Shown here: positions 1 through 64,000 of the stretch, in pieces
Position numbering within the stretch: position 1 is the stretch's first letter
How the letters are laid out: each line of letters opens with the position of its first letter
Source of the DNA: a bacterium
GTDB taxonomy: Bacteria > Patescibacteriota > JABMPQ01 > JBDRIV01
Reading direction: 5' to 3'
NCBI GenBank assembly: GCA_043815505.1
Contig: JBDRIV010000003.1
Coordinates: 62,239 to 126,238 of the forward strand
Length of the DNA: 64,000 nucleotides
The notes under the pieces: model-generated
Told to the model about the DNA's origin: nothing
Databases searched by the model: none
What the model saw: the letters and a program-made list of their open reading frames with translations, nothing else
Made by a program: the position numbers and the translations under genes

Positions 1-193
1 GTCCCAGTGGTAAACCAATTTTAATTATCAGAATTGCCGCCACCAGTTCTCCCTCATCTTCAACTCCTAATCTGAAAATATTTTGACCAGCAGATACCTG
101 AAACTCTCCCCACGCAAATGATTGCAGTAAATTATTTCCTGCCAATTTGTTAATTTGCTTTTCATAGTCTGAATTTAATTCCTTGATATTCAT
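1..193 (-). CDS. Partial gene (N-terminus only, runs off window). Possible FemAB-family peptidoglycan bridge aminoacyltransferase.
   Basis: Reverse-complement of 1-193 translates MNIKELNSDYEKQINKLAGNNLLQSFAWGEFQVSAGQNIFRLGVEDEGELVAAILIIKIGLPLG with no stop. ATG overlaps the ruvA stop (ATGA). The QSxxWGEF N-terminal pattern resembles FemAB/FemX proteins. Confidence 0.35.
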   Translation of the reverse strand, partial: MNIKELNSDYEKQINKLAGNNLLQSFAWGEFQVSAGQNIFRLGVEDEGELVAAILIIKIGLPLG

Positions 194-771
194 TATTTGG
201 ATTTACCGGCTTCTTTTAGAACGTAGCGAATTTTATCTTCAAAGTTTTCCATTTCGGCTGGAATACTAACTGCTAAGTCGCGCGCTTCTTTATGTTTGTA
301 GCCCAAACCTTTGAGAGCATCAACCACTTCTTCTTGATCGGGAATTAATTTTGTTTTTGGCGCTATACCATTAACTGTAACTTTATCTTTCAAATCAACA
401 ATGATTCTTTCGGCCGTTCTCTTACCAATTCCAGAAACCCGAGTGAAAAGAGATTCGTCTTTTTGGGAAATGGCTTGTTTAATTTCTTCGGCTGAATTCA
501 TAGAGAGAATATTTACTCCTGCTTTTGGTCCCACACCAGAAATGGAAAGAAGTAATTCAAAAACTTCTTTATCATCCATATTCAAAAATCCATACAAATC
601 CATCGCATCTTCTCTTATATACTGATGAGTAAAAAGAGTAATTTCTTCTCCAACTTTCGCTTTTTCTAAAACTGAAAGTGGACAATGTGTTTCGTAACCC
701 ACTCCGCTGACATCCAAAATAACGTTATTACCGTGAATTTGAGCGATTTTTCCCTTTATTTGAGCTATCAT
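193..771 (-). CDS. ruvA: Holliday junction DNA helicase subunit RuvA
   Basis: 192 aa. N-terminal OB domain, two HhH motifs (LLSISGVGPKAG, FTRVSGIGKRTAERI) and C-terminal domain III: typical RuvA architecture. Confidence 0.9.
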   Translation of the reverse strand: MIAQIKGKIAQIHGNNVILDVSGVGYETHCPLSVLEKAKVGEEITLFTHQYIREDAMDLYGFLNMDDKEVFELLLSISGVGPKAGVNILSMNSAEEIKQAISQKDESLFTRVSGIGKRTAERIIVDLKDKVTVNGIAPKTKLIPDQEEVVDALKGLGYKHKEARDLAVSIPAEMENFEDKIRYVLKEAGKSK

Positions 772-860
772 CTTTTTGCTTAAATTAAATAAATTCTTAC
801 TCTATGATAGCAGAGATGAGAAATAAATAAAGTGCTTAAACTATTGGAAAAGTGTTAATT

Positions 861-881
861 TTGTGCTAGTATACATATTCG
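861..881 (+). promoter_or_regulatory. Putative sigma70-type promoter for uvrB (TTGTGC-N16-TATAAT)
   Basis: TATAAT hexamer about 13 nt upstream of the uvrB ATG with a TTGTGC -35-like element. Implies a very short leader. Confidence 0.3.
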
Positions 882-894
882 CTATAATTGAAAC

Positions 895-2937
895 ATGAAA
901 TTTGAACTGGAAGCACAATTTAAACCAACTGGCGATCAGCCCCAAGCAATCGAAGAATTAACGATCCGTTTTAATGATGGCGTGAAACACCAGACTTTGC
1001 TGGGCGTCACCGGTTCGGGAAAAACTTTTACCATGGCCAATGTGATAAACAATATTCAGCGACCAACTTTAGTGATATCTCACAATAAAACTTTGGCCGC
1101 ACAACTTGCTTCGGAATTCAGAGAATTTTTTCCCAACAATGCAGTTCACTATTTCGTTTCCTACTACGATTATTATCAGCCAGAAGCTTATATCCCCCGC
1201 ACTGACACTTACATTGAAAAAGAAGTTGATATTAACGAAGAGATTGATAGATTGCGTCACGCCGCCACTCATTCCCTCGCCACCAGAAAAGATGTCGTTA
1301 TTGTTGCTTCCGTTTCTTGTATTTACGGTCTCGGTCATCCCGATGATTACAACAAACTAAAAGTGGAATTGAAAAAGGGTATGTCCGTTCCGCGCGAAGA
1401 AATTGTGAAAGGATTGGTTAACATTCGCTACAATCGCAACGACATAGATTTTCATCGCGGGACATTTCGGGTTCGCGGCGATGTTTTAGACATCTTTCCA
1501 GCCGATGCGGAAAATATGATTCGCGCCGAATTTTTTGGCGATGATCTAGAAAGGATTTTGGAATTAGATCCCTTAACTGGTGAAGTATTGCGCGAATTAG
1601 AAGAAGAATTTATTTTCCCCGCTACTCACTTTGCCACCACCGATGACAAATTGAAAAAGTCTACCAGTATCATCAGCAAGGATTTGGCTGAGAGAATTAA
1701 AGAATTGAAAAAAGATAATAAACTAATTGAAGCGCAAAGAATTGAACAGCGAACCAATTATGATTTAGAAATGATTGAGGAAATTGGTTTCTGCAATGGC
1801 ATTGAAAACTATTCCCGCTATTTCGACGACAGAAAACCCGGCCAACCTCCATTTACATTAATAGATTATTTCCCCAAAGATTTTGCTATGTTTATTGATG
1901 AATCACACATGACCATCCCCCAAATCCGTGGTATGTACTTTGGCGATCGCGCGCGCAAAGAAAATTTGGTGGATCATGGTTTTCGCTTACCATCTGCTAT
2001 GGATAACCGTCCGCTAAATTTCGCTGAATTTGCCAAGCGCGTTAATCAAGCAAGTTATGTTTCTGCCACACCTGGTCCGTACGAATTAAAAAAGTCTGGT
2101 ATAAAATCTGGTTTAATAAAAGACGCTTTTGCTAAAAAAGATGTCCGCGCCAATGTTTCTGAGCAAATTATTCGACCAACTGGTTTAATTGACCCAGAAA
2201 TTGAAATCAGGCCGAGTAAAAATCAAATTGATGACTTATTAGAAGAAATTAAAAAGCGTACTGCGAAAAAACAGCGAGTTCTGGTTACCACTTTAACTAA
2301 GCGTATGGCAGAAGATCTGGCTGAATACTTGAAAGAGGCTGGAATTAAGGGCCATTATCTTCATTCCGAAGTTGACACCTTTGAGCGACTAGAGACACTC
2401 CGGGACTTACGCACTGGTAAATATGATGTGGTGGTAGGAATAAACTTGCTTCGCGAGGGACTAGATTTACCCGAAGTTTCGCTCGTGGCCATAATTGATG
2501 CTGATAAAGAGGGGTTTTTGCGCTCAGAGACTTCACTTATCCAGATTATGGGTCGCACCGCCAGACATGTTGAGGGACAAGTTATAATGTATGCTGATAA
2601 AACCACTCGTAGTATGAAAAACGCTATTTCTGAAACCCGCAGACGACGAAAGATACAGAAACAATATAACGAAAAACATGGCATTACGCCGAAAACAATT
2701 GAAAAAGCCATTACGAATGAAAGATTGGCGGGAGCAAAAACTTCTGCAGACAGAACTGTGGCAGATCTACCGACCAAAGAAATTCCGCAAGAAGAACTCC
2801 CCCGTTTAATCAAGGACTTGGAACAACAAATGGAATTAGCTGCTAAAAATTTAGAATTTGAAAAAGCAGCTGAATTAAGAGATCAAATTGGAGAAATCAA
2901 AGAAGCCAACAAAAAAAATAGGAAACTTGGAAACTGA
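895..2937 (+). CDS. uvrB: Excinuclease ABC subunit B (UvrB)
   Basis: 680 aa. Walker [16 protein letters not shown], helicase motifs, and C-terminal UVR domain ([12 protein letters not shown]). Confidence 0.95.
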
Positions 2938-3310
2938 ACCAGAATTTGTTCGTCAGCTTTTTATTACCTTTTTTATAACCAGTAGCATCTGGTTTTTTAT
3001 TTCGCTTGGTAAATTCATTTTCACTCCCCGTTTTGATAGCTCTGGTTATATTTTAACTTTGGTTTTGTTTTTACTTAGCTTGGCAATGATTTTAATTTTA
3101 CTATTTCCTAAAATAAGAAATTCTTTTATATATTCTTTAATGGTTGCCAGTTTTGCCTTTTTGTTAATTTTTTCTGGCAACCAAATATTACAAAAATCGG
3201 AAGCAGTTTGCCAGACAATAAAAAACTCTGAGTGGCAACAAGAATATTATTCTCTCGCCGGCCAAGCTTTGCAGAAGGAAACAAAAGAAAAACTGGCAGA
3301 GTGTTTGTAA
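2888..3310 (+). CDS. Hypothetical small membrane protein (3-4 TM helices)
   Basis: 140-aa ORF overlapping the uvrB 3' end. Hydrophobic segments, and followed directly by a hairpin terminator. No recognisable family. Confidence 0.3.
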
Positions 3311-3316
3311 AACATA

Positions 3317-3339
3317 AAAATCGCTAAACAAGCGATTTT
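3317..3339 (+). terminator. Hairpin AAAATCGC-N7-GCGATTTT
   Basis: 8-bp perfect stem immediately after the 2888..3310 ORF. Confidence 0.45.
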
Positions 3340-3373
3340 CTGATATGATTAATTATATTACTAAATAATTTCT

Positions 3374-4156
3374 ATGAATATTGATAAGGCAAAAAGGATT
3401 GCTGTTGATTCAGTAAAAAAAGCTGGAGATATTTTGATTGACAATCTTAATGAAGAAAAGAAATTATATTATAAAGATACAAAAAATACTCGTGATTTTA
3501 CAACGGAAATTGACTTAAAATCAGAAAATATAATTGTAAATGCTATTAAAGAATTATTTCCAGATCACGGATTTGTTTCGGAGGAAATGGGAAAGGAAAA
3601 CGAAACTAAAGAATTTGTTTGGGTACTAGATCCAATTGATGGTACTTTAAATTATTCAAAAGGTCTTCCCCTCTTTAGTATTGGTCTTTGCTTATTGCAA
3701 AACCAAAAACCAATTCTAGGTATGAATTTCGATCCAATTACAAAAAATTTCTATTTTGCTGAAAAAGGCAAAGGAGCAACACTAAATAACAAAAAGATTT
3801 CAGTAAGCAATTGTGATGATTTAAATAAAGCTATGTTAATTTCTCACATATCTTCCACAGAAGAAAAACGTCGTTGGCTACTGGAGAACTTAAATGAAAT
3901 TTATAATAGAGTTTTACAAATTAGATTTCTGGGAGTTGCTCACAACTCTCAATCATTTATTGCAGCCGGTCAAGCTGATGTGTTTTTTGAAATCAGTACA
4001 TTTCCTTGGGATATTCTGCCTTGCACTTTAATCATTGAAGAAGCTGGCGGGAAAGTTACCGAAATAAATGGTGATCCTATTACACTAGAATCATCCACTA
4101 TCCTGGCAACAAATGGCAAACTGCATGATGAAATGTTAAAACTTCTTGCAACTTAA
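3374..4156 (+). CDS. Inositol monophosphatase family protein (SuhB/IMPase-like)
   Basis: 260 aa. Metal-binding motifs WVLDPIDGT and EEAGG typical of the IMPase/FIG superfamily. Confidence 0.8.
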   Translation: MNIDKAKRIAVDSVKKAGDILIDNLNEEKKLYYKDTKNTRDFTTEIDLKSENIIVNAIKELFPDHGFVSEEMGKENETKEFVWVLDPIDGTLNYSKGLPLFSIGLCLLQNQKPILGMNFDPITKNFYFAEKGKGATLNNKKISVSNCDDLNKAMLISHISSTEEKRRWLLENLNEIYNRVLQIRFLGVAHNSQSFIAAGQADVFFEISTFPWDILPCTLIIEEAGGKVTEINGDPITLESSTILATNGKLHDEMLKLLAT

Positions 4157-4157
4157 A

Positions 4158-5021
4158 ATGACTTCAGGATTCTTTTTAATAAATAAAGAAAAAGGGCCAA
4201 CATCATTTGATATTGTCAGTCGTGTTCGTAAAACTTTCGATATTAAAAAAGTTGGTCATGCCGGAACGCTAGATCCGCTAGCATCCGGTCTTTTAATTGT
4301 GGTTGTTGGCAATGGAACCAAGTTATTAGAATATGTTGTTGGTCACAATAAAACTTATGAAGCAGAAATAAAATTAGGTTATGAAACTGAGACTTATGAC
4401 CGAGAAGGAGAAGAAATTGTTATTGATAAAAAATTTGAACCGTCTAAAAAAGAAGTTATTGATATACTAAAATCTTTCTTAGGAAAGCAACAACAAGTTC
4501 CTCCTATCTATTCGGCTAAAAAACAAGACGGAAAACCTCTTTACAAAAAAGCTCGTGCTGGAGAAAAAGTTAAAGCAAAATCTCAAGATGTAGAAATTCT
4601 GAATTTAAAGCTAACGGAATACAAATTTCCTTTTGTAAAATTTAGTGTCGAATGTTCTTCTGGAACCTACATTCGCTCTCTTGCTTACGACATTGGTAAA
4701 AAACTAAAAACGGGTGCTTATCTCTCCAAATTGAAAAGAAACAAGATTGGAAGCTTTAATATAAAGGACGCCAAAGAAACTACTAAAATATCTACCAAAG
4801 ATATGAAACCACTGGTTGAACTTTTGCCAGAAATGCCAAAGTTAATAGTTTCTCCTGCGGAAATTGAAAAAATTAGAAACGGCCAACCTTTGCATAGAGT
4901 GTTTCGCGCGAAACACTCTATGGTAATGTTAATTGATAACAAGAATAATTCCATCGCCATTGCTTCTTATGATAAAAAGGTCAAATTGCTAAAACCCAAA
5001 AAAGTCTTAATCAGCTCTTGA
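4158..5021 (+). CDS. truB: tRNA pseudouridine(55) synthase TruB
   Basis: Catalytic motif GHAGTLDPLASGLL. The track ORF starts at a TTG at 4146, but the ATG at 4158 right after the suhB-like stop is the more likely start. Confidence 0.9.
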   Translation: MTSGFFLINKEKGPTSFDIVSRVRKTFDIKKVGHAGTLDPLASGLLIVVVGNGTKLLEYVVGHNKTYEAEIKLGYETETYDREGEEIVIDKKFEPSKKEVIDILKSFLGKQQQVPPIYSAKKQDGKPLYKKARAGEKVKAKSQDVEILNLKLTEYKFPFVKFSVECSSGTYIRSLAYDIGKKLKTGAYLSKLKRNKIGSFNIKDAKETTKISTKDMKPLVELLPEMPKLIVSPAEIEKIRNGQPLHRVFRAKHSMVMLIDNKNNSIAIASYDKKVKLLKPKKVLISS

Positions 5022-5070
5022 TTATTATTTTTTTCCTGTTATACTAAATTTTGATTCATAAATTATTGAA

Positions 5071-5349
5071 ATGCCAATAAAAGCATCTGCAAAAAAACAC
5101 CTAAGACAATCTAAAAAGAGACACGAACATAATGTGGGTATTAAAAGACAAATGCATCATATTTCGCGTGAAGTTCGTGATTTGTCCGCGGCTGGAAAAA
5201 AAGACGATGCTGAAAAAGCGCTTGTTAAAGCTTATCAAACTTATGATAAAGCTGCTAAAAGAGGAATTATTCATAAAAATGCCGCTTCCAGAACAAAAGC
5301 TAGATTATCAAAAGCTGTGAAAAATACGGAAAAGAAAAAATCTGAATAA
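5071..5349 (+). CDS. rpsT: 30S ribosomal protein S20
   Basis: 92 aa, highly basic, N-terminus MPIKASAKKHLRQSKKRHEHN. Characteristic S20. Confidence 0.85.
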   Translation: MPIKASAKKHLRQSKKRHEHNVGIKRQMHHISREVRDLSAAGKKDDAEKALVKAYQTYDKAAKRGIIHKNAASRTKARLSKAVKNTEKKKSE

Positions 5350-5363
5350 ATTATATTTTAAAA

Positions 5364-5387
5364 ACCTCGCTAGTTGCGGGGTTTTTT
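5364..5387 (+). terminator. Rho-independent terminator after rpsT
   Basis: CCTCGC-TAGTT-GCGGGG stem (one G-U pair) followed by TTTTTTG. Confidence 0.6.
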
Positions 5388-5390
5388 GAT

Positions 5391-5420
5391 TGACAAATTT
5401 AGCTTGTTTGATATAAAGAA
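5391..5420 (+). promoter_or_regulatory. Putative promoter (TTGACA -35) for the pentapeptide-repeat gene
   Basis: Consensus TTGACA followed about 17 nt later by an A/T-rich -10-like hexamer. A strong RBS AAAGGAGG lies 8 nt before the ATG at 5473. Confidence 0.3.
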
Positions 5421-5472
5421 GTGATTTATTAGTTAGATTAACGTACATTTAAAATGTAAAGGAGGACGAGAG

Positions 5473-6318
5473 ATGTCTTTGAAAAATGAGATGTGGGAAG
5501 TTTTGAAAACACAAGGCGCTGAAGCTTTCAACAGAATGCGTAAAGAAGAACCTGGTTTCCGTCCTAATTTTTCCGGTTATGATTTCCGCGGTTTGGAAAT
5601 TGAGGGAATTGATCTTTCTTTTGCAAATCTTACCGAAGCTAACTTTCGAGAGATGACAATTCACAAAGCAGATTTCTCTCATGCTTCAATGTCCCATGCC
5701 AATCTTTCCTTCAGCGTGCTCTGCGACACCAGGTTTGATGCAGTTAAATCAGAATGCATCGAAATTATGAACAGCAAAGTCTTCAACTGCATTTTCGACC
5801 AAGCAAAAATGGTGGAAGCTAATATGGCTAGAACTATTTTTGTAGGTGGTCACTTCTACGGCGTTAATCTGCTTAAGTCTTATTTGACTGATTCTGAATA
5901 CTGCTTACAGGGAGAGCATGGCGGAGCTATGACAGATTGTAATCTGCGAGGGGCTGAATTAAGCAATGCAGTCTTTCGTGGTTTGCTCATGGGTGGAACG
6001 GATTTTCGAGGTGCCACCATGCGCGGAACCGATCTTCGTCTGGCCAATCTGCGCGGTTGTATTTTTAAAGACCGCGAGGTCTCGAGAGCAAAGCTTAAAG
6101 GCGCTCACATTACTGTTCAGACTACAAATGGTTTTACCGAAGCGCGAATTTTAGAAGTTCTGCCCCTTAGCTGTTCTGATATAAGTGAGATCATACCTTC
6201 TTCAGCAAGTGAAGGTCATGAATTTTTTGTCACTTGGCAAGACTTGATTGTTAATATTCGCACCCTGCCCACTGAGCCTGGCTGGGATCCTTTCGACATC
6301 AACTACCTTAATTTGTAG
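5473..6318 (+). CDS. Pentapeptide-repeat protein
   Basis: 281 aa with many tandem A(D/N)LxX pentapeptides (ANLTEANFREMTIHKADFSHASMSHANLSFSVL, RGAELSNAVFRGLLMGGTDFRGATMRGTDLRLANLRGC). Confidence 0.8.
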   Translation: MSLKNEMWEVLKTQGAEAFNRMRKEEPGFRPNFSGYDFRGLEIEGIDLSFANLTEANFREMTIHKADFSHASMSHANLSFSVLCDTRFDAVKSECIEIMNSKVFNCIFDQAKMVEANMARTIFVGGHFYGVNLLKSYLTDSEYCLQGEHGGAMTDCNLRGAELSNAVFRGLLMGGTDFRGATMRGTDLRLANLRGCIFKDREVSRAKLKGAHITVQTTNGFTEARILEVLPLSCSDISEIIPSSASEGHEFFVTWQDLIVNIRTLPTEPGWDPFDINYLNL

Positions 6319-6383
6319 TTAACTAACCTCTGGATTTGCAACAGCATTTCCAGAGGTTTTACTTTTTATGCTATATTAAATCT

Positions 6384-7274
6384 ATGACTTGGGCATTTTT
6401 AACGTTAGCGACCGCGTTTTTATGGGCGCTAACAAACATTAACGATAAGATAATCCAAACTAAATGGGTTAAAGAACCGATGATTATTATGGCTGTCGTC
6501 GGTGGTTTTGCTTTTTTTATTGGTTTTATTGTTTGGATAATTATTGGTTTCAAAATCCTGCCTCTTTTTTACATGCTTCTATCTATCGGAATAGGAATAT
6601 TTTCTATTCTCAATGCAGTTTTTTATTTTAAAGCTGTAAAACTGGAAGAAATTTCTCGCGTTGCGCCTCTGTTCTATCTATCTCCCCTTTTTACATTGAT
6701 TCTGGCGGCAATATTTTTGGGAGAGATTTTTACTCCGCTTAAATATTTAGGAATTATTTTACTTATAATTGGTGCGGTTTTGATTTCTGTTCAACGCTCA
6801 TTAAAATACTTTATTCGTTTCAACAAGGCTTTTTATTTTATGATAATTTCTGCTTTTGTTTATGCGGTAGAATCAACCACAACAAAATTTTTAGTTGATG
6901 GTGCTGATTATTGGACAATATTTGTTTTTATAAGCTTTGGCGTGTTTTTTGGTTCGCTACCAATCATTTTTATCTATTCAAAAAATCTTACTGGAACTAT
7001 AAAAAAGTATGGCGTAAAAGTTATTGGCTTAGCGACTTTAAGCGAATTTTTTGGAACCAGCGGCTGGCTTTTATTTATGTTGGCAGCAACACTTGGTCCA
7101 ATAACCTTGGTCAATTCTTTAGCTGCTACGCAAATGGTTTTTGTTTTGATTTTAACTATCACTCTAAGTGTTTTCTGGCCGCGGCTTTTTGCCGAAAAAA
7201 TAAGCCCGAAAATTATCGGACTGAAACTTATGGCAATTGTTTTAATAATTGTTGGCGCTTATTTGATTATTTAA
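6384..7274 (+). CDS. EamA/DMT-family transporter (10 TM)
   Basis: Two duplicated about 140-aa hydrophobic halves typical of drug/metabolite transporters. The track ORF begins at a TTG at 6336; the ATG at 6384 (MTWAFLT...) is preferred. Confidence 0.65.
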   Translation: MTWAFLTLATAFLWALTNINDKIIQTKWVKEPMIIMAVVGGFAFFIGFIVWIIIGFKILPLFYMLLSIGIGIFSILNAVFYFKAVKLEEISRVAPLFYLSPLFTLILAAIFLGEIFTPLKYLGIILLIIGAVLISVQRSLKYFIRFNKAFYFMIISAFVYAVESTTTKFLVDGADYWTIFVFISFGVFFGSLPIIFIYSKNLTGTIKKYGVKVIGLATLSEFFGTSGWLLFMLAATLGPITLVNSLAATQMVFVLILTITLSVFWPRLFAEKISPKIIGLKLMAIVLIIVGAYLII

Positions 7275-7508
7275 TCACTCGCTACCTTCTCATAAACAAT
7301 TTGAGAAATTTCAGCAATGATATCGGATAAGGCATAAACATCTTTACCGCGAGTTATAACACAAAGTAAATACGGTTGATCGTTAGAATAAAATATTCTT
7401 TTTCATTTTAAAGAAATAATTTTGTAAAGCAAAATAGTTATGCACTCTTATTGTTGCGAAATAAAAATAATTGCTTTAAAATTATAAGTACTATAATTTA
7501 AAAACTAA

Positions 7509-8801
7509 ATGAAAAAGAATTTTTTATTCGTGTCAGCCGACGGATTAATATCCGATGTCGCCTGGCATGTTTTTAAAGAAGGTCATGAAGTGCGACTTTC
7601 TATTGATAATAAAGAAGAGGCTGATGTGGCTGACGGTTTTGTTCCCAAGGTTGCAAATTGGAAAGAGCACGTTGACTGGGCCGATGTGATAGTTTTTGAT
7701 GATGTGCTTGGTTATGGAACAAAGGCTGATAAACTGCGTAAAACTGGTAAGGCAGTAATTGGTGGTACACCTTATATTGATCGTTTGGAAGATGATCGCT
7801 CGTTCGGACAAGAAGAATTGAAGAGGCATGGTATTAATATTTTAACTTATCAAAATTTTACTGATTTCGATGAAGCCATAGGCTTCGTTAAACAGAATCC
7901 TAACCGCTATGTAGTTAAACCTAGTGGTGAAGCCCAAAATCTTAAACGTTTATTGTTTGTTGGTCAAGAAGAAGATGGTAGTGATGTGATAAGAATTTTA
8001 GAGGCTTATAAAAAAGTTTGGATTCATAAAATTAAAATGTTTCAGTTGCAAAAAAGAGTAGACGGCGTTGAAGTAGCTATTGGTGTTTTTTTCAACGGTC
8101 AAGAATTCTTGTCTCCAATAAATGTGAATTTTGAGCATAAAAAATTATTTCCGGGAAATATCGGACCAGCTACCGGTGAAATGGGAACTTCTATGTTTTG
8201 GAGTGAACCAAATAAACTTTTTAATTCAACATTGAAAAAAATGGAAGAAACTTTGCACCTAGAAAATTATGTTGGTTACATCGATTTAAATTGTATTGTT
8301 AATAACTACGGAATTTATCCGCTGGAATTCACCGCCCGCTTTGGTTATCCAACTATCAGCATTCAACAAGAAAGTATGAATATGCCGATTGGAGAATTTT
8401 TATATACCTTGGCTAATAAGGGTCCTAATAATTTCAAGGCTAAAAAAGGTTATCATGTGGGTGTGCGCTTGGTTGTTCCTCCATATCCTTTCCGAGATAA
8501 AAGAACTTTTGATTCTTATTCCAAGGATGCCACGATTGTTTTTAAACATAAAGATAATTTGGACGGTATTCATATTGAAGATGTAAAATTGGTAAATGGT
8601 CAATGGACAGTAACCGGTTCGCGCGGTGTGGCTTTAGTTGTAACTGGTAGTGGCTCAACCATGAAACAAGCACAACAACAGGCCTACAATCGTATTCAAG
8701 ATGTACTAATCCCTAATATGTATTATCGCACTGATATTGGCAATCGTTGGTATGAAGATTTTGATAAACTTCACACTTGGGGTTATTTGCGCGAAATGTA
8801 A
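7509..8801 (+). CDS. ATP-grasp enzyme, PurD-like (phosphoribosylamine--glycine ligase family)
   Basis: 430 aa. The length, the ATP-grasp fold and the LEFTARFGYPT motif (EFNxRFGDPE in PurD) fit. No other pur genes are in the window. Confidence 0.55.
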   Translation: MKKNFLFVSADGLISDVAWHVFKEGHEVRLSIDNKEEADVADGFVPKVANWKEHVDWADVIVFDDVLGYGTKADKLRKTGKAVIGGTPYIDRLEDDRSFGQEELKRHGINILTYQNFTDFDEAIGFVKQNPNRYVVKPSGEAQNLKRLLFVGQEEDGSDVIRILEAYKKVWIHKIKMFQLQKRVDGVEVAIGVFFNGQEFLSPINVNFEHKKLFPGNIGPATGEMGTSMFWSEPNKLFNSTLKKMEETLHLENYVGYIDLNCIVNNYGIYPLEFTARFGYPTISIQQESMNMPIGEFLYTLANKGPNNFKAKKGYHVGVRLVVPPYPFRDKRTFDSYSKDATIVFKHKDNLDGIHIEDVKLVNGQWTVTGSRGVALVVTGSGSTMKQAQQQAYNRIQDVLIPNMYYRTDIGNRWYEDFDKLHTWGYLREM

Positions 8802-8817
8802 ATTTTGTATTAGAAAA

Positions 8818-8849
8818 CCCCGCCAGTTGTATAAAACCGGTGGGGTTTT
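8818..8849. terminator. Bidirectional hairpin terminator between the PurD-like gene (+) and the cupin pseudogene (-)
   Basis: CCCCGCC-N13-GGTGGGG stem flanked by A-run and T-run. Confidence 0.5.
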
Positions 8850-8879
8850 GAATGTGCAAGTTTTAGAATTATTTTTTAG

Positions 8880-9262
8880 CGCGGCCGAATCTTCTTCGAA
8901 GCGCACGATATCATTCTCGTCAAGAATCGAACCGTATCAAATCTCGACAATGCGCAGATAAGTGGTAGCGGCACTGTCCATTCGGTGCCACTGTCCGCGA
9001 AGAATTGTTTCGGTACTGCCAAAGCAAACCAATTTGAGATCATCATTAATGGTCACAGTACCGATGTCGTCTACGACTTGCCACAATTCATCGCGACCTT
9101 TGTGTGACTGCAAGCTGAGCCCCTGACCCGGTTTGACAAATATTTCCCTGACAACGGACCGCCTTGATTTCGAACCATCCCCAAGGACGTTCATCTCTGT
9201 GACCAATATCCTCCTAAGTATAAATCTCTGTCATCGTCCTTCCCTCCCTATAAAAGAATGTA
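8880..9262 (-). pseudogene. Frameshifted cupin (mannose-6-phosphate-isomerase-like) paralog, GC-rich
   Basis: Conserved cupin motifs are spread over three frames (DERPWGWFEIKAV / VREIFVKPGQGLSLQSHKGRDELW / DENDIVRFEEDSAA). They are colinear with the intact paralog at 9803..10183. Local GC is about 50% versus about 35% background. Confidence 0.55.
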
Positions 9263-9342
9263 TGACACATTCGATTTGTAAAACAACATTTCCAATAAAA
9301 TTATTATCTAATTCCAAACCTGTCAATTTTTTTATAATAATT

Positions 9343-9387
9343 TAAAACCTCGCTGTTGAATCAAATCTAGATTCATAAGCGAGGTTT
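9343..9387 (-). terminator. Hairpin AAACCTCGC-N27-GCGAGGTTT downstream of the 9392..9787 gene
   Basis: 9-bp perfect stem with a large loop, flanked by A/T runs. Confidence 0.35.
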
Positions 9388-9391
9388 GAAG

Positions 9392-9787
9392 TTATGCGAG
9401 TTTGGCAGGGTTGATGTTTTTTTCAGCTATTTTTGCCAATAACGTTGCACAGAAAGTTTGAATGCGAACTGATTTCTTAAATTCGGGAGGGATTATTTCT
9501 TCGACTGTAATTGGTGAGCCAAAAACGGTGGCCATGTGTAGGCATCTGCAGAAACGTCTGCAATCGAAATCTCCTGTAATTTCATTCTGCCGAATAGCAT
9601 CTTGAATATGAAAAATGCATTGAGCTCTTTTTTGGCTTCTTTTTTCCTCTTTTTTTCTGGCTCGTTCATCTTCTGATTCGATTGAATTTTTGAGCTGTTT
9701 TATAATGCCATTGGCCCATAATTCAAAATTTTTTATAGTGGTCTCTGCTACAAACGTTTTTCCCTTACCCCCATTTACCATGTGCAT
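9392..9787 (-). CDS. Hypothetical protein (131 aa)
   Basis: ORF between the two cupin copies. Charged K/E-rich middle section and Cys cluster CRRFCRC. No family recognised. Confidence 0.4.
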   Translation of the reverse strand: MHMVNGGKGKTFVAETTIKNFELWANGIIKQLKNSIESEDERARKKEEKRSQKRAQCIFHIQDAIRQNEITGDFDCRRFCRCLHMATVFGSPITVEEIIPPEFKKSVRIQTFCATLLAKIAEKNINPAKLA

Positions 9788-9802
9788 ACCTCCTATTTGG
9801 TT

Positions 9803-10183
9803 TTATTCTCGACCGTATTCGTCTTCATGCCGAACAATATCATTTTCGTCAATAACTTCTCCTAAAGAAACTTCAATAATCTTGATGTGTGTTTTTATTC
9901 CACTGGCAAGACGATGTTTTGTCTTCTTATCAATAAAAAACATGTGACCAACTGAAGCTTCAGAGGCATCGCTACCGATAAGCACAAAACCATCTCCCTC
10001 AATAACACTCCAAAACTCTATCCGATGTTCGTGATGTTGCAAACTAATAATACTGTTAGGATTAACGTAGATCTCCTTTACAACGTAGCCCTTTTCCACG
10101 GCAAGAATTTTAAAGTAACCCCACGGACGTTCTTCTTTGTAACCAACGTCTTTCTGGTTCCAAACACGGGTACCATTATTCAT
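9803..10183 (-). CDS. Cupin-domain protein (mannose-6-phosphate isomerase type II C-terminal-domain-like)
   Basis: 126 aa. ERPWGYFKIL...LQHHEHRIEFWSVIEGDG cupin motifs. Strong RBS AAGGAGG upstream. Confidence 0.7.
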   Translation of the reverse strand: MNNGTRVWNQKDVGYKEERPWGYFKILAVEKGYVVKEIYVNPNSIISLQHHEHRIEFWSVIEGDGFVLIGSDASEASVGHMFFIDKKTKHRLASGIKTHIKIIEVSLGEVIDENDIVRHEDEYGRE

Positions 10184-10281
10184 TTCGAATTCCTCCTTAT
10201 ATTATAGAAAGAGCGTACTATAACTCATATAAAACATTGCTTAATAATCTATTACTTTATGTTATTTTTGTCAATTTATAA

Positions 10282-10358
10282 GCACATTTCTGTTACAAAA
10301 ACATCTAGTGCCAATACTCCCGATTGTTTCCCGTTTTTTATATCTTCGTCAGCTGTAT
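10282..10358. repeat. Direct repeat copy A, a duplicated holA 3' end
   Basis: About 77 bp, about 90% identical to 11423..11499. Its reverse complement still encodes ...TADEDIKNGKQSGVLALDVFVTEMCL*, which is nearly the HolA C-terminus. Confidence 0.8.
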
Positions 10359-10389
10359 TGACTTTTTATTTTTTGTGTAAGCATGAGAT

Positions 10390-11406
10390 TCAGACAAAAG
10401 CTTTTAGAATCTTGTGTCTGAGTGTATTATTGCGTAATAAAAATGTAAAAAGTTCGAAACAAACTGGTCGAATAACTCCTGCTGATTCAATAATACGTGC
10501 GAGTGTTTCATGTCGTCTTTTTACACGCAATAACTGATCAATTTTAAGCGGTTTGTATTCCGGATCAATGATTAATTTTGCCACTTCTGCACCTGTAACC
10601 ATAGCAAAGTACATTCCCTCACCGGTTAAACTAGAGGTAAAACCAGCGGCATCACCAACTAAAAACATATTGTCAAATTTATAACCACGATAATCACAAT
10701 TTATTGATGCCGCTTCAAATTTAGCATCAGCTACATCAATGTTTTTTTGCTTAAGCCACTTATGAAAATTTGATCGGAGCTCGGATGCAGAAATGGATTC
10801 AGGACTGCCATAAACACCAATAGAAGTATAGTTACGATACGGAAAAATCCAAGCGTAACCTGAGGCAAAATATTTATTATCAAAAAAATTTTTCAAATAC
10901 TTAAATTTCTGCTTAGTAATATAATGCATACCAATTCCTATTTTTTTCATGGGAATATTCAATGATCTTCGGACTATAGAATTGCTACCATCAGCACCAA
11001 TTAAATAATCAAATTTTATTTCTCTATTACCAATCATTACTGAATTATCATTTATTTTAGTGACACGCATTCCGATTTCTAAGATTGCGCCTTGTTTTTG
11101 TGCTTCCGACGCCATCCACTGTCCTAACCTTTCCCGACTAATAGTAGCAATGCTTGGTTCCTTTGTTTTTACCACTACTCGCTGATAAGGAGTATATTGA
11201 ATTGGTTTGTGAAAAAAGTATTCCACTAAATCTTTTGGAATTCCTAAATCCATAATTTTAGTAGTAAGCCCTCCGCCGCAAATTTTAGGACCAATTATTT
11301 CTTTCTGTTCTATTACTAAAACTTGCCGACCAGCAGCGGCTAGTTTCTGAGCACAATGCAAACCGCCTGGACCAGCACCTATTATTATTGTTTCATATTT
11401 CTCCAT
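10390..11406 (-). CDS. FAD-dependent oxidoreductase, geranylgeranyl-reductase family
   Basis: 338 aa. N-terminal Rossmann motif IIIGAGPGG and the typical length and layout of GGR-family flavoproteins. Confidence 0.75.
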   Translation of the reverse strand: MEKYETIIIGAGPGGLHCAQKLAAAGRQVLVIEQKEIIGPKICGGGLTTKIMDLGIPKDLVEYFFHKPIQYTPYQRVVVKTKEPSIATISRERLGQWMASEAQKQGAILEIGMRVTKINDNSVMIGNREIKFDYLIGADGSNSIVRRSLNIPMKKIGIGMHYITKQKFKYLKNFFDNKYFASGYAWIFPYRNYTSIGVYGSPESISASELRSNFHKWLKQKNIDVADAKFEAASINCDYRGYKFDNMFLVGDAAGFTSSLTGEGMYFAMVTGAEVAKLIIDPEYKPLKIDQLLRVKRRHETLARIIESAGVIRPVCFELFTFLLRNNTLRHKILKAFV

Positions 11407-11416
11407 CTCATTTTAT

Positions 11417-12370
11417 TTATGAACACATTTTGGTAACAAAAATATCTAACGCCAATAATCCTGATTGTTTCCCGTTTTTTATATCTTCGTCAGCTGTATA
11501 AAGTTTTTCCATCATTTGTTTCAATTCTTCAGAGGAAAAGTTTCTTGTTTGCTCCAGAGATTTTTTTACTACAAAGGGATGAAGTTTGGCTTCGCGGGCA
11601 ATTTGGTATTCATTCACTCCCCGCTCTTGTAAATCTTTTACAATTAGAAGATTTCTTAATTGGTACTGAATCATGGTCATCATGTAAAGTTCGTGTTTGC
11701 CAGTTTTCATTTCTGTATGAAGAAAGGTTAAAGCTTCTTGTTTATTTTTTCTGCCCAGAGCATCTGTGAAAGCAAAAATATTTTCCTGGAAGGTTGGAGC
11801 TACCAATTTTTCTACATCGGCCACTGAAATTTCCAAACCATCTTTGTATAATGCTAATTTCTCCAATTCAATATCAATTCGATTTAAATCGCTACCGACA
11901 AACTGAATTAATTTACCTAGAGCCTCACTATTAATTTTTGCTTCTTTTTGAGCAACTAATTCTTTTACATAATTCGTAAGAGCTAATCCTGTGAGCAAAT
12001 CAAATTCCTCAGCTGTTTTTGATTTGTTAAGAAATTTAAATAGTTTTATTCTTTTATCTGGAATTTCCTTTTCCCAAATTAACAAAACTGTGGATTCAGG
12101 AACTTTATTTTCTTCTAAAACTTCAGCTAAACTATCTTTAAATTCTTTTTTACCTTTACTCAAGGCGTTTTCCAAAAGTACTAATCTGGTTTTATTCAAA
12201 AATGGCATAGTAGAAATTTCAGACTTAACTTTGGCTAAATTTAAATCTGCATCTTTAAGATGAGAGAAATTTAATTCCCCATTTTGACTGGCTTTTAAAA
12301 ACTTGTCCTTGAAGGTTTTAACTTTTTGTCCGGAGCGATAAGTATCTTCTCCGAATAAGAAATAGATCAT
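11417..12370 (-). CDS. holA: DNA polymerase III delta subunit (HolA)
   Basis: 317 aa. N-terminus MIYFLFGEDTY and overall delta-subunit layout. Sits directly downstream of polA. Confidence 0.75.
   Translation of the reverse strand: MIYFLFGEDTYRSGQKVKTFKDKFLKASQNGELNFSHLKDADLNLAKVKSEISTMPFLNKTRLVLLENALSKGKKEFKDSLAEVLEENKVPESTVLLIWEKEIPDKRIKLFKFLNKSKTAEEFDLLTGLALTNYVKELVAQKEAKINSEALGKLIQFVGSDLNRIDIELEKLALYKDGLEISVADVEKLVAPTFQENIFAFTDALGRKNKQEALTFLHTEMKTGKHELYMMTMIQYQLRNLLIVKDLQERGVNEYQIAREAKLHPFVVKKSLEQTRNFSSEELKQMMEKLYTADEDIKNGKQSGLLALDIFVTKMCS
11423..11499. repeat. Direct repeat copy B, the native holA 3' end
   Basis: Encodes HolA C-terminus ...TADEDIKNGKQSGLLALDIFVTKMCS*. Matches copy A at 10282..10358. 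Confidence 0.8.
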
Positions 12371-12466
12371 AAAATTAAGCTTTGTATACGACTTCTATGT
12401 TCATTGTGTTTATCCCCCGAAGCAAAACTATTTTTACTCCAAATTTTACTAACAGTTTGTCAATCA

Positions 12467-15196
12467 TTACAAGTTAATTTCTTTCTGAGTAACGCAGGGG
12501 GACATATTATTCCAATTTGGCCCACTGGCTGCTTCCACTTTAATGGGAACTTTTAGTTGATACGCTTTTTCCATTAAATCTTTGATTGTGGCTGCATATT
12601 TGTTTACCATAGAACTTTTCACTTCGAAAAGCAACTCATCATGCACTTGCACTAACATTTTTATATCTTTCTTATTTGGTAGTAAAATCTTTTCAAAAAC
12701 TTTTTGCATGGCAATTTTAATAATGTCTGATGTTGTTCCTTGAACCGGCATATTGATTGCCATTCTTTCTGCACCAGCGGTAACCTGATATTGCCCCGAA
12801 TTTATCTCGGGAATATAACGCCGACGCCCAAGCATTGTTTCCACATATTCTTTGTCGCGCGCTTCCGCGACAATCTTTTCCATGTAATCTTGAATCTTTG
12901 GATATTTGGCAAAATAAGTGTCAATAAAATCTTTGGCCTTTTTTCTCTCAATGCTTAAAGTTTGCGAGAGCCCATAAGGACTCATACCATAAACCACACC
13001 AAAGTTTACTGTTTTAGCAATGCGACGTTCATCTTTAGAAATATCTTTAGCATCCTTTTCAAAAACCGTAGCAGCAGTTTGCGTATGAATGTCGGCACCC
13101 GATTTGAAAGCTTTAATCATTGCCTCATCACCTGCAATATGAGCCAAAACTCGCAAATCAATTTGGGAGTAATCACATGATAAAAGCGTATTACCGCGCG
13201 TGGCCACAAAAGCTTCGCGGATTTTTCTGCCTTCTTCGGTGCGAATCGGAATATTCTGCATATTAGGATCTGAAGATGACAAACGACCAGTGGCAGTTAC
13301 CGCTTGATTAAATGAAGCATGAATTCTATTTGTTTTCTTATTAATCAATTTGGGTAGAGAATCTACGTAAGTTGATTTTAATTTTGTCAGTTCGCGATAA
13401 TTTTCAATTAATGAAACTATTTCGTGTTTATCTTTTATTTTCTGCAATTCTGGAGAAGCAGTCGAAAAACCAGTCTGCGTTCTTTTAATTCCAACGGTTG
13501 GTAACTTCATCACTTCAAATAGTATATGAGATAATTGCTGAGTAGAATTGATATTGAAGTCTTTACGTCTGGCTTTTTTGTAAATATTTTTCTCTAAGCT
13601 TTTTATTTTGACTCTAAATATTTTGGAAATTTCTTTTAAGTATTTATCATCAATTGAAATACCGTTTAGTTCCATGTCAGCCAACACTTTTACTAGAGGC
13701 ATATCAATCTGGGAAAATACTTCTTGAAGTTTTGCTTCCTTGGCTAATTCTTTAGAAAATCTTGCTTGTAAACGAAATGTAATGTCAGCATCTTCAGCGG
13801 CATATTCTGCAATTCTTTTGGGGTCAATGTCCGTAATTGATTGCTTATCTTTTCCCTTGCCAACTAAATCGTCCCAGGTAATCATTGGTAATTGAAATTC
13901 TTCTATGGCTAAACGAGTTAGATTGTGCTGACGAGATCCTGGATTTAATAAATAGGAAGCTAGCATGGTATCAAAAGCAATTCCCTGCATATCAACTCCG
14001 GCGTTTAATAAAACAATATAATCATATTTAATATTGTGGCCGAATTTTTTAATTTTGTTGTTTTTTAAAACGGGTTTAAATATTTCTAGCAAATTATTTT
14101 GATAACAGTGTACATAATATGCTGTGCGCTCTTGGAAACAAAAAGAAATTCCCACTAATTCCGCTTGCACGGGAAATTCACTGGTCGTTTCGGTATCTAC
14201 TGCTATTTCTGATTGTTTGCTTAATTCTGAAACTAATTTTTTTGCTTCCGCTTCGTTATCAATCAAAATATAATTCCTAGCTGAATCTTTTTTGTTCGTT
14301 ACTTCTGGTTCATTTTGACCAATAACTTTTGGTAACAAGCTTTTAAATTCATATTTTTGAAAAAGCTTTACCGTTTGTGGATTTTTAAAATCAGGGACCG
14401 TGCATTTCTGCAAATCAAATTCAATTGGAACATCGGTAACAATAGTAGCCAATTCTTGGCTTAAATAAGATTCTTTTTTGTGTTCCAATAAAAGTTTAGC
14501 TGTGCGTGGTTTCATTTTGCCACCGCCATCTCCATGCTTGCCTACAAATTCATAAATCTTATCAAGCGTTCCAAATTCTTTTAACAAATCAACGGCGCCC
14601 TTATCACCAATTCCTTTAACACCAGGGATGTTGTCGGAAGAATCACCAGCAATGGATTTGTAATCAACTAATTGCTTGGGTTTAATTCCAAATTTTTCTT
14701 CCACTCCTTTTTCGTCAAATATTGTGGTTTCAGAAACGCCACGTTTCATGGTATAAACTTTGGTGTTTTTATCAACCAATTGAAAAGCATCTTGATCACC
14801 CGTGACAATAATGGTTTCTAAATCTTTTTGGCTATCTAACATTTTAGAAACCGTTCCAATCACGTCATCTGCTTCATAGCCCTGCTGAACATAAATGGGA
14901 ATATTTAATTTCTCTACTATTTCTTTCACGGTTTCCACTTGCTGATACAACTCGTCTGGGGCTTTTACTCTGGTTGCTTTATAATCGGCAAAAGATTCGT
15001 GACGAAAAGTGGGTCCTTTTAAATCAAAAGAAACGGCTATGTAATCTGGTTTTATCTCTTCTAGGGCCGAAAATAAAATTCGAGTAAAACCATAAACCGC
15101 TCCAATAGGTTCGCCCGCTTTAGTAGTCAGGGGGGGCATAGCGTGAAATGCGCGATGAATTAAAGCGTGACCGTCAATTATAACAAATTTTTTCAT
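12467..15196 (-). CDS. polA: DNA polymerase I
   Basis: 909 aa. 5'-3' exonuclease N-terminus, 3'-5' exonuclease domain, and polymerase motifs RRIAKTVNFGVVYG and VHDELLFE. Confidence 0.95.
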   Translation of the reverse strand: MKKFVIIDGHALIHRAFHAMPPLTTKAGEPIGAVYGFTRILFSALEEIKPDYIAVSFDLKGPTFRHESFADYKATRVKAPDELYQQVETVKEIVEKLNIPIYVQQGYEADDVIGTVSKMLDSQKDLETIIVTGDQDAFQLVDKNTKVYTMKRGVSETTIFDEKGVEEKFGIKPKQLVDYKSIAGDSSDNIPGVKGIGDKGAVDLLKEFGTLDKIYEFVGKHGDGGGKMKPRTAKLLLEHKKESYLSQELATIVTDVPIEFDLQKCTVPDFKNPQTVKLFQKYEFKSLLPKVIGQNEPEVTNKKDSARNYILIDNEAEAKKLVSELSKQSEIAVDTETTSEFPVQAELVGISFCFQERTAYYVHCYQNNLLEIFKPVLKNNKIKKFGHNIKYDYIVLLNAGVDMQGIAFDTMLASYLLNPGSRQHNLTRLAIEEFQLPMITWDDLVGKGKDKQSITDIDPKRIAEYAAEDADITFRLQARFSKELAKEAKLQEVFSQIDMPLVKVLADMELNGISIDDKYLKEISKIFRVKIKSLEKNIYKKARRKDFNINSTQQLSHILFEVMKLPTVGIKRTQTGFSTASPELQKIKDKHEIVSLIENYRELTKLKSTYVDSLPKLINKKTNRIHASFNQAVTATGRLSSSDPNMQNIPIRTEEGRKIREAFVATRGNTLLSCDYSQIDLRVLAHIAGDEAMIKAFKSGADIHTQTAATVFEKDAKDISKDERRIAKTVNFGVVYGMSPYGLSQTLSIERKKAKDFIDTYFAKYPKIQDYMEKIVAEARDKEYVETMLGRRRYIPEINSGQYQVTAGAERMAINMPVQGTTSDIIKIAMQKVFEKILLPNKKDIKMLVQVHDELLFEVKSSMVNKYAATIKDLMEKAYQLKVPIKVEAASGPNWNNMSPCVTQKEINL

Positions 15197-16002
15197 GGCG
15201 CTTGATTTTTAAACTGAAATGTTTGAGCAATTGAATCAAGCAAATTTTCATTATCATTAGCTTCCGAAAATTTTTGGCGGAGAACAAAGAATTTATTTTT
15301 TGTTTCAAAAACATAAACAAGTTGTTCGTCGCTAATTATTCTCTGCGTGATTATTCCCTTAATTTTCATGGTCTCAATATCGTTAGCGCTAGCTACCATT
15401 TCTAAAAGCAGATCCGGACTTAAATTGTCATTTAGTAATTGGTTATTAATATAATCAATAAATGAATAAAGTTTTATATTTTGCACGCTTTGTAAATAGA
15501 ATTTTTGGTCCGTATTTTCAATATTGGCAACAACAATTTCTTCTTCCGTATCATTTACAGCATAAGACTGCGGGAATTGAAATATAATTTCTGCATTTTC
15601 ATAAATTTTCCAATCCGTTATATCACTTGCTTCTTTTAAGGTTGGTAATTTATTTTTAGGACTATAGCCAAAAATTGCTTCGTCACCATCCATAAAACCG
15701 TCATAATCAGTATCAACTTGGCGTGGATCAGTATTATATTTAGCTTCCAAATAATCGCTTAGTTTGTCGCCGTCTAAATCTCCTAGCAACTCCGCACGCG
15801 AACTTGCGGGAGCATCTTTTAGAAAACGTGAGACTTCACCCGAACTTAATTGTTGAACTTGATTTTCATTTGTGGCAAAATCAGCCTTAATGCCCACAGG
15901 ATTCTGTTGTTTCAAATAACCATAATAAAAGCCACTAACAATCATCCCTAAAAATATAAGGACGCCAAAAGTGATTTTAATTAATTCGGAAGTTTTAGAC
16001 AT
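15193..16002 (-). CDS. Hypothetical membrane-anchored protein with DxDxDG-type acidic repeats
   Basis: 269 aa. N-terminal TM helix, then GDLDGDKLSD and VDTDYDGFMDGDEA calcium-binding-like motifs. Confidence 0.4.
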   Translation of the reverse strand: MSKTSELIKITFGVLIFLGMIVSGFYYGYLKQQNPVGIKADFATNENQVQQLSSGEVSRFLKDAPASSRAELLGDLDGDKLSDYLEAKYNTDPRQVDTDYDGFMDGDEAIFGYSPKNKLPTLKEASDITDWKIYENAEIIFQFPQSYAVNDTEEEIVVANIENTDQKFYLQSVQNIKLYSFIDYINNQLLNDNLSPDLLLEMVASANDIETMKIKGIITQRIISDEQLVYVFETKNKFFVLRQKFSEANDNENLLDSIAQTFQFKNQAP

Positions 16003-17031
16003 TTATTCTTTTTCTTTATATTCAAATCCCAAATGTTCATAAGCTCTTTTTGTGGCCTCGCGACCACGCGGAGTACGATTTAGAAATCCCAGCTGCAAAA
16101 GATATGGTTCGTAAACATCAACAATGGTATCTTCTTCTTCTGAGGTGGCAGCCGAAAGTGTTTTTATTCCCACCGGCTTACCTTCAAATTTATCAATTAA
16201 GGTTTTAAGAATTCTCACATCTACATTGTCCAACCCCATCTCATCAACCTGAAGTTGTTTAAGTGCTTCTTTAGCTATTTCTTCGGTGATTTTTCCTTGG
16301 TGTTTTACTTGGGAGAAATCGCGCACGCGTTTCAGTAATCTGTTAGCAATACGTGGAGTTTTGCGAGCGCGTTTAGCAATTTCTTCTCGTCCACCTTTAT
16401 CAATTTCAATTTCAAGAATTTTAGCAGAGCGTTCAACAATTTTAGCAATGTCTGCTTCTTCGTAATAATCGAGACGATGAGTTACACCAAAACGATCACG
16501 CAATGGTGAAGACAGCATACCAATTCTGGTGGTAGCAGCCACTAAAGTGAATTTTGGTAAATCAAGTCTGACCGATCTGGCCGAGGGTCCTTTGCCAATT
16601 ACTAAATCCAAATATCCATCTTCCATGGCGGGATACAAAACTTCTTCGATAGCGCGATTCAAACGATGAATCTCGTCAATAAATAAAATGTCACCTTCTT
16701 CTAAATTGGTTAGAATTGCCCCAAGATCACCCACTCTTTCAATGGCCGGACCAGAAGTGGTGCGAATGCTAACTCCCGCTTCGTGAGCGATAATATGCGC
16801 TAAAGTTGTTTTGCCAATTCCCGGTGGTCCGTACAGTAAAACATGTTCGATTGGTTCTTTGCGTTTTTTGGCTGCTTGTAAAAATATTTGTAAATTCTGC
16901 TTAATAGAATTCTGACCAATAAAATCGGCCAATTTTTTTGGCCTTAAAGTTAGCTCAAAAACGCTGTCCTCATTTTTTTCGGCAGCGCTCACAAGGGCTT
17001 CTTTCGTTGGAACTTTTTCTTCTTCAATCAT
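16003..17031 (-). CDS. ruvB: Holliday junction DNA helicase RuvB
   Basis: 342 aa. AAA+ Walker [15 protein letters not shown] and the RuvB winged-helix C-terminus. Confidence 0.95.
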
Positions 17032-17100
17032 GCCTTAATTATAGCAAATCACCTATTTTAAGCAAAAGTTGCATTTTGCCAAAATTCTGTTATAACTTTA

Positions 17101-17220
17101 AGTGGGATGAGAAACAAGTTAGAATATTCTGCTTGGGGGTGTTTAGAACGGATACTCCAAACAAGGGGCTAACCGGAGTAATAAAAAAGGACCCCGAACA
17201 CCCTTCTCATCCCATTTTTA
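17101..17220 (+). promoter_or_regulatory. Structured 5' leader (candidate riboswitch/attenuator) ahead of a small-membrane-protein operon
   Basis: A 10-bp perfect closing stem (GGGAUGAGAA 17103-17112 with UUCUCAUCCC 17203-17212) encloses about 90 nt containing nested GC stems (GGGUGUU/AACACCC, UACUCC/GGAGUA, GGGG/CCCC). It is followed by UUUUU. A putative promoter TTGCAT-N17-ATAACT lies just upstream. Confidence 0.35.
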
Positions 17221-17262
17221 CAGTTGTGAATAGTTCTTTTTAACTGAATATAAGGAGAGAAA

Positions 17263-17451
17263 ATGATTATTCTGTTTTATGTTTTTCTAGTCCTTGTAAT
17301 TATTGCTTGTAGTTGGAGAATTGGGTTCAGTATGTACAGACTTTACCACAATGATGGTCGTCATGAAGCACTCCATATCATCCCCTACCTGGTAGTTATT
17401 ATTGCTGCTATTATCGTACTTTTTAATTTAATTGTGGCTGGGGGACAATAA
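17263..17451 (+). CDS. Small membrane protein (62 aa, 2 TM)
   Basis: Strong RBS AAGGAGAGAAA before the ATG. Two hydrophobic helices. Confidence 0.45.
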   Translation: MIILFYVFLVLVIIACSWRIGFSMYRLYHNDGRHEALHIIPYLVVIIAAIIVLFNLIVAGGQ

Positions 17452-17462
17452 AGGAGAGAAAA

Positions 17463-17867
17463 ATGATTTATGCATGGATTACGCTATCTGCTTTGTTTCT
17501 CATCTTGGGAATCTGGAGACTTATTCGCAGGGTAAATAACCTTGGTTCAAATGCATTTATCGACTCGGCTTGTTTGATTGGTTCAATGCTTGTTATAGCT
17601 GCTGCTGCGGGATTTCTTCTTGGCTTTGTGATTTTCGACCAAAGTAAGTGGTATACAGTTCTTATGATCACATCTGGAGTAGGTCTTCTTGCAACCATTG
17701 GAACGAGTTACTATTACCATCGTGAATACAAGCGTTGTGAAAATAATATGTATTTAAACTATGTTTGTGACAGAGAGATTCAGTATCAAGGTATTTCAAT
17801 AGTTCTCTTGATTATTCTTGTTATTTCAGCTGCTCTGCACTTTGAGATAATATTTACAGGAGGATAA
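17463..17867 (+). CDS. Small membrane protein (134 aa, 4 TM)
   Basis: Near-identical RBS context (AAAGGAGAGAAAAATG) to the preceding gene. Four hydrophobic helices. Confidence 0.5.
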   Translation: MIYAWITLSALFLILGIWRLIRRVNNLGSNAFIDSACLIGSMLVIAAAAGFLLGFVIFDQSKWYTVLMITSGVGLLATIGTSYYYHREYKRCENNMYLNYVCDREIQYQGISIVLLIILVISAALHFEIIFTGG

Positions 17868-18179
17868 TATGTTAAACATATTCTGTGTAAATGTATTTGT
17901 GATTTTTGTTTGAGGCATGATTCTTTCGATTGTTTTTGCCTTGATCTTTAAAAGAAGAGCTGAGAACTTTGTCTGTGTTGACAAAATGCCTAGAGCCAAC
18001 AAAACTGCACTCAACAGAATTATAAAAAAATTGTCCTTTATGGATTAGCATCCGCTTTTGATCCTTTCACTTCTTACAATCTGGGCATGGATGAAGTTTC
18101 CATGATCCAAAACCTATTGATTGAAAACGTCAGGTTTCAACTTGGCGTTTTTTTATTTTACCCCGAGCTGACTAAGGAC

Positions 18180-18208
18180 TTGACAAATATATAAGCATCT
18201 GCTACAAT
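18180..18208 (+). promoter_or_regulatory. Consensus sigma70 promoter TTGACA-N17-TACAAT
   Basis: Perfect -35 and near-perfect -10 with 17-nt spacing. No protein-coding ORF downstream on this strand. Confidence 0.5.
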
Positions 18209-18259
18209 GACATGTTTTGCTGATTTAATGAATTTACGATGAGCCCGCAGGCGAATCGG

Positions 18260-18363
18260 CAACAAAAAACTGTAGACGACTAAGAAGTTTTCTAGTAAGG
18301 ATTCGTGAGGACCTCCTCTTCACATTTCCTTCTAAATTGCTTCTTGTCTACAGTTTTTTGTTG
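18260..18363 (+). ncRNA. Candidate small RNA or structured element: 18-bp perfect inverted repeat enclosing about 68 nt
   Basis: CAACAAAAAACTGTAGAC (18260-18277) pairs perfectly with GTCTACAGTTTTTTGTTG (18346-18363). Lies downstream of the consensus promoter. Confidence 0.3.
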
Positions 18364-18374
18364 GTTCGATTGAA

Positions 18375-18420
18375 CTCGCCACAAGTGGTTCTACAAGCTC
18401 GCCACAAGTGGTTCTACAAG
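18375..18420. repeat. Tandem direct repeat, 2 x 23 bp (CTCGCCACAAGTGGTTCTACAAG)
   Basis: Two perfect adjacent copies. Each contains the dyad CCACAAGTGG. Confidence 0.7.
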
Positions 18421-18457
18421 TTTTGGTTTGAATAATATTAATAGCTCAATGTAAATT

Positions 18458-18712
18458 TTATTTTTTACCGTTAGGATTCAAAATCGCTTCTAAAACCTCT
18501 TTAGCTACGGCTTTTTTCTCAGCTTCTGTTTCGGTATTTTTAGAAAATGATATTTTAATATCTTCTCCTTCTTTAGAGTTTTTTGGAAGTAAATTTAAGG
18601 GTAACTCAAAACGTCCAATGGCTTCATTGGTGGCTACAAAACGGTCAGTTGTGATTTCCACAACTTTAGCAACTATCTTGGGATAGTATTTATCTAAAAC
18701 TTCGTCTGGCAT
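18458..18712 (-). CDS. Hypothetical protein (84 aa)
   Basis: ORF with a charged C-terminus. Its start codon is directly abutted by the MITE-like element and there is no canonical RBS. Confidence 0.35.
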   Translation of the reverse strand: MPDEVLDKYYPKIVAKVVEITTDRFVATNEAIGRFELPLNLLPKNSKEGEDIKISFSKNTETEAEKKAVAKEVLEAILNPNGKK

Positions 18713-18812
18713 CCCGGTAGTACAACTTATTGATAAATTGATTTGTTTACCTTTCTTTTATTTTTGTAGAAAGGATTATTTTGTTCTTTTCTCACCCGGT
18801 TGTACTACCGGG
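18713..18812. repeat. MITE-like element, 100 bp, 14-bp terminal inverted repeats CCCGGTAGTACAAC / GTTGTACTACCGGG
   Basis: Perfect 14-bp TIRs and an AT-rich interior with an internal hairpin (CCTTTCT/AGAAAGG). Related element at 46126..46234. Confidence 0.5.
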
Positions 18813-18901
18813 CATAATTTAGGGCAAATATTAAAACTCAAAAATCAAAACTGTTAAGTGAACATGCAAATATAGCACGGGATTTTTTGATAGTCAATAA
18901 A

Positions 18902-18934
18902 ACTCCGCTCATTAATACTTGGCGGAGTTTTTTG
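18902..18934. terminator. Bidirectional hairpin terminator (ACTCCGC-N13-GCGGAGT) at the clpC 3' end
   Basis: 7-bp stem flanked by an A-run and TTTTTT. Confidence 0.45.
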
Positions 18935-18978
18935 GTCAAATCAAGTTTTTACTTTTGAGCTTTAACTTTTGACTTATT

Positions 18979-21666
18979 TTACACCTTAGCTTTTTTCCGA
19001 CTGCGCTTTGATTTTTCTTTAATGAAATTGAATTCGCCATTTCTACCTAGTTCAATTCTAATGGTATTTCCGCTTCTAAAATCTCCTGTCAGCAAAGCGT
19101 TGGAAAGTCGGTTTTCAATTTTCTTTTGAATTACTCGACGCAGAGGCCGGGCTCCAAATGATGGTTCAAAACCTTCCTCAACTAATTTTCTCTTTACGCC
19201 GTCAGTTACTTTTAATTTTATGTTTTGTCCTTGCAAAAGCTTCTGCACATCATCCAACATCAAATTTACAATTTGTTTAATCTGTTTTCTGTTCAGTGAT
19301 TGAAAAATTATAATGTCGTCGATTCGATTCAAAAACTCGGGACGAAAAGCTTTTTTCAATTCCTGCATCAACTCACCTTTAATAGTTTCAGTAATGCTTC
19401 CCTTTTCATCTTTTTTACCTTTTTTATCTTCAAAACCAAATTTTTTAACGGCCGCGTCCTGAATAATATTGGAACCCAAATTTGAAGTAGCAATAATAAC
19501 TACATTTTTAAAATCCACCAAACGACCTTTAGAATCTGTGAGTTGACCATCTTCCAAGATTTGCAACAGCACATTAAAGACGTCAGGATGAGCTTTTTCA
19601 ATTTCATCAAGCAACACAATGCTATATGGTTTTTGTCGAACTTTTTCTGTTAGCTGTCCTGGTTCTTCATAACCAACATATCCGGGAGGCGCACCAATAA
19701 GTTTGGAAACATTATGACGCTCCATGTATTCTGACATATCAACTCGCACAATGGCCGATTCATCACCAAACAATTGTTCAGCCAAAGCTTTGGCCAATTC
19801 AGTTTTTCCCACGCCAGTCGGTCCGAGGAATATAAATGAACCTACTGGACGTTTCGGATCTTTTAAACCACTACGTCCACGACGTACAGCTTCGGACACG
19901 GCGGTAACAGCTTCTTCTTGTCCAATTATTCTTTCGTGTAATCTGTTTTCCAAATGTAAAAGTTTTTCAACTTCCTCTTCAGCTAATTCCTGCACTGGAA
20001 TTCCTGTCCACTTGGAAAGCACTTCTTCAATATCAGAAGATAAAACAATTGGTTGACCAGTAGATCTATCTTTAGTCCAAGAAGCGTGGAACTCTTCTTT
20101 TTGTTGAGTTAGTTTGGTAATTTCTTTTTCAATTTTTATGATTCTAGATTTAACACCAGCTTTTTTGGCATCCTCTTTTTCGTTGGCCAGTTTTTTTAAT
20201 TCCTTTTCCAGTTCTTTTAATTTATTAGGAGCGGCAATTGAAGCTAAACGAATTTTGGCACCAGCTTCATCAATTAAGTCTATGGCCTTGTCGGGCAAAT
20301 GACGGTCAGTCAAATATCTATCAGAAAGTCCCGCCGCCGCTACAATCGCTTCGTCAGAAATCTGCACTTTGTGATGAGCTTCATAACGATCGCGCAAGCC
20401 TCGCAGAATTTCAATAGAGACATCAACGTTTGGTTCATTAACAAGAATTGGCTGGAATCTTCTTTCTAAAGCGGCATCTTTTTCAATGTGTTTACGATAC
20501 TCATTCAAAGTAGTAGCCCCAATGGTTTGCAGTTCACCACGAGCGAGGGCTGGTTTTAGCATATTAGAAGCGTCAATGGCACCTTCGGCGGCACCGGCAC
20601 CAACCATAGTATGCATTTCATCAATAAAGAGAATTATATTGCGTTGTTCTTTTTTAATTTCTTCAATTACTTTTTTAATACGTTTTTCAAATTCACCACG
20701 ATATTTGGTTCCCGAAAGCGCACTACTTAAATCAAGCGAGACTACTCTTTTGCCAACTAGATTTTCTGGCACGTCGTCAGAAACTATTTTGGTAGCCAAT
20801 CCTTCCACAATCGCAGTTTTTCCTACACCCGGTTCACCAATTAACACTGGATTATTTTTTGTGCGTCGCGACAAAATTTGTACCACTCTTTCAATTTCAT
20901 CTTCCCGACCAATAACGGGATCGAGCCGACCGTCTTTAGCTTGAGTTGTTAAATCGGTTGAGTATTCATCTAGAGTTGGGGTGTTAGATTTTTTCTTTTT
21001 AATTCTTTTTCCTTCACCGACAACTTTTAGAACTGCGCCGCGAGCCTTGGTGTCGTTAACAGCATATTTTCCGAGAACTTGAGCGGCCATGCCTTCACCT
21101 TCTTTAACCAGTCCTAAAAAAATATGTTCGGAACTAACATAGTTGTGACCAAGATCGCGCGCTTCATAAAAAGCTTGCTCTAAGGCTTTTTTAGCACGGG
21201 GAGAAAGCTCCGGTTCGCCAACTTCTTTTTCGCCTTTGATTAAATTTTCTTCTAAATAAGCTTTTAGATCTTCAGTTTTAATTCCCAGTTCTGAAAATAT
21301 TTGTTTGGTAATTTCATCTTCATCTAAAAGCCCCCGTAAAATGTGCTCCGTATCAACCATTTGTGATTTGTTATCACGTGCTGCCTGCACACTATTACTG
21401 ATTACTTTTTTAGCTCGGTCAGAAAAATAGTCCAAAATATTTATGTAAGAACGACGCGGCGCTTGAAATTGTGGCAAACCACCAAACAAATTATTTGAAC
21501 CGCCTAGCATAGAAGAAAACATTCCGTCGTTACCAAAAATAGCCTGTTCTTCAGCACAGGTATGACACAAATGAAATTCTTGGGTGCGCCCATTAACATT
21601 TTGTTTGATATTGACTGTTGCCGGACGTTGTCCGCAAGACTGACAAAGGTAAGCTCTATTATCCAT
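18979..21666 (-). CDS. clpC: ATP-dependent Clp protease ATP-binding subunit / ClpC-ClpB-family chaperone with N-terminal C4 zinc ribbon
   Basis: 895 aa. Two AAA+ modules ([31 protein letters not shown]), a coiled-coil middle domain, and an N-terminal CxxC...CxxC motif. Confidence 0.85.
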
Positions 21667-21695
21667 ATTTAACCTCCAAATTAATTTTAATTAAA

Positions 21696-21722
21696 TTAGC
21701 ACTCTAAAGTGTTGAGTGCTAA
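21696..21722. promoter_or_regulatory. CIRCE operator (HrcA binding site) TTAGCACTC-N9-GAGTGCTAA
   Basis: Perfect match to the CIRCE consensus, 30 bp upstream of the clpC start. Confidence 0.85.
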
Positions 21723-21724
21723 TT

Positions 21725-21753
21725 ATTGTAAAAAAGATTATTGTTTGTGTCAA
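21725..21753 (-). promoter_or_regulatory. clpC promoter TTGACA-N17-TACAAT (read on the minus strand), just upstream of CIRCE
   Basis: Consensus hexamers with 17-nt spacing, positioned so that CIRCE overlaps the transcription start region. Confidence 0.5.
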
Positions 21754-21835
21754 GTCCAGCTCCAGTTTTATAAAACTACTCCTATTAATTATGTCTTTGT
21801 TATAATATGATAAAACTAGGGCTTACACAAGTAGC

Positions 21836-22435
21836 TTAAACTTGTTTTACCTGAATTTTCTTGGTTTTAGATTTCTGCGCTTTAGGCAAAATGACAGTTA
21901 AAATTCCGTTTTTAAGCTCCGCTTCAATTTCGTCAGCATTTACTTCCATGGGCAAAATTACTGAACGAGAAAATCCTCCCCAATAACATTCCTGATAAAA
22001 GTAATCATCTTCTTTAATAGTGGCTTCGTTTTTTCTCTCCCCTTTTATGGTGATCATGTCATTGTTGATGGAAATGTCTAAATCCTCCGGTTCTACACCA
22101 GCAATGGTTGATTTTATAATAATACTGTCTTCATTCTGAAAAACATCAATAGTTAGCTGACCTTCAAAATCTTCATTTTTTTCTTCATCAAAATAATCGT
22201 CTTCCTTTTTAGGAGATTTTTGACTCAAGTTTTCAATGTTATTTTCTAAAGCTTGTTCATTCATAGTTTTAGTTTTGGTGTTTTCAGAAACACTATTTTC
22301 TGAATCTGTCGTAACTCCTTGTGCTGAGCTGGCCGAAGCATCCTTTTCCTTAACAGCTACGGTATCTTTTTCGGCAGCCACTTCTTCGTGACTTTTTTGA
22401 AAGCGACGAAAAAAGGATCTTTTTTGTTTAGTCAT
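21836..22435 (-). CDS. Hsp20/alpha-crystallin small heat-shock protein with long acidic N-terminal extension
   Basis: 199 aa. C-terminal alpha-crystallin domain (LTIDVFQNEDSIIIKSTIAGV...ILTVILPK). Confidence 0.8.
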   Translation of the reverse strand: MTKQKRSFFRRFQKSHEEVAAEKDTVAVKEKDASASSAQGVTTDSENSVSENTKTKTMNEQALENNIENLSQKSPKKEDDYFDEEKNEDFEGQLTIDVFQNEDSIIIKSTIAGVEPEDLDISINNDMITIKGERKNEATIKEDDYFYQECYWGGFSRSVILPMEVNADEIEAELKNGILTVILPKAQKSKTKKIQVKQV

Positions 22436-22522
22436 AATATTTTTTTAGATGTGTAGTCTATTTATTATAAACCAAAATTTTAATTTTAACCACCTCTTAC
22501 TTTTGGGGATAAACTGTGGAAC

Positions 22523-23233
22523 TTATTTTGCATCGTTTATTTCCTCTGTTTTGTCATTAATCTGCATTTCTTTAATACCTTTACGTAACATGAAAAACAT
22601 TATAATTAGGAGAATTCCTAAAAGTAAAAGAGAAAGGCTGGTACTGGCCAAGGCTAAAACGTTGTAAATAAAATGTAAAATGATGGCGATAATTATACCT
22701 TGGGCAATATAATTTTTCTGGTGAGCGTTAGAAAATTTTTGCACACCCATATAGAAACCGACTATACCGGTGGTAATGGCATGCATTAAAGTTGCTGTGG
22801 CAAAACGCAAAATAATTGCTTCTCCACCTTCGCCAATCATAACCAATACATTTTCAAAGGTTGCAAAACCAAGTGCTGCCGCCACTCCATAAATTATTCC
22901 ATCAACGGGTTGATTAAATTCTTTGTCCAACCAAATAGTTTTTTTAACCACAAAATATTTTAAATATTCTTCCACTGGTGCCACAATAAATAAAGTACTA
23001 ATTGTTACAATGAAAAAATCAACAGATTCTGAAAATCTTTCTCCAAAAAAAACAAAAAATGAATTATCAAAAAACTGTTCTATAAAAATCGCTGGGATTG
23101 TAATTAAAGCACCTAAAATGAAAACTTTGGCTAGAAGTTTAATCGGTTCCGGTTTTTTATCTTGACGACGGTAAAACCACAACCAAAAAATTCCTGGAAT
23201 CAGGGCTATTAAAAAGTACCACAGGAATTGCAT
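22523..23233 (-). CDS. PrsW-family intramembrane protease
   Basis: 236 aa, multi-TM. Motifs EEYLK, FxxxH (MHAITTG) and HFIYN match the PrsW/CAAX-like protease family. Confidence 0.55.
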   Translation of the reverse strand: MQFLWYFLIALIPGIFWLWFYRRQDKKPEPIKLLAKVFILGALITIPAIFIEQFFDNSFFVFFGERFSESVDFFIVTISTLFIVAPVEEYLKYFVVKKTIWLDKEFNQPVDGIIYGVAAALGFATFENVLVMIGEGGEAIILRFATATLMHAITTGIVGFYMGVQKFSNAHQKNYIAQGIIIAIILHFIYNVLALASTSLSLLLLGILLIIMFFMLRKGIKEMQINDKTEEINDAK

Positions 23234-23243
23234 TAAGGTTTTG

Positions 23244-23675
23244 TTAACAATAAGCTCTGCTGTTGGCTAGTCCTCTAGCTAAATCTCGATAGGACATAAC
23301 ATCAATACTATTCTTGCGACAAAAATCAAGTAATTCAGAGTTTTCAGTTGATGGTCGAAACCAAATTTTTTGAATATTTGCTTTTATACAGTCTTCTATA
23401 AAAGCTTTGGTTTTTTCTGATGAAGTTGCAATGTAAGCCACGTCGGCCATATCTGGTAAATCAACTAGTTTGGTATAGATGGTAATTTTTTCCAATTTTT
23501 GCGCTTTCGCGCCTACCGCCATAACAGTGTAACCATTTTTTTGCATGGTAGTGTAAGCGTAATATCCTTCATCACCATCTTTTGGAGTCACAGAAAAAAT
23601 AACAAATTTATTATCTTTGCTTATGAACCTTTCTGGTGGTTCGCGCAAATTGTTGAGGACGTCAATGCTATCCAT
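23244..23675 (-). CDS. CoA-binding-domain protein (YccU-like)
   Basis: 143 aa. Rossmann-like layout matching CoA_binding_2 family proteins. Confidence 0.4.
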   Translation of the reverse strand: MDSIDVLNNLREPPERFISKDNKFVIFSVTPKDGDEGYYAYTTMQKNGYTVMAVGAKAQKLEKITIYTKLVDLPDMADVAYIATSSEKTKAFIEDCIKANIQKIWFRPSTENSELLDFCRKNSIDVMSYRDLARGLANSRAYC

Positions 23676-23679
23676 AAAA

Positions 23680-24003
23680 TTAATTTAATAGCTCGTCGAT
23701 TTTTTTCTGTAAATCTTCCTTTCTATTCAATCCCATTAGTTGTTCTTTATTCTCTCCTTTGTGGAAAAAAATTAAAGTAGGAATACTCATTACTTGATAT
23801 TTTTGTGAGATCTCAGGGTTTTCGTCAATATTTAGTTTGCCGATTTTTACCTTGCCCTCATTATCTTTGGCTAACTCTTTTATAATTGGAGCCAACATAT
23901 TACAGGGACCACACCAGGGTGCAAAAAAATCCACCAAGACCAGCCCTTCTGATTGCAAAACTTCCTCCTTAAAGTTTTTATCAGTAAATGTTACTTCACT
24001 CAT
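23680..24003 (-). CDS. trxA: Thioredoxin
   Basis: 107 aa with a WCGPC active site. Confidence 0.9.
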   Translation of the reverse strand: MSEVTFTDKNFKEEVLQSEGLVLVDFFAPWCGPCNMLAPIIKELAKDNEGKVKIGKLNIDENPEISQKYQVMSIPTLIFFHKGENKEQLMGLNRKEDLQKKIDELLN

Positions 24004-24011
24004 GTTTGTGT

Positions 24012-24368
24012 TTAATTATTGTTGCTATTTATTTCTTTTAATTTATCTTTAATTTCTTCCAGTTGTTTTTTAACCTCTTTAATTTCTTGTTCACTACTAA
24101 GATCAGCTCTGTAATCTGCTTCGTCACGAATATTATCTTTGGCTGCTTGTCTGTTTGATTGCATTAACAATACCGTCATCAACAAAATTGCTTCCAAAGA
24201 AACGATAAGCGTCAAGGTATTAATGTCTAAGCTGAGCCAAAGCCACAAGAAGAACCAAATAATATGTAACCAGAAAAAACTCCAAGAACCAACCCACAAC
24301 GCTAGAATTTCTCCCGCCTTATCCATAAAAGATATTTGCCTTATTTTTTTTCTAGTTTTAAGTGGCAT
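24012..24368 (-). CDS. DUF1003-family membrane protein
   Basis: 118 aa. Two TM helices followed by the QSNRQ...DYRADL motif and a coiled-coil tail. Pattern recalled for DUF1003. Confidence 0.45.
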   Translation of the reverse strand: MPLKTRKKIRQISFMDKAGEILALWVGSWSFFWLHIIWFFLWLWLSLDINTLTLIVSLEAILLMTVLLMQSNRQAAKDNIRDEADYRADLSSEQEIKEVKKQLEEIKDKLKEINSNNN

Positions 24369-25339
24369 TAAAATAAGTTAAATAATTTAGCAATAAAGAC
24401 TATGTAGAGCAATAAATAAAAGGCTCCTTCATAAGAATACATTTTTTTAGTAATACCGGAGATTGTAAACAAAATAGCAGAAACGATAAAAAATGGAATA
24501 CCAATAGCTAAATCAATTTCTGTCATGGTTAGATCTTTTATCAGTGCCGGTAAACCAACAACTAAGGTGGCATTAAAAACATTTGAACCAATAATATTAC
24601 CAATGGCGATATTAAATTCTTTGCGACGCACAGCCAGAACGGAAACCACCAGCTCTGGCAAAGAAGTACCGAAGGCCACGGCCGATAAAGCAATGGCCGA
24701 AGAGGCAATTCCCACAATGTCAGCAATTTCGATTAATGAATCGATGGTGTATTTGGCACCGATATAAATGAAAAAAGAAGTCACTAATAAAACTACAATC
24801 CAGGCTGGTTTAAATTTTTTCTCAGCTCGAACTTTTTTGGGCAAATCGGCAACTTCGGCTTCTTCTCGAGAATGTCGAGAAAGCGAATAACTAACATAAA
24901 CTCCATAAGCAACCAAAAGAATTAATCCTTCTTGCCAATTAATTGTTCCATCCCAAGCAATAAAAGCCAGTAGCGCGGTGGCCATTAAAACCAGTGGCAG
25001 GTCAAGATTAATAAGTTTTCTTTTTATGGCTAGTACACCAGCGAAAACTGCACAAATTCCACTGATTAACAAAATGTTGGCGATATTGGATCCCATGGCA
25101 TTTGCCACCACAATAGAAGTTACATCATCGGCAGCTGTGGATTTTAAAGTTGCAATTAAGCCGGTCATCAGCTCTGGTAAACTGGTGCCGATACTAACAA
25201 TGGTAACGCCGACGATAAAAGCCGGAATGCGCATAGCCACCCCAATATTTTCAGCAGTTTTGGTAAAACGGTCAGCAGCAAGAATTAAGACTGCCAAACT
25301 GAATATAAATACTACTATCCAGAAAAATAATGTAATCAT
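24368..25339 (-). CDS. Na+/Ca2+ exchanger (CaCA family, YrbG-like)
   Basis: 323 aa. Two alpha-repeat GTSLPEL motifs and about 10 TM helices. Confidence 0.8.
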   Translation of the reverse strand: MITLFFWIVVFIFSLAVLILAADRFTKTAENIGVAMRIPAFIVGVTIVSIGTSLPELMTGLIATLKSTAADDVTSIVVANAMGSNIANILLISGICAVFAGVLAIKRKLINLDLPLVLMATALLAFIAWDGTINWQEGLILLVAYGVYVSYSLSRHSREEAEVADLPKKVRAEKKFKPAWIVVLLVTSFFIYIGAKYTIDSLIEIADIVGIASSAIALSAVAFGTSLPELVVSVLAVRRKEFNIAIGNIIGSNVFNATLVVGLPALIKDLTMTEIDLAIGIPFFIVSAILFTISGITKKMYSYEGAFYLLLYIVFIAKLFNLF

Positions 25340-25342
25340 ATG

Positions 25343-25660
25343 TTATTTAATTTCTTTTTTTGCCCATTTTCTGTACGCCGCCAATTCATGTTCGGAATTC
25401 CAGAAAAAAAGAACTGGCACGTCATAAGAATGAACTTTGTTAACTAATTTCTCTATTGTTTTTATTTGTTTCTTTTCGGTTTTAATTATCACTACTACCT
25501 CCTCGTCTTCAACCAAGTCTTCTTCCCAGTGATAAATTGATTCAATTGGCCATAAATTAACGCAGGCAGCTAGCCTGTTGTGTACAAGTAATTTCCCTAT
25601 TTTTTTGGCTTCTACCTTACTGGCAGCAACCAAATAGCCAATAATCATAAATCTTGCCAA
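25343..25660 (-). CDS. cutA: Divalent-cation tolerance protein CutA
   Basis: 105 aa. CutA1 fold signature (IESIYHWEED..., HSYDVPV). Confidence 0.75.
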   Translation of the reverse strand: MARFMIIGYLVAASKVEAKKIGKLLVHNRLAACVNLWPIESIYHWEEDLVEDEEVVVIIKTEKKQIKTIEKLVNKVHSYDVPVLFFWNSEHELAAYRKWAKKEIK

Positions 25661-25679
25661 TATTTTAACACATTTTGAG

Positions 25680-26483
25680 CTATTTTGCTATGCTAGTTAG
25701 ATGTTTTTTGGCTTTGAGTAGTAGTTTCTTGTCATTTTCGTGATCAAGCTGAGCGAGCGCTTTAGAAAAGCTTAGCCACTTGGTATTTTTAATTTCCCAG
25801 GATTTTTCAATTTCTTTTGTCTTGGTTGATGCTAAATAATATATTGTATCTTTATCAATTAATTTTCCCTCTCTTTGATATTTCCAGGTTACAGATTCTT
25901 TAAATTTGGGAATAAACTTTAATTTTTCTACACCCACTTCTTCATCAACCTCTCTAATGACTGTCTGTTTAGGAGTCTCTCCTTTGTCAATATTTCCTTT
26001 GGGAAATCCCCAATATGACCACTGACTAGATTGAACAATTAGAAATTTTTTAAAATCATCGGAAACGATAATTACACCAGCTGAGTGTTCTTCGCTTCTT
26101 TTGTCCTGCCCACGAAATAGTAACCAAGCTTTATCACCAGCTTTAGTAAATTTTTTCAAAACATAAACCCCTTTTAATTTTTTACCAGCAAACAAAACTT
26201 GAATAGTTTTAGAAGTATTCATCATTAATTCAAAAACACCAGTGTCCCAAATTTCTACTTTGCCAGCACCATGTTGTCCAGCTGATATCTCACCGGAAAA
26301 TTTAGCATATGACATATCATGATCCTCAACCTGAATAGCTAAACGTTTGGCTTTACCTCGCTGGGGAATTCCTTTAGGTACAGCCCAAGATTTTAAAACA
26401 CTATTAATTTCCAGTCGCAAATCAAAATGTTTATTTTTAGCACTGTGTTGATGAATTACAAAGATTGGATTTTTATTTGTCAT
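25680..26483 (-). CDS. Fusion protein: LigD-type 3'-phosphoesterase domain + NUDIX hydrolase
   Basis: N-terminal FVIHQHSAKNKHFDLRLE...SWAVPKG...KRLAIQVEDHDMSY...GAGKVEIWDTG matches the LigD PE domain. C-terminal GNIDKGETPKQTVIREVDEEVGV is a NUDIX box. Confidence 0.65.
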   Translation of the reverse strand: MTNKNPIFVIHQHSAKNKHFDLRLEINSVLKSWAVPKGIPQRGKAKRLAIQVEDHDMSYAKFSGEISAGQHGAGKVEIWDTGVFELMMNTSKTIQVLFAGKKLKGVYVLKKFTKAGDKAWLLFRGQDKRSEEHSAGVIIVSDDFKKFLIVQSSQWSYWGFPKGNIDKGETPKQTVIREVDEEVGVEKLKFIPKFKESVTWKYQREGKLIDKDTIYYLASTKTKEIEKSWEIKNTKWLSFSKALAQLDHENDKKLLLKAKKHLTSIAK

Positions 26484-27630
26484 TTATGTCTTCTATTTGT
26501 GAATTTTTTATTGCTTCTGCTATTAAATTTTCTAAACTTAGTTTTTCTTCTTCTTTTATAACCAAATCTAATTTGGCATTGGTAGTAGGATTTTTGGGCA
26601 CAAAAAGAGTGCAACAATCTTCGTATGGTCGAATGGAGATTTCGTAAGTTCCAATTTTTTTAGCCTGGCAAACTATTTCTTCTTTATCAAGTCCGATAAG
26701 TGGCGTGTAAATTGGCAACTGAGATGCGGCGTGTGTAACTTTCATGTTCGGCAAAGTTTGCGATGCTACCTGCCCTAATGATTCGCCTGTTACCAGCCCA
26801 AGAGCGCTAACTTTTCCGGCAATATTATTGGCAATTTTTATCATAGCACGACGGTATAACAAAACTCTTAATTTATTATCGGCGCCGGCGGCAATAGCTT
26901 TTTGTATTTCCAAGAACGGCACTAAATGCAACCGACACTCAATTTGAAAACTAGATAATGTTTTAACAATGACTTTAACATTTTCTATCGAAGCTTTGCT
27001 TGTCTGCGGATAACTATGAAAATGAACAAACTCAACTACCGCTCCCCGCTTCATTAAAAAATAAGATGCGACCGGCGAATCAATTCCCGATGAAATTAAA
27101 GAAACTACTTTTTTGTTCCCGGCATTTGGCAAACCGCCAGCTCCCTTTTCTTTCTCTTCATAAATATAGGCTTTATTTTTACAGATTTCGATAAAACAAG
27201 TTATCTCAGGCTTGGTAAGATCAACTTTCTTTTTTAGCTTCTCATTTATGTACGAACCGACTTTAATTTCAATATCTTTAGAATTTAATTTGAAGTTTTT
27301 ATCTTCTCGCCGGCAACGTATAGCAAATGTTTTAAATTCTTTTTTTGATAATTGTTTAAGAGCTTCTTTGTTCAAATCGTCATCACTAATTTTTGTTTCA
27401 GAAGCTAAAGCAAAATTAGCAATACCAAAAACTTTTTGTAAAGCTTCTTTTATATTAAGAATATCATCATCTGCAAAACCCCTGACAGAGATTTTATTGC
27501 TTTCTTTTTTTACTGCAAATTTTCCCAACAATTTATCTTGCCTAAGTCTACTAAACAAAGCATTCTCAAACAAACCGCGGTTGCGACCCTTTAAAATAAT
27601 TTCGTTGGTATGAATTAAAAATACTTTCAT
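26473..27630 (-). CDS. thiI: tRNA 4-thiouridine synthase ThiI
   Basis: 385 aa. THUMP domain and PP-loop SGIDSPVA. Confidence 0.85.
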   Translation of the reverse strand: MKVFLIHTNEIILKGRNRGLFENALFSRLRQDKLLGKFAVKKESNKISVRGFADDDILNIKEALQKVFGIANFALASETKISDDDLNKEALKQLSKKEFKTFAIRCRREDKNFKLNSKDIEIKVGSYINEKLKKKVDLTKPEITCFIEICKNKAYIYEEKEKGAGGLPNAGNKKVVSLISSGIDSPVASYFLMKRGAVVEFVHFHSYPQTSKASIENVKVIVKTLSSFQIECRLHLVPFLEIQKAIAAGADNKLRVLLYRRAMIKIANNIAGKVSALGLVTGESLGQVASQTLPNMKVTHAASQLPIYTPLIGLDKEEIVCQAKKIGTYEISIRPYEDCCTLFVPKNPTTNAKLDLVIKEEEKLSLENLIAEAIKNSQIEDINDK

Positions 27631-27847
27631 GGGACCTTTTGCTAAATAACCTTTCGTTACGAAATGCAGAAATTCTTAAGCGAAAATTATGAAGAGTGCG
27701 GAGCTTATGCTGTAAGCATAAGCGACAAACTCTGAATAATTTGCAGCAAGAATTTCAAGTTGTAGTAGAAAGAGTTGTTTGGCAAGAGGTCCGATATAAA
27801 AAAGGCTTCTTTCTATATTGTAACAGAAATAAGCCTTTTTGCTTAAA

Positions 27848-29341
27848 TTAGGATAGATAATCAATTAGCAGTCTAACACCGTAGCCATTTCCATAACCAC
27901 TTTGTGGTTCATAAGCCTTTTTACCCGTAGATCGGAATGCACCAGCAATATCTAAATGAGCCCACTTAGCGTTCTTTATGAAGTGCTCCAAGAAAGCGGC
28001 TCCCATAATTACTTGCGCATCACGAGCACTACCAGAAGTAAAAGCATTTTTAATGTCAGCTTTTTGTGATTCTATTAGTGGTCGGTACTCATCAGATAAT
28101 GGTAGACGCCAAAGTTTTTCCGCTGTTTTTTCTCCCGCTTTTATTAACTGGGTATTTAGAGTTTCGTCGTTAGAAAATATTGCTGCCATTTCAAAACCAA
28201 GTGCTAAAATCACCGCACCGGTTAAAGTTGCTAAATCAATTATTTTAGTTGGCTTAATTTTATCTTCAGCATAAGCAATGGCATCAGCAAGTAGTAATCG
28301 ACCTTCCGCATCAGTATTTAGAATTTCCACATTCGTTCCATTATAGGCTTTAATAACGCTACTTGGTTTATAAGCATTTCCGCCCAAAGCATTTTCTGCC
28401 AAAGGAATAATGGCAGTAAGATTTTTCTTTAATCCTAATTGTGCTGCCACTTTTATAGTTTCTAAAACTACGGCTGCTCCTGCCATGTCGGTATGCATTT
28501 CTTCTAAATTTCCGCCGGAAGATGGTTTTAAATTCACGCCACCAGTATCATAAGTTACACCCTTACCAATTAAAGCGATGTTTTCTTTACCGCGAGCATT
28601 TCCTTTGTAAGATATAACTATCATTTTTGATTCATGAGCACTGGCTCGACCAACTATTAAAATTAAGTTGGCACCAAGTTTAGCTAATTCTTTTTCATCC
28701 AAAATTTCTATTTTAACTTTGGGAATGTTTTTCAATTCCTGTTCGCAATATTTGGCAAAGCCAGCAGGATTTATTTCGTCGGAAGTATCATTTTGCAAAT
28801 CGCGAGCAGTATTTACTCCTGCGCATATCAACTTAGCCTTCTGCAAAGCATTTTCTAAACTTTTATTGAGGCGATTGTAAACTAATTTTATATTTTCAAC
28901 TTTAATTTCCTCTGTATTTGGCTTTTTATATTTATCAAATTTATAATCGGCTAACCAGATTCCTTCTGCTAAAACTTGTACAACATCAGTAGCTTTGGCA
29001 CCTTGGGGAAATGTTGGCAGTAAAATGCTGGCCGCTTTGCGACTTTGATTTTGTAAATAATTCTTTACGCCAGCTCCAGCTCGACGCAAAGTTTCTAAAG
29101 TAGCCAATTTATATTCACCTAAACCAACCAGAATAACAGTTTGATGTTTGGCAACAGAAATTTGTGTAATAGAATTTTGTGCATAAGAAAATTTTGCTTC
29201 TTTGATTAGTTGATTTAATTCTTTGGTTGTTTCAGTATCAAAAATTCTCGCAGGAATTACTGATTTGTCTTTATAGGCCAGCAGAACTGAAACTTGAGGA
29301 ATTTTTTTATCTTTGTTGTTTTTCAGTGTAATATTTATCAT
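27848..29341 (-). CDS. pepA: Leucyl aminopeptidase (M17)
   Basis: 497 aa with the NTDAEGRL signature. Confidence 0.85.
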   Translation of the reverse strand: MINITLKNNKDKKIPQVSVLLAYKDKSVIPARIFDTETTKELNQLIKEAKFSYAQNSITQISVAKHQTVILVGLGEYKLATLETLRRAGAGVKNYLQNQSRKAASILLPTFPQGAKATDVVQVLAEGIWLADYKFDKYKKPNTEEIKVENIKLVYNRLNKSLENALQKAKLICAGVNTARDLQNDTSDEINPAGFAKYCEQELKNIPKVKIEILDEKELAKLGANLILIVGRASAHESKMIVISYKGNARGKENIALIGKGVTYDTGGVNLKPSSGGNLEEMHTDMAGAAVVLETIKVAAQLGLKKNLTAIIPLAENALGGNAYKPSSVIKAYNGTNVEILNTDAEGRLLLADAIAYAEDKIKPTKIIDLATLTGAVILALGFEMAAIFSNDETLNTQLIKAGEKTAEKLWRLPLSDEYRPLIESQKADIKNAFTSGSARDAQVIMGAAFLEHFIKNAKWAHLDIAGAFRSTGKKAYEPQSGYGNGYGVRLLIDYLS

Positions 29342-29342
29342 A

Positions 29343-30275
29343 TTATTTTTCCTTATCTTGCTCCATTAAAAAATGGTAGGCGGAAAGTAGAGCTTTAATG
29401 GCATCACCTACCGAAATATTATTTTGTTTATAAAGTGAGTCACAAACATCACCAGCCGTATAAAGCCCGGGAGTTTTATCCACCGCAAATGTTTTATGAT
29501 TTACAACTACTTCGCCTCTCTCATTAATATCAGCCAAAGTTTTTACAATTTCTGAATTGGGCACGGAGCCGATTTCTACAAAAACTCCTTGTACAGGAAC
29601 TTCCATTTTTTCTTTAGTGTCCACGTCTTCCAATACCAAAGCTTCTACTATAGTCTCACCTTTTACCTCAACAGGAGATTTGTTAAGTGTTATTGTAACT
29701 TTTTCTTCTTTCTGAATTTTGTTTACCGAACCTTCGTCAGCTTTCAGTTTTTTATTGCGGTCAAAATGTTGAATGGACTTTGCATATGGAAGTAAATCAA
29801 TTACTGCTTCCACGCCAGCATTTCCACCACCAATTACGGCTACATCGCGGTCGCGAAAAAGTGGTGCATCACAGGTAGAACAATAAACCACGCCTCTGCC
29901 TTCAAACTTTTCTTCACCTGGAATTCCGAGGCGGCGGCGGCGTGATCCAGCCACCACAACCACAGCGCGAGCTTCGTAAATTTCTTTAGCAGTTTTTAAT
30001 TTAAAAATTTCTCCCTCTTTGGTAACTTCCTCAACTTTTTCACCTTCATGAATATCCACCATGTCTTTATAATCTTCCAGATGCTCGGTTAAAGATTTAG
30101 CTAACTCCACACCAGAAATTGCTTTGTGACCAATCCAATTTCTCACATCATCAGAAACCAAAGACTGTCCGCCAATGTTATCGGTTAGAAAAATAGTTTT
30201 TAATTTTTTTCGTCCAGCATAGACACCAGCAGCTACTCCGCCAGGTCCCCCACCAATAATTGCAATGTCATACAT
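29343..30275 (-). CDS. trxB: Thioredoxin-disulfide reductase
   Basis: 310 aa. FAD motif GGGPGG, redox-active CSTC, and NADPH motif GGGNAG. Confidence 0.85.
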   Translation of the reverse strand: MYDIAIIGGGPGGVAAGVYAGRKKLKTIFLTDNIGGQSLVSDDVRNWIGHKAISGVELAKSLTEHLEDYKDMVDIHEGEKVEEVTKEGEIFKLKTAKEIYEARAVVVVAGSRRRRLGIPGEEKFEGRGVVYCSTCDAPLFRDRDVAVIGGGNAGVEAVIDLLPYAKSIQHFDRNKKLKADEGSVNKIQKEEKVTITLNKSPVEVKGETIVEALVLEDVDTKEKMEVPVQGVFVEIGSVPNSEIVKTLADINERGEVVVNHKTFAVDKTPGLYTAGDVCDSLYKQNNISVGDAIKALLSAYHFLMEQDKEK

Positions 30276-30371
30276 TGTTTATGATTAATTCATTTAGTGA
30301 GTTTAACAAGAATTTTTGGTTTTGGCAATGAAAAAGGCCAAAGATTTCTCTTCGGCCTTAGAACATTCAAG

Positions 30372-31379
30372 TCAACTCTCTTGAATGATTTTGATTAGTG
30401 CCATGATACAGGGATTATCGCTATCTTGTTGCAGTCTCGGAATTGCTTCTTTTCCGGTTTTCAAAACAACTTTCATTGCAAAAACTACAACCAATGGTAA
30501 GTCTTTGGGATTGGTGATGCTGTTACACTGTTCCTTAATTACTTTCAATGCTTGATCCAAAACAGTCAGATCGATTCTTTCTATTGAATTAAGTGCACCT
30601 TCCATTAAAAGCGCTATAGCAAGTTTGTTATTTTCTTGTATGGCTTTTATGCATGCTTCTTCAACAGTAGCTACAGAAAAAAAGAAATCTTTCAGATGCT
30701 CAGATTCATCGCTTATTCCTTTCTCATTTATGAGATCCGTAATGAAACTTCTAAATTTCAAGATGTAGAAATCTTCTGAATACGAAGATTGTGGATTGTT
30801 TTGAACACTAACAAATTTATGTAAAAGTTTTGCCTGGTCATTATTTATCACATCCTGTAAGCTTTTGCAGATTTCCCGAACTCTAGGGCTTTGGCATATT
30901 GCCAAAGTAAATTCGATTTTATCTTTAGCCCTGTCAATGTCACCCTGGAGAAAATAGATACTACCCAAATTTAAATGAGCCATCTCTACAATTTCTGAAT
31001 TTTGAGCAAGGACCTTATCAGATTCTATAATCTCGTTAAAACATCTAATTGCTTCGCTATAGTTACCAGTTTCTTTGTAGGCCAGTCCCAAACAATTAAG
31101 TATCACCAATCTCATTTCCTGATTATGTGCACCTCGATATGCGTCTTCCAGAAGAGGAATTGCTCCATCATAGTCATCGGCTTTAAAACGTTCCGTACCT
31201 TTTCTTAGATTATCGATAGCTATGAAATTTGATCTACCTTCTTCAGAATTTAAATCTGTGTTTAACTGATTACTTGTTTTTTTGGTTGATTGTTGAGTTG
31301 ATTGTTGAGTTGAACAACCCACGAACGAAAACAGAACCAGAAGAACCAGAAAATCATTAATTAACTTTTTCATGACCAA
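30372..31379 (-). CDS. TPR-repeat lipoprotein
   Basis: 335 aa. Signal peptide with lipobox (FVGC) and several TPR-like repeats. Followed by a hairpin terminator at about 30322-30352. Confidence 0.55.
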   Translation of the reverse strand: MVMKKLINDFLVLLVLFSFVGCSTQQSTQQSTKKTSNQLNTDLNSEEGRSNFIAIDNLRKGTERFKADDYDGAIPLLEDAYRGAHNQEMRLVILNCLGLAYKETGNYSEAIRCFNEIIESDKVLAQNSEIVEMAHLNLGSIYFLQGDIDRAKDKIEFTLAICQSPRVREICKSLQDVINNDQAKLLHKFVSVQNNPQSSYSEDFYILKFRSFITDLINEKGISDESEHLKDFFFSVATVEEACIKAIQENNKLAIALLMEGALNSIERIDLTVLDQALKVIKEQCNSITNPKDLPLVVVFAMKVVLKTGKEAIPRLQQDSDNPCIMALIKIIQES

Positions 31380-31479
31380 CCCTCCTTGTTGTTAGATTAT
31401 CACCGCATCAAACACCTTATAAAAACCTATATTTTTAAACGAACATTTCTGTCAAATTTACATTATTGATATAAACATG

Positions 31480-32511
31480 TCAAATCATTAATTGTTTTTC
31501 AGCCCACTGGGCATGATGCCGAACAAGTTTAGACTTATGTTTTAGACCTATGGCAATTCCTAGAAGAGCTTCCTTGTCTCCCCAATTACCAAGAGCTATC
31601 ATTACATTTCTAAGAAATCCCTCGTAGCCGGCGCGGCGGACGGGACTTTTCTTAGTCATTTCCAAAAACTCTTCTTCCGAAAGTTTAGCCAAATCATTTA
31701 GTTTGGGAGTTAAGAACTCTTTGCGTACAACAAATTCTGGCATAGTGCTTCCGGTTAATTTTTTATTCCACGGACAAACTTCTTGGCAAATATCACAACC
31801 AAAAATTCTATTTTTCATCTGCTTACGAAACTCTTCGAGAATTTCTCCTTTCCATTCAATTGTAAGATAGGCCAAACATTTTCTGGCATCAATTTCTCTA
31901 TCTTTTATAATGGCACCGGTTGGACAATTTGTCAGACACATTGTGCAGCCACCACAACTTTCTTTGATTTCATTTCTACTTTCATTTTCCAGTTTTGCGT
32001 CGCAAATTATTTCTATTAGAAATACAAATGAACCTATTTGCGGGTTTATTAAATTAGTATTCTTACCAATAAACCCATGACCGGATTCTCGTGCAAAATC
32101 TCTTTCCAAAATTGGACCAGTATCGATATAAAATTTACTTTTTAAATTTTCAATTCTACTTTCTAAATAGCGAATATATTCTTTAACTTTTTTAGTTAAA
32201 ACTTTATGGTAGTCGTCTGCCAAAGCATAGCGAGCAATCACACCACAGGAAGGATCACTTACTTTTTCATCAACAGTTTCTTCTATCCGATATGAAACTA
32301 TTAAAGAAATAATTGTTTTGGCACCGGGCAATATTTTTTCTGGATGAAGTCTTCTGTCTTCGTCACGTTTCAACCATTCCATATCGCCGTGCATATCCTT
32401 TTCTATCCATTTAGAAAAATGACGACCTGTTTTTGGTCGCTTGAGATTTATTGCTCGAGCCTCATAAAATCCAAATTCTTTGGCTTTATCTAATTCTGTT
32501 TGGGTTATCAT
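31480..32511 (-). CDS. queG: Epoxyqueuosine reductase QueG
   Basis: 343 aa. Two 4Fe-4S ferredoxin motifs (CGGCTMCLTNCP, CDICQEVCP) and a HEAT-like C-terminus. Confidence 0.8.
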   Translation of the reverse strand: MITQTELDKAKEFGFYEARAINLKRPKTGRHFSKWIEKDMHGDMEWLKRDEDRRLHPEKILPGAKTIISLIVSYRIEETVDEKVSDPSCGVIARYALADDYHKVLTKKVKEYIRYLESRIENLKSKFYIDTGPILERDFARESGHGFIGKNTNLINPQIGSFVFLIEIICDAKLENESRNEIKESCGGCTMCLTNCPTGAIIKDREIDARKCLAYLTIEWKGEILEEFRKQMKNRIFGCDICQEVCPWNKKLTGSTMPEFVVRKEFLTPKLNDLAKLSEEEFLEMTKKSPVRRAGYEGFLRNVMIALGNWGDKEALLGIAIGLKHKSKLVRHHAQWAEKQLMI

Positions 32512-33101
32512 TTTTTACGTCTATAAGTTTCGAAAGAATATTTTATCATTTCTCCCGATTTAATTTCTTTGCTTTCGTGATCTTCCTTTTCAACCAGTTC
32601 CCATTCATCCCAGTTTATGTCTGGATAAAAAGTGTCGGCATCAAATTCCTTATGGATTCTGGTTAGTTCAAAAGTATCAGCGACTGCCATGCCCAGTTTA
32701 TAAATTGTGGCGCCACCAGTTATAAAGGCTTTTTTGTAACCTTTAGCGTTTACATACTCAATAGATTTTTTAAAATCGTTTAGAACTGTTGCGCCTTCTG
32801 CTTTATAACCTTCTTGCAAAGATAAAACAATATTTTCTCTTCCGGGCAGTGGCCTGGCATTGTCGGGAAGAGATTCAAAAGTTTTGTCTCCCATAATACA
32901 AGGATGGCCCATGGTTTTGGCTTTAAAATGCCAGAAATCTTCCTTGATGTACCAAGGAATGTCGTTGTTTTTACCGATGGCCATATTCTTAGCCACGGCG
33001 ACGATAACAATAATTTCTGTTGTCATTAGGGTTCGTAAAGAAATAAGTTTTTCAATTTTTCGTTCAGATTTGCGCCAGATTTGCCAAATTTGATTGAACA
33101 A
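32508..33101 (-). CDS. folA: Dihydrofolate reductase
   Basis: 197 aa. IVAVAKNMAIGKNNDIPW and the overall DHFR pattern. Overlaps queG and is adjacent to thyA. Confidence 0.85.
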   Translation of the reverse strand: MFNQIWQIWRKSERKIEKLISLRTLMTTEIIVIVAVAKNMAIGKNNDIPWYIKEDFWHFKAKTMGHPCIMGDKTFESLPDNARPLPGRENIVLSLQEGYKAEGATVLNDFKKSIEYVNAKGYKKAFITGGATIYKLGMAVADTFELTRIHKEFDADTFYPDINWDEWELVEKEDHESKEIKSGEMIKYSFETYRRKK

Positions 33102-33213
33102 AACTCGAATTGTAGCTTGTTGCTACAATGAGAATTTTGTGATTGATAATTTGGCAAAGATGATGTGAAGATGAAATGCAAAATGGAAAAGTTATTTTTT
33201 TATGAACCCTTAC

Positions 33214-34080
33214 TTAAACTGCAATATCAAATTTAATACGTGGATGATGTTCGTAGTTTTCTACTTCGGAATCTGTGTACTCCCAATCAAAAATTGATTT
33301 AAAATTTTCTGTTTTCAAGGTAGGAAGTTTTTTCGGCTCCCGCAACAACTGCTCTTTTAAACCATTAACATGGTTTTCAAATACATGCGTGTCAGCTAAA
33401 AAGCCAACCAATTTTCCTTCTGCAAAACCAGTTTCTTTAGCAAGTAAATGAAGGAGAAGCGCGTAACTGGCAATATTAAATGGTAATCCCAGCGCTACGT
33501 CAATTGATCGTTGGTTCCAAAGCAAATTTAGTTTTCCGTTTATGGTGGTAACTTGCCAAGTATAATGGCAAGGAGGTAGAGCCATGCGATGAAAATCAAC
33601 TGGGTTCCAAGCCGAAACTATCATGCGTCGATCATCAGGATTTTTTTTCAACATTTCCACCACATTTTTTAGTTGATCAATTCCCTTACCTTTTACCGGC
33701 TTATTATGTTCTACATATTCAGCTCCGAAGTTTCGCCACTGCCATCCATAAATTGGTCCGAGCTCCGGTTCTTCCATCATCTGTTTCTGAATTTTTGAAT
33801 CATGACTATAAGGTACTTTTTCTGGCGAACACCATTCATCCCAAATATGGTTTTTCCGCTCGCGCAACCAATCTTTGTCAGTTATACCTTTAATAAAAAA
33901 TTCTAATTCAGAAGAAACTAGACGAAGAGGAACGCTTTTAGTTGTTAACAATGGATAACCTTTAGACATTTCGTGTTCAAAAATAACTCCAGCCATGGTG
34001 TAAGCCTTGGTTCCCTGACGAGTTTCTTTTAAAATCCCTTCATCTAGAACTTTTTTAACGATATCTAAATAAGCTTTCAT
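33214..34080 (-). CDS. thyA: Thymidylate synthase (ThyA type)
   Basis: 288 aa with the active-site MALPPCH motif. Confidence 0.9.
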   Translation of the reverse strand: MKAYLDIVKKVLDEGILKETRQGTKAYTMAGVIFEHEMSKGYPLLTTKSVPLRLVSSELEFFIKGITDKDWLRERKNHIWDEWCSPEKVPYSHDSKIQKQMMEEPELGPIYGWQWRNFGAEYVEHNKPVKGKGIDQLKNVVEMLKKNPDDRRMIVSAWNPVDFHRMALPPCHYTWQVTTINGKLNLLWNQRSIDVALGLPFNIASYALLLHLLAKETGFAEGKLVGFLADTHVFENHVNGLKEQLLREPKKLPTLKTENFKSIFDWEYTDSEVENYEHHPRIKFDIAV

Positions 34081-35297
34081 TATTTTGCAAAAATTTTAAT
34101 TATCTCGTTAGCGCCGTAATCGGAAACATACAGCGCTCCGTCTGGTCCCTCTATTATATCAACCGGTTCAGTAAAACCATCAATGAAAGGCAAAACTTCT
34201 GCTTCATACAAGCCACTTTTTCTGGTGAGTTTCACACGGACGATTTCTTGTCCGGCTTCACCATCTTCAGATTTTTTAGATAAAACTACAAATAAATTAT
34301 GAAAATATTCTTTGGGTAAATTGTTGCCGGTATAAAATGTTAATCCGCGAACTTCTGTTCCAGCTGGAAATGTCAGCAGTGGTCGTTTAGCTTTAGTGCA
34401 ATCTAAACCGTTGCAATTTGGCCAACCATAATCGCCGCCGAGCGTCACCAAATTCAATTCTTCCATTTTGTCATCGCCCTCACTCACACTATCAACTACA
34501 AATAAATCACCAGTCAGAGGATGAAAAGCGATAGCAAAAGGATTGTAAAATCCAGAAGCAAATGGTTCAACATTTTTTCCATCTGGTAAAATGCGCATAA
34601 TTTTTCCTTCTTCTCCCACTTCAGTGCTGGTAGCACCTTGTGCAATATATAAAGCACTATTTCTAAATTCCAAACCAAGAGTTTGTCTAGCACCAACTGG
34701 TAAGCCGGTTAAGATATCTTCGCGGTAATCAACCAAATCATTATCATTGGTATCAGCTAAAATACTAACCGTAGCTTTACTTGAGACATACAGCTGATTA
34801 TTGTGATAAGCAATTCCGATTGGTGAATCAAGACCGGTAAAAAATACTTGGGAATTGGTTATTTCATTTTCATCTGATCGTATTATAAATATGTGGCCGT
34901 CGGCCGAAGTGGCATAAAGTTCTCCCTCTGATCCAAAAGATAAAGAAATTGGTCGAGAAATATTTTTGGCATAAACCGTTTTGCTTAAACCACTAAACTC
35001 TTCTGCTGTTTCATTTTCTTTTTCAGTCGTTTCTGGTGGCACCCATGAATTTATTTCAGTAGGAACTGTGGCGCGACCAGCCATTATTTTTGAGGTGGTA
35101 ACACTTTGTTGTTCAGTAAAATTTACTTGGGGGAAAATTGTTCCGCGATAATAAAAGCCAACACCAAGCAAAACCAAAATTACTGGTAAAACTGAGGACC
35201 AAATTCTAATATATTTTTTTCTTTGGATACGTTTAAAATGAGCTGATTTTTTTACAGCTCTCTTGGTGGCCGGATTAATAAAATTAATATTACTCAT
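34080..35297 (-). CDS. Membrane-anchored PQQ-dependent sugar (glucose/sorbosone) dehydrogenase-family beta-propeller protein
   Basis: 405 aa. N-terminal TM helix, propeller blades, and the GGDYGWP signature of the SGL/GSDH family. Confidence 0.55.
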   Translation of the reverse strand: MSNINFINPATKRAVKKSAHFKRIQRKKYIRIWSSVLPVILVLLGVGFYYRGTIFPQVNFTEQQSVTTSKIMAGRATVPTEINSWVPPETTEKENETAEEFSGLSKTVYAKNISRPISLSFGSEGELYATSADGHIFIIRSDENEITNSQVFFTGLDSPIGIAYHNNQLYVSSKATVSILADTNDNDLVDYREDILTGLPVGARQTLGLEFRNSALYIAQGATSTEVGEEGKIMRILPDGKNVEPFASGFYNPFAIAFHPLTGDLFVVDSVSEGDDKMEELNLVTLGGDYGWPNCNGLDCTKAKRPLLTFPAGTEVRGLTFYTGNNLPKEYFHNLFVVLSKKSEDGEAGQEIVRVKLTRKSGLYEAEVLPFIDGFTEPVDIIEGPDGALYVSDYGANEIIKIFAK

Positions 35298-35298
35298 T

Positions 35299-35934
35299 TT
35301 AAAATCTTGTTGTTTTTGGTAAAGCTACTGCTTTGTTGCCTGCCAATTTTACAAAAGCATCGCCGTAGCTACTTGCTCCCACAATACTACCATAATGCAT
35401 CGGGATTACAATTTCGGCGGATATTTTTTTGGTGGCCGCAACAGCTTCTTCTTTACTCATGGTGTAAGTACCGCCCACTGGTAACAGCGCTACATTTGTT
35501 TTTACTTTTTCCATTTCGGGAATTAGATCTGTATCGCCGGCGTGATAATAAATTGTATCATCAACCTCAACAATATAACCAACCCATTTTTTAGCTTTCG
35601 GATGAAAGTCTTTATCAATGTTATAAGCGGGAATTGTTTTAATGGTCAAACCTTGTACAACTTTATAACCATTGGGCTCAATGGCAATAACTTCTTTATC
35701 CAGTTCGCGGGCACAATCTGCTGAAGCTATAATTTCAGTTTCAGCTTTTATAATTTTTTCTACCGCCTCTTTATCACAATGATCGTAGTGAGAATGCGTA
35801 ATCAGAATTATGTCTGCCGGTGGTGCACCATCAGGAATTTGGTATGGGTCAAAATAAACCACCTTACTCCCCTTTACCACAAAACTTGAATGGCCCATCC
35901 ATTTTAAATTCCTAATATGATGACTTGATAACAT
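35299..35934 (-). CDS. MBL-fold metallo-hydrolase
   Basis: 211 aa with the HxHxDH motif (ITHSHYDHCD). Confidence 0.7.
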   Translation of the reverse strand: MLSSHHIRNLKWMGHSSFVVKGSKVVYFDPYQIPDGAPPADIILITHSHYDHCDKEAVEKIIKAETEIIASADCARELDKEVIAIEPNGYKVVQGLTIKTIPAYNIDKDFHPKAKKWVGYIVEVDDTIYYHAGDTDLIPEMEKVKTNVALLPVGGTYTMSKEEAVAATKKISAEIVIPMHYGSIVGASSYGDAFVKLAGNKAVALPKTTRF

Positions 35935-36291
35935 TTAGTCCTTTTTCTTTTTCTTCTTTTTAATGAAAAAACTGGTAATAAGTGACACCAACCACATTAA
36001 TAAGGCAAAAACAATGGCGGTGGTAAAACCATCAATCTCAAATCCATCTACTATATAACTAACGAGCCATACCATTAAGGCATTGATTATAAAAGTGAAA
36101 AGACCGAGCGTCATTAATCTGATTGGCATCGAAAGCAACATTAGAATTGGTCTAATTACGGCATTTACCAAGCCAAGAATAACAGCGGCAATTAAGGCCT
36201 TGGTAAAAGAATCAACCGACACACCGGGCATATAGTATGAAATTAGCAAAATGGCTACCGTGTTTGCGAGTAAACGTATTATTAAGGACAT
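35935..36291 (-). CDS. DUF360 / phage-holin-family-4-like small membrane protein with C-terminal poly-Lys tail
   Basis: 118 aa, 4 TM. The gene ends in KKKKKKKD encoded by a long A/G homopolymeric tract. Confidence 0.45.
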   Translation of the reverse strand: MSLIIRLLANTVAILLISYYMPGVSVDSFTKALIAAVILGLVNAVIRPILMLLSMPIRLMTLGLFTFIINALMVWLVSYIVDGFEIDGFTTAIVFALLMWLVSLITSFFIKKKKKKKD

Positions 36292-36353
36292 ATAAGTTAT
36301 TTTAAGTATTTGCTTTTATTATAACGAAAAACGAGCTTCTTTTCAAAGCTCGT

Positions 36354-36800
36354 TTAGTTGTGAGATATTGATTGTATTAACCAGGGCTTATTTGTGCCCG
36401 TCCCCACCGGTTGCGTTAAAAATATTTTATAGGAATTTCCGCCATGTTCTACCAAAACTTCCGCTTGGCTATTTTCCCCATTGACGGCAGAGTAACTTAA
36501 CTCAAAATTATCTTCTGCTAAAAAACCATAATCACGAGATTCAGTAATGGCAGCCAGTAATGGATCTTGGCGCCAAATATTTTTTTCTTCTTCAAAGTCA
36601 GTTCTCACCGCCGCCAACTTGTCATCTGCAAATTCTATCATTCCTATCGAAATGCCATTTTTGTCAGCTGTTATTTCTTGACCCTCGGTTACTGCCAATT
36701 CTTTAGTGACATTTTCAAGACAACCGCTTGTTACTAAGGCGGTTGTTAAAATCAAAATTGTTATTAGAAACTTATTCATTATTCTTCGGTTACTATGCAT
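36354..36800 (-). CDS. Hypothetical lipoprotein
   Basis: 148 aa. Signal peptide plus lipobox (VTSGC). Confidence 0.4.
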   Translation of the reverse strand: MHSNRRIMNKFLITILILTTALVTSGCLENVTKELAVTEGQEITADKNGISIGMIEFADDKLAAVRTDFEEEKNIWRQDPLLAAITESRDYGFLAEDNFELSYSAVNGENSQAEVLVEHGGNSYKIFLTQPVGTGTNKPWLIQSISHN

Positions 36801-37210
36801 CTGATGTCTGGTTTAACAAATTTAAAACTAATCCATTTAGAATTTTTTGGCAAGAGGTCAGCAATTTTATCAGCCCATTCCACAATTACCAATCCGTGTT
36901 TATCATCAAGAATTTCTTCCCAGCCAATAACTTTTAATTCTTCGCGATCAGAAATCCTATAAGCATCAAAATGATAAACTGTTTTAATATTATTAAAAGT
37001 TTCTGGCAGTTTGTATCTTTTCATTAAAACAAAGGTGGGACTAACAATTCTGTTTTTCACTCCCAGAGATCGAATTAAACTTTGAGAAAAAGTTGTTTTG
37101 CCGCCGCCCAAATCTCCGCGCAAAGCAATTAAATCACCAGCTTTAAAATCTTTGGCTAATTTTGTGGCCAAAGCACGAGTATCATTTATAGAACGAGAAG
37201 TAATCTCCAT
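36779..37210 (-). CDS. tsaE: tRNA threonylcarbamoyladenosine biosynthesis protein TsaE
   Basis: 143 aa with P-loop GDLGGGKTTF. Confidence 0.8.
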   Translation of the reverse strand: MEITSRSINDTRALATKLAKDFKAGDLIALRGDLGGGKTTFSQSLIRSLGVKNRIVSPTFVLMKRYKLPETFNNIKTVYHFDAYRISDREELKVIGWEEILDDKHGLVIVEWADKIADLLPKNSKWISFKFVKPDIRCIVTEE

Positions 37211-38028
37211 TAGAAATAAAATCTAGCAATTAAAACAAGTAAACCAGCGCCAATTACATAAAGAGCGAAACCAAAGAGAGTGTATTTTTTTAAAATTTTC
37301 ATCAAGAAATAAACGGCCAAATAACCAGAAGCAAAGGCAAATAACATTCCCAAAATTGCTTCGTTCCAATTTAAAATTGTGTTTTCAGCCAAAAGCTTGG
37401 AGCCTTCTAGGACCACAGCCCCAAGGATTGCTGGCAATGATAAAAGGAAAGCAAAGCGGGCAGCATTAGTACGCGTTAAACCACGAGCCATGCCAGCCAC
37501 AATAGTAGCGCCTGATCGCGAAACACCCGGTAGCAGCGCAATACTTTGGGCAACACCAATTATCAAAACATCAAGCCAACGCAAACCACTAAGTTCCTTC
37601 TTTTGTAAAATGGAATTGAATTTTTTCTCTATTAAAATAAACACAAAACCTAAAATAATTAGAAAAGAACCGACCCACAAAGCGTCACGGAAAAACTCTG
37701 ATACCAAATCTTCAGCTAAAAAACCAATAATGACAACTGGAATTGTACCCAGCACAATCCACCAAGCCAGTTTCTGTTCACCGCTTCCTTTTTTAAATAT
37801 TCCGGATAAAATTTTTATAATATCTGTCCAAAAATAAATTACCACCGCAAAAAATGTTCCGAGGTGTAACATCACATCAAAAAATATGCCCTGATCGGTC
37901 AAATGAAATAAATCACGGGCAATAACTAAATGTCCTGACGAAGAAATGGGAAGAAATTCCGTCAGGCCTTGAATGATTCCTAAAATTATAACTTCAATTA
38001 TATCCATAGGTTTATAAACTATTGACAT
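37210..38028 (-). CDS. uppP: Undecaprenyl-diphosphatase (UppP/BacA)
   Basis: 272 aa. Motifs GVSRSGATI and 8 TM helices. Confidence 0.9.
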   Translation of the reverse strand: MSIVYKPMDIIEVIILGIIQGLTEFLPISSSGHLVIARDLFHLTDQGIFFDVMLHLGTFFAVVIYFWTDIIKILSGIFKKGSGEQKLAWWIVLGTIPVVIIGFLAEDLVSEFFRDALWVGSFLIILGFVFILIEKKFNSILQKKELSGLRWLDVLIIGVAQSIALLPGVSRSGATIVAGMARGLTRTNAARFAFLLSLPAILGAVVLEGSKLLAENTILNWNEAILGMLFAFASGYLAVYFLMKILKKYTLFGFALYVIGAGLLVLIARFYF

Positions 38029-38127
38029 TTTAACAGATTTTTAGCTTAAAACAAGCTCAATTGTGCACTTTTGTAATGCTTGACACTGCGTGTTACGAAG
38101 GATAAACTAATATGATAACTATTTTTT

Positions 38128-39270
38128 ATGGCCCTAAGCGCAATTAATCAAGCAAAAGAAATAATAGACGACGCCAAATCAATTCTACTGATTACGCGTG
38201 AACATCCCACTGAAGACTCTATCGGCAGTTTGCTGGCGTGCGGTTTATTTTTGGAAAAAATGGGAAAAGAAATTGATCTGGTTTGTCCCTCAGGATTTTC
38301 TTCTGCTCTCAATTTTTTACCGCGCTATGATAAAATTAAAGGCACTTTAAAATCGGCCAATAATTTTGTAATTTCTTTGGACACCTCTCATGCTAAAGTA
38401 GCAGAATTTTCTTACGACTTTGATGAAGACGGCAACAAATTAAATATTTATATAACACCAGAAAAAGGCAATTACAATGAATCACATTTGGACACCTATT
38501 CTGGTTCTTATAATTACCAGGCCATAATTACTATCAATACTCCTGATTTAGAGCGCTTGGGTTCAATTTACGAAAAACATGCATCGCTTTTTTTCAAAAC
38601 TCCAATTATTAATATTGATAATTCTTCTGCCAACGAAAATTTTGGTGAAGTAAATTTGGTTGATGTTAAAGCTTCGTCCACTTCAGAAGTTTTGTACGAA
38701 ATGATAAAAGAAATTGATTTTAAATTGTTTGATAAAAATATTGCTACGTCACTACTAACAGGAATTACTGCCGGCACGCAAAGTTTTCAAAATAATCGCA
38801 CAACTCCCAAATCTTTTCAAGTCGCCTCTTCTTTAATTGATCACGGTGCCGATCAACAGTTGATTGTAAAGAAGATTTACAAAACGAAATCTTTGCCTGC
38901 CTTAAAGCTATGGGGTCGAGTTTTAGCTCGTCTTAAACACGCACTCGGTTCTACTGTGGTTTGGAGTCTGGTAACAGCCGATGATTTTCGTCGAGCGGAA
39001 GCTACAGCCAATGATTTGGCAGGTGCTTTGGATGAAATAAGTTTGTCTGTTCCTGATGCTAAATTTATTATTATTATTTATGAAGCAGAACCGGGAATAA
39101 TTTCTGGTTTAATTAGAATTCTGCCACCTTTAAAACCAAAAATTTATGAATCTCGCTTTAATGTTTTAAAGAAAAGCGATCGTGATTTAACTATTAACTT
39201 TACAGAAAATTCTTTGGCCGAAGCTGAAAAAATGATAAAAAACTTGATTAAGGAAACTGTGGTTATTTAG
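38128..39270 (+). CDS. DHH-family phosphoesterase (NrnA-like)
   Basis: 380 aa. N-terminal DHH-like motif (HPTEDSIGS) and a DHHA1-like C-terminal half. Confidence 0.5.
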   Translation: MALSAINQAKEIIDDAKSILLITREHPTEDSIGSLLACGLFLEKMGKEIDLVCPSGFSSALNFLPRYDKIKGTLKSANNFVISLDTSHAKVAEFSYDFDEDGNKLNIYITPEKGNYNESHLDTYSGSYNYQAIITINTPDLERLGSIYEKHASLFFKTPIINIDNSSANENFGEVNLVDVKASSTSEVLYEMIKEIDFKLFDKNIATSLLTGITAGTQSFQNNRTTPKSFQVASSLIDHGADQQLIVKKIYKTKSLPALKLWGRVLARLKHALGSTVVWSLVTADDFRRAEATANDLAGALDEISLSVPDAKFIIIIYEAEPGIISGLIRILPPLKPKIYESRFNVLKKSDRDLTINFTENSLAEAEKMIKNLIKETVVI

Positions 39271-39425
39271 TTCCCTAACACAAATTAGATAGACTGTTAT
39301 TGTTTATATTTGGCTTATATAAGCCTTTTTTATTCCCCAACTATTGACATTATTTATGTTTTGTGATAACATGTAATGTCTGTTTGTGGAAATGTACTAA
39401 AACAACTTGATAGGAGGACAAGGAA

Positions 39426-39800
39426 ATGGACGTAATAAGAAAGGTTGTTGAGGACAGGAGTTTGATCAGGAGCCAGTTGTGGGCCCCAAAGCGGTATTTC
39501 GCAAGCATTCTGGGAATCATTTTCATGACCCAGATGATTTACCACTCATGGTCGGAACGATCGGCCGAGTCGATCTTCAGCTTCGTGAAAATCCCCGGTT
39601 GCTCCGAAACGATGATTTTCATCATCGGAGCATTGGTCACTAGCCTGGTGATCATATTGATCTTCAAGTGGTTGGTGATAAATCGCTCCAACCGCAAGCT
39701 CGCGAAAAGAATCAATGAGCGTATGCTCATTACGGATTACCTGGTCGAATTCACGATCACTTCAAGTCCTGATGAAAAAAAATTTATTATGAAATACTAA
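39426..39800 (+). CDS. Hypothetical small membrane protein in a GC-rich patch
   Basis: 124 aa. RBS AGGAGG, two TM helices. Local GC is about 50%. Strong terminator follows. Confidence 0.45.
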   Translation: MDVIRKVVEDRSLIRSQLWAPKRYFASILGIIFMTQMIYHSWSERSAESIFSFVKIPGCSETMIFIIGALVTSLVIILIFKWLVINRSNRKLAKRINERMLITDYLVEFTITSSPDEKKFIMKY

Positions 39801-39827
39801 TCCAACTCGCACCATCTGCGCGGAACC

Positions 39828-39868
39828 GAAAGCCCCCGCGCTATACAAATCAGGGCTTTCTTTTTTTT
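39828..39868 (+). terminator. Rho-independent terminator (GAAAGCCC-N17-GGGCTTTC + T8)
   Basis: 8-bp perfect stem followed by TTTTTTTT. Confidence 0.6.
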
Positions 39869-39910
39869 AATTCTAATTTTGCTATAATATAGAGTAGTTT
39901 AAACTTCTAC

Positions 39911-41602
39911 ATGCCCAAAAACCAACCAGCTGACCGCTTGACCAAAGGTACGTACGGAAACTACCAAAGCGGCAAGCAAGAAAAACTAAGCAAAAAACTT
40001 TCTTCCCTTTCTGAAGCTGCTTTAGAAAACCAAGTTGAGCAGACAGCCGAAAGAAATGGTATGCGTTACGCTAATTTGCGTGGCTTCCCGATTGATCAGG
40101 AAGCTATGATTTTGGTTCCGGAAGAAGAGGCACGCGATAATAATTACGCCATCATTAATCGCCAAGGGAAAAATTTGGTTGTGGTTACAACTATTCCTAA
40201 TAACGAAAAAATTCGTGATTTGTGGCGTCGGATGGAAGATGAAAATGGATATACCATTGCCACTAAATATTTGGTTTCGCAAAGCAGTTTTGATTATCTT
40301 TTAAATCTTTACAAAACTGCTCCGAAAATTATCGTGGCCACCAATGATGTTGATATCACAGCAGAATCTTTATTGAAAGCGCAAGAAGAAGTAAAAAATA
40401 TTGAGGCTTTGAAAGGAAAAATTCGCGAAGTAGAAACTTCCGAATTACTGGAACTAATTATTGCTGGTTCGGTGGCTTCAAAATCTTCTGATATTCACAT
40501 TGATCCTGAAAAAGAACAAGTACAATTACGTTACAGAATTGATGGAATTTTGCAGAATGTTACTACTATTCCTCACAACACTTACAAAAGAGTTTTATCG
40601 CGCGTAAAACTTTTAAGTGGGATGAAATTAAATATTTCTAATGTCCCTCAAGATGGCCGCTTCACTATTGATTTAGGTGAAGGCCGAGCAATTGATTTAA
40701 GAATTTCTCTTTTACCAACAGCTTATGGCGAAACTTTGGTTATAAGATTACTCGGAACTGGTGAAACTTCGTTGTCAGTTAAAGATTTGGGAATGCGCGG
40801 TGACGCCTTAAAAATTATTGAAGAAGAAATTGCCAAACCAAATGGCATGATTCTAACCACCGGTCCGACTGGTTCTGGTAAAACAACTTCTCTGTATGCT
40901 TTTATAAATAAAATTAAAAAGCCGGAAATAAATATTATCACTTTGGAAAATCCGATTGAGTATCGTTTAGATGGAGTTTCTCAAACTCAAATTGATACCG
41001 ACGCCGGCATGACTTTTGCTTCCGGATTGCGTTCCATTTTACGTCAGGATCCAGATGTAATTATGGTTGGTGAGATTCGCGATTTGGAAACGGCGGAAAT
41101 TGCTTGTCAGGCAGCGCTCACTGGTCACATTGTTTTCTCAACCCTACATACCAATGATGCGTCAGGTGTAATTCCTCGTTTTATAAATATGGGAATTCGT
41201 CCTTTTGTTTTAGGTCCAGCACTTAATGCTATGATTGCTCAACGTTTGGTCAGACGCCTTTGTGAAAAATGTAAAATATCCTATAAACCAGATATGATTT
41301 TATTGGATAAAATGAAAGAAGAAATGGCTCAACATTATCCTAAAAAAGTTAGTAAGTTCTACAAAGCTAATCCTGAAGGTTGCAAAGAATGTAGTTTAAC
41401 TGGTTATAAAGGCCGGGTAGGAATTTATGAAGTAATTAGAAATGATAAATTTATTAGGTCATTAATTGACGCTAGGGCTTCAGCTGATGAAATAATTGAT
41501 GCCGCTGCTAGAAAACAAAATACCGTCTTTATGAGACAAGACGGCTTGTTGCGCGTAATTGAAGGTATTACTTCTTTAGAAGAAATTGATCGTGTAACAT
41601 AA
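39911..41602 (+). CDS. pilB: Type IV pilus assembly / type II secretion ATPase (PilB/GspE family)
   Basis: 563 aa. Walker A GPTGSGKTTS, Asp box, His box, and the tetracysteine motif CEKC...CKEC. Confidence 0.9.
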   Translation: MPKNQPADRLTKGTYGNYQSGKQEKLSKKLSSLSEAALENQVEQTAERNGMRYANLRGFPIDQEAMILVPEEEARDNNYAIINRQGKNLVVVTTIPNNEKIRDLWRRMEDENGYTIATKYLVSQSSFDYLLNLYKTAPKIIVATNDVDITAESLLKAQEEVKNIEALKGKIREVETSELLELIIAGSVASKSSDIHIDPEKEQVQLRYRIDGILQNVTTIPHNTYKRVLSRVKLLSGMKLNISNVPQDGRFTIDLGEGRAIDLRISLLPTAYGETLVIRLLGTGETSLSVKDLGMRGDALKIIEEEIAKPNGMILTTGPTGSGKTTSLYAFINKIKKPEINIITLENPIEYRLDGVSQTQIDTDAGMTFASGLRSILRQDPDVIMVGEIRDLETAEIACQAALTGHIVFSTLHTNDASGVIPRFINMGIRPFVLGPALNAMIAQRLVRRLCEKCKISYKPDMILLDKMKEEMAQHYPKKVSKFYKANPEGCKECSLTGYKGRVGIYEVIRNDKFIRSLIDARASADEIIDAAARKQNTVFMRQDGLLRVIEGITSLEEIDRVT

Positions 41603-41657
41603 TTGGCCTATAGCATATAGCTAATGGCTTATGGAATGCCTTTTACTAGTGACTTGT

Positions 41658-41701
41658 CCAGCCCCAGTTTTTTATTCCAAAAACTGGGGCTGGGGTTTTT
41701 T
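41658..41701 (+). terminator. Strong rho-independent terminator after pilB
   Basis: 14-15-bp stem (CCAGCCCCAGTTTTT / AAAACTGGGGCTGG) followed by GGTTTTTT. Confidence 0.7.
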
Positions 41702-42313
41702 GATATAAAAAGGGGGGGGCGCTATTCTTCTTCCCGAATGGGAAAAATTTGGCGCCCCCGCAGGCTAGTCGCAGACGTGTGGGTCCCAGTGGCTCATAGT
41801 GTGTCCTCACGGCGATTTATGGTGCTTGCGCGACGAGTCGTCGTGTTAGCGGCGTAAGCACCTGTTCCAGGATTGATGTTGCCAGTCAGCAGGCCGACTG
41901 GCTTCACACTTGGACGGTAGGAGTGAATAGAAGGTTTTGTCCATTTCATCACTGGACCGATTATCGCACTCTCGAAATACCGCCTCTCTGGTACGATTAA
42001 TTTATACCAAAACGATTTTTTCTTGTCAATAAAAATAGGGCAACTTCTGGTTAGACCATTAGTTGCCTTGTATATTTTTTCTTGTCACAACTTTTGAAAT
42101 ATTATTTTATAAAATCCTCCTTCTATGAATGGTTTAGCTGTCCTCACATTGCAAACGAAATAATTTCGGGGCGCCGGACGACTCTGTTGCAGTAGAGGCC
42201 GTCCGGGCACCCACGGGACCATGATAAATGAGAAGCTTTGCCAAAAGGCCGTTTTGACAATCATTTACCACAGACCACAGTTGAAATATTTTTATCCTAA
42301 GAGATTGTTTGTG

Positions 42314-42358
42314 TCAATAAAAAACCGCCAGTGACTTATTTTGATAAGTTTGGCGGTT
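42314..42358 (-). terminator. Minus-strand terminator downstream of the 42379..42651 ORF
   Basis: AACCGCCA-N20-TGGCGGTT stem, followed on the minus strand by TTTTTTATT. Confidence 0.45.
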
Positions 42359-42378
42359 GAGAGATAGGTGATAAAATT

Positions 42379-42651
42379 CTACCACCAGATAAGACTGTCT
42401 CTCTCCTTTCTGTCCTGGCGACTGTCTCTTTTCTCAGAACGGGAACGTTCAACCTGCTGGAACGCGCTTTTGCCAGGGCCGCCGTTGTTTATGATCTCCT
42501 CGCCGTTGACGTCGTAGAGCACGTCGTGAATCCACTGGGTCGGACCGGTGACACCGAACTGGGCGATGGCCTGTTTGCGCACCTTCTTGCGCTTACGTAT
42601 GGCAACCATATTCTTTTTTTTATCCCTTTTCACCCTTTTTCTCGCCATCAC
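42379..42651 (-). CDS. Hypothetical small basic protein, GC-rich (about 55% GC)
   Basis: 90 aa. RBS GGAGG 9 nt upstream. N-terminus extremely Lys/Arg-rich. Own terminator downstream. No family recognised. Confidence 0.35.
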   Translation of the reverse strand: MMARKRVKRDKKKNMVAIRKRKKVRKQAIAQFGVTGPTQWIHDVLYDVNGEEIINNGGPGKSAFQQVERSRSEKRDSRQDRKERDSLIWW

Positions 42652-42753
42652 CTTGCCTCCATAAATGCGTTAGAGATGCAGTTGAAAAAACAAAAAATGC
42701 TATTTGAAGCATCGTGAAATATTATAATAGTATTACAATTCTGTCAAGACTAA

Positions 42754-45399
42754 TTATAACTCCCCCAAATGTTTATCAATTATTTTTAATCTCTCAGAAA
42801 ACGAAGTTTGTTTTTTCTTTTCCAATTCTACCACTTCCTCGGGAGCGCCGGCCATAAATTTTTCGTTCTGCAGTTTTCTTTCAATCCCCTCCAAATATTT
42901 AGCAACTTCTTTTCTTTCATTTTCCAGTCTTACTTTTTCGCGGGTGACGTCAATTTTTCCCCGCAAATCAATTGCAACGTAACCTTTTTTGAGAGCTATT
43001 TTTAAGATACCTTTTTCTTTGCCAATTTTATTTTTTAGATAACAACGACTTAGATATTCAATTATTTCTTTTTGTTTACAGGCTGTTTTGTCGCTGACAA
43101 AAATATCCAGCTTTTCATTTGGTTTAATTTGATATTCGGCACGAACATTTCTAACAGTAGTTATAATCTCCTGCAAGTTAGCAAATTCATTTTCCGCGCG
43201 AGTATTTTTTGCAGCTGGTTTTGCTTTCGGCCATGCTGCAACGATCAATAATTCATCTTTTTCCTGAATGTCTGCCCAAATAGTTTCAGTAATAAATGGT
43301 ATAAAAGGATGGAGCATAATCAGAACTTCTGATAAAACTTTAGTGAGAACGTCGGCGGTTATTTTTTCGTTGGCTTGAATTTTGGAAATCTCTACATACC
43401 AATCGGCCAATTCATGCCAAACAAAATCGTAAAGTTTTTGACCAGCATCGCCATAACGATAAGTTGTGAAAGATTCTTTTATTTCTTCTTTCAAATTTTC
43501 TAAACGGGAAAGAATCCATTTGTCAGCTAAGGTTTCACTCTTTAATGTGCGCGGAATTTTTCCAGAAAATCCTTTAGAATCAGTTAAATATCTGGCAATA
43601 TTCCAAATTTTATTAGAAAAGTTTCGGTAACCAGCAATTTTTTCTTCATGCAATTTCAAATCCTGACCAGCTCTTGTTCCTACAACTAAAGCCATGCGCA
43701 AAGCATCCGTTCCATATTTGGCTGTCATGAGTAACGGATCAATTCCTGTTCCTTTAGATTTACTCATCTTCTGACCAGTTTTCGGATCCAAAATCATGCC
43801 GTGAAAATAAATTGTTTTAAATGGAACTTCATCTAAGAAATACAGTGAGAGCATCATCATGCGAGCTACCCAGAAAAATATTAAATCCCAGCCCGTTTCC
43901 ATAACATCAGTTGGGTGAAACTCCTGTAGATCACTATTTTTCTTTCCTTCATTTTTTGGCCAGCCTAAAGTTGAGAATGTCCATAAGCCAGATGAAAACC
44001 AAGTATCAAGTGTATCTTCATCTTGATAAATTTTACTTGAACCGCAGTCGTTACATTTTTTCGGTGGTTTCAAGCCAACATGAATTCCTTTTCGTTTCTT
44101 GCCTTTGCCATACAAAGTTTCGTCGTAACAATCTTTACAATAATAAGCGGGAACTTGATGACCCCACCAAATCTGACGCGAGATGCACCAGTCCTGAATA
44201 TTGGCTAACCAATTGTAATAAAGTTTGTTGAAACGTTCCGGAACAATTTTGGTCTTCCCAGTTTTGACAGCTGCTAAAGCTTTATCAGCTAGAAGTTTAA
44301 CATCCACAAACCACTGCGTGGTAAGAAGTGGTTCAATTACTGATGAACATCTTTCACAAAGCCCAACTGAATGCTTGTAATCTTCTTCTTTTTCCAGTAG
44401 TCCAAGCTTTTCCATTTTCTCTACAACTTTTTGTCGTGCTTTAATTGATTCTAAATCCTGAAAATCTTTGCCGGCCGCTGTCGTCATTTTTCCTTCTTTA
44501 TTAATAACAGAAATGGCCGGCAATTTATGGCGCTGCCCCATGGTAAAATCGTTTGGATCATGAGCCGGCGTTACTTTAACGACGCCGGTGCCAAAATCTT
44601 TATCAACTAATCTGTCCTTAATAACAGGAATTTCGCGACCAATAATTGGCAACACCAAGATTTGGCCAATATATTTTTGGTAGCGCTTGTCATCAGGATT
44701 CACAGCCACGGCCGTATCACCCAGCATAGTTTCCGGACGCGTTGTTGCCACTACAATAAATTCTTCAGAATCTTTGAGCGGATATTTAAAATACCAAAGC
44801 TTCCCTTGTCGATCTTCGTACTTTACTTCTAAATCAGAAACTACCGATTCACAGCGCGTGCAAAAATTTGTGAGACGCAAATCGCGATAAATTTTATTGT
44901 CATTATATAAACGAATAAATGATTCTTGCACAGCGAAGTACATATCTTTATCCATGGTGAATTTCTCCCGACTCCAATCACAGCTGGCTCCCATCGTTTT
45001 TGTTTGCTCAACAATTTTTGGACGAGTCTCTGCTACCCACTTCTTAACTTCAGCTAAAAACTTATCGCGTCCTAAATCATGCCGATTCAAACCTTTTTCT
45101 GATAGTTTTTTTTCAACCACCACTGTAGTTCCAATTCCCGCACTATCAGTTCCTGGCAACCACAAAGTTTTGCGTCCGTTCAGGCGCTGATAACGAATCA
45201 TAATATCTTGAATCGTCAAAACTAAAGCATGACCTAAATGTAAATCACCAGTTACATTTGGTGGTGGCATAGAAATGGTAAAAGGTTTTCGCTTTTTAGC
45301 ATTCGATAGTTTTTCCGGTGTAAAATAGCCCGATTTTTCCCATTTATCATAAATCGCGCGCTCGTTTTCTTTTGGATTGTAATTCTTTGGTAATGACAT
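42754..45399 (-). CDS. valS: Valine--tRNA ligase
   Basis: 881 aa. HIGH (PNVTGDLHLGHAL) and KMSKS motifs and a C-terminal coiled coil. Confidence 0.95.
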   Translation of the reverse strand: MSLPKNYNPKENERAIYDKWEKSGYFTPEKLSNAKKRKPFTISMPPPNVTGDLHLGHALVLTIQDIMIRYQRLNGRKTLWLPGTDSAGIGTTVVVEKKLSEKGLNRHDLGRDKFLAEVKKWVAETRPKIVEQTKTMGASCDWSREKFTMDKDMYFAVQESFIRLYNDNKIYRDLRLTNFCTRCESVVSDLEVKYEDRQGKLWYFKYPLKDSEEFIVVATTRPETMLGDTAVAVNPDDKRYQKYIGQILVLPIIGREIPVIKDRLVDKDFGTGVVKVTPAHDPNDFTMGQRHKLPAISVINKEGKMTTAAGKDFQDLESIKARQKVVEKMEKLGLLEKEEDYKHSVGLCERCSSVIEPLLTTQWFVDVKLLADKALAAVKTGKTKIVPERFNKLYYNWLANIQDWCISRQIWWGHQVPAYYCKDCYDETLYGKGKKRKGIHVGLKPPKKCNDCGSSKIYQDEDTLDTWFSSGLWTFSTLGWPKNEGKKNSDLQEFHPTDVMETGWDLIFFWVARMMMLSLYFLDEVPFKTIYFHGMILDPKTGQKMSKSKGTGIDPLLMTAKYGTDALRMALVVGTRAGQDLKLHEEKIAGYRNFSNKIWNIARYLTDSKGFSGKIPRTLKSETLADKWILSRLENLKEEIKESFTTYRYGDAGQKLYDFVWHELADWYVEISKIQANEKITADVLTKVLSEVLIMLHPFIPFITETIWADIQEKDELLIVAAWPKAKPAAKNTRAENEFANLQEIITTVRNVRAEYQIKPNEKLDIFVSDKTACKQKEIIEYLSRCYLKNKIGKEKGILKIALKKGYVAIDLRGKIDVTREKVRLENERKEVAKYLEGIERKLQNEKFMAGAPEEVVELEKKKQTSFSERLKIIDKHLGEL

Positions 45400-45590
45400 T
45401 GTCTGTCTTTTTTGTCAAAAAAAATACTGCTTATGTTTATAATAAGTCAAAAAAGGATAATTGTAAAAACGGATTGACGAATAGTAATTTATCTGTTAAA
45501 TTTACTCTCGCATTCCCAAGCACGGAAATTGCTTGGATTTATGTTATAATAAATAAAAAGTTAAAGCTCAAAAGTCAAAACTTAAAAGGA

Positions 45591-45950
45591 ATGCGTAAAA
45601 GCTCGTGGTCTGAAGCTGGGGTTGACCCTAAACAAAGATGTTATAGATTTAGTCTACAAATAATAAAACTGTATTCTAAGTCTATAATTTATAAAACATT
45701 ATACAATCAATTGCTTCGTTCCGCGACATCAATTGGTGCCAATATTGTTGAAGGAAAATCCTCTAGTTCCCGCAAAGAGTTTAGACAATATTATGTAATG
45801 GCATTAAAAAGTGCCAATGAAACCAGATATTGGCTAGGATTGCTAAGAGATGGCAAAATAACCGATAGTGAAAGAATAAATAAACTGCTTGATGAAGCTA
45901 TACAGATTTCTAAAATAATCGCCAGTTCTGTGATAAAATTAAAACAATAA
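45591..45950 (+). CDS. Four-helix-bundle protein (23S-rRNA intervening-sequence-type protein family)
   Basis: About 120 aa from the ATG at 45591. The track ORF begins at an upstream TTG. YRFSLQIIKLY...ATSIGANIVEG...SANETRYWLGL matches the TIGR02436-like family. Confidence 0.65.
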   Translation: MRKSSWSEAGVDPKQRCYRFSLQIIKLYSKSIIYKTLYNQLLRSATSIGANIVEGKSSSSRKEFRQYYVMALKSANETRYWLGLLRDGKITDSERINKLLDEAIQISKIIASSVIKLKQ

Positions 45951-45987
45951 TTTTTGCCTTTTGACTTTTAACTTTTGAATTAATTAT

Positions 45988-46125
45988 ATGCCTAAAAGAA
46001 CGTATCAACCGAAAAAAAGAAAGCGAGCCAAGACTCACGGTTTTACCAAAAGAATGCGTACCAAAAATGGACGTAATGTTCTTAAACGTCGTCGCGCCAA
46101 AGGTCGCAAAAAGCTGACTGTTTAA
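45988..46125 (+). CDS. rpmH: 50S ribosomal protein L34
   Basis: 45 aa, [45 protein letters not shown]. Not in the ORF track because it is short. Immediately precedes rnpA as in most bacteria. Confidence 0.85.
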
Positions 46126-46234
46126 CCCTGTAGTACAACCTTATAATGTATTTATTATAATTATGCTTTCAATTAGTTTTCGCAAAACAATAACAATCAT
46201 CTTAGTGTTACAACAAAAAAGTTGTACTACTGGG
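46126..46234. repeat. MITE-like element, 109 bp, TIRs CCCTGTAGTACAAC / GTTGTACTACTGGG, filling the rpmH-rnpA spacer
   Basis: Starts at the base after the rpmH stop codon and ends 14 nt before the rnpA ATG. Same TIR core as the element at 18713..18812. Confidence 0.5.
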
Positions 46235-46248
46235 TTTAAAACCTTATA

Positions 46249-46590
46249 ATGCTTCCGAAAAAGAATCGCATACTTAAAGATAAAGAATTCTCCTACCTTT
46301 ATCGGAAAGGCAAGTTTGTCAGCTGTGGTTGTATAATGATGAAATATTTACCTACCACCAAAGATGCTCCCTCTCGTTTCGGAATTGTAATTTCTACCAA
46401 AGTTTCAAAGAAATCTACGATTCGCAATAAAATTAAAAGACAGATCCGCGACGTTCTTAAAAAGAACTTCTCAAAATTTTCTACCGGTTACGACGCCGTT
46501 ATCATGACCAATCAGAATATTCTGGAAAAAAGTTATACTGAAATTGAAGAAGCGCTAAATAAATTATTTGCCAAAGCTAAATTTATATAA
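46249..46590 (+). CDS. rnpA: RNase P protein component
   Basis: 113 aa. Basic, with RnpA motifs (RNKIKRQIRDVL). Confidence 0.85.
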   Translation: MLPKKNRILKDKEFSYLYRKGKFVSCGCIMMKYLPTTKDAPSRFGIVISTKVSKKSTIRNKIKRQIRDVLKKNFSKFSTGYDAVIMTNQNILEKSYTEIEEALNKLFAKAKFI

Positions 46591-46877
46591 TGAAAAGACT
46601 TCTGAAAAATTTTGTCTTTCTACCTCGCCAAACTGTTGCTCGGCTAATTAATTTTTATCAACAAACTGTTTCCCCCGACCATAGCGAGATGGGAAAAATG
46701 AAACACCCGCACGGTTTTTGCCGCTACTATCCAAGTTGCAGTGAATACTCCAAGCAATCAGTAACAAAACACGGTGTGCTTAAGGGTGGTTTTTATTCAT
46801 TGCTTAGAATTCTTCGCTGTAATCCGTGGTCGCGCGGTGGCGTTGATCAAATACCATTAAACAACAAAACCAAATGA
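46590..46877 (+). CDS. yidD: Membrane protein insertion efficiency factor YidD
   Basis: CxxC...HGxxKG motif (YYPSCSEYSKQSVTKHGVLKG). Confidence 0.85.
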   Translation: MKRLLKNFVFLPRQTVARLINFYQQTVSPDHSEMGKMKHPHGFCRYYPSCSEYSKQSVTKHGVLKGGFYSLLRILRCNPWSRGGVDQIPLNNKTK

Positions 46878-47674
46878 TAGGAAGTCTATACAATACTATT
46901 TTGTTTGAGCCAATTCTAAATTTACTGATATATATTTATGATTTGATTCCTTATAAAGATGTTGGTATTTCTATTATAATTGTTACGATAATTATTCGTT
47001 TGTTGTTGTTACCTCTTTCTCGTCGATCATTCAAGTCGCAAAGAGCTTTACAAGAATTGCAACCACGAATAAATGAAATTAAAGAAAAGTTTAAAGATGA
47101 CAAGGAAGCGCAAAGTCGTGAACTTTTAAAGTTTTATCAAGAAAATAAAATCAATCCGCTGGGTTCTTGCTTGCCACTACTTCTACAACTTCCAATCATT
47201 TTTGCTCTGTATCGTGTTTTTGGCCAAAGCATTAAAAGTGATGTCACAGAATTCTTGTATCCTTTTGTTCCCAATCCGGGAACAATTAATCATATGTTTT
47301 TTGGTTTTGTGAATCTGTCGGAATCAAATTTGTGGTTTGCTCTGCTAGCTGGAGGTTTGCAATATATTCAGTCTCGTCAAATTGCTGCTCGGCAGAAAAA
47401 ACAAGGTGGAACAAAAACTAATGTGGCTAAAAATCAAGGCAAGCCAAATATGCCCGACATGTCCCAAATGATGGGCAAACAAATGCTATACTTCATGCCT
47501 ATCATGACTACCTTTATTGCTATGAGTCTGCCTTCTGGGTTAGCCCTTTACTGGGTAGTAACCACTTTATTTGCAATTATCCAACAAGCATATATAATGA
47601 AGGGTGCTTCTAAAAATGATGATTCGACCGGTTCACCAAAGGATAAAAAAGAAGTCGTCGTTGAAGCTAAATAA
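46874..47674 (+). CDS. yidC: Membrane protein insertase YidC/Oxa1 (short form)
   Basis: 266 aa. Conserved YidC core TM helices, in the rnpA-yidD-yidC context. Confidence 0.85.
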   Translation: MIGSLYNTILFEPILNLLIYIYDLIPYKDVGISIIIVTIIIRLLLLPLSRRSFKSQRALQELQPRINEIKEKFKDDKEAQSRELLKFYQENKINPLGSCLPLLLQLPIIFALYRVFGQSIKSDVTEFLYPFVPNPGTINHMFFGFVNLSESNLWFALLAGGLQYIQSRQIAARQKKQGGTKTNVAKNQGKPNMPDMSQMMGKQMLYFMPIMTTFIAMSLPSGLALYWVVTTLFAIIQQAYIMKGASKNDDSTGSPKDKKEVVVEAK

Positions 47675-47678
47675 TACT

Positions 47679-48188
47679 ATGGATAAGGTAAAAGAGCGCA
47701 CTTTTGTAGCCGCTCAACTAAATGAAAAAAATGTGCAGATTGTTAAATCAGTTGTTACTGAATTGCTTTCTGCCATGGGAATTACAGGAGAAATTTTTAC
47801 GCGCATCCAAACAGACGACGACGGCCGTGAAATGTTGGCTCTTAACATTAAATCAACTGAATCCAGATTTCTTATTGGTCACAACGGTTCCAATTTACAA
47901 GCCTTACAGCATTTGGCTCGTTTGCTTTTAAAAAACAAGTCCGAAGAAATTATCTATTTCATTTTAGATGTAAATGATTATCGTCAAGCTCGCGAACAAC
48001 ATTTACAAAGACTGGCTTACGAATTTGCTAAAAAAGTTAAAACCACTGGTGAAAAAGTTGTTCTAAAGCCATTACCGGCTGGTGAACGCAGAATTATTCA
48101 TATGACATTAGCAGAAGATGAAGAAATTATGACTGAAAGTGTTGGCCTTGATACTGAAAGACGTTTAGTTATAAAACCAAAAAAATAA
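47679..48188 (+). CDS. khpB: Jag/KhpB RNA-binding protein (KH + R3H domains)
   Basis: C-terminal R3H motif (ERRIIHMTL). Canonical position after yidC. The ATG at 47679 is preferred over the track's overlapping start at 47604. Confidence 0.7.
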   Translation: MDKVKERTFVAAQLNEKNVQIVKSVVTELLSAMGITGEIFTRIQTDDDGREMLALNIKSTESRFLIGHNGSNLQALQHLARLLLKNKSEEIIYFILDVNDYRQAREQHLQRLAYEFAKKVKTTGEKVVLKPLPAGERRIIHMTLAEDEEIMTESVGLDTERRLVIKPKK

Positions 48189-48716
48189 ATGCTACTAGTT
48201 AGCGAAGAAATATTAAAGAGGCCTATATTAGATGAATCCACTAAAGAAGAAATAGGTGGATGTGAACAGGTATTGCTCGATTTCGATACCGGCAAAGTAA
48301 AAGCACTGCTTATAAAGAAACGTGCTTTTTTTGAATATTATTTTGTAACGCCGATGCATATTTCGGCTTGTCATACTGGTGGCACCGAAGTTGATACCGC
48401 TGAAATTTGGTCCCTTACTTCTGATGAAAAATTAAAAAAACAGGTTGACTCTTACCAATTTCTAATTGGTGCTTTGGTAAAATCAGAATCGGGAGCACCA
48501 CTTGGTATGGTAGATGAATTTTCCGTGCACTTAACTTATTGGGATTTGCGCAAAATATTTGTCGGCCCCAAAATGGGTTTGAATATTATGGTTAAACAAT
48601 TTATTGTTGACCATAAACAAATTGTTTCTCTAAGCCCAGAAGAAGTTATTGTTAAAGACTCTTCCCTACCCGTTGAAGAAAAAGGCAAACTACCTGAAGC
48701 CGCACCAAGCGCTTAA
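48189..48716 (+). CDS. PRC-barrel-like domain protein (two tandem barrels)
   Basis: 175 aa. Pattern ILKRPILDESTKEEIGGCEQVLLDFDTGKVKALLIKK resembles PRC barrels. Confidence 0.35.
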   Translation: MLLVSEEILKRPILDESTKEEIGGCEQVLLDFDTGKVKALLIKKRAFFEYYFVTPMHISACHTGGTEVDTAEIWSLTSDEKLKKQVDSYQFLIGALVKSESGAPLGMVDEFSVHLTYWDLRKIFVGPKMGLNIMVKQFIVDHKQIVSLSPEEVIVKDSSLPVEEKGKLPEAAPSA

Positions 48717-48726
48717 ATTTAAGAAA

Positions 48727-48766
48727 CCCCGCCCCAGTTTTCTATAAACTGGAGCGGGGCATTTTT
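48727..48766 (+). terminator. Rho-independent terminator ending the rpmH-rnpA-yidD-yidC-khpB operon
   Basis: 13-bp stem CCCCGCCCCAGTT/AACTGGAGCGGGG (1 mismatch) followed by a T-run. Confidence 0.6.
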
Positions 48767-48830
48767 GTTTTATGCGGCTTTTGTGTTAATGATTAGATCG
48801 GACTGACCAAAAAGTCAGTCAGTCTAACCA

Positions 48831-50312
48831 CTAATACATCTTGGCCACATTTACTTCGCTGTAATAATATTTCAATATTTTTTTATATTTTTTACCTGCT
48901 TCAGCCATTTTCAAAGCTCCGCAAGCACTCATCCCCACACCATGTCCGAGCATTTCGTTTTGACCACAAACTGAATCATCTACTCCTTTAAGCCAAGGCT
49001 TTTTAGAACCACCCCAAACTTCTGTCCAAGAACGAGTGCGACCATCACTATGTGAAAAATATGGCGTCACAACCACATCACCTTTGTATTTAACCATTTC
49101 GCCAAGTGTAGTTTTGGCATTGGTGGAAATATTGGGTGTCATAAATTCATAAGTCACACCTTTATAAACCTGATCGTAATAATTATCAATGTTGTAATTT
49201 TTACTGGCATGCTTACTATCTTGTGATAGTAAAATATAGGCGTAAGTTCTTTCGACCACTGACAAAGCTTTTTGAAACTGGGCATGGGAATTATTAGAAG
49301 TTTCAGCCAGTCCTCTAATATAATGTTCGAGCGGAAGTTCGTTAATAACTTGCATTCTTTCGTTTTCGCCAAACAACATGCGCACTTCTAAATTGCCGTG
49401 GTAACGATTGTAATTAAATGATGGATTCCAATTAGGGCGATCTTCATAATTTACAATTTGCATTACTGCTCCATTTTTGGGAATGAAGCGCGGAAAATCT
49501 TTAGTAACTTTTTGCCAACCTTGAGGATTGTAAATTCCTTTTACACTTGTAGCCGGAGCACTCAAAGTATATTCGCCGTTTTTATAAGACACTGTGATTA
49601 TTTCGTCTTCATGATAAAGCGCTACCAAATTTCCATAATAATCTCTGATTTCAAATGCACCATCAGAAGAAACTTCCACCGGATTTATTTCCGCTAGAAT
49701 TCCCACACGCAAAATGGGACCACCATTTTTAGGAAGAGTGGGAACTTCATTTTTATAAACTTCTATATTAAAAGAAACGCCGCTACCTTCAATCCACTCA
49801 CGCCATTCGGAAACAAGTTGAAAACATTCTTTGTATTTGCCCGGCTTATAAGGAGCTTTTAAAGTAATGTAAAATCGCGTGACATTACCAGGAGATATTT
49901 CCCGATCATACATGCGATTTGGTCTTTTGTCATAACGTTCGTTGTCTTTGTCCCAGTCGGCTGCTTGAAAGGGACTGATGCGATCACGCGGCTCAGCGGT
50001 GTTCATGGCAATAAATTCTCTATCACCAAAATTGTACCAAGTCTTTTTTCCCACATTTTTATAATCTACCCAAACTCTAACTTCTTCTCCTTCTTTTATA
50101 CGCAAATCGGTGTGGCTAACACCAACAATTTCAGTTTTATAATCTGGCTTACCAATTTTTTTCATAGCACTAATTAAACTTGAGGAATAGTTAGCATTAT
50201 ATTTTTCTTCCACTACTTCGGATAGATAATAAGCCAGAGGCAAAAAAAACAGCAAGGCGAGAGCCAAGATTATTAGAGTTTTGGCATATTTTCTGCTTGT
50301 TTGTAGAGACAT
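48831..50312 (-). CDS. SpoIID/LytB-domain protein (membrane-anchored)
   Basis: 493 aa. N-terminal TM helix. C-terminal GHGVGMSACGALKMAEAGKKYKKILKYYY matches the SpoIID/LytB signature. Confidence 0.6.
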   Translation of the reverse strand: MSLQTSRKYAKTLIILALALLFFLPLAYYLSEVVEEKYNANYSSSLISAMKKIGKPDYKTEIVGVSHTDLRIKEGEEVRVWVDYKNVGKKTWYNFGDREFIAMNTAEPRDRISPFQAADWDKDNERYDKRPNRMYDREISPGNVTRFYITLKAPYKPGKYKECFQLVSEWREWIEGSGVSFNIEVYKNEVPTLPKNGGPILRVGILAEINPVEVSSDGAFEIRDYYGNLVALYHEDEIITVSYKNGEYTLSAPATSVKGIYNPQGWQKVTKDFPRFIPKNGAVMQIVNYEDRPNWNPSFNYNRYHGNLEVRMLFGENERMQVINELPLEHYIRGLAETSNNSHAQFQKALSVVERTYAYILLSQDSKHASKNYNIDNYYDQVYKGVTYEFMTPNISTNAKTTLGEMVKYKGDVVVTPYFSHSDGRTRSWTEVWGGSKKPWLKGVDDSVCGQNEMLGHGVGMSACGALKMAEAGKKYKKILKYYYSEVNVAKMY

Positions 50313-50607
50313 TTGTTTTTGTTTTATATGTTTTTTTATGGGGATGAAAAAAGCGCTATTTCAGGCGCTTTTGCAGAGGATTATTACACTTGTTATTATA
50401 GCATATCTTTACATTATAGTCAATATGTTTTATGATATAAGTTATCCTTGTAGAAAAACCCTTGATTATTCCCTATTTTAAGGGATAAACTAAAGATTGA
50501 ATAAATGGATTTAAAATGGTACTCTAAGTTTATAAAAATAAGCCCGGTAGTACAATCCGGGTGTAAATACATACAAACAAAAATTGATCAGTAATTGTAC
50601 TATCAGG

Positions 50608-52041
50608 ATGTCACTTACTCGCCAAGTTGCCCACAATTCAATAATTCAGTTTGTCGGTAAAATTATCGGCACTCTACTGGCGCTCATCACCATTAGTATG
50701 ATGTTACGCTATTTGCGACAAGAAGGTTTTGGTGTTTACACCACCGCTATAAATTTCTTGGCGATTTTTGGCGTATTGGCTGACATGGGACTATACCTAG
50801 TAATGACTAGAGAAATTTCTAAAGAAGGAGCCGATGTTTCAAAAATTGCCAGCAATGCTTTCACTTTAAGATTAACCATTGCTGTTATTGCTTTAGTACT
50901 CGCTCCCCTCGTTGCTCTCATCTTCCCCTATTCCTTAACGACCAAGTTAGCAATTCTAATAGGAACTTTCTCTTATCTAGCAATTTCTTTGAATCAAATT
51001 TTAGTGGGAATTTTTCAGAAGCATTTCCGCATGGACAAAGTTACGATCGGAGAAATTGTCGGTCGTCTTATTTGGCTAGCTGGTGTATATCTCGCCATTA
51101 AAATGGGTTGGAGCATTTTAGCAATTATGGCGGTAGTTTCTATTTCGAGTGTTATCAATTTTTTAATAACTTTCTTTTTTGCCCGTCGTTATGTAAAAAT
51201 ACGCCTGACCTTTGATAAAAAATGGTGGTGGCGCTTAATAAAAATCACTGCGCCTTTGGCAGCTGCTGTAATTCTGAATTTAATTTATTTTCGTGCCGGC
51301 GTAATTATTTTGTCAGTTTTAAAGGGTGATGGCGCCGAAGTTGGCATCCTTGGTGCCGCCCAAAAAATATTAGAAAATCTGATAACCTTTGCGGCCATTT
51401 TCTCTGGTTTACTTTTTCCAGTTTTTTCCAAATATATAAAAACTGACATAGAAAAATTTGCTCGCATTTTTAGAAAAGGTTTTGATGCCTTAGCAATTAT
51501 TGTTATTCCGCTTATTGTGGGCACACAATTTGTCGCCACCCCTTTAATGGTATTTTTTGGTGAAGAAGAATTTGCTGATTCGGCCGGTGTTTTAAAGGCT
51601 TTAATTTTTGCCGTCGGTGCTATCTTTTTTGGTAATCTTTGTGGCAATGCTGTGGTAGCAGCCAACAAACAAAAAAAGATGGTACCCTTTTATGCTATTG
51701 CCGCCGTACTCGCCGTCGGTATTAGTTTTGGCTTGATCCCATATTTTTCATATTACGGAGCAGTGGTTTCAACTTTAATAACAGAATTTTTAATTGCCAT
51801 TTCTTCTATTATAATAATTTATAAAGCCACCAAGGTGCGACCGCATTTTAAGGTTTTTGGTAAAGCCTTACTGGCTTCTCTTATAATGGGTGCCTTCCTT
51901 TATTTCACTCCTAATTTGAACTTTCTTATTGCCATTGTCGTTGCTGGTTTAATATATTTTGTGGTTTTATACCTTATTAAGGGTGTTTCCAAAGATATTG
52001 TTGTAGAAATTATTCGTCTGCGTAATCCAAAAAACCAATGA
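50608..52041 (+). CDS. Polysaccharide/lipid-linked oligosaccharide flippase (Wzx/MurJ-like MOP superfamily)
   Basis: About 478 aa, about 14 TM helices. Heads a glycosyltransferase cluster. The ATG at 50608 is preferred over the TTG at 50584. Confidence 0.6.
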   Translation: MSLTRQVAHNSIIQFVGKIIGTLLALITISMMLRYLRQEGFGVYTTAINFLAIFGVLADMGLYLVMTREISKEGADVSKIASNAFTLRLTIAVIALVLAPLVALIFPYSLTTKLAILIGTFSYLAISLNQILVGIFQKHFRMDKVTIGEIVGRLIWLAGVYLAIKMGWSILAIMAVVSISSVINFLITFFFARRYVKIRLTFDKKWWWRLIKITAPLAAAVILNLIYFRAGVIILSVLKGDGAEVGILGAAQKILENLITFAAIFSGLLFPVFSKYIKTDIEKFARIFRKGFDALAIIVIPLIVGTQFVATPLMVFFGEEEFADSAGVLKALIFAVGAIFFGNLCGNAVVAANKQKKMVPFYAIAAVLAVGISFGLIPYFSYYGAVVSTLITEFLIAISSIIIIYKATKVRPHFKVFGKALLASLIMGAFLYFTPNLNFLIAIVVAGLIYFVVLYLIKGVSKDIVVEIIRLRNPKNQ

Positions 52042-52161
52042 TTAGCAAAGGTTATAAAAAACATTTACGAAAAGCCAAAGCACGTTTACGACGTGAAATT
52101 TTAGATGAAAAAGAATTACAAGAAAAACTTAAAAACTTGTATCAAGGATTAGAAAAAGATA

Positions 52162-53292
52162 ATGAATAAAGTTTTATTTCTAAAATTTCCCATCCACTCT
52201 TCTTTTGGTGGCGGTGAGATTCACACTTTACAACTGGCTAAAGCTTTGCCGGCAAAAAACGTGAAGATTTATTTAGCCTCTTCCTGCCTTGTGTTACTTA
52301 AAGAATTTGCCAAAAGAAAATATCCGCACCAGAAAGTGTGGGGTGGTTTTGAGCCGGTAACTCCCATTAATTTAATTTTATTTACTATCACCTATCCTTT
52401 TGTTTTATTTAAAACTTATCTTTACTTAAAAAAGTATAAGCAAAAACTTGGCATTAAAACAATTTATTGCCAAGTGCTAACAGAAAAATTGCTAGCAACT
52501 TGGGTAGCTAAAAAACTGGGATTAAAAGTTGTTTGGATTGAACACTTGCGTATTGAACGTTGGTTATTAAAAAATCCTTATTTATTTTTATACAAAAAAC
52601 TTTCTCGTTCTGCAAAAGTGGTAGCCGTTTCCGAAGCGATTGGCAATCAACTAGAAAAATTGGGATTAAATAGAAAAAATATTGAGGTAATCTATAATGG
52701 TATCAGCTTAAACAAATTTTCAGACGATATAAAAAAACAAGATAATTTGGATAAAGTTGTTATTGGCACCGCTTGCCGCTTAGCTTATGAAAAAGGCATT
52801 GATGTTTTACTCAACAGCTTTGCCAAACTTTATAAAGACAATAAAAATGTGCTCTTAAAAATTGCTGGTGATGGTCCGGAAAAAGAAAATTTAATAAAAC
52901 TTGCTAACCGTTTACAAATATTAGAGCAAGTAGAATTTGTTGGACAAGTTGATCGCCGAGATATTTCTCATTTTTTTGCCAATTTAGATATTGTGGCCTT
53001 GCTTTCTCGCCGTCGTGAATCTTTTGGATTAACTGCCGCTGAAGCACAATCACTTGGTAAACCGGTCGTGGCCACCGCCATTTCTGGACTTAAAGAAGTA
53101 GTAAAAAATAATGAAACCGGAATTGTAGTTCCGATTGATAATGTGGATGAGGCCTATAAAGCTCTGCAAAGATTAACTGACGATGCTGAATTACGGGATC
53201 GTTTTGGACAAATGGGACGTAAAAGAGTAGCCGAAAGATTCTCACTCGAAAAAATGATTAATAAATTTTACCTCTTATTTACAAACAAATGA
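52162..53292 (+). CDS. Glycosyltransferase family 4 (GT-B)
   Basis: 376 aa. C-terminal EX7E-like motif (RRESFGLTAAEAQSLGKPVVAT). Confidence 0.8.
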   Translation: MNKVLFLKFPIHSSFGGGEIHTLQLAKALPAKNVKIYLASSCLVLLKEFAKRKYPHQKVWGGFEPVTPINLILFTITYPFVLFKTYLYLKKYKQKLGIKTIYCQVLTEKLLATWVAKKLGLKVVWIEHLRIERWLLKNPYLFLYKKLSRSAKVVAVSEAIGNQLEKLGLNRKNIEVIYNGISLNKFSDDIKKQDNLDKVVIGTACRLAYEKGIDVLLNSFAKLYKDNKNVLLKIAGDGPEKENLIKLANRLQILEQVEFVGQVDRRDISHFFANLDIVALLSRRRESFGLTAAEAQSLGKPVVATAISGLKEVVKNNETGIVVPIDNVDEAYKALQRLTDDAELRDRFGQMGRKRVAERFSLEKMINKFYLLFTNK

Positions 53293-54374
53293 AAATAGGA
53301 ATTGATGCTCGTGAAGCAGCGGGCCTTGAAAAAGCTGGTAAGGGTACTTATGTTCAGGAATTGTTAAAAGAAATTGAAAATTCTGATTCTCCACATCAGT
53401 TTATTTTGTATACCAAAGACCAGTTATCTGTTATTGACTCCAAAAATATAAAAGTTAAACAAATCAAAGCACCTAGTATTTTTTGGCATCTGGTTTGTTT
53501 GTGGCATCTTTTATTTATTGATAAAGTTGATAAATTTTTAGCCACTACCAGTTATATTATTCCGGCTCTTGTTCCTAAAAAGTGTGTGGTTATAATTCCT
53601 GACTTAGTAGTTTTTCTAAAAATTTCCCAGCATCAAACCAAAGCGTCCTTAATTGAAAAATTAACTTTAATTAGAGCAGCCAAAAAATGTTTAAAGATTA
53701 TTGCAATTTCTGAGAGCACTAAAAAAGATATTATAAAAACTTTTTCTGTTGCCCAAGATAAAATAATTGTAATTCTCTTAGCTGCTAGTGATATTTTTCA
53801 GCCAACAAGTAATATGGAAATTTTGCAAAAATATTCACTCCCTTTTAAATACTTTCTCTTTGTTTCCACGCTAGAACCACGAAAAAATATAGTGCGCTTA
53901 ATCAAGGCTTACAAAATTGCTAAATCAGAAAATGATTTTCCTCAACTGGTTTTAGTTGGCAAAAAAGGTTGGTATTATAAGGAAATATTTGTAACTATTG
54001 AAAATTTGGGTTTAGAAAAAGACATCATCTTTCCCAATTATATTGAAGCTTGCGATTTACCAGCCATTTATTCTCACGCTACTGCCTATTTATTTCCGTC
54101 ACTTTATGAAGGTTTTGGCATGACGGTGCTTGAAGCCATGAAATGTGGCACACCAGTTTTAACGAGCAATATTTCTTCCTTACCAGAAGTGGTAGGAGAA
54201 GCAGCTTTGCTTGTTGATCCCAAAAATGTTACCGATATTGCTAAAAGTATAAAAGAGTTGTATCTTAATGAGAACCTAAAAAATAAATTGGTAGAAAAAG
54301 GTTATAAACAAGCACAAAAGTTCTCTTGGCAAAAAACAGCTGAGGAAACTTTAAAGGTATTAACACATGAATAG
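53289..54374 (+). CDS. Glycosyltransferase family 4 (GT-B)
   Basis: 361 aa. EGFGMTVLEAMKCGTPVLTS motif. Confidence 0.8.
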   Translation: MKIGIDAREAAGLEKAGKGTYVQELLKEIENSDSPHQFILYTKDQLSVIDSKNIKVKQIKAPSIFWHLVCLWHLLFIDKVDKFLATTSYIIPALVPKKCVVIIPDLVVFLKISQHQTKASLIEKLTLIRAAKKCLKIIAISESTKKDIIKTFSVAQDKIIVILLAASDIFQPTSNMEILQKYSLPFKYFLFVSTLEPRKNIVRLIKAYKIAKSENDFPQLVLVGKKGWYYKEIFVTIENLGLEKDIIFPNYIEACDLPAIYSHATAYLFPSLYEGFGMTVLEAMKCGTPVLTSNISSLPEVVGEAALLVDPKNVTDIAKSIKELYLNENLKNKLVEKGYKQAQKFSWQKTAEETLKVLTHE

Positions 54375-55800
54375 TTTAATCAAAAATTGGCATTACATAT
54401 TAGGAATATTGCTTGGCATCGGTATGGGTTTTATTACCGTTTTTTTAGGCTGGTGGTCTCCTGCCCTATCAGTTGCTTTAGTTATTACAGTTTTTATATT
54501 TTTCTTAAGCGTCAAAAAACCTTTTACCGGTTTAATTTTGATAACATTTTTGCTTCCCTTCGAAAGAATTGGTTCTTTTGATGTGGCCGGCTCCACCATT
54601 CGCGGTTCACAAATTATCGCTTTAGCAGTACTGGCTAGTTTTGTTTTTTATTTTTTACTGGAAAAAAGGAAACGCTTGGCTGCAAATCCCCTAGCTTCTT
54701 GGATGTTGTTATTTTTAGGAATCAGCTTGCTCTCACTTATTACGGCTGTAAACTTTCAGCGTGGTTTAATGGTGTGGTTTTTTATTGCTTTTGTTTTTGC
54801 AATTAGTTGGCTAATTCCTAATCTTATTAATAATAAAAAACAACTAAAAATAATTATTGGCGCTCTGCTTCTAACTACGGTTATAGTTTCTATTTTTGGT
54901 TTGTATCAGTTTCTTGGTGATGTAGCTGGACTACCATCATCTATAACTGGACTGCGTGAACATTATACCAGTGAAGTTTTTGGTTTTCCGCGCATTCATT
55001 CCACCGGTTTAGAGCCACTTTATTTTGCTAATTTTTTACTTATTCCTATTGGCATAATTTTATCTTTATGGTTAGCGCGTCTCAAAGCAAAAACTTGGTG
55101 GTTAAAATCTTTTATATTATTATTACTACTTGGACTCGCAGGCTTAAATTTAATATTAACTTTATCGCGTGGTGGATATTTAGGATTATTTATTACCGTT
55201 TTTGTGATTGCCATTATTTTATGGCAAAAACTTTTACATCCCCAGGTTATTGTATTAAGTGTAGGTCTAATTTTAGTAGCCCTCCTGGCAGCTACATATT
55301 TTATTCAACTTGGTGAACAAGACGCCCTGTCAACTTTCACGGAACAGGCCACAACTTTTACCACCGGTTCTGGTGTAGTGGAAAGATTTGATACTTACGA
55401 ACAAGCCTGGGATCTTTTTCAAACCAAGCCCTGGCTGGGAGTTGGGATTGGTAATTTTGGCCCCGAAGTGGCCACTTATCCTGATGAAATTCCCAACACT
55501 GGTTGGTTAATCGTAAATAATCAGTATTTGGAAACCTTGGCAGAAACTGGAATTTTTGGCTTATTTACCTTCTTAATGATTCCTCTCATCCTCTTGATTC
55601 GTTCGGCAAAAGCCATCTTAAAAGCGCAAGACAAATTCATTAAGTTGGTTTTAATTGGACTAACAGCTGCTGCTCTCGGAACATTTTTTCAGTATTTAAC
55701 TTTTTCCACCATTTATATTTTACACATTTGGTTTTTAATTGGCCTACTCATTGCTTGCCAAAATTTAGTATTAATCAAGCCTCATGAAGAAAATAATTAA
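54367..55800 (+). CDS. O-antigen ligase/polymerase-family membrane protein (Wzy_C)
   Basis: 477 aa, about 12 TM helices, with a periplasmic loop carrying LTLSRGGYLG. Confidence 0.6.
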   Translation: MNSLIKNWHYILGILLGIGMGFITVFLGWWSPALSVALVITVFIFFLSVKKPFTGLILITFLLPFERIGSFDVAGSTIRGSQIIALAVLASFVFYFLLEKRKRLAANPLASWMLLFLGISLLSLITAVNFQRGLMVWFFIAFVFAISWLIPNLINNKKQLKIIIGALLLTTVIVSIFGLYQFLGDVAGLPSSITGLREHYTSEVFGFPRIHSTGLEPLYFANFLLIPIGIILSLWLARLKAKTWWLKSFILLLLLGLAGLNLILTLSRGGYLGLFITVFVIAIILWQKLLHPQVIVLSVGLILVALLAATYFIQLGEQDALSTFTEQATTFTTGSGVVERFDTYEQAWDLFQTKPWLGVGIGNFGPEVATYPDEIPNTGWLIVNNQYLETLAETGIFGLFTFLMIPLILLIRSAKAILKAQDKFIKLVLIGLTAAALGTFFQYLTFSTIYILHIWFLIGLLIACQNLVLIKPHEENN

Positions 55801-56716
55801 TTTTATAATAGCTGTTTTAGTAATTTTTCTTCTTATTATTGCTATCGTTTATATAATAAATAATCAGAATTTAGAAGAGAATAATCTTACGGAAGAAAAT
55901 ACTAAAATAAATATTGTTACTAGCTTTTTACCTTTAACTATTTTTACCGAAAATGTTGTCGGGGAAACTGCTAATGTGTCTGGACTCTTACCACCCGGAA
56001 CTGGTCCTCACGAATATAGTCTTTCCCCATCTGATATTCAAAAATTAGCAGACGCTGATGTTTTTATTGTCAACGGTGTTGGATTAGAAGATTGGTTAGA
56101 TGATGCTATAACCAGTGCCAATAATCCGGATTTAGAAATTATTGTTGCTTCGGAAGGAATAGAATTAATTTCTGAAGAAACTTCTAGTGATGAAAACAAC
56201 TATGTTAGCAATCCTCATGTTTGGGTTTCTCCCATTCAAGCAATCAAACAAGTGCAAAATATTATTGATGGGCTAGCAACAACCGATGAAAAAAACAAAG
56301 ATATTTATAATCAAAATGGTGAAAATTATATAAAGCAGCTTCAAACCTTAAGCACAGAAATTTCTTCTAAAACTTCAGAAGCTGCTTCCAATAAAATTGT
56401 AACTTTTCATTCTGCTTTCGCTTACTTTGCACACGACTATAATTTGAACCAAGTGGCAGTGATTGAAGAATTTCCCGGCAAAGAACCAAGCGCTAAATAT
56501 ATTGCCGATGTAGAAAAGCAAATTTCTGAACTTGGAATAAAGGCGATATTTTCCGAACCACAATTTTCTGCTCGTTTAGTAGAAGCTATTGCTACCGATT
56601 TAAATTTGGAAGTTTCCACACTTGATCCGGTAGCAACTGGTGAGGTAACTCCTGATTATTACGAAAAAGTTATGCGAGCAAATTTGGATAATTTAATAAC
56701 TGCTTTAAACAAATAA
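55784..56716 (+). CDS. Metal (Zn/Mn) ABC transporter substrate-binding protein, ZnuA/TroA family
   Basis: 310 aa. Signal/TM anchor, His-containing metal-binding motifs (NPHVWVSP, TFHSAFAYF), and an acidic loop. Confidence 0.7.
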   Translation: MKKIINFIIAVLVIFLLIIAIVYIINNQNLEENNLTEENTKINIVTSFLPLTIFTENVVGETANVSGLLPPGTGPHEYSLSPSDIQKLADADVFIVNGVGLEDWLDDAITSANNPDLEIIVASEGIELISEETSSDENNYVSNPHVWVSPIQAIKQVQNIIDGLATTDEKNKDIYNQNGENYIKQLQTLSTEISSKTSEAASNKIVTFHSAFAYFAHDYNLNQVAVIEEFPGKEPSAKYIADVEKQISELGIKAIFSEPQFSARLVEAIATDLNLEVSTLDPVATGEVTPDYYEKVMRANLDNLITALNK

Positions 56717-56770
56717 CATTGCTAAGTTTAGCTATATCTTGTAAAATAGTTATTAGTTAGTTTAAAATTT

Positions 56771-57190
56771 ATGACTAACAATCCACACATTCTCGTTATT
56801 GAGGATGACCAAGATTTAAATGAAATCTACCAAAGAGCTCTAAAAAATGTCGGGTTTGAAGTAACAGCGACCAAAAACGGGCAACAGGGGCTACTTTTAG
56901 CGCAAAGTGAAAATGTGGATTTGATTATGTTAGATGTCATCTTGCCAGAGATGGACGGATTCGAAATCTTGAACGTTTTAAAAAGTGATCCCGGCACCAC
57001 CAAAATCCCAGTAATTATGATAACCAACCTTGGTAACGACCACGACATAAACACCGGCAAGAAAAATGGTGCACATGACTATTTAGTAAAAGCTGATTAC
57101 ACTCCTCAGCAAATCGTTGAACGAGTAAAAAAGATTTTAACAGAACATGGAACTGTAAAGAAAGATGAAACAGAAACTGTTGCTAATTAG
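56771..57190 (+). CDS. Stand-alone response-regulator receiver domain protein (CheY-like)
   Basis: 139 aa. ILVIEDD...DLIMLDVILPEMDG...KIPVIMIT receiver signature and no output domain. Confidence 0.8.
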   Translation: MTNNPHILVIEDDQDLNEIYQRALKNVGFEVTATKNGQQGLLLAQSENVDLIMLDVILPEMDGFEILNVLKSDPGTTKIPVIMITNLGNDHDINTGKKNGAHDYLVKADYTPQQIVERVKKILTEHGTVKKDETETVAN

Positions 57191-57246
57191 AAATTGAGAT
57201 AACAACGGCCGCTCCTTGGCCGTTTTTTATTACCTGTAAATAATTT

Positions 57247-58266
57247 ATGAAACTTTCCGATTTTAATTACAATTTACCTGAAGAACTGATTGCTAATCAT
57301 CCTGCTTGTCCGCGCGACAGTTCAAGACTTTTGGTTTTAGATAAAAAAACTGGTGCTATTTCGCACGAGCATTTTTTTGATTTTCCTAAACATTTAACTT
57401 CCAATGATGTTTTGGTTTTTAACGACACAAAAGTTTTTCCCGCTCGTCTTGAATCCAAAAAAGAATCTGGTGGCAAAGTTGAAATTCTTTTAGTCCGCGA
57501 GAAAGATAAATATACTTGGCATACACTACTTAAAGGTAGAAATTTAAATGTGGGAACTAAACTTGTTCTGCCAAAAAATGTCACGGTAGAAATTTTGAAT
57601 AAACATCGTGATGATTGGCTAGTGAAATTTTCTATTGGTTCATACGAATTGCGCCGCTTAACTGAAAGGATAGGTATTATGCCCACACCACCTTATATTA
57701 AATCGGCTTTGCATAATAAAGATGATTACCAAACAATTTATGCTGCGGATGATAAAAACATGTCCGTCGCAGCACCTACAGCCGGATTTCATTTTACCGA
57801 ACGCATTTTTAAAGCTTTAGAGAAAAAAGGTGTGCAAAAAGAATTTATTACTCTTCATGTTGGTCCGGGCACATTTTTACCGGTGCGCACTGAAGATATT
57901 ACCGATCATAAGATGCACGCTGAATATGCTGAAGCAAATTTAGCCACGGTCGCTCGTTTAATGCAATATAAAAAAGATGGCAAAAGAATAATTGCCGTGG
58001 GCACAACTTCAGTTCGGGTTTTGGAAATGATTGGTAATTTAAGGAAACCTGAAGATTTTATCGATTATATCGATCTGTTTATTTATCCTCCTTATAAATT
58101 TAAAATGGTTGATGCTTTGCTAACAAATTTTCATCTTCCCAAATCCACTCTTTTAATGCTGGTTTCAGCCTTAGCTGGCAAAAAGAATATCGACAAGGCC
58201 TACGCTGCGGCCATAAATAAAAAATATCGCTTCTACTCTTTTGGCGACGCGATGTTTATAAAATAG
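57247..58266 (+). CDS. queA: S-adenosylmethionine:tRNA ribosyltransferase-isomerase
   Basis: 339 aa. N-terminus MKLSDFNYNLPEELIANHP and the overall QueA pattern. Confidence 0.9.
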   Translation: MKLSDFNYNLPEELIANHPACPRDSSRLLVLDKKTGAISHEHFFDFPKHLTSNDVLVFNDTKVFPARLESKKESGGKVEILLVREKDKYTWHTLLKGRNLNVGTKLVLPKNVTVEILNKHRDDWLVKFSIGSYELRRLTERIGIMPTPPYIKSALHNKDDYQTIYAADDKNMSVAAPTAGFHFTERIFKALEKKGVQKEFITLHVGPGTFLPVRTEDITDHKMHAEYAEANLATVARLMQYKKDGKRIIAVGTTSVRVLEMIGNLRKPEDFIDYIDLFIYPPYKFKMVDALLTNFHLPKSTLLMLVSALAGKKNIDKAYAAAINKKYRFYSFGDAMFIK

Positions 58267-58309
58267 GACCTTGTTATTCTATTATTCTATAGAATGATAG
58301 AGTATGGTT

Positions 58310-59617
58310 TTATCCTTCGAGTTTACTCTGAACTTTTTCAGCGGTAGCTCTTTTTGTTTCCACCGAAACCAGAGCCAATAAAATCCAAAACAAAACTGCT
58401 AAATCATTCTTAAAATACGGAACATCCACCAAGCCCTGCACAATTATGGCCAAGGCTGCGGCTGCTAGTCCGATAAGTAATGGTGAGGAATTAAGGGTGG
58501 CCAAAAACTTTTTGCCCTTCGGTAAAAAGAATTTTTCTAATATGAGTAAATATGAAAGCAGTCCGAACAATCCTAGCTCCGTCCAAAAATTCAAAATCAA
58601 ATTATGCGGATAAACCAGAATTTCTGTGTGTTTATCCAGTTTGTATTCAGCATAACGCGCTTCAAAGCCGGTTAATCCCACTCCCAAAATTGGATTATCT
58701 TTTACCATGTTTAGTGAGCCTTCCCACAAAGCTAAGCGCACATCTCCTGAGACGTCTTGAAAAGAAAGTAATTTGGTTGTGTAGTCGCGCGTGGTAGGAA
58801 CGGCAAATATTACAATTGCCAAAACTAAGACCACGCCAATTGCATAAAGACGCCACTTACTTATTAATAAAATTCCCAGCATGGCAGCAGCAATTGCTAG
58901 AATTGCTCCCTCAGAAACTGCAAAGGCAGTGGCTAAAATTCCTAAAACTACAACTAACCAAGAAACAATTCGCAAAGGTTTTTTTACGAATTCATTTTTA
59001 GTAGAAATTGCTAGAGCGAAAAACAAACTTATTAGCGGTGCTAAATACAAACCGACGGCATTGGGATAGGGAAATATTGAAGTTACTCTTCTTCCTTCTT
59101 CAACGGCCCATGGTTCTGGAATGCCATATCCTATAAATTTTTGCCAGATGGCATAAACTGAAATTAGCAAAACTGAAGCACCTAGTCCCAGCAAAATACA
59201 TTTTTCTTCTTTCATGCCTTTGGCCATCGCTAAGATCATTATGAAAACGAGTAGCGGTTCTAAAAAGTAAGCGCGCCAAATTCCTAGGGCTGGTAATAAT
59301 TCTGGGGCTGCGAAAACAGAAATTACTGAAGCAAGCAAAAATACAAAAATTGGCAGGAGCAATTTTTGGTTACGTAAGCGAATACGAGTTTGTTTGCAAT
59401 GAAAGTTAAATTTCTTTTTGCGTAGATCATCAACTACCCAGGCTACAAATAAAATTAAAATCGCGATTTCTAAAAAAGTTGTCGGCAGTCCCCCAATAGA
59501 AAAACGAATAACATACAACGGCAAAAAGAAAGCGATTAGTTTTAAGCTAAATTTCGGTTTATAAAAAGAAACCACGGCAAAAGCAATTAAAATGATTGTG
59601 ATAAGTGTAATTTCCAT
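58310..59617 (-). CDS. O-antigen ligase-like polytopic membrane protein
   Basis: 435 aa, about 12 TM helices with Wzy_C-like topology. Confidence 0.45.
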   Translation of the reverse strand: MEITLITIILIAFAVVSFYKPKFSLKLIAFFLPLYVIRFSIGGLPTTFLEIAILILFVAWVVDDLRKKKFNFHCKQTRIRLRNQKLLLPIFVFLLASVISVFAAPELLPALGIWRAYFLEPLLVFIMILAMAKGMKEEKCILLGLGASVLLISVYAIWQKFIGYGIPEPWAVEEGRRVTSIFPYPNAVGLYLAPLISLFFALAISTKNEFVKKPLRIVSWLVVVLGILATAFAVSEGAILAIAAAMLGILLISKWRLYAIGVVLVLAIVIFAVPTTRDYTTKLLSFQDVSGDVRLALWEGSLNMVKDNPILGVGLTGFEARYAEYKLDKHTEILVYPHNLILNFWTELGLFGLLSYLLILEKFFLPKGKKFLATLNSSPLLIGLAAAALAIIVQGLVDVPYFKNDLAVLFWILLALVSVETKRATAEKVQSKLEG

Positions 59618-59716
59618 GCCTTTATTTTAGCAAAAAACCGTTCTTCTGACTATCATTACAATTTTTTCCAATTTAAAAAAGGAGGTCCTGAGGGATCTCC
59701 TGTAAATAACTGACAG

Positions 59717-60328
59717 TTACAAACCATACTTGATACCAAGCGAGAGTGAGGTTGCGTATCCGTTCCGGCGCTCTTCGGAAATACCGCTGACAAAATTGAT
59801 TATACCGGTGTTGATACGCATCCACAACACAAACCTCTCCCCCTCCAGTACCCAGGTTTCTATTTGCAGCTCGACAGCGCGGGTGCGGTTTATGGTTTGG
59901 TTTTCCGCAAATAAGCGCAAATGAAAATCCAGATCCCAAAATAGGTTGTTTTTGCCCGCTTCCAGCGTTCCGTACAACGGACTTTTTTCCCAGATGATGC
60001 TGTCAGGAAATTTGCTATGGTAGCCGGATTCGCGCGCGCCCAGGCCTAAAAAAGATTCTCCCCAGTACCGACGCGCGACCAACGAGTAATGATAAGTGTA
60101 GCCGTCGGCGTTGTTCTTCTCCTCATTTGTTATCTCACCGTCGAGAAACAAGGCATATTTTTTTCCACGAGCCAGCATTTCTACCAACCCGCCGACGCCA
60201 TTTTCAAAACCCAGATCACTGCTCATGTTATAGGAAACATAACCTCCGATATAACTTTGGGCGAAAACGGTATACCCGGTCAGAAACAGCCCTACCAACA
60301 TCATTAACACAATCGTCAACCTTTTCAT
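59717..60328 (-). CDS. Secreted beta-strand-rich protein (OMP/porin-like), GC-rich
   Basis: 203 aa. Signal peptide (LFLTGYTVFAQS), alternating hydrophobic pattern, RBS AAGGAGG, and a terminator at about 59677-59705. Local GC is about 48%. Confidence 0.4.
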   Translation of the reverse strand: MKRLTIVLMMLVGLFLTGYTVFAQSYIGGYVSYNMSSDLGFENGVGGLVEMLARGKKYALFLDGEITNEEKNNADGYTYHYSLVARRYWGESFLGLGARESGYHSKFPDSIIWEKSPLYGTLEAGKNNLFWDLDFHLRLFAENQTINRTRAVELQIETWVLEGERFVLWMRINTGIINFVSGISEERRNGYATSLSLGIKYGL

Positions 60329-60507
60329 AACCAGTCCTCCTTTTTGTGTTTTTGATATCAGACTTTTGCTATAAAATATAGCAGAATTCTTTTAGCAAAA
60401 AACTTCAAAGTACAAATCCAATCACATTAACATTTGCTTCTTTTTTTGTCAAAATCACCCAGTAGGTAAGACTCTAGGGTGATTTATTTTGATTATTTTA
60501 TAATTTA

Positions 60508-60789
60508 TTATTTTTTATGTGGAGTGAGATAAACCAGTTTCCACCAAGCCTTCCCTAAAAAGAAACCGCCAATGGCTCCAGCTAATAAAATTATAATTTG
60601 CAAGTAATATGGTAAAGCACAACCACCGTGCCAAATAACCTCAAAAGAATTATCAGACAAGTAATTTAAATACCACATTTCCACCACAGCGTGAACAAAG
60701 AAACTCAAAATAATTCCCAAGAATGTGGACGCAATTAAATAAATTACGTGTTTAGCTTTTGTTGGTTGTAAGTTTTTTCTCCAAATCAT
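60508..60789 (-). CDS. Hypothetical small membrane protein (3 TM)
   Basis: 93 aa hydrophobic ORF. Confidence 0.3.
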   Translation of the reverse strand: MIWRKNLQPTKAKHVIYLIASTFLGIILSFFVHAVVEMWYLNYLSDNSFEVIWHGGCALPYYLQIIILLAGAIGGFFLGKAWWKLVYLTPHKK

Positions 60790-60793
60790 TTTT

Positions 60794-61324
60794 CTATTTA
60801 GATGATGGTAATTCTTCGTCAGATTCTCCTAGAGCCAATAGAACTTTCCCGCTATGATGTTTATTATTTTTTGCCATCATGGCCAGAGCTAAACATCTGT
60901 GCATTCCTTCAATCACAACAATCTTTTCATTTTTTACTCTCATGGCAGTTATAATTGTTTCTTCTGGGAAATCTTTAATCAATCTGTTTACGATTCCGTT
61001 GGCTTGAATCTCTTTATTCTCTGCCAATTCGGAAAAGGTTCGTTCTTTGGCTCCGTTATAATAAAGTTTTGTCCAACCGGAAAAGGGTCCACCAAAAAAT
61101 TCGGGAACACTTTTTAGTGGTTCAACTACTTTATACAATCCCCATTTTTTATCTCTACATTTGAAACGCTTAGCATATGTTTCGCGCCACTCTTCCCAAG
61201 AATTAAACCCGCGACTCTTATAATGTTTCTCCCAAGCCGGACTATCAGCTTCATTCCCCCGCCAAAATTCAAAAACTTCATCCCAAGTTAAAGATTTAAC
61301 TTCTTTTATATTTTCGTCTTTCAT
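60794..61324 (-). CDS. Hypothetical protein; C-terminal region weakly ParB/sulfiredoxin-like
   Basis: 176 aa. Trp-rich N-terminus. KIVVIEGMHRCLALAMM resembles the DGxHR core of ParB/Srx-fold proteins (weak). Confidence 0.3.
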   Translation of the reverse strand: MKDENIKEVKSLTWDEVFEFWRGNEADSPAWEKHYKSRGFNSWEEWRETYAKRFKCRDKKWGLYKVVEPLKSVPEFFGGPFSGWTKLYYNGAKERTFSELAENKEIQANGIVNRLIKDFPEETIITAMRVKNEKIVVIEGMHRCLALAMMAKNNKHHSGKVLLALGESDEELPSSK

Positions 61325-61333
61325 ATTTTAATT

Positions 61334-61365
61334 CTACCAAAAAACCACTCATTTTAATAGGTGGC
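61334..61365 (-). terminator. Minus-strand terminator sharing the GGTTTTTTGGTAG tail
   Basis: Hairpin CCACT/AGTGG followed on the minus strand by GTTTTTTGGTAG. Same tail as the modules at 62356 and 62858. Confidence 0.4.
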
Positions 61366-61914
61366 TTATTTACAGTACAAATTAGTTTTTCTTAAATATT
61401 TTCTAAGCTCTAAATAATTGGGAAGAGTTTTTCCAACTTCTGCCCAGAATTTTTTAGAATGATTCAGTTCTTTAAGATGACATAATTCGTGCACAATAAT
61501 GTAATCTTGTAATTCTTCAGATAAAAAAAGGATTTTATAATTGAAATTTAGATTCCCCTTTTTTGAACAACTTCCCCAACGAGTTTTTTGATTTCTAATG
61601 CTTATTCTATTAAATTTGAAGTTGTAGTTTTTATTAAGAACTTCCAGCCGTTCCTTAATGAGTTGGCGAGCTTTTTCTTTGTGTTGCAGATAATCGTCGT
61701 GAGAAAAAACCCGAACTGGTTTGGTATTATCATTTTTAAATTTGTTTATCCTCTTTATTAACCAACTCCTTTTTTCAGCGATAAAATTATCTATAATTCT
61801 TTGTCTTACCCAAAATGGACTGGTAACTACGACGCTTCCATCACAATTCACCGTCAACCGAATATGCTTTGCTCGTTTACTTTTTTTGTGAGTATAGGAT
61901 ATTTTGTTTTTCAT
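61366..61914 (-). CDS. DUF45/YgjP-like zinc metalloprotease (HExxH)
   Basis: 182 aa. WGSCSKKGNLNFN...IIVHELCHLKELNHSKKFW matches the DUF45 family. Confidence 0.7.
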   Translation of the reverse strand: MKNKISYTHKKSKRAKHIRLTVNCDGSVVVTSPFWVRQRIIDNFIAEKRSWLIKRINKFKNDNTKPVRVFSHDDYLQHKEKARQLIKERLEVLNKNYNFKFNRISIRNQKTRWGSCSKKGNLNFNYKILFLSEELQDYIIVHELCHLKELNHSKKFWAEVGKTLPNYLELRKYLRKTNLYCK

Positions 61915-61921
61915 TTTTATT

Positions 61922-62329
61922 TTAGATTTTTTTAGATTGTTCTTTTTCTAATATTTCAATAAGAGGTATTCGGGTACAATTCAAATCAACATCTTTTAGC
62001 TTTTCCAAATTAAGATATTCATGACTAACATGTTCTCCGGTTTTAATAAAACTATCACCCACTAACTCTGCTTCGTAGCACAAATTAAGCGTGTTAGCGT
62101 CTTGAGGATTTATACCAAAAAAAGCATAAATTGGTCGCTTGTTTATTATTCGACAACCGACACCCATTTCTTCTTTACATTCACGATTCAAACACTCTTC
62201 GGGTTTTTCACCGTGACTGATTCTCCCTCCCGGCAAATCCCAGATTCCCTCTTTCTCTAGACACCAAAGAATATCTTTATTCTTGTTGAAAACTATTGCT
62301 TTTACTGATACTTCAAATTGATCGGGCAT
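61922..62329 (-). CDS. NUDIX hydrolase
   Basis: 135 aa with NUDIX box GGRISHGEKPEECLNRECKEEMGV. Confidence 0.8.
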   Translation of the reverse strand: MPDQFEVSVKAIVFNKNKDILWCLEKEGIWDLPGGRISHGEKPEECLNRECKEEMGVGCRIINKRPIYAFFGINPQDANTLNLCYEAELVGDSFIKTGEHVSHEYLNLEKLKDVDLNCTRIPLIEILEKEQSKKI

Positions 62330-62355
62330 ATTTTTACTTTATGAATAATAATCTT

Positions 62356-62420
62356 ATCCTACCAAAAAACCGCCCTTCTGTATATTAAGCTTGCTCTGAG
62401 TTTATCGAAGAGGCGATTTT
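62356..62420 (-). terminator. 65-bp terminator module, copy 1 (direct repeat of 62858..62920)
   Basis: About 97% identical to copy 2. On the minus strand it forms a CGCC-CTTC/GAAG-GGCG hairpin followed by GTTTTTTGGTAGGAT. Confidence 0.55.
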
Positions 62421-62424
62421 CCTA

Positions 62425-62829
62425 TTAATTTTTCAAATTATAGGATTCTTTTATCCATCCAATGAATTCAATATCTATTTCTTTTTTGTCGTAAACCATA
62501 AAGCAGTTCTTGTAAACTTTAGCCGACATTTTAACGCATTGTTTTAACCTTTTGCTATTTATTTTTTTATCAAGCGCAAAGCGAATTTCTAATCCATCTT
62601 TTTTGGGAAGAGCTGCTAAAAAATCATAATTGCCAAATAAATGAATACAACAGGGAATAGAAATTATTTTACATTTACCAATTTTTTTATCTATTTGTTT
62701 AACTAAATAATCAAATAGTTCCTTGGTTTTATCCTTGTTCTTAAAATGTTCGCCCAAAGAAACTTTCTTACAACTATGAGGCTGCTTGGCTTTATTAAAT
62801 TGTCTACCGCACTTTGAACAAGTCCACAT
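62425..62829 (-). CDS. Zinc-ribbon protein of unknown function
   Basis: 134 aa. N-terminal WTCSKCGRQF...HSC zinc ribbon. Resembles the N-termini of DUF5655-type proteins (recollection only). Confidence 0.35.
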   Translation of the reverse strand: MWTCSKCGRQFNKAKQPHSCKKVSLGEHFKNKDKTKELFDYLVKQIDKKIGKCKIISIPCCIHLFGNYDFLAALPKKDGLEIRFALDKKINSKRLKQCVKMSAKVYKNCFMVYDKKEIDIEFIGWIKESYNLKN

Positions 62830-62857
62830 ATTTTGATAATGAATGTTTATTTATTAT

Positions 62858-62920
62858 CATCCTACCAAAAAACCACCCTTCTGTATATTGCTTGCTCTGA
62901 GTTTATCGAAGAGGCGATTT
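62858..62920 (-). terminator. 63-bp terminator module, copy 2
   Basis: See copy 1. Follows the 62977..63468 gene. Confidence 0.55.
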
Positions 62921-62976
62921 TTTGTTTAAAAAAAGAACAGGTGAATCCGTCTAGGTTTCACCTGTTTAATTTCTGT

Positions 62977-63468
62977 TTAGTAACTTGATTCGATACTTTC
63001 ATGGTGGCTACCTGGCCAATCACAATCAGGATTGATACAAACTGTCCAAGTGTTGTCATAAAAATCAACCGCTCCCAAATCCTTTATGAATCTGTAGGTT
63101 GGACCACCACAGAAAGAACAAGGTTCCTTATTCATTTTTACTGGCGCCGACTCCAAATTAGCAATCAATTTCCTTTTCATTATGGGAAGAAATCGATGTG
63201 AGCCATAAGGAGCGAAGTTTATTCCAATTCTTGCGTTGCTAATCTGTTTACAGAACGGGCAGTAGCAGGCCATGGCGCACTCATAAAATTCACCGTATTC
63301 TAGGTCATAACCTATAAATACACCTGTGGAACCGCAGGCTTCACACATCAATTCCGAATTCCAATGAATCCTACCTCTCTCTGGAAGATCTCTGTCAACT
63401 TCACATTTTGCATGCATCACTACACATAAAGCTCTGAATTCGTCTATCCATGTTGACATTTTTCTCAC
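62977..63468 (-). CDS. Cysteine-rich hypothetical protein B (multiple CxxC)
   Basis: 163 aa with 14 Cys (CEACGS, CYCPFC, CSFCGG, CINPDC). The ATGA overlap with the upstream gene indicates co-transcription. Confidence 0.4.
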   Translation of the reverse strand: MRKMSTWIDEFRALCVVMHAKCEVDRDLPERGRIHWNSELMCEACGSTGVFIGYDLEYGEFYECAMACYCPFCKQISNARIGINFAPYGSHRFLPIMKRKLIANLESAPVKMNKEPCSFCGGPTYRFIKDLGAVDFYDNTWTVCINPDCDWPGSHHESIESSY

Positions 63469-63992
63469 CTCCCCATTATACGATGAGGTTGATTACAATA
63501 TGGACAAATTCGGTATGCTATTTTGTCAACAACAACTTGCTCGCTGATGGGATGTTGCCAGCTTACAATTTTTCTTTTCTTTCCAGCTTCTAATGTCTCA
63601 CATCTTACGGAGTAAGTACGATCTTCCATCTCTTCTCCATATTTACAGTGTGGACAAAATAGGATGAAAAGAAAGTTTCCAGCAATATCGTATTCTGAGT
63701 AGTAAAAACAGTAAGCTTGTTTTTTACAGGAAGGGCATTCAACCTCCGATCCTATTTTTAGAAAATTGTCATGCGGAGTACATTCACCAAAAGTCTGTTG
63801 CGCTTGGCAAGCCAAGCAAATGGGCACCCCTTTTTCCTCAGCTTCCTGTAAATATGTCAGAACCTGACCATCTTTTCTGTTTCCAATCCAGTAGTCGTGT
63901 GTGCTCCACCCACAATAAGCACCAAATGCTGTGCATTCTGAATCAGCCGGAGTAAGATCGGGTCCTGTGTAAGCAATAAGATGGGCTACCAT
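63465..63992 (-). CDS. Cysteine-rich hypothetical protein A (multiple CxxC)
   Basis: 175 aa with 15 Cys (CLACQ, CPSC, CPHC, CPYCNQPH). Start is 8 nt from the window end, so upstream context is unseen. Confidence 0.4.
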   Translation of the reverse strand: MVAHLIAYTGPDLTPADSECTAFGAYCGWSTHDYWIGNRKDGQVLTYLQEAEEKGVPICLACQAQQTFGECTPHDNFLKIGSEVECPSCKKQAYCFYYSEYDIAGNFLFILFCPHCKYGEEMEDRTYSVRCETLEAGKKRKIVSWQHPISEQVVVDKIAYRICPYCNQPHRIMGR

Positions 63993-64000
63993 TGGTTTGT

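Follow-up and report, generated by a model that had tools for sequence, protein, structure and literature searches.

A lone oxidoreductase gene between two diverged copies of the holA 3′ end in an uncultured, very small bacterium, and its possible origin by a single crossover

A single gene between two holA tails

In the genome of an uncultured, very small bacterium we found a lone oxidoreductase gene flanked on either side by a copy of the final 85 bases of holA, which encodes the DNA polymerase III delta subunit. The upstream copy is the working end of an intact holA, while the other lies stranded beyond the oxidoreductase gene and abuts a promoter-like site. The oxidoreductase gene is the only gene or open reading frame between the repeats. 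Neither the 1.06-kb insert nor the scanned open reading frames of at least 100 aa in the 64-kb window (the whole stretch of DNA analysed, 64,000 nt) yielded a recombinase, a transposase or any other mobility gene. The best explanation, to which we give an even chance of being correct, is that the bacterium gained this gene by recombination with incoming DNA that carried it together with its own, slightly diverged holA tail of ~85 bp. The parts of the locus, all on the minus strand and listed in the direction of holA, are as follows.

11417..12370, minus strand: holA, DNA polymerase III delta subunit, 317 aa, intact (NCBI protein MFH1509153.1)
11415..11499, minus strand: repeat copy A, the working last 27 holA codons plus 2 nt, attL-like (repeat search, alignment, blastn)
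11463..11499, minus strand: identical 37-nt block of copy A, the proposed crossover region (alignment, shuffle test)
11407..11416, minus strand: 10-nt spacer from the holA stop to the start of the oxidoreductase gene, containing GGAG (read from the sequence)
10390..11406, minus strand: the cargo, an FAD-dependent oxidoreductase of the geranylgeranyl-reductase (GGR) superfamily, 338 aa (NCBI protein MFH1509152.1)
10359..10389, minus strand: 31-nt trailer from the stop codon (TGA) of the GGR-like gene to copy B, with a second in-frame stop inside (alignment, sequence)
10274..10358, minus strand: repeat copy B (attR-like), an orphan holA tail of 26 sense codons ending in TAA (repeat search, alignment)
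10322..10358, minus strand: identical 37-nt block of copy B (alignment, shuffle test)
10246..10274, minus strand: promoter-like site TTGACA-17-TAGATT, scoring 10/12, starting at the last base of the orphan tail (promoter scan)
9803..10183, minus strand: cupin gene of the mannose-6-phosphate isomerase C-terminal type, 126 aa (open reading frame list, domain match)

Both gene identities proposed in an earlier reading made from the sequence alone (hereafter the sequence-only reading) were borne out by profile searches. The holA product scored 239.2 bits against TIGR01128 (cutoff 80) over residues 2-315 of 317, and matched Pfam DNA_pol3_delta as well as DNA_pol3_delta_C, the latter over positions 1-121 of 121, i.e., a complete C-terminal domain. 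The oxidoreductase, a candidate member of the geranylgeranyl reductase family within that superfamily, scored 156.4 bits against TIGR02032, slightly below the cutoff of 158.8, and its best match among solved structures was a digeranylgeranylglycerophospholipid reductase (3oz2), with an E-value of only 8e-10 and a length of 397 aa as compared with 338 aa. A promoter scan 5′ of the GGR-like gene gave no strong promoter-like site, the sole candidates scoring 9/12, and the gene appears to be read within the holA transcription unit.

The orphan tail retains its frame and stop codon and contains no frameshift, but it has no start codon, lies outside every open reading frame and is untranslated. The C-terminal peptides given for the two tails in the sequence-only reading were correct: TADEDIKNGKQSGLLALDIFVTKMCS for native HolA and TADEDIKNGKQSGVLALDVFVTEMCL for the orphan. 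The 31-nt trailer that precedes the orphan tail showed no similarity by alignment to the holA sequence upstream of copy A. Beyond the orphan tail, the promoter-like site sits upstream of an AGGAGG motif and the cupin gene, which was probably the original downstream neighbour of holA; since the repeat homology ends 2 nt past the stop codon and near-consensus −35 and −10 elements abut the orphan tail, the arrangement fits the orphan tail being the native holA end. We rejected a read-through fusion of the GGR-like protein to the orphan tail, which is in the same frame, but with TGA and TAA intervening. The use of TGA as a sense codon was also rejected, as 10 of 62 genes end in TGA and the long open reading frames are intact under translation table 11.

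Divergence of the two tails outside a 37-nt block

A repeat search detected a two-copy direct repeat at 10274-10367 and 11415-11508 (spacing 1141), which was recovered again when the whole window was searched. Within it, the ungapped homologous block spans 85 nt (10274-10358 versus 11415-11499), of which 75 are identical (88.2%), and a blastn comparison of the 600-nt flanks upstream and downstream of the GGR-like gene returned an E-value of 4e-22. The ~77-bp duplication on which the sequence-only reading turned (10282-10358 and 11423-11499) is thus real: it falls within this block and has 9 mismatches (88%), and its two segments are significantly similar. The 38-nt core pattern occurred twice in the window and not at all in 100 dinucleotide-preserving shuffles.

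Read on the minus strand, in the direction of holA, the repeat opens with 37 identical bases (11499 to 11463 and 10358 to 10322), the first mismatch is at index 37, and all 10 mismatches are confined to the last 48 nt. The chance that all 10 would avoid the first 37 positions is 0.002, and that of any perfect run of at least 37 is 0.023, although the statistic is post hoc and of moderate strength only. Of the 10 differences, six are synonymous and four replace an amino acid (L/V, I/V, K/E and S/L); neither copy has lost the stop codon. If substitutions were random, at least six synonymous changes with the stop retained would have a probability of 0.014, which indicates that both tails were still coding during much of their divergence. 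Codon-position and dN/dS-type arguments therefore reject pure neutral drift (P = 0.014), and with n = 10 they are too weak on their own to separate an insertion from a duplication in place: the synonymous excess would still be compatible with one copy being neutral and the other under selection, for which we estimate ~38% synonymous differences as against the 60% observed.

The two copies are not a fresh target-site duplication; theirs is the pattern of two holA ends that grew apart when each was still in use, one of them presumably imported with the insert. The pair icd and icdC around prophage e14 shows a similar synonymous bias, and an identical core followed by diverged arms is the product expected of a crossover between two diverged sequences.

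The GGR-like gene and its relatives

It had been suggested in the sequence-only reading that the oxidoreductase gene was a recent acquisition. The composition of 10390-11406 lends this no support, since GC, GC3 and codon usage are all host-like (z = −0.3, −0.9 and +0.3, respectively) and so nothing compositional marks the gene as foreign. The closest homologues in the protein, genome, metagenome and viral collections were 43% identical for HolA and 54% identical for the GGR-like protein; the closest HolA relatives have no GGR-like gene downstream, and in 10 independent loci of the GGR clade that we compared, the neighbours were all different and holA stood beside none. Such varied neighbourhoods, never next to holA, would fit an accessory, acquired gene. 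The clade numbers ~3300 homologues and, judged by the names on them, the family is common to Patescibacteria and DPANN-type archaea.

The closest homologue (54% identity; locus L004) is itself an 1100-bp single-gene unit, flanked by two identical 22-nt copies of the 3′ end of a tRNA-Leu(CAG) gene, and this structure is present in two independent assemblies from two samples. A further homologue (P0227), on a 14-kb contig, is at least 90% identical to the GGR of L004. The tRNA-Leu repeat starts in the T-loop and runs to the 3′ end of the tRNA, where tyrosine integrases classically insert. When compared by eye, the non-coding ends of this unit and of the unit in the window had no terminal sequence in common. 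Across the clade, flanking direct repeats were found at 3 of 10 GGR loci versus 2 of 144 control genes (p = 0.002), and the enrichment held with the window itself set aside (2/9, p = 0.017). At the third of these loci (L042), the repeat copies the gene's own 5′ region and no neighbour's 3′ end, and the gene lies in a cluster of three paralogues; a partial tandem duplication would fit there at least as well.

A second single-gene unit is present in the window, a DUF5655 gene flanked by a ~70-nt repeat.

Proposed origin by a single crossover

We infer that the incoming DNA was a circle of ~1.14 kb, consisting of the core, a holA tail, the 10-nt spacer, the GGR-like gene and the 31-nt trailer. 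The most likely route would be one reciprocal crossover between this circle and the resident holA within the 37-nt identical stretch. The body of the resident gene would thereby be fused to the imported tail (11415-11462) and run directly into the GGR-like gene, which would be expressed from the holA transcription unit through the GGAG ribosome-binding site, and the original tail (10274-10321 plus the core) would be left downstream, still joined to its native promoter and cupin neighbour. In this model holA would stay intact with a chimeric C-terminus, the repeats would be attL- and attR-like, and renewed recombination between them would loop out 1141 bp as a circle and give holA back the orphan tail as its end. 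The enzyme may have been the host's homologous recombination machinery, working on the 37 identical nt, or a tyrosine integrase supplied in trans. A point against the crossover model is that RecA-type recombination would have had little identity to work with, only 37 nt.

The sequence-only reading had likewise taken the locus for the footprint of an insertion at the holA 3′ end. The structure is indeed best understood in this way, with the GGR-like gene as the sole cargo, whereas its description of the repeats as a duplicated target does not agree with the 10 differences, their synonymous bias and their position 3′ of the 37-nt block. Site-specific integration, which it had offered as one mechanism, lacks its defining recombinase in the insert and in the scanned open reading frames of at least 100 aa.

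Searches of sequence collections gave the following. An exact-sequence contig search with HolA and the GGR-like protein had no matches, and a scan of the genome collection with HolA found only a 30%-identical locus in Falkowbacteria. Neither an exact 32-mer of the core, searched in metagenome contigs, nor a degenerate back-translation of ADEDIKNGKQS, searched in viral contigs, had a match, so that an empty site, a donor and a viral carrier were all missing. Viral contigs and plasmids contained no close GGR, and an alignment-based metagenome scan for the gene was swamped by generic Rossmann-motif patterns, with two useful loci only. Nor did PHROGs give a match for the neighbours of the tRNA-Leu unit or for the open reading frame at 9392-9787.

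If the crossover model is right, a host-dependent bacterium with a reduced genome would have gained a metabolic gene without harm to an essential replication gene. The incoming DNA would have brought its own gene end, and the resulting HolA would bear a foreign C-terminal helix.

Alternative explanations and comparison with known systems

We think it unlikely that the locus arose in place, by which the GGR-like gene would already have stood behind holA, an 1141-bp segment comprising the holA tail and the gene would have been duplicated in tandem, and the second GGR-like gene would then have been deleted and the orphan tail left to drift. The structure is formally reachable by this path, the host-like composition of the gene agrees with it, and the paralogue cluster described above offers a homologue with an apparent partial tandem duplication of its own 5′ end. 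The path, however, requires two events that are uncommon and neatly bounded, the deletion beginning 2 nt past the stop of the tail and removing the GGR-like gene and its leader, and it leaves unexplained why the first 37 nt are unchanged when the 48 that follow differ at 10 sites (P = 0.002-0.02), why a drifting tail has neither an indel nor a stop, why the closest GGR homologue is surrounded by a tRNA-Leu 3′-end duplication, and why holA and GGR are linked nowhere else. Were it true, the feature would be an ordinary rearrangement scar.

Insertion into the end of a gene by an element that carries its own replacement end is a well-known type of event, and as in integrase-type elements of this kind, the window has direct repeats with an identical core, a restored target and a displaced end kept as a fragment; it differs in that no tyrosine or serine recombinase gene lies inside the insert. 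The nearest likeness is E. coli icd, likewise a protein-coding housekeeping gene, which serves prophage e14 (and phage 21) as a target at its 3′ end; there the insert supplies the replacement 3′ end, the gene remains intact and the old end persists at the far side as an untranslated fragment, icdC. Excision of e14 rejoins icd with this orphan tail (PMC13626634). By our measurement, the icd/icdC repeat is 165 nt long and 92.7% identical, with 9 synonymous and 2 non-synonymous codon differences, versus 85 nt, 88.2%, 6 and 4 for holA; in both, the differences are mostly synonymous and homology is lost at the stop, but those of e14 are spread along the repeat whereas those of the window all lie 3′ of the 37-nt identical block. 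In addition, e14 is 15.2 kb and carries its own integrase and excisionase genes, intE and xisE, whereas the insert at holA measures 1.06 kb, has a single gene, a metabolic one, and lacks a recombinase.

This likeness raises a further explanation, which we consider improbable, that a prophage, plasmid or integrative element, larger and with an integrase of its own, entered the holA 3′ end site-specifically and was later reduced by internal deletion to the GGR-like gene, as a relic resembling a cis-mobilizable element (CIME). The att-like identical core and replacement 3′ end match e14 at icd, and the T-loop-to-3′-end repeat of the tRNA-Leu unit is in keeping with such an origin. CIMEs have been described from Firmicutes, as decayed conjugative elements of several kb that a related incoming element mobilises, whereas the unit here is a single promoterless gene in a candidate-phyla-radiation-type genome. 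They form a recognised class in which att-flanked elements retain attL and attR and have lost their integration and transfer genes (PMC5704250), and the locus resembles them in having kept its repeats with no mobility genes found. Reduction to the present state, however, would require a deletion from just inside attL to 10 nt 5′ of the GGR start that left a perfect operon-like junction with a ribosome-binding site, and the same reduction, to ~1.1 kb containing nothing but GGR, would have had to occur in two independent units, that of the window and that of L004. There is no trace of element genes and no sign of a parent element or a helper, viral and plasmid collections gave no related sequence, and viral and metagenome scans found no element with this holA att sequence.

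At archaeal tRNA genes, integrase-mediated capture of genes between repeats of the tRNA 3′ part reportedly occurs. The tRNA-Leu unit has the same anatomy, with the 22-nt 3′ end of the tRNA on both sides, but the archaeal captured segments contain split integrase halves and are many kb long, while both this unit and that of the window contain GGR only and the target in the window is a protein gene. In Campbell-type integration, a circular DNA enters by one homologous crossover to give target homology, insert and target homology in that order; no dedicated recombinase is needed, and a circle that brings the 3′ end of the target gene leaves that gene whole. This product is exactly the arrangement of the window. 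The process is mainly a laboratory tool that uses hundreds of bp of homology, as compared with 37 identical nt within 85 similar nt here, and it leaves the origin of a natural 1.1-kb circle unexplained. Set against these systems, the locus is a minimal case of the known type of integrated element that replaces the 3′ end of its target, with an insert that is unusually small and without a recombinase.

An integron cassette was considered and rejected. The insert is cassette-like in being a lone promoterless open reading frame of ~1 kb, supposedly moved as a small circle and read from an upstream host promoter, but it has no imperfect palindrome of the attC type (no palindrome or significant fold was found in 10185-10400), no IntI among the scanned open reading frames of the window, no attI and no cassette array, and its repeats are coding sequence derived from the target. 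A transposon or insertion sequence would be expected to show a short (2-15 bp), initially identical target-site duplication, terminal inverted repeats and a transposase, and was rejected on a repeat of 85 nt that is 88% identical, the absence of inverted repeats at the insert boundaries and the absence of a transposase among the scanned open reading frames.

The window belongs to a metagenome-assembled genome, and an assembler could have used the 37-mer to join two strains, or one strain and a small circular molecule, but we consider this highly improbable. A mixture of strains cannot produce the point at which the GGR trailer meets the core, which must exist in some real molecule; the exact block is only 37 nt, below the final k-mers that assemblers normally use; and the analogous tRNA-Leu structure was assembled independently from two samples. 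The reading of the downstream copy as functional, i.e., as an RNA element, a terminator or the template repeat from which a diversity-generating retroelement would vary the HolA C-terminus, fits the position of a near-identical copy close to a gene 3′ end, and diversification guided by retroelements is widespread in these bacteria, but it is effectively refuted by the mismatch spectrum, which is not limited to adenines (3 of 10 involve A in either copy), and by the lack of a reverse transcriptase among the scanned open reading frames of the window, and the orphan tail gave no Rfam match, no unusual RNA fold (z = −0.25) and no terminator.

Possible mobility of the gene clade

The minimal insert and the parallel tRNA-Leu unit raise the possibility that single genes are exchanged as small circles, by host recombination or by a recombinase in trans. 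Extended to the clade as a whole, and as a doubtful proposition at this stage, GGR-like genes may be mobile minimal cassettes of ~1.1 kb, each a single gene without a recombinase, that circulate among ultra-small bacteria, and also among ultra-small archaea, as the tRNA type and the homologue names suggest. Such cassettes would loop out of one genome and enter another by way of short direct repeats matching the 3′ ends of essential genes (holA here, tRNA-Leu at the other locus), each transfer leaving the host gene intact but chimeric, and the DUF5655 unit could be another product of the same process. The occurrence of the family in both Patescibacteria and DPANN-type archaea would make it a candidate marker of gene flow between the two groups. 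Elsewhere in the window, at 39911-41602, we noted a gene for a pilus ATPase of the PilB/ComGA type, as used in DNA uptake.

Gene order and the repeat around the oxidoreductase gene

On the minus strand the locus runs polA, holA, a geranylgeranyl-reductase-like FAD oxidoreductase gene (GGR) and a cupin gene, with further remnants downstream:

12467-15196, minus strand: polA, open reading frame
11417-12370, minus strand: holA, scoring 239 bits against TIGR01128 (cutoff 80)
10390-11406, minus strand: GGR, a 338-aa FAD oxidoreductase of the geranylgeranyl-reductase superfamily
9803-10183, minus strand: cupin gene, open reading frame
9392-9787, minus strand: 131-aa open reading frame between the two cupins, no Pfam or PHROG match
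about 8890-9230, minus strand: decayed second cupin, mannose-6-phosphate isomerase C-terminal type, in two reading frames

Judged by its profile matches the identity of holA is secure, the match to the HolA C-terminal domain running end to end. GGR scored slightly below the family threshold of TIGR02032 (156.4 bits; cutoff 158.8), and its best relative of solved structure was an archaeal lipid reductase, 3oz2, at an E-value of only 8e-10. The two proteins have consecutive NCBI accessions (MFH1509152.1 for GGR and MFH1509153.1 for HolA) and lie on a 183.5-kb contig of a metagenome-assembled bacterium, which by the names of its homologues belongs with the Patescibacteria-type bacteria.

A repeat search of the locus found a single two-copy direct repeat around GGR, spaced 1141 nt; a search of all 64 kb turned up just one other close-range repeat of this kind. 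Its copies, the working holA 3' end (copy A, 11415-11499) and an orphan holA tail (copy B, 10274-10358), form an ungapped 85-nt block with 75 identical positions. The sequence-only reading had reported a duplicated holA end around the oxidoreductase gene, and our alignment confirmed its coordinates, its identity and both peptides; the similarity of 10282-10358 to 11423-11499 was significant (E = 4e-22 by blastn of one GGR flank against the other). Followed in the direction of holA, the repeat spans from 27 codons ahead of the holA stop to 2 nt past it. There were no mismatches in the first 37 nt (the core), a pattern found twice in the window vs never in 100 shuffles, and all 10 fell within the last 48 nt (the arms); avoidance of the first 37 positions by all 10 has a probability of 0.002, and any perfect run of such length one of 0.023. 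The differences comprise six synonymous changes and four replacements (L/V, I/V, K/E and S/L), with no indel between the copies and the stop codon retained (P = 0.014 for this synonymous count and kept stop, or better, under random substitution). The repeats are two diverged holA tails, and not a target duplicated at insertion as had been proposed.

Only 10 nt, with GGAG ahead of the start, separate the holA stop from the GGR start, and 31 nt lie between the end of GGR and copy B. Copy B is in frame with GGR, but TGA and TAA intervene; having no start codon, it is therefore untranslated. A TTGACA-17-TAGATT site begins on the final base of copy B, with AGGAGG and then the cupin gene beyond that site. 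Rfam, folding and terminator scans of the interval found no Rfam family, unusual fold or terminator. A retroelement template repeat, an RNA element and a terminator were ruled out by the mismatch spectrum together with these negative scans.

Comparison with other HolA and GGR loci

The best identities found were 43% for HolA and 54% for GGR, and scanning metagenome and viral contigs with DNA patterns gave no match. GGR was absent downstream of holA at both closest HolA loci; among the independent GGR-clade loci compared, the neighbours differed at each and at none included holA. At 42-47% identity, the homologues of this short GGR-like protein (~340 aa) bear names of Patescibacteria as well as of DPANN-type archaea (Woesearchaeota and Nanoarchaeota), which suggests a GGR-like family common to, or exchanged between, these two ultra-small groups.

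Each fetched GGR locus was checked for direct repeats by comparing one flank with the other. The closest homologue (P0002, 54% identical to GGR) lies on a sequence present in independent assemblies from two samples (L004, JGI Ga0373626_0022191, and L005, Logan SRR11721626). There GGR stands alone between the copies of a perfect 22-nt repeat, GTGCGGGAGGTGGGATTTGAAC, spaced 1100 nt (unit 4942-6128), one copy being the last 22 nt at the 3' end of a tRNA-Leu(CAG) gene (6042-6128, minus strand) convergent with GGR, and the other an orphan fragment (4942-4963). The segment of a tRNA gene from T-loop to 3' end is a classical integrase target. We take the D-arm and acceptor stem of this tRNA to be archaeal-looking. 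A cluster relative at least 90% identical to this GGR (P0227) is on a 14-kb contig.

At a third repeat-flanked GGR locus (L042, JGI Ga0366838_1040409; 48% identical, unit 2041-3179) the 79-nt, 94% repeat consists of the homologue's own 40-nt upstream sequence and first 13 codons, with the second copy 6 nt past the homologue's stop and its ATG changed to ACG. This locus holds three tandem FAD-oxidoreductase paralogues, and the fragment end matches the third of them exactly over 19 nt at the GxGxxG motif; for this repeat a partial tandem duplication seems the likelier origin.

As a control, 147 ORFs taken from the window and all loci were compared; flank repeats scoring at least 36 bits occurred at only 5, and 3 of the 5 were GGR genes (3/10 GGR vs 2/144, p = 0.002, Fisher's exact test). 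Without the window the GGR count was 2/9 (p = 0.017), and for neighbour-3'-end repeats only, again excluding the window, it was 1/9 vs 0/144 (p = 0.06). Recurrence of flank repeats at GGR loci is suggestive, not established. One of the two non-GGR positives was an SLH-domain gene (1433-2104) on the comparison locus L035, surrounded by a 52-nt, 85% direct repeat (1318-2260). The importance of the feature would grow if the holA and tRNA-Leu single-gene GGR units were one recurrent cassette family.

Proposed origin of the insert

Internal and comparative grounds both support the earlier proposal of an insertion footprint. The identical core, the coding-constrained divergence of the arms, the loss of homology at the stop codon and the attachment of the orphan end to the native downstream promoter lead us to favor a single reciprocal crossover, in which the incoming partner would have borne its own version of the holA end. 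The imported DNA would comprise the stretch of holA beyond the core on its 3' side (11415-11462) together with GGR and the 31-nt trailer, and 10274-10321 would be the original holA tail; the present HolA C-terminus would then be a foreign 15-residue segment. Integrated inserts that replace the 3' end of their target gene are already known; this one, in a lineage that has been little studied, is unusually small and has no recombinase. The textbook case is the 15.2-kb prophage e14 of E. coli K-12, which lies between icd and the pseudogene icdC (PMC13626634). We measured 165 nt common to icd and icdC, 92.7% identical, in which 9 codon differences are synonymous and 2 non-synonymous; as in the holA copies, the homology stops at the stop codon. 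A recombinase is one of the defining features of integrase-type elements; the holA/GGR insert has none.

The crossover could have occurred by Campbell-type insertion, in which host homologous recombination acts on a circular fragment, or through an integrase provided in trans. We rank below these two a larger element decayed to a relic flanked by att sites, a known class termed cis-mobilizable elements (CIMEs; PMC5704250), because the 10-nt operon-like holA-GGR junction, and likewise the just as minimal tRNA-Leu unit, would be hard to obtain by random internal deletion. A linear donor anchored by holA homology and joined illegitimately at the core start would yield this product too, but does not explain why the core is identical. 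GGR is ordinary in composition against the window genes (z-scores of -0.3 for GC, -0.9 for GC3 and +0.3 for codon-usage likelihood), which gives no support to the "recent" acquisition suggested from sequence alone and is compatible with in-situ tandem duplication followed by deletion. The latter is possible, but requires two events, both with tidy end points, and accounts neither for the clustering of mismatches nor for the tRNA-Leu parallel nor for the missing holA-GGR linkage at other loci. An assembly artefact is unlikely, as some real molecule has to contain the trailer-to-core junction, and only 37 nt are repeated exactly.

Surroundings and a second bracketed gene

All scanned window ORFs of at least 100 aa were housekeeping or envelope-related (among them uvrB, truB, polA, ruvB, clpB, thyA, folA, valS, yidC and glycosyltransferases), and none matched a recombinase, transposase or reverse transcriptase. 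From holA to an oppositely oriented purD-like gene there looks to be a small variable region, containing GGR, the cupin gene, the family-less ORF and the decayed second cupin. The decayed cupin has a frameshift and two in-frame stops (TAG and TGA), a GC content of 48% vs 36% for the window, and 39% identity to the intact cupin; it is probably what remains of older foreign DNA in this intergenic zone. After the 131-aa ORF, a 26-nt inverted repeat (9337-9362 and 9370-9395, 85% complementary) looks like a terminator hairpin.

Elsewhere in the window, a pilus ATPase of PilB/GspE/ComGA type (39911-41602) is relevant to DNA uptake, by which small DNA, circular or linear, might enter. A 267-aa protein (25680-26483, minus strand) joins a LigD-type 3'-phosphoesterase domain (residues 3-127) to a Nudix/MutT-like domain (about 135-260).

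Another single gene between direct repeats, spaced about 502 nt, lies at 62349-62921. The repeat, about 70 nt long and promoter-like (62349-62420 and 62852-62921), has a 32-nt perfect block inside, and between its copies is a 134-aa DUF5655 gene (62425-62829, minus strand) whose GC (0.286, z = -2.3) is lower than that of any other window gene checked. The repeat copy downstream begins 4 nt past the DUF5655 stop codon and serves a NUDIX hydrolase, which is the next gene. A shorter form of the motif, GGTTTTTTGGTAGnAT, stands ahead of two further genes, at 59617 and 61324.

Follow-up and report, generated by a model that had tools for sequence, protein, structure and literature searches.

A candidate structured 5' leader, possibly an attenuator, ahead of an ORFan small-membrane-protein operon in a Patescibacteriota genome

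A window of 64,000 nucleotides (the whole stretch of DNA analysed, to which all positions refer) from an ultrasmall bacterium that has not been cultivated contains an element whose anatomy supports a discrete structured RNA of the plus strand, reaching from a predicted transcription start to a U-run. It is tentatively read as a lineage-specific, cis-acting 5' leader or attenuator of about 118 nt, serving an ORFan operon for small hydrophobic proteins. The structure, which had been described from the letters of the window in a sequence-only reading, exists, and that observation is confirmed in part. We describe the helices and their stability, their placement with respect to the promoter, the U-run and the open reading frames (ORFs), and the alternative complementarities of the locus; transcription, termination and regulation are what we infer from them.

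The element is closed by P1, a stem of 14 positions between 17100-17113 (AAGTGGGATGAGAA) and 17204-17217 (TTCTCATCCCATTT), of which 13 are complementary and one forms a G.U pair. Its core, 17103-17113 with 17204-17214, comprises 11 contiguous Watson-Crick pairs. In the thermodynamic ensemble, ten of these 11 have pairing probabilities of 0.93-1.0 and only the innermost, 17113/17204, falls to 0.38. Its duplex energy amounts to -20.1 kcal/mol and reaches -21.0 kcal/mol when longer flanks are included. The 5' strand (17100-17113, AAGUGGGAUGAGAA), retrieved as inverted repeat I2 with pairing probabilities of 0.93-1.0 at 17103-17112, is purine-rich and resembles a ribosome-binding site (RBS). The 3' strand (UUCUCAUCCCA), which resembles an anti-RBS sequence, continues into UUUUU, so that 17204-17219 forms a terminator-like end. 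The sequence-only reading had given the stem as ten perfect pairs between 17103-17112 and 17203-17212; the stem is there, with its 3' arm placed about 2 nt off the true partner, 17205-17214. The UUUUU reported directly 3' of it was located at 17215-17219.

P1 encloses an insert of 90 nt with a hairpin (P2), a second helix (P3) and an ill-defined interior of 51 nt. P2 (17115-17135, CAAGUUAGAAUAUUCUGCUUG) occurs in all low-energy structures with pairing probabilities of 0.86-1.0, except for an either/or U.G pair of U17119 or U17120 with G17131 in the ensemble. This hairpin was absent from the earlier reading, and its inclusion turns the fold into a tight three-way junction. P3 joins 17137-17144 (GGGUGUUU, inverted repeat I6) to 17196-17203 (GAACACCC, found both in the ensemble and as an inverted repeat) with a pairing probability of about 0.75, decreasing to 0.59 at the terminal U.G pair. 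Within P3, hairpin S1 (17153-17180, inverted repeat I12) pairs UACUCC (17153-17158) with GGAGUA (17175-17180) across a 16-nt loop that holds GGGG (17165-17168), and is rivalled by an alternative hairpin, UACUCC/GGGGcUA, with a probability of about 0.5. Downstream of S1, an A-rich segment, AUAAAAAAGGA, is followed by CCCC (17192-17195), together spanning 17181-17195; the A-rich run itself lies at 17181-17189, inside the stem as had been noted. CCCC can pair with the GGGG of the S1 loop to give a pseudoknot stacking on P3, and the crossing was verified from the coordinates.

At least three nested helices had been proposed for the insert. The three that were named are present, and GGGTGTT/AACACCC (17137-17143 with 17197-17203) and TACTCC/GGAGTA (17153-17158 with 17175-17180) were both recovered as inverted repeats, but GGGG/CCCC crosses TACTCC/GGAGTA instead of nesting with it. 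The two are interleaved and therefore form either an H-type pseudoknot or mutually exclusive pairings. Pairing probabilities in the 51-nt interior of P3 do not exceed 0.5, which leaves it undefined in the ensemble. In co-transcriptional folding, a transient hairpin between 17136-17144 and 17150-17158 competes with P3; it was the sole competitor seen there, and no helix competing with P1, as an antiterminator would, appeared.

A putative extended -10 promoter precedes the element at 17069-17096 on the plus strand, consisting of a -35 box TTGCAT (17069-17074), a 16-nt spacer, TG (17088-17089) and a -10 box TATAAC (17091-17096). From it, transcription is predicted to start at about 17101-17104, and P1 begins 4-8 nt past the -10 box. 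The promoter claimed earlier at 17069-17097 is weaker than had been implied: the -35 box matches at three of six positions and the last T of the -10 box, a conserved position, is missing, which explains why the scan tool did not list this sub-consensus promoter. Other genes in the window have similar promoters, of the form TGnTAnAAT. A palindrome, GCAAAAGTTGCATTTTGC, overlaps both -35 boxes and was considered as an operator, yet it does not exceed chance expectation.

At the other end, the first U of UUUUU can pair with G17102, leaving four free U followed by ACAGUUGUG. The element thus combines a stem of 13-14 bp and -20 to -21 kcal/mol with a tract of 4-5 U, as against U6-U7 at the clear terminators of the window. 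Intrinsic terminators have a short loop of 3-8 nt; P1 holds 90 nt with P2 and P3, and owing to this branched insert it was not called by the terminator scan. Since the flanking genes are divergent and the upstream gene needs no terminator, the element would act only on its own transcript. The GC maximum of the intergenic region begins exactly at 17102 and coincides with P1.

Behind the element lies an operon of three small ORFs on the plus strand. The strong RBS that had been placed about 40 nt past the U-run was found as AAGGAGAG at 17252-17259, ahead of the ATG at 17263, which opens a 62-aa ORF (17263-17451) with two predicted transmembrane helices and a coding-like codon score of +0.28. It is followed by the RBS GGAGAG (17453-17458) and a 134-aa ORF (17463-17867) for a four-helix membrane protein (codon score +0.22), and then by a third small hydrophobic ORF with the RBS AGGAGGA (17869-18048, about 59 aa), which has an in-frame TGA at 17911. 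A conventional intrinsic terminator with a 13-bp stem followed by U7, taken from the terminator scan, closes the operon at 18123-18152. All three ORFs score as coding and each has a strong RBS, in a genome in which most genes have neither a leader nor an RBS; this combination marks a special and probably tightly controlled expression unit.

Pfam, NCBIfam and PHROGs assign nothing to the downstream genes, and no viral relative was found. For the 62-aa ORF, these collections and a protein search gave neither a homologue nor a family, and the ORF itself is absent from the protein collection. The 134-aa protein, searched against 5.8 billion clusters and against 1.84 billion representatives, matched only itself and is a true ORFan. 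Its AlphaFold model (pLDDT 67) shows a bundle of four helices of a generic kind, for which Foldseek returned no fold match in the PDB with E<0.6.

Relatives of the RNA were searched for at several levels. The whole window was scanned with Rfam 15 (4227 covariance models), which gave no match at the gathering threshold; at E<=1 there were just two noise matches, both outside the locus. With relaxed filters and E<=10, nothing rose above noise in 16900-17400, where the matches fell far short of their gathering thresholds (snoR99, 19.5 vs 41 bits; L20 leader on the minus strand, 17.2 vs 58.7; U7, 12.5 vs 34). The window contains no tRNA or tmRNA, and a search for paralogues within it, using short-word blastn and a single-sequence covariance model (R1), retrieved the element itself only. 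The comparison set was built from 80 ruvB loci of GTDB species plus a single NCBI contig; these 81 related loci make up 576 kb with the window. Neither in the 80 Patescibacteria ruvB loci nor in the NCBI contig was a homologous leader detected by blastn, nhmmer or R1. The nearest sampled relatives share 69-72% RuvB identity and the whole locus is missing there; the contig with the top-scoring RuvB match has a different gene order, ruvC-ruvA-ruvB. Two metagenome pattern scans, one for the pseudoknot core in which S1 was unconstrained and one for the exact S1-L3-S2 segment, gave 0 matches, as did two viral pattern scans, and blastn against phages and plasmids gave chance matches only. With no homologue found, no helix is backed by covariation or conservation. 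As relatives were detected neither for the RNA nor for its genes, it is most sensible to regard the element as a lineage-specific leader of an ordinary kind.

Under this preferred reading, transcription would start at about 17101-17104 from the modest extended -10 promoter. In the nascent RNA, P2 would fold first and P3 next, and as 17204-17217 emerged the 5' end would close P1. P1 takes in the very first bases of the transcript and leads directly into a short U-tract, and for this reason it probably has two roles. Together with the U-tract it may act as a weak intrinsic terminator that halts a fraction of the transcripts, which would make the element an attenuator, and in the mRNA that is read through it would provide a fully paired, protected 5' end. 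The expected outcome is a low expression of peptides that are potentially membrane-damaging. A pairing network of purine-rich and pyrimidine-rich segments could also gate translation, with the 5' strand of P1, the A-rich run and two RBSs on the purine-rich side and the 3' strand of P1, 17233-17241 and 17493-17504 on the other.

Stabilising stem-loops at the 5' terminus are familiar from the ompA 5' UTR and from the Bacillus subtilis aprE and ermC leaders, all of them simple hairpins. A helix that starts with the first base of the transcript, or right beside it, leaves no single-stranded 5' tail for RNases that depend on the 5' end. Unlike those hairpins, the element described here is a branched domain of 118 nt that ends in a U-run. 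Natural cis-regulatory RNAs are all but unexplored in Patescibacteria, and no described example was found in the literature. If validated, an attenuator of 118 nt before ORFan membrane peptides would indicate how genomes of this reduced kind keep recently evolved genes with toxic potential in check; being a single, unconserved instance, it is of value mainly as a candidate and not as a discovery.

The stability of the fold was compared with chance. The exact element has a minimum free energy (MFE) of -42.8 kcal/mol and a z-score of -4.36, and none of 200 shuffles folded equally well. In an unbiased scan of the window with 120-nt segments its z-score was -3.5. An element devoid of any dedicated function, that is, a fortuitous fold in young, lineage-specific DNA and perhaps a remnant of the origin of the ORFan island, is doubtful but the most serious of the alternatives. 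In its favour, both strands fold about equally (z -3.95 on the reverse strand), and among the 15 structured loci of the scan the element ranked only 13th. We further estimate that 64 kb should hold about two perfect inverted repeats of at least 11 bp and within 150 nt, and the element is a singleton beside ORFan neighbours. Against this, the promoter, the start and end of P1, the U-run and the GC peak coincide to within a few bases, and the shuffles failed to reproduce the fold. Intergenic DNA is, moreover, strongly enriched in structured windows (58 of 62, for an intergenic share of 21%), with 12 of the 15 structured loci being intergenic, and a 12-nt complementarity of the P1 5' strand to the second ORF, described next, is additional to the fold and has a chance probability of about 0.01.

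Several segments of the locus have more than one possible partner. The U-rich segment GUUCUUUUU (17233-17241, inverted repeat I5) can pair with the RBS (-6.2 kcal/mol) or with the A-rich run (-8.1 kcal/mol), and in the MFE fold it is paired with the RBS. The 3' strand of P1 has the RBS GGAGAGAA as an alternative partner, through 8 bp interrupted by one bulge (-9.2 kcal/mol). The 5' strand finds a perfect 12-nt complement of 17106-17117 in UUGUUUCUCAUC, inside the 134-aa ORF (17493-17504, inverted repeat I7), and counting G.U pairs this duplex extends to 15 bp (17490-17504).

These pairings raise the unlikely option of a toxin-like folding programme of the mRNA, in which the 5' end would at first be locked in P1, or would instead pair with the site in the second ORF, and the message would stay translationally silent pending its processing or refolding. 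Metastable structures at the 5' end and long-distance interactions are features of type I toxin mRNAs, among them those of hok/Sok, tisB/IstR and aapA1/IsoA1. The locus resembles them in its small, hydrophobic ORFs, in a 5' end with local and long-range partners, and in an RBS-like region that is paired with its complement. It also forms an ORFan island in which RBS-like sequences and their complements recur, and the two partners of the 5' strand are nearly equal in energy (-21.0 kcal/mol for P1 against -19.2 kcal/mol for 17490-17504). It differs in being a multi-gene operon whose three ORFs (62, 134 and about 59 aa) replace a single peptide of less than 60 aa, and in having the long-range partner in the second ORF and not at the 3' end. 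No antisense or antitoxin RNA was identifiable, and the promoter matches on the minus strand are at background (87 found vs 65 +/- 8 expected in 20 kb). Furthermore, the full-length MFE fold retains P1 over the long-range pairing, and masking of the RBS is weak, at -6 to -9 kcal/mol.

The 5' end also contains a possible upstream ORF of 21 codons (MRNKLEYSAWGCLERILQTRG, 17107-17172), whose first codon lies 3-6 nt from where transcription is predicted to start. Attenuators based on leader peptides include the trp, his and leu types and the mycobacterial attenuators with leaderless upstream ORFs, and in the present locus, likewise, a short 5'-most ORF shares sequence with the 5' strand of a helix that resembles a terminator. 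A ribosome that loaded on the near-leaderless AUG 17107 during transcription and translated through P1, P2 and P3 could block the closure of P1, so that read-through would occur only with prompt initiation. The upstream ORF spans the 5' strand of P1, P2 and the 5' strand of P3, and the genome uses leaderless-type starts at ruvB and other genes. Such a mechanism is nonetheless improbable: the codon score of -0.26 per codon lies nearer the noncoding side (in-frame segments, 0.46 with an sd of 0.24; off-frame, -0.97), and neither a run of regulatory codons nor a 2:3 antiterminator hairpin is present. In addition, the AUG is buried within P1 and lies 10 nt from the -10 box instead of the 6 nt typical of this genome, and an estimated 17% or so of random 21-codon frames are open in sequence this AT-rich. 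Of note, leaderless-type starts with the pattern TGnTAnAAT-N6-ATG, as at ruvB and others, are common in this genome.

Equally hard to favour is an independent small RNA, about 118 nt long and equipped with a promoter and a terminator; the ORFs would then be expressed by leak-through alone, or the RNA would have a separate role on other transcripts. Promoter, closed structure and U-run would indeed form a self-contained unit, which the GC peak fits exactly. The 42 nt before the first ORF are, however, too short for a second promoter, so that the operon relies on read-through, and the RNA is unconserved, matches no known small-RNA family and has no obvious exposed seed region.

Lastly, the element could be an undescribed metabolite or ion riboswitch, with the interior of P3 as the aptamer and a ligand favouring the junction, whereupon P1 and the U-run terminate transcription. 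An H-type pseudoknot can be drawn in which the A-rich third loop occupies the groove of S1 and S2 stacks on P3, and the transient hairpin opposing P3 during transcription would allow a kinetic switch. With the Rfam riboswitch and leader classes (fluoride, guanidine I-IV, ZTP, c-di-GMP, Mn, glycine, SAM-II, preQ1, THF, T-box, ribosomal-protein leaders and others) the element shares its position in a 5' UTR, a closing P1, a U-run and pseudoknot potential, but the covariance models of these classes all scored at noise, even at E<=10. The scans of window and locus yielded no credible family, which is in line with the earlier suggestion that the element may be undescribed; known families fail to explain it.

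An aptamer embedded in a terminator stem has a precedent in the HMP-PP riboswitch, or thiS motif (PMC6478431), whose structured part likewise lies within the terminating stem and U-run, with a possible pseudoknot and no separate expression platform. That motif is a compact, uninterrupted hairpin with at least 6 U; it has about 400 representatives that covary, and its association with genes is coherent (PMC6478431). The present element, by contrast, is a three-way junction of 118 nt that has 4-5 U, a singleton, and followed by ORFan genes. Riboswitches typically accompany one gene family or pathway repeatedly, a pattern that these genes do not show; being of unknown function, they also provide no metabolic logic. 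No second copy was encountered in the window, the 80 related loci or the metagenome, viral, phage and plasmid searches. The ligand- or protein-controlled terminator/antiterminator put forward in the sequence-only reading is supported in part, by the anatomy of a discrete plus-strand RNA that ends in a U-run. Ligand sensing finds no support: the candidate aptamer core is ill-defined, no helix competing with P1 was found, the downstream genes are ORFans, and no homologous leader turned up in the collections searched. That this is a first case of an undescribed class of ligand-responsive, terminator-embedded riboswitch in Patescibacteria, or of another new class of attenuator there, controlling lineage-specific small membrane proteins, is very unlikely; if it were true, further diverged copies of the class would be reachable only through covariance-model searches of candidate phyla radiation (CPR, Patescibacteria) genomes.

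Several other identities were rejected on inspection. The element has neither the GGAA tetraloop nor the AGCA motif of SRP RNA, and its size is wrong for 6S RNA and RNase P. The hammerhead-like GAUGAG...AAAC sits within a perfect duplex, the order of the helices does not match HDV-like or twister ribozymes, and the RBS lies outside the element, which dismisses an RNA thermometer. Terminal inverted repeats as in a retron are present, but no gene for a reverse transcriptase turned up among the neighbours, which are ruvB, polA, holA, clpC, hsp20 and prsW.

The element, a predicted structured RNA of about 118 nt on the + strand (approximately 17100–17219), occupies a 231-bp spacer between two divergent gene units in an AT-rich window (36% GC) of an uncultivated bacterium belonging to the Patescibacteria (candidate phyla radiation, CPR). 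On the − strand, ruvB (16003–17031) is the last gene of a holA–polA–269-aa ORF–ruvB run. On the + strand, the element precedes three small hydrophobic ORFs, of which the first encodes 62 residues (17263–17451), the second 134 residues (17463–17867, hereafter ORF 2), and the third (17869–18048) is split by an in-frame TGA. A conventional terminator on the + strand (18123–18152) closes this unit, beyond which DUF3006, clpC, hsp20 and prsW are found on the − strand.

The fold comprises a long closing stem, P1 (17100–17113/17204–17217; 11 contiguous Watson–Crick pairs, one G·U pair and two A–U pairs reaching into the U-run), a hairpin, P2 (17115–17135), and an inner helix, P3 (17137–17144/17196–17203). 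Single unpaired bases at the P1/P2 and P2/P3 boundaries make this a tight three-way junction. Pairing probabilities in the Boltzmann ensemble were ~0.9–1.0 for P1 and P2 and ~0.75 for P3, and the 51 nt enclosed by P3 had no defined fold: UACUCC (17153–17158) paired with either GGAGUA (17175–17180) or GGGGcUA (17165–17171), each with a probability of at most 0.5. The helices named in the sequence-only reading are present, including the closing stem, whose 3′ arm had been placed about 2 nt off; P2 had been missed. Three helices had been described as nested, and all of them exist, but GGGG (17165–17168)/CCCC (17192–17195) crosses UACUCC/GGAGUA, so that either an H-type pseudoknot or a set of competing folds is implied. 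Were the pseudoknot to form, the GGGG/CCCC helix would stack on P3 (CCCC-G-AACACCC uninterrupted), with the A-rich loop AUAAAAAAGGA running across the UACUCC/GGAGUA hairpin.

The structure is real, and it is probably no accident. The exact element had a z-score of −4.36, with none of 200 dinucleotide shuffles equally stable, the 171-nt region one of −3.27, and the highest-GC 115-nt window of the spacer starts exactly at 17102. The structure is not outstanding in the window: when both strands were scanned without bias in sliding 120-nt windows, it scored −3.5 and ranked 13th among 15 loci with z ≤ −3.4, the stronger ones being mostly plain long hairpins at gene 3′ ends. At these loci, 58 of 62 structured windows were intergenic, compared with an intergenic share of 21% of the DNA. 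The minus strand of the element folds nearly as well (z = −3.95), so that the strand call rests on context, namely the promoter, the U-run, three G·U pairs and the downstream ORFs.

Within the window the element has no second copy, and no similar one was detected by blastn, nhmmer or a covariance model built from it as a single sequence across 576 kb made up of the window, 80 ruvB loci of related species and an additional contig. The 134-aa protein recovered only itself from 5.8 billion clusters and, in an exhaustive HMMER search, from 1.84 billion representatives, a protein search found no homologues of the 62-aa ORF, no viral relatives were found, and metagenome and viral pattern scans as well as phage and plasmid BLAST returned nothing above chance. 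The closest RuvB matches reached at most 69–72% identity among 185,579 species genomes and 5.8 billion protein clusters, the best of them being Falkowbacteria, Buchananbacteria and unclassified Patescibacteria metagenome-assembled genomes (MAGs); exact matches to RuvB and the 134-aa ORF were single NCBI MAG entries only, located on a 183.5-kb contig. Judged by these searches, the locus is an ORFan island, and its lineage has no close relatives among the sampled genomes. That the fold arose by chance in young DNA would be consistent with such an island; set against the shuffling result, we regard this as unlikely.

The putative promoter of the element (TTGCAT, 16 nt, TG-t-TATAAC) is plausible without being strong. 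It resembles the TGnTAnAAT promoters that precede the start codons of ruvB and other first genes by 6 nt. It matches the −35 consensus at three of six positions and lacks the terminal T of the −10 box, which accounts for its absence from the promoter-scan listing. With transcription predicted to start in the first few bases of P1, the RNA would lack an unpaired 5′ tail. A perfect palindrome, GCAAAAGTTGCATTTTGC (17062–17079), which is unique in the window and statistically not unusual, overlaps the −35 box of ruvB as well as that of the leader and could be an operator shared by the two divergent promoters. At ruvB (17038–17046) and at the genes at 895, 58310 and 60794, exactly 6 nt separate the TGnTAnAAT motif from the ATG, which implies that leaderless mRNAs are widespread.

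Directly after P1, the U-run UUUUU (17215–17219), the first U of which can pair with G17102, is shorter than at the clear terminators of the window (U6–U7), and P1 encloses 90 nt in place of a small loop. Given both features, any termination at P1 is likely partial and dependent on prior folding of P2 and P3. In simulations with a growing transcript, P2 folded first, followed by a transient hairpin (17136–17144/17150–17158) that competes with P3, then by P3 itself and finally by P1, which closed as soon as its 3′ strand emerged. No helix competing with P1 appeared in these simulations, which argues against a conventional antiterminator.

Ribosome-binding sites are rare in this genome, where genes often look leaderless, and strong ones precede all three small ORFs (AAGGAGAG twice, AGGAGGA once). 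The 5′ strand of P1 (GGGAUGAGAAA) resembles these sites, and its 3′ strand could form a duplex with the ribosome-binding site (−9.2 kcal/mol); a U-rich segment (17233–17241) could likewise pair with that site (−6.2 kcal/mol) or with the A-rich segment (−8.1 kcal/mol). From these sequence features and energies, which are directly observed, we infer every functional step of the reading that we tentatively favour: a lineage-specific cis-acting leader combining partial termination, 5′-end capping and a translational brake. P1 and the short U-tract would end a fraction of transcripts prematurely, P1 would cap the 5′ end of those that read through, and the network of pairings that involves the ribosome-binding sites would further restrain translation of hydrophobic, possibly harmful peptides.

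The 5′ strand of P1 has a second potential partner inside ORF 2: positions 17106–17117 (GATGAGAAACAA) are perfectly complementary over 12 nt to 17493–17504, 31–42 nt after the ATG of that ORF, the chance of at least 12 complementary nucleotides between element and operon being 0.010. With G·U pairs, this duplex extends to 15 bp and −19.2 kcal/mol, compared with −21.0 for P1. A folding programme like that of type I toxin mRNAs would use both alternative partners of the 5′ strand, which we consider improbable. The 134-aa protein was predicted, with low confidence, to form four long helices and gave no informative fold match.

Attenuation through a near-leaderless upstream ORF is more doubtful still: a 21-codon ORF of this kind begins at 17107, within a few bases of the predicted transcription start, and its codon usage is noncoding-like. 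The 62-aa and 134-aa ORFs scored as coding-like (+0.28 and +0.22 per codon, respectively, versus −0.96 off-frame). A stand-alone small RNA is as doubtful as attenuation by the upstream ORF. The third ORF, behind its strong AGGAGGA site, carries a single in-frame TGA at 17911 and reopens as an ORF at 17917–18048; as TGA serves 9 of 47 genes here as a normal stop codon, the interruption is either a nonsense mutation of recent origin or the boundary between a 14-aa peptide and an independent 43-aa ORF behind it. Most genes of the window lack a ribosome-binding site, strong ones being confined to a handful that includes all three small ORFs.

Covariance-model scans with Rfam 15 found no known family at the locus or window-wide. 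At the gathering threshold the whole window gave no match, at E ≤ 1 only noise-level ones, and at E ≤ 10 with relaxed filters the locus returned noise-level snoR99, a wrong-strand L20 leader and U7. The scans covered every riboswitch class named in the sequence-only reading, and agreed with it. No tRNA or tmRNA occurs in the window. By inspection, SRP RNA was rejected for want of helix-8 motifs, and 6S RNA and RNase P because the element is too small; a retron was rejected as the neighbours include no reverse-transcriptase gene. By these scans the element belongs to no described family, and it would act most like a terminator-type 5′ leader or attenuator. A true ligand-sensing riboswitch is very unlikely. 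The terminator-embedded HMP-PP aptamer offers a mechanistic precedent for one, but what identified that class, ~400 covarying representatives and a coherent set of associated genes (PMC6478431), is missing here; that no conserved gene accompanies the element speaks against a classical riboswitch. We found no description of natural riboswitches or leaders in Patescibacteria in the literature; if validated, the leader would be of some value. A single instance before ORFans would not surprise a specialist.

Other structured loci were observed in the window. Within the first 20 kb, the best sigma-70-like promoter (18180–18208; TTGACA and TACAAT spaced 17 nt apart, with TG upstream of the latter) is followed by a ~105-nt hairpin with an 18-bp perfect base (18260–18363; z = −6.6) and then by a perfect 23-nt tandem duplication, CTCGCCACAAGTGGTTCTACAAG twice (18375–18420). 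This region (18180–18420) has no Rfam match and could represent an RNA that lacks annotation or a terminator acting in both directions. A GC-rich stretch of ~0.7 kb (41700–42380; up to 63% GC per 115 nt versus 36% for the genome) lacks a convincing ORF as well as any Rfam or tRNA match; it holds a G8 run, strong hairpins, two copies of the motif TTTTTTCTTGTCA, and a 52-aa ORF on the − strand (41794–41952) downstream of a TTGACA-17-TATAAA promoter. Finally, where genes converge or end (48690–48860 and 41640–41700), the window carries GC-rich hairpins of very high stability (z down to −9.7), which are probably bidirectional intrinsic terminators and provide a useful local standard for the appearance of terminators in this genome.

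Follow-up and report, generated by a model that had tools for sequence, protein, structure and literature searches.

Gene content and layout of the locus

The window, by which we mean the whole 64-kb stretch of DNA that was analysed, is AT-rich (about 36% GC) and belongs to a metagenome-assembled genome of Patescibacteria (NCBI locus tags ABIE68_). Its ClpC and an 84-aa protein (see below) each have a 100% identical entry at NCBI that is labelled as a bacterial MAG; apart from this entry, the proteins closest to the ClpC show 60-65% identity and carry the label Patescibacteria or Parcubacteria group. At the locus studied here, two plus-strand genes for membrane proteins of 62 and 134 aa end in an intrinsic terminator, which is the left edge of the unit that we describe (Table 1). 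As this terminator closes the upstream genes, the sigma-70-type promoter that follows it opens a separate unit. This unit contains a long inverted repeat and converges on a minus-strand gene for an 84-aa protein, in agreement with an earlier reading made from the sequence alone (hereafter the sequence-only reading). A database search with the 84-aa protein matched solely the protein itself, and its match to DUF3006 is weak and sub-threshold. Two tandem copies of a 23-mer lie in the spacer between the inverted repeat and this gene. ARAGORN detected no tRNA or tmRNA, and no recombinase or transposase adjoins the hairpin among the neighbours examined.

Table 1. Coordinates of the features at the locus in the window and of the corresponding hairpins in related loci
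Sequence	Feature	Position	Strand	Remarks
Window	Intrinsic terminator of the upstream genes	18123-18152	+	13-pair stem followed by a T-run
Window	Sigma-70-type promoter	18180-18208	+	-35 TTGACA, 18180-18185; TG, 18200-18201; -10 TACAAT, 18203-18208
Window	Predicted 5' leader, 45 nt	18214-18259	+	Start predicted at G18214
Window	Basal stem, 5' arm CAACAAAAAA, with A-tract	18260-18269	+	Pairs with 18354-18363
Window	Family-invariant 5' arm CUGUAGAC	18270-18277	+	CUGUAG-C invariant in 10/10
Window	Variable upper hairpin	18278-18345	+	5' bulge, three helices and apical loop
Window	Family-invariant 3' arm GUCUACAG	18346-18353	+	
Window	U-tract and basal stem, 3' arm UUUUUUGUUG	18354-18363	+	Pairs with 18260-18269
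Window	Two exact tandem copies of CTCGCCACAAGTGGTTCTACAAG	18375-18420	.	Outside the conserved RNA, in the spacer
Window	Convergent 84-aa orphan gene	18458-18712	-	Right boundary of the RNA unit
L081	Hairpin	12040-12145		
L082	Hairpin	12151-12232		L083 is identical in sequence
L084	Hairpin	15149-15236		
L085	Hairpin	15091-15177		
L086	Hairpin	15064-15167		
L087	Hairpin	15828-15930		
L088	Hairpin	5869-5969		
L089	Hairpin	15007-15108		
L091	Hairpin	3020-3117		Found by DNA pattern in metagenome contigs

The promoter has the extended -10 architecture TTGACA-N14-TG-N-TACAAT. Its position and the TTGACA-17-TACAAT arrangement are as the sequence-only reading gave them; the description as a perfect consensus was, however, too strong (score 11/12), and the claim that it is the best promoter in the window has to be shared with the clpC promoter at 21753-21725(-), with which it ties. 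Three sites in the window fit the strict form TTGACA-N14-TG-N-TANNNT, the promoter at 18180 among them. Transcription from it would start near G18214 (GUUUU...) and yield a leader with a small predicted hairpin at 18237-18258. It is not strictly true that only ORFs of 14 codons or fewer follow this promoter, as had been stated, because a mechanical TTG ORF of 32 codons (18337-18435) follows it as well; this ORF lacks a Shine-Dalgarno sequence and is not conserved. A type I toxin or small-protein gene was considered and rejected, the only candidates being mechanical ORFs, namely one of 14 codons starting with ATG and the 32-codon TTG ORF. The idea of a leader peptide that ends at the UAG of the invariant arm was likewise dropped, as its frame is closed by TGA at 18240.

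The inverted repeat (18260-18277 / 18346-18363) proved to be exactly as first described, with arms of 18 bp that are 100% complementary and a 68-nt interior. Only five inverted repeats with a length of 16 nt or more within 200 nt occur in the 64 kb, this one included. Allowing up to three mismatches, the arms have two matches in the window against 0.11 expected, a value reached by no shuffle. The full hairpin (18260-18363) measures 104 nt, with a 5'-side bulge ACUA at about 18279-18282 and the apical loop CCUCC at 18312-18316. The predicted RNA from 18214 to 18366 folds with -58 kcal/mol (z = -7.0), and the interior of the hairpin alone has z = -4.3. A 19-bp stem followed by U6 (18354-18359) gives the hairpin the form of an intrinsic terminator, at which the RNA would end at about 18359-18366 by termination. 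Since its base reads A6...T6, the hairpin should be able to terminate transcription on the minus strand too, and we infer that it also ends the convergent transcript of the 84-aa gene.

A promoter-hairpin unit conserved next to ruvB

Contigs that encode the closest ClpC proteins were fetched and inspected as relatives, which include the assemblies GCA_042569365.1, GCA_964390745.1 and GCA_964401055.1. Nine relatives (ClpC 60-65% identical) carry the promoter-hairpin unit between a vanW-like gene and ruvB, and every fetched locus with ruvB has a CUGUAGRC ... GYCUACAG hairpin in the vanW-ruvB gap. The vanW-like gene of the relatives occupies the position that the 84-aa gene holds in the window. 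In all ten loci the predicted transcript points away from the ruvB side and towards a convergent protein gene, vanW in the case of the relatives and the 84-aa gene in that of the window. Genes in the neighbourhood of the examined loci are clpC, hsp20, prsW, vanW, ruvB and polA. With the window included, the family comprises 10 sequences, which represent about six independent lineages. The member L091 was found without protein information, by a search of metagenome contigs with the DNA pattern CTGTAGACGCCYC-N62-92-GTCTACAG, yet also sits between vanW and ruvB. Besides this one true member, the pattern returned five other matches (L092-L096), which were rejected as copies of a GC-rich palindromic element that is unrelated to the family and is not recognised by its covariance model, R1 (see below). 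Two further loci, L090 and L097, have no copy of the RNA; what was fetched of them includes clpC but not ruvB, and the part around ruvB may simply be missing. A mobile repeat of the MITE or REP type was also considered and discarded, given the single copy in the 64-kb window, the one copy per locus and the vanW-ruvB position kept in nine relatives. In L089, a 70-aa ORF has been annotated on top of the RNA, which is a warning for annotation.

The promoter is conserved together with the hairpin. A strict TTGACA-N14-TG-N-TANNNT promoter is present on the sense strand 25-185 nt 5' of the hairpin in 10/10 loci, and only seven other matches to this strict pattern occur in 480 kb of strand searched. 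The strand of the promoter relative to ruvB is identical in all ten loci, and the orientation obtained from pairwise comparison of the interiors agrees with that of the promoter in 33 of 36 pairs. In nine of the ten members, GTTAC, GTTTT or GTTAA is located exactly 5 nt past the -10 hexamer, and this shared position suggests a conserved 5' end, predicted from sequence. Leader length varies between about 20 and about 180 nt among the members, which have no ORF in common and whose interiors differ in sequence and length.

All ten members share an invariant 8-bp lower helix, CUGUAGRC/GYCUACAG, whose seventh pair is A-U, G-C or G-U. Below it, the basal stem of about 10-16 bp is variable in sequence and covaries; immediately on top of it, the 5' strand bulges out by 3-8 nt, with 0-1 nt facing the bulge. 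The bulges are often C/U-rich, with GCCUCAA in L086, L087, L089 and L091, GCCCCCAA in L081 and CUCGU in L088, while the members without CCUC (L082, L084, L085) have the bulges CCG and AGCU and the loops UUUAC, GGUAUA and GGUUA. Arm spacing varies from 66 to 90 nt, and the upper part enclosed by the arms is an unbranched hairpin of this length whose sequence, length and loop vary by lineage; in each of the 10 members the interior folds into an unbranched hairpin that starts with the 5' bulge and is significantly structured by itself (z from -1.5 to -4.3). The window has all four features that were tested for the family, i.e., the strict promoter on the sense strand, the invariant helix, the bulge restricted to the 5' side and the unbranched upper hairpin. 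Inspection by eye gave no reason to retain readings as a K-turn, a tRNA-like or CCA structure or a DnaA box, whose defining nucleotides are missing, nor a pseudoknot between bulge and leader, for which a complementary GAGGC occurs in L086, L087 and L091 and is absent from L089, L081 and the window.

Six of the ten members (the window, L081, L084, L085, L088 and L091) have a U-tract immediately 3' of the hairpin; L082, L086, L087 and L089 have none next to it. L082 has a separate canonical terminator immediately 3' of the long hairpin. Termination is thus one property of some members and does not define the family. Because L082 possesses its own terminator and L086, L087 and L089 are without an adjacent U-tract, we regard the hairpin as more than a terminator.

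Selection on RNA structure

Evidence for a selected structure comes from the basal stem of the whole family and from the interiors of closely related members. In the 10-sequence alignment the basal stem comprises 24 pairs, 15 of them with compensatory changes. Pairing amounts to 88.8%, as compared to 35-48% in controls in which the partners were slid by 1-3 columns, and the covariation score reaches 0.58, a value that in these controls does not exceed 0.21. In 500 shuffles, the observed value was never reached on four of five measures and was reached in 7 of 500 on the fifth.

MAFFT alignments of the interiors were not structurally consistent, and alifold recovered the basal stem only; substitution tests in close pairs of members therefore replaced a family-wide covariation count for the interior. 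As the interior is too diverged for a trusted structural alignment, its covariation rests on two such pairs. L086 and L087 differ in seven base pairs, of which two are compensatory and five changed via G-U, and none is broken; their differing columns include 41 of 76 unpaired but only 9 of 78 paired ones. Ten base pairs differ between L084 and L085, all via G-U and again with none broken, which brings both comparisons together to 17 changed base pairs, 15 via G-U and 0 broken.

The two strands are not equivalent. In each of the 10 members the sense fold is more stable than the antisense fold (sum of -601 vs -464 kcal/mol), and the sense folds contain 83 G-U pairs, as compared to 27 in the antisense folds. 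This G-U asymmetry argues against a cruciform or binding site that acts at the level of DNA. Judged by these substitutions and predicted folds, the structure is selected in the RNA and on the promoter strand.

Specificity of the family and comparison with catalogued RNAs

The covariance model R1 was built from the 10-member alignment, so that the window is part of its training set; its E-values are rough. With this model, members score 84-115 bits in sense and 17-35 bits in antisense orientation, and the window itself scores 83.8 bits. Beyond the members, R1 found no match in 1.1 Mb of sequence, including 80 clpC loci of other phyla (about 800 kb) and L092-L096.

Comparison of the whole window with Rfam 15 at the gathering threshold gave no match, be it to 6S RNA, SRP RNA or any other family. 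A permissive search over 17850-19000 returned nothing meaningful, with no 6S, SRP or Y RNA at E<=10. Likewise, there was no credible match at the gathering threshold in the loci of six relatives, and none in permissive searches of L091-L096 (E<=1) or of the RNA regions of L084 and L087 (E<=10). The whole region has no blastn match in phage and plasmid collections, and nothing relevant was found in the literature on non-coding RNAs of the Candidate Phyla Radiation/Patescibacteria. By its sequence signature and predicted fold, the ruvB-linked CUGUAG long-hairpin RNA is an uncatalogued family of a Parcubacteria/Patescibacteria clade.

The 23-bp tandem repeat

Hairpin and tandem repeat, treated as one object in the sequence-only reading, are separable into a conserved RNA gene and an adjacent genome-specific duplication. 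The two exact tandem 23-mers are present as stated and score higher than the one other tandem repeat in the window. TRF assigns them an internal period of about 12 nt, in which CNACAAG occurs four times at a distance of about 11.5 bp, and within the unit lies UCUACAAG, a sequence similar to the invariant 3' arm. Even with three mismatches allowed, the window has no further copy of the 23-mer; the metagenome and viral contig collections yielded zero matches, and the nine relatives do not have the repeat at the corresponding place. The dyad CCACAAGTGG that had been noted in each copy is indeed there, but it is merely CCAC-N2-GTGG with 4-bp arms and is not clearly above chance, with five matches at up to one mismatch in comparison to 2.2 expected. 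The region of the repeat (18364-18460) has no significant fold (z = -0.85).

The 23-mers lie beyond the U6 tract of the RNA, in a spacer that probably forms the 3' UTR of the 84-aa gene, and a recent slippage duplication in this genome only is the simplest reading of the repeat. It had been proposed to represent paired operator sites. As the duplication is not conserved, this proposal is unsupported; the repeat furthermore lies downstream of both convergent units and its dyad is weak, and nothing supports an operator role in this one genome. A search for CTGTAGA-like iterons around the hairpins showed no overall enrichment (about 20 seen vs about 16 expected), and this candidate was rejected.

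Interpretation and alternative explanations

We consider it probable that 18180-18366(+) is an independent, lineage-specific gene for a structured small RNA that is likely bound by protein through the invariant helix and bulge. The small RNA of the sequence-only reading is thereby supported, namely by the conserved unit of promoter and hairpin at 10 loci, by covariation and by strand-specific G-U pairing, whereas none of the 6S-like RNA, the antisense regulator and the paired operators offered in the same reading held up. An antisense role finds no support in the position of the RNA, which overlaps no gene and should be terminated at U6 (18354-18359), about 100 nt before the convergent stop codon. 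In the mechanism that we propose, the extended -10 sigma-70 promoter would drive transcription from near G18214 into a product of about 150 nt, composed of the 45-nt leader and the 104-nt unbranched hairpin. The base of the hairpin with its A6/U6 flanks would act as intrinsic terminator, and by its symmetry could serve the 84-aa gene too. The invariant helix and bulge would be the site at which a protein, either an RNA-binding partner or a double-strand RNase, recognises or processes the RNA in a sequence-specific manner, and the RNA would act in trans as a stable protein-bound RNA and not via a conserved base-pairing seed. Protein binding is favoured because conservation sits in a helix with an asymmetric bulge, and because no single-stranded seed is common to all members; taken by itself, this part of the proposal is plausible and still tentative. 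A step further, and with somewhat greater reserve, the RNA might serve as scaffold for a ribonucleoprotein that has not been known before and is conserved throughout a clade of Patescibacteria. The CUGUAGAC/GUCUACAG helix and the 5' bulge would then dock a dedicated protein or be cleaved by it, with a partner in the style of Y RNA or 6S RNA or an RNase III-type step that frees the upper hairpin, and the variable top could evolve freely or hold lineage-specific information.

It is unlikely, although it deserves attention, that the RNA is instead a trans-acting base-pairing sRNA of the RsaE/RoxS type, whose C/U-rich segments pair with Shine-Dalgarno regions and whose hairpin serves stabilisation and termination. 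What makes such pairing plausible is the exposure of CCUC or CCCC in many members: the apical loop CCUCC of the window lies inside ACCUCCU, which we take to equal the anti-Shine-Dalgarno sequence of 16S rRNA, and the C/U-rich 5' bulges of L081, L086-L089 and L091, with segments such as GCCUC or GCCCCC, fit as well. However, no single-stranded motif is common to all members (L082, L084 and L085 are without CCUC), the position of the C-rich segment shifts between the loop in the window and the bulge elsewhere, and the invariant nucleotides are contained in a helix and not in a seed. We regard as improbable that the hairpin is merely a long bidirectional terminator or insulator between convergent genes, with a promoter that is incidental or yields a short functionless transcript, even though it faces the 3' end of a convergent gene in 10/10 loci, has flanking A- and U-tracts in six of the ten members and looks in the window exactly like a strong bidirectional terminator. 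A terminator would require neither the invariant 8-bp sequence nor the conserved 5' bulge, and in all ten loci the hairpin comes with a promoter of its own, which is close to consensus and is followed by a conserved initial transcribed sequence. In addition, L082 has its canonical terminator, four members lack the adjacent U-tract, vanW of L081 appears, by eye, to have a terminator-like hairpin of its own, and the G-U pattern indicates selection on one strand only.

Less probable still is a divergent 6S-type RNA that would bind the RNA polymerase holoenzyme. The strong sigma-70 promoter of its own and the long irregular hairpin, about 135-190 nt in most members, are in accordance with this analogy, and there is no other 6S candidate in the window. 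Yet the folds of all 10 members are nearly continuously paired with small loops only, and 6S RNA, to which the sequence-only reading had likened the hairpin, is excluded because there is no central bubble; Rfam gave no 6S match at E<=10, and conservation is located in the lower helix instead of around a bubble. Least probable of all, and very unlikely in absolute terms, is an element that works at the level of DNA, i.e., a cruciform or recombinase site with the 23-mers as iterons or operators. This could draw on the invariance of the CTGTAGAC/GTCTACAG arms, on the 12-nt sub-period that TRF finds within the 23-mer and on an extra CTGTAGA-like copy near the hairpin in L086 and L091. Selection on DNA would not, however, produce the strong asymmetry that is seen between the strands in G-U pairs versus A-C mismatches. 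The spacing of the arms varies (66 to 90 nt), the heptamers are not enriched overall, the 23-mers occur in no relative and no recombinase or transposase adjoins the hairpin.

Significance of a conserved RNA in Patescibacteria

Patescibacteria (Candidate Phyla Radiation) are ultra-small, host-dependent bacteria with tiny genomes. To our knowledge, almost no non-coding RNAs have been described in them beyond rRNA, tRNA, tmRNA, RNase P and SRP RNA. The promoter, the position at ruvB, the 8-bp helix and the RNA fold are kept at about 60% ClpC identity, and it is therefore unlikely that the RNA is dispensable in such streamlined genomes. The present analysis provides a definition of the family and a covariance model, and proposes the helix with its bulge as a specific recognition module. 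Should the RNA turn out to be abundant and bound by protein, the few known classes of stable bacterial RNAs would gain another one, and if the ribonucleoprotein scaffold is true, the RNA would be among the few housekeeping-type RNAs that are specific to Patescibacteria. If it is merely a base-pairing sRNA or a terminator, it would be a routine addition to the RNA catalogue.

Comparison with known RNA systems

The RNA can be compared with several known systems. Like 6S RNA (ssrS), it is predicted to have a gene to itself, driven by a strong sigma-70 promoter, and to form a long irregular hairpin; unlike 6S RNA, it lacks a central bubble, does not match the covariance model and is conserved in the lower helix. 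With the small SRP RNA (4.5S, ffs) it shares the unbranched hairpin of about 100-115 nt and a promoter of its own. In SRP RNA, the apical domain IV with its GNRA tetraloop is conserved. Here, it is the base that is invariant, whereas the apex varies most (with loops CCUCC, CUUGCU, UUUAC and UUCG, among others), and SRP RNA is excluded for this reason; the domain IV/GNRA motif occurs in no member's apical loop, and there is no match to the SRP covariance model. C/U-rich unpaired segments (CCUCC, GCCUC) in six to seven of the ten members are reminiscent of sRNAs with C-rich loops of the RsaE/RoxS type, but in the present family some members lack the motif and its place differs among the others, and the family has no sequence or covariance-model similarity to these sRNAs. 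Bidirectional intrinsic terminators resemble the locus in the order of A-tract, stem and U-tract between convergent genes, into which the A6/T6 repeat of the window fits, and differ from it in that the hairpin here measures 104-130 nt and has an invariant core, a conserved bulge and a dedicated conserved promoter. Y RNA, the partner of Ro60/Rsr, has a different conserved sequence and a tRNA-like domain that is missing here, and no rsr/TROVE gene is present among the neighbours examined, so that the likeness concerns design only: both are RNAs of about 100-150 nt whose paired ends form a long stem with a 3' U-tail, and in both a conserved lower helix with an adjacent bulge, in the present family as the proposed recognition site, carries an upper part that is free to vary.

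Promoters and stems near start codons

The strict extended -10 pattern (TTGACA-N14-TG-N-TANNNT) occurs three times in the window of 1-64000, including at the hairpin RNA, whose promoter scores the same as that of clpC. The 84-aa orphan gene is preceded by a promoter-like site and a 5' UTR (together window 18713-18897, minus strand), and this 5' UTR (fold z = -2.8) contains a perfect 14-bp stem, the end of which coincides exactly with the AUG. The stem could control translation, or it could work as an RNA thermometer. A second inverted repeat has the ATG of a 430-aa ORF (start 7509) inside its 3' arm. It could sequester the start codon of this ORF; alternatively, the repeat could have arisen by chance, the DNA being AT-rich.

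The heat-shock genes clpC and hsp20 adjoin the 5' UTR stem of the orphan gene, and the gene order prsW-hsp20-clpC is kept in most relatives. The ClpC encoded in the window carries a CxxC...CxxC arrangement in an N-terminal extension (...HLCHTCAEE).

Features in the window and on contigs of relatives (L084-L087, L089)
Feature	Location	Strand	Associated gene or source
Strict extended -10 pattern	window 18180	+	
Strict extended -10 pattern	window 39344	+	upstream of 124-aa ORF
Strict extended -10 pattern	window 60452	-	upstream of 203-aa ORF
Promoter-like site TTGACT-17-TATATT with TG	window 18897-18869	-	84-aa orphan gene
Perfect stem, 5' UTR	window, arms within 18788-18812 and 18713-18737	-	84-aa orphan gene
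Inverted repeat, 23-nt arms, 96% complementary, 98 nt between	window 7386-7408 / 7507-7529		
ClpC gene	window 18979-21666	-	
Promoter TTGACA-17-TACAAT	window 21725-21753	-	clpC
Conserved 160-185-nt segment between promoter and hairpin	L086 15168-15357	-	
Conserved 160-185-nt segment between promoter and hairpin	L087 15931-16144	-	
70-aa gene call atop RNA hairpin	L089 14973-15185	+	public record
tmRNA gene, ordinary	L084 7229-7618	-	adjoins smpB; Rfam
tmRNA gene, ordinary	L085 6149-6538	-	adjoins smpB; Rfam

RNA loci in relatives and similar repeats

The leader segment shared by L086 and L087 (CGTTAACCGTGTCGCGTGAGGTTTGA ... ATATGAGGCTCAGTTTCGC ... CCTCAC) shows long-range GUGAGG/CCUCAC pairing and a possible ORF of 14-15 codons (MRLSFA...), and may represent an additional RNA domain or a leader peptide. 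The leaders of L089 and L091 are likewise long, with sequences that differ from this segment. The L089 hairpin (14982-15133) lies on the strand opposite the 70-aa call; this call is likely an artefact of ORF prediction that arose because the RNA had not been annotated.

The metagenome contigs L092-L096 (ERZ1739052.*, Ga0080027_10053160, Ga0209863_10036063) carry a GC-rich palindromic element that is bounded by CTGTAGACGCCTCCCTCTGGGAGGCGCGGG ... CCCGCGCTTCGCAGAGCGAAGCGTCTACAG, varies in its centre, and is recognised neither by R1, the covariance model of the hairpin RNA, nor by Rfam. Its CUGUAGAC termini, which the RNA has as well, are there solely because they were part of the search pattern. 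As three contigs from one sample carry copies, the element probably belongs to a high-GC organism in which it is a multi-copy repeat of REP/MITE-like type.

No tRNA or tmRNA was found in the whole window (1-64000), and no Rfam family matched anywhere in it at the gathering threshold. The tmRNA genes in L084 and L085, which score 107-110 bits, show that the Rfam models are able to find standard RNAs of this clade.

Follow-up and report, generated by a model that had tools for sequence, protein, structure and literature searches.

Start-codon hairpins in a Patescibacteria genome as probable members of a very small mobile-element family whose coding form carries a GIY-YIG nuclease gene

Is a 100-bp inverted-repeat sequence that ends exactly where a gene begins a mobile element or a control module of the gene behind it? 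The question is raised by a locus in a 64,000-nucleotide stretch of a Patescibacteria genome (the whole stretch analyzed, hereafter the window; G+C ~36%), in which CCCGGTAGTACAAC at 18713-18726 and GTTGTACTACCGGG at 18799-18812 form a perfect 14-bp inverted repeat. The initial annotation, which read the locus as a miniature inverted-repeat transposable element (MITE), was right about these terminal inverted repeats (TIRs) of the 100-bp element, about an inner hairpin (CCTTTCT at 18750-18756 with AGAAAGG at 18768-18774, present in the sequence and again in the predicted fold) and about the contact with the ATG of an 84-aa gene: CAT at 18710-18712 on the forward strand is the start codon of this minus-strand open reading frame (ORF), and therefore the element, which we call E1, begins at the adjoining base. 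Joined to 18795-18798, its gene-distal TIR makes an 18-nt near-palindrome, CCCGGTTGTACTACCGGG. The coding content of E1 is confined to a 7-codon upstream ORF (uORF; MPGSTTG, then a stop), which is opened by the ATG of the upstream target copy and runs from 18815 down to 18792. The E1 RNA folds in the gene sense with -34.6 kcal/mol (z = -6.2 against shuffled sequences), and since a promoter-like site lies upstream, E1 would be part of the 5' UTR (Table 1).

Two further elements lie in the window. A second one had been claimed at 46126-46234, and this held, with arms complementary at 13 of 14 positions (E2; RNA fold z = -3.1 against shuffled sequences). What had been listed as a solo motif at 50543-50563 is not solo: a partner arm, ATTGTACTATCAGG, lies at 50594-50607, and therefore E3 is a complete 65-bp element, adjoining the start of a Polysacc_synt flippase gene. 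The E3 arms are complementary at 13 of 14 positions with one G-T counted and carry a matched C>T / G>A change at the inner end; the E3 RNA folds no better than shuffled sequences (z = -1.2). Upon scanning the window with the two-arm pattern, we obtained five matches from the three elements, of which two match on both strands, where 100 shuffles gave an expectation of 0.00. The 14-mer with up to 3 mismatches matched seven times, against 1.5 expected, and these single-arm matches comprise the six arms of E1-E3 and one self-palindromic match. Read in gene orientation, all three elements have a distal arm that reads ...GTAGTACAAY and a proximal arm that reads RTTGTACTA.... No similarity could be detected among the interiors of E1-E3, or between these and the nuclease ORF described below; membership of the three elements rests on TIRs, position and flanks. 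As a separate observation, CCGGG follows the gene-distal arm in E1 (18795-18812) and E3 (50543-50561), as it does in two other copies (L070 and L092); arm and CCGGG together give a near-palindrome of 18-19 nt, CCCGGTWGTACWACCGGG, which could fold on itself rather than pair with the proximal arm. This arrangement may represent either a trait of a subfamily or a mini-copy that has collapsed. In E2, the 12-mer AACCTTATAATG, which comprises the rnpA ribosome-binding region and ATG at 46240-46251, recurs inside the element at 46137-46148, where it overlaps the end of the 5' arm and opens a 4-codon ORF (MYLL, then a stop); the canonical insertion model does not account for this repeat.

Table 1. Positions of the elements and associated features in the window
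Feature	Position	Strand	Description
E1	18713..18812	-	Probable 100-bp non-autonomous element in the same orientation as the 84-aa gene; basis: TIRs, RNA fold, family membership
E1 gene-distal (5') TIR	18799..18812	-	Reads CCCGGTAGTACAAC on the minus strand
E1 gene-proximal (3') TIR	18713..18726	-	Reads GTTGTACTACCGGG on the minus strand, followed at once by the host ATG
E1 upstream copy of putative duplicated target	18813..18816	-	TATG on the minus strand; family-wide flank also TATG
E1 downstream copy of putative duplicated target	18710..18712	-	Start codon of the 84-aa gene; usual 1-nt spacer absent
Host gene of E1 (84-aa protein)	18458..18712	-	Weakly DUF3006-like (Pfam E 3.5e-4); syntenic, downstream of clpC
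Sigma-70-like promoter, TTGACT-17-TATATT	18869..18897	-	Upstream of E1; consensus match only
E2	46126..46234	+	109 bp, between rpmH stop and rnpA start; arms 46126-46139 and 46221-46234
E2 left direct repeat	46121..46125	+	TTTAA; contains the rpmH stop codon TAA
E2 right direct repeat	46235..46239	+	TTTAA; sequence reading
E3	50543..50607	+	65 bp; arms 50543-50556 and 50594-50607 (one mismatch, one G-T); adjoins ATG 50608

A search for further TIR pairs, as the initial annotation had proposed, returned many copies in CPR genomes and metagenomes. The two-arm pattern, run on one genome per species with no flank requirement, hit 35 loci, of which about 24 were in CPR metagenome-assembled genomes (MAGs) of many lineages, including Saccharibacteria, Moranbacteria, Parcubacteria, Paceibacterota and Jorgensenbacteria, and matched on both strands, while single-strand matches in other phyla came to approximately the number expected by chance (some tens, by a hand estimate). 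In metagenomes, at least 120 contigs matched one arm with an adjacent YATR flank, and a single MAG (WY1.bin77) holds four copies. Viral contigs gave 0 matches to the TIR pattern, and we rejected carriage by phage on this ground. Among the genome and metagenome matches listed, 126 unique paired elements made up the family set. Their TIRs (CCCGGTAGTACAAC...GTTGTACTACCGGG) have a median length of 19 bp, and the lengths of the elements cluster at ~60-70, 96-109, 117-139 and 298-327 bp; as copies were found via the TIRs, the apparent TIR conservation is partly due to the search method. One bona fide both-strand copy (L021, CAZDJC010000013.1) comes from a MAG labelled 'uncultured Gammaproteobacteria'; either the MAG is misbinned or mislabelled, or this copy does lie outside CPR. 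Another locus (L028, 6872-7050) holds a nested or tandem pair, with an outer CATA-CCCGG...CCGGG-CATA ~180 bp apart and an extra inner arm, TATACCCACTAGTACAAC.

The initial annotation had also suggested looking for target-site duplications. The four bases just outside CCCGG...CCGGG are identical direct repeats, mostly TATG, in 87 of the 126 listed elements (CATA/CATA 44, TATG/TATG 29, CATG 8, TATA 4, AAAG 1, TAAG 1) and inverted-only in 1 of 126. Being direct and not inverted, these flanks are not an extension of the stem, and from the sequences they look like a 4-bp target-site duplication with a strong TATG preference. The metagenome pattern demanded YATR on one flank; in the genome set, which carried no flank requirement, direct repeats were tallied at 16 of 23 copies. 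All three elements of the window are atypical in this respect, with E1 showing a 3-nt ATG repeat and no spacer, E2 having TTTAA flanks and lying 14 nt upstream of the ATG, and E3 being degenerate (TAAG on one side, ATGT on the other).

An adjoining start codon is the rule for the whole TIR family. A long ORF starts at the ATG beside the TIR in 93 of the 126 listed elements, with nearly all of these ATGs 1 nt from the TIR, and 12 of 24 copies were tallied on start codons in the genome set without a flank requirement. After rebuilding 70 empty alleles by removing the element together with one repeat copy, we found an in-frame stop within 60 nt upstream in 56 of them, and therefore these are true start codons; the duplicated ATG was the first possible start in 41 of the 70. 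As a baseline, start codons make up 3.7% of all TATG sites in the window and 31% of the non-disruptive ones, i.e., those outside coding sequence. The host genes are unrelated and include those for SMC, a Wzy-like protein, RecG, starch synthase, an ABC ATPase, an AI-2E transporter, a histidine kinase, S4, UvrD and RuvB. Insertion at internal methionines was rejected on account of the in-frame stops just upstream, and an in-frame N-terminal extension of the host protein on account of the mixed frames (28/20/19). Coupling through the uORF in short copies was rejected as well, since the distance from its stop codon to the host ATG usually exceeds 60 nt.

The 298-327-bp copies encode a GIY-YIG nuclease of 93-104 aa, translated from the upstream duplicated ATG, with the pattern MPGSTT...(F/Y)WYVYVL...YIGFT...RRE.YLKTTGGRRFLAKRLK. 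Its N-terminus is encoded by the 5' TIR (ATG CCC GGT AGT ACA AC), and in 13 intact copies 9-30 nt separate its stop from the host ATG, which usually places the stop within the 3' TIR or immediately ahead of it. In assembled genomes, such nuclease elements occur in the secY-adk interval (L160), ahead of a Wzy_C gene (L161, reading tatATG, then CCCGGTAGTACAACTTCGAA...TAA TTCGAAGTTGTACTACCGGGT, then ATG) and ahead of infC (L162-L165). In Pfam, the ORF matched PF01541 (E 8e-17 to 2e-13) and, more weakly, T5orf172, and no established transposase class (DDE, DEDD, HUH, serine or tyrosine); in NCBIfam, only a sub-threshold match to a group I intron endonuclease was obtained. The nearest solved sequences are the UPF0213 proteins 1zg2 (E 3.8e-6) and 1ywl, and an AlphaFold model (pLDDT 90.7) has 1zg2, Slx1 and At-HIGLE as nearest folds, with I-TevI at only E 0.5. 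The protein thus modeled is the catalytic domain alone, without a separate DNA-binding domain. Among close homologues, 33 of 73 start with MPGSTT and most others with variants of it; those with names are each called 'GIY-YIG nuclease family protein' and belong to Uhrbacteria, Sungbacteria or Parcubacteria. At E up to 1e-10, the wider family comprises 590 clusters. Whenever an identical nuclease protein turned up in more than one sample, it occupied the same locus each time, so recent transposition of the coding form is not supported. Many distant members of the nuclease family (P0204, P0217, P0237 and others) have N-terminal extensions ending TGGAGF, a Rossmann-fold motif of epimerases and dehydratases, and many end ...YLTG, which suggests, from sequence, that there are sister subfamilies whose repeat ends and insertion sites differ, the latter possibly falling within the 5' portions of genes.

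With this gene in view, it may be asked whether the elements are instead MITEs moved by a conventional transposase (DDE or other) with the same TIRs, the GIY-YIG ORF being a passenger or a nested gene. To our knowledge, GIY-YIG nucleases are no established class of DNA transposase, and a 4-bp duplication at a near-palindromic target resembles IS5-/IS1380-type behavior. We nevertheless consider this reading quite improbable: every ~300-bp element found holds a GIY-YIG ORF and nothing else, PF01541 is the only domain in that ORF by Pfam, the ORF is built into the TIRs with its N-terminus in the 5' TIR and its stop at the 3' TIR, and around solo arms we found no convincing TIR pair 0.45-3.5 kb apart that would enclose a larger gene. 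The same evidence bears on a palindromic element of the REP/REPIN type with RAYT, or of the single-strand IS200/IS605 (HUH) type, sitting beside a fixed tetranucleotide. The resemblance is real, as each arm is a near-palindrome containing GTAG, the inverted arm pairs form long REPIN-like hairpins, and insertion beside TATG is orientation-specific. No Y1/RAYT or TnpA gene was seen, however, the TIR-bounded gene being that of the GIY-YIG nuclease, with no larger TIR-bounded unit found; the ends are symmetric TIRs and not differing left and right hairpins; non-TATG direct repeats (AAAG, TAAG, TATA and TTTAA) occur, as a true duplication of variable sequence predicts; and REP/REPIN sequences lie downstream of genes, whereas this family sits at start codons. 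Such an origin is highly improbable.

How the coding and short forms are related can be read from intermediates. Remnants of the ORF are recognizable at the protein level in several short copies (L063, with E 1e-12, as well as L001 and L012/L153), and one copy of 172 bp (L154) is intermediate between the two forms. Among the matches listed, a 138-bp non-coding subfamily has 26 copies with a mean identity of 83% over the whole element, while no relationship is seen between their flanking sequences (28% identity), with only 1 orthologous pair among them. Every 138-bp copy has TATG on both sides and points the same way with respect to the host ORF, the same arm, bearing a G variant, always being distal to that ORF. 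By its sequence, this subfamily is a non-coding element that has been amplified to ~25 different start codons, and placement and orientation are therefore independent of coding.

The initial annotation had pointed to empty sites in relatives as a further check, and in relatives at ~40-65% protein identity the orthologous positions of both E1 and E2 are empty. Orthologues of the 84-aa gene at two loci (L037 and L039; BLASTP E 2e-8 and 3e-6) have ordinary upstream sequence without an element, in a region of kept synteny (hsp20-clpC-small gene...ruvB; nearest ClpC relatives at 60-65% identity), and the syntenic 22-kb loci of relatives contain no copy of the TIR element. The rpmH-rnpA spacer measures 123 nt in the window versus 3 nt (L176-L178) or 34 nt (L174) in relatives, and removal of E2 with one TTTAA copy leaves 9 nt. 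The predicted empty sites are CCCTAAATTATGCCAGACGAAG for E1 and CTGACTGTTTAAAACCTTATAATGCTTCC for E2. Conversely, ruvB has an element in L023 and none in the window or in L036-L039. Filled and empty versions of one site were not found at the level of strains.

These data leave little room for a pair of operator sites, in which a DNA-binding regulator would occupy the two near-palindromic boxes and loop out the DNA in between. Each arm nearly matches a GTWGTACWAC palindrome and the arm spacings of 86, 95 and 51 bp approximate whole helical turns, but the spacing ranges from ~36 to 327 bp across the family, no coherent regulon emerges, and the direct-repeat flanks, the coding larger copies and the empty orthologous sites do not fit. 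The probability of this reading is close to negligible, and coding copies and flank duplications effectively refute it. Regulon or operator control in general was rejected with it, the downstream genes being unrelated.

A more serious contender is that the hairpin is primarily a host regulatory module, such as a 5'-UTR stem that sequesters the start or an RNase III site, either kept or exapted. With a good sigma-70-like promoter upstream, E1 would be transcribed, its stem is very stable and ends at the AUG, its TIRs are perfect while its interior is unrelated to those of other copies, and in E3 the inner arm pair is altered on both sides. We still judge a regulatory role of this kind unlikely: relatives do not conserve the hairpin at the orthologous sites, the genes behind the copies have unrelated functions, one subfamily has a G-A mismatch in the stem throughout, no Rfam match was obtained and the E3 fold is weak (z = -1.2), and direct repeats together with descent from a coding element explain the anatomy. 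The alternative named by the initial annotation, a conserved RNA processing or attenuation module, is unsupported as an origin, as there is no regulon, no Rfam match and no relation among the interiors. That annotation had held that a lack of further copies combined with conservation at orthologous positions would speak for regulation over mobility; we found many copies, and the orthologous sites are empty. A known RNA family was rejected, with Rfam giving nothing at the gathering threshold across the whole window and nothing meaningful at E up to 1; at the latter setting the region 17800-19000 showed just two chance-level matches, elsewhere in that region. An integron attC site and a bulge-helix-bulge intron, suggested by the AAC...GTT cores and exact direct repeats, were dropped because conservation continues past the putative R boxes and there is no pairing between the flanks.

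We conclude that E1-E3 are very probably non-autonomous, MITE-type members of a very small mobile-element family of CPR/Patescibacteria. The MITE reading of the initial annotation is thereby upheld at the level of the family, which combines small non-coding copies, common TIRs, target duplication, dispersed amplified copies and empty sites. A putative autonomous partner with the same TIRs, the nuclease-coding form, occurs in other genomes, and none was found in the 64-kb window, where the best tblastn match to a GIY-YIG gene of the TIR family had E 0.2.

We propose the following scheme. The full-length element of ~300 bp would consist of TIRs of 14-22 bp around one UPF0213/Slx1-like GIY-YIG ORF and have neither a start codon nor a ribosome-binding site of its own; it would be placed at a host TATG, which is then present on both sides. 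The upstream TATG copy, behind the host 5' UTR, would supply the ATG of the nuclease, with PGSTT coming from the 5' TIR, and the downstream copy, 1 nt after the 3' TIR, would serve as the start codon of the host gene. The nuclease may cut at the TIRs, perhaps at the base of a hairpin or cruciform, and drive insertion with a 4-nt stagger; its relatives by fold cleave branched DNA, and a hairpin or cruciform would be in keeping with such an activity. In full-length copies, the host gene would be translated by termination-reinitiation. Internal deletion would produce TIR hairpins of 60-150 bp that are still multiplied in trans, E1-E3 being such copies. The E1 transcript would still form the hairpin, which would probably modulate and not abolish translation of the 84-aa gene, and the hairpins of the window may be tolerated remnants that perhaps dampen translation. 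As start-codon placement is also seen in the non-coding derivatives, a targeting mechanism or a retention filter is implied.

The parent coding element may represent a new class. We hold it to be an even matter whether E1-E3 are relics of an undescribed transposon class with a sole protein of ~95 aa, a GIY-YIG nuclease, in which an element devoid of start codon and ribosome-binding site integrates in fixed orientation at TATG start codons, the nuclease is expressed from the translation signals of the host, and the host gene starts anew at the duplicated ATG. We know of no DNA transposon that is driven by a GIY-YIG fold, and neither the motif nor CPR MITEs nor GIY-YIG elements or transposons bounded by TIRs were described in the literature searched, which excludes most subscription journals. 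Little work has been devoted to mobile elements in CPR/Patescibacteria, whose genomes are tiny and streamlined. At ~300 bp, the family appears to be among the smallest gene-carrying mobile elements known. If the proposed class is real, it adds a nuclease fold to the drivers of DNA transposons and exemplifies a parasitic strategy of borrowing the start codon and ribosome-binding region of a host gene. It would also give a common explanation to hundreds of 'GIY-YIG nuclease family protein' genes that begin with MPGSTT and to hairpins before housekeeping genes, and start codons beside the TIR repeats could be assigned with confidence in annotation.

Known bacterial MITEs whose TIRs form hairpins in transcripts include the Correia elements of Neisseria, enterobacterial ERIC/IRU and pneumococcal RUP. 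The short copies described here resemble them in being non-coding, 60-150 bp long and numerous, in their TIRs and short target duplication, and in their presumed multiplication in trans and predicted co-transcription with neighbors as a stable hairpin. Unlike these MITEs, they have a coding partner of ~300 bp with a single GIY-YIG ORF and not a DDE insertion sequence, they lie exactly on start codons in one orientation with a 4-bp, mostly TATG duplication, and the core of their TIRs has been conserved throughout an entire superphylum. Free-standing GIY-YIG homing endonuclease genes (phage T4 Seg, I-TevI) are likewise small and selfish, wedged between conserved host genes (compare secY and adk) and prone to decay after insertion. 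In contrast to Seg and I-TevI, the present nuclease is a catalytic domain only, at 93-104 aa, and its fold is nearer to UPF0213 and Slx1; its gene is bounded by TIRs and direct repeats at many unrelated loci as opposed to one cognate homing site, and the family has non-coding derivatives that multiply. The best sequence matches (1zg2, 1ywl) and best folds (1zg2, Slx1, At-HIGLE) ally the protein with UPF0213/COG2827 (YhbQ-like) and Slx1/HIGLE, from which it differs in that its gene lies within TIRs, one of which encodes the N-terminus; no report of UPF0213/COG2827/Slx1-type proteins as genes of mobile elements was found in the literature searched.

Several further features were noted around these loci. 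A perfect CIRCE element (TTAGCACTC-N9-GAGTGCTAA) lies at 21696-21722 on the minus strand, with a promoter-like TTGACA...TACAAT site on one side and the clpC ribosome-binding site, GGAGG, on the other. Its position before clpC would imply control of the hsp20-clpC region by HrcA, and from the GGAGG it follows that this genome uses Shine-Dalgarno sites, in contrast to the sequence before the genes of E1 and E3. Downstream of the 84-aa gene, the ORF-free stretch of 400 nt at 18052-18457, especially 18260-18363 and ~18375-18420, contains a perfect 18-bp inverted repeat (CAACAAAAAACTGTAGAC...GTCTACAGTTTTTTGTTG, 68 nt apart) and two tandem copies of a 23-nt unit, CTTGTAGAACCACTTGTGGCGAG; it had no Rfam match and could be a small RNA or another repeat family. 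Just upstream of rpmH lies a gene for a 23S rRNA intervening-sequence protein (PF05635; 45372-45950), and on the contig with the nuclease element between secY and adk a PF05635-family gene (L160, 14323-14688) stands between two tRNA-synt_2 gene fragments, as if splitting that gene. Finally, the start of the gene at 7509 has a 23-nt inverted copy with 96% complementarity (AAATGAAAAAGAAT.TTTTATTC; 7386-7408 / 7507-7529), which sits 98 nt upstream of the gene and on the other strand gives a 7-codon pseudo-start (MKKNILF, then a stop).
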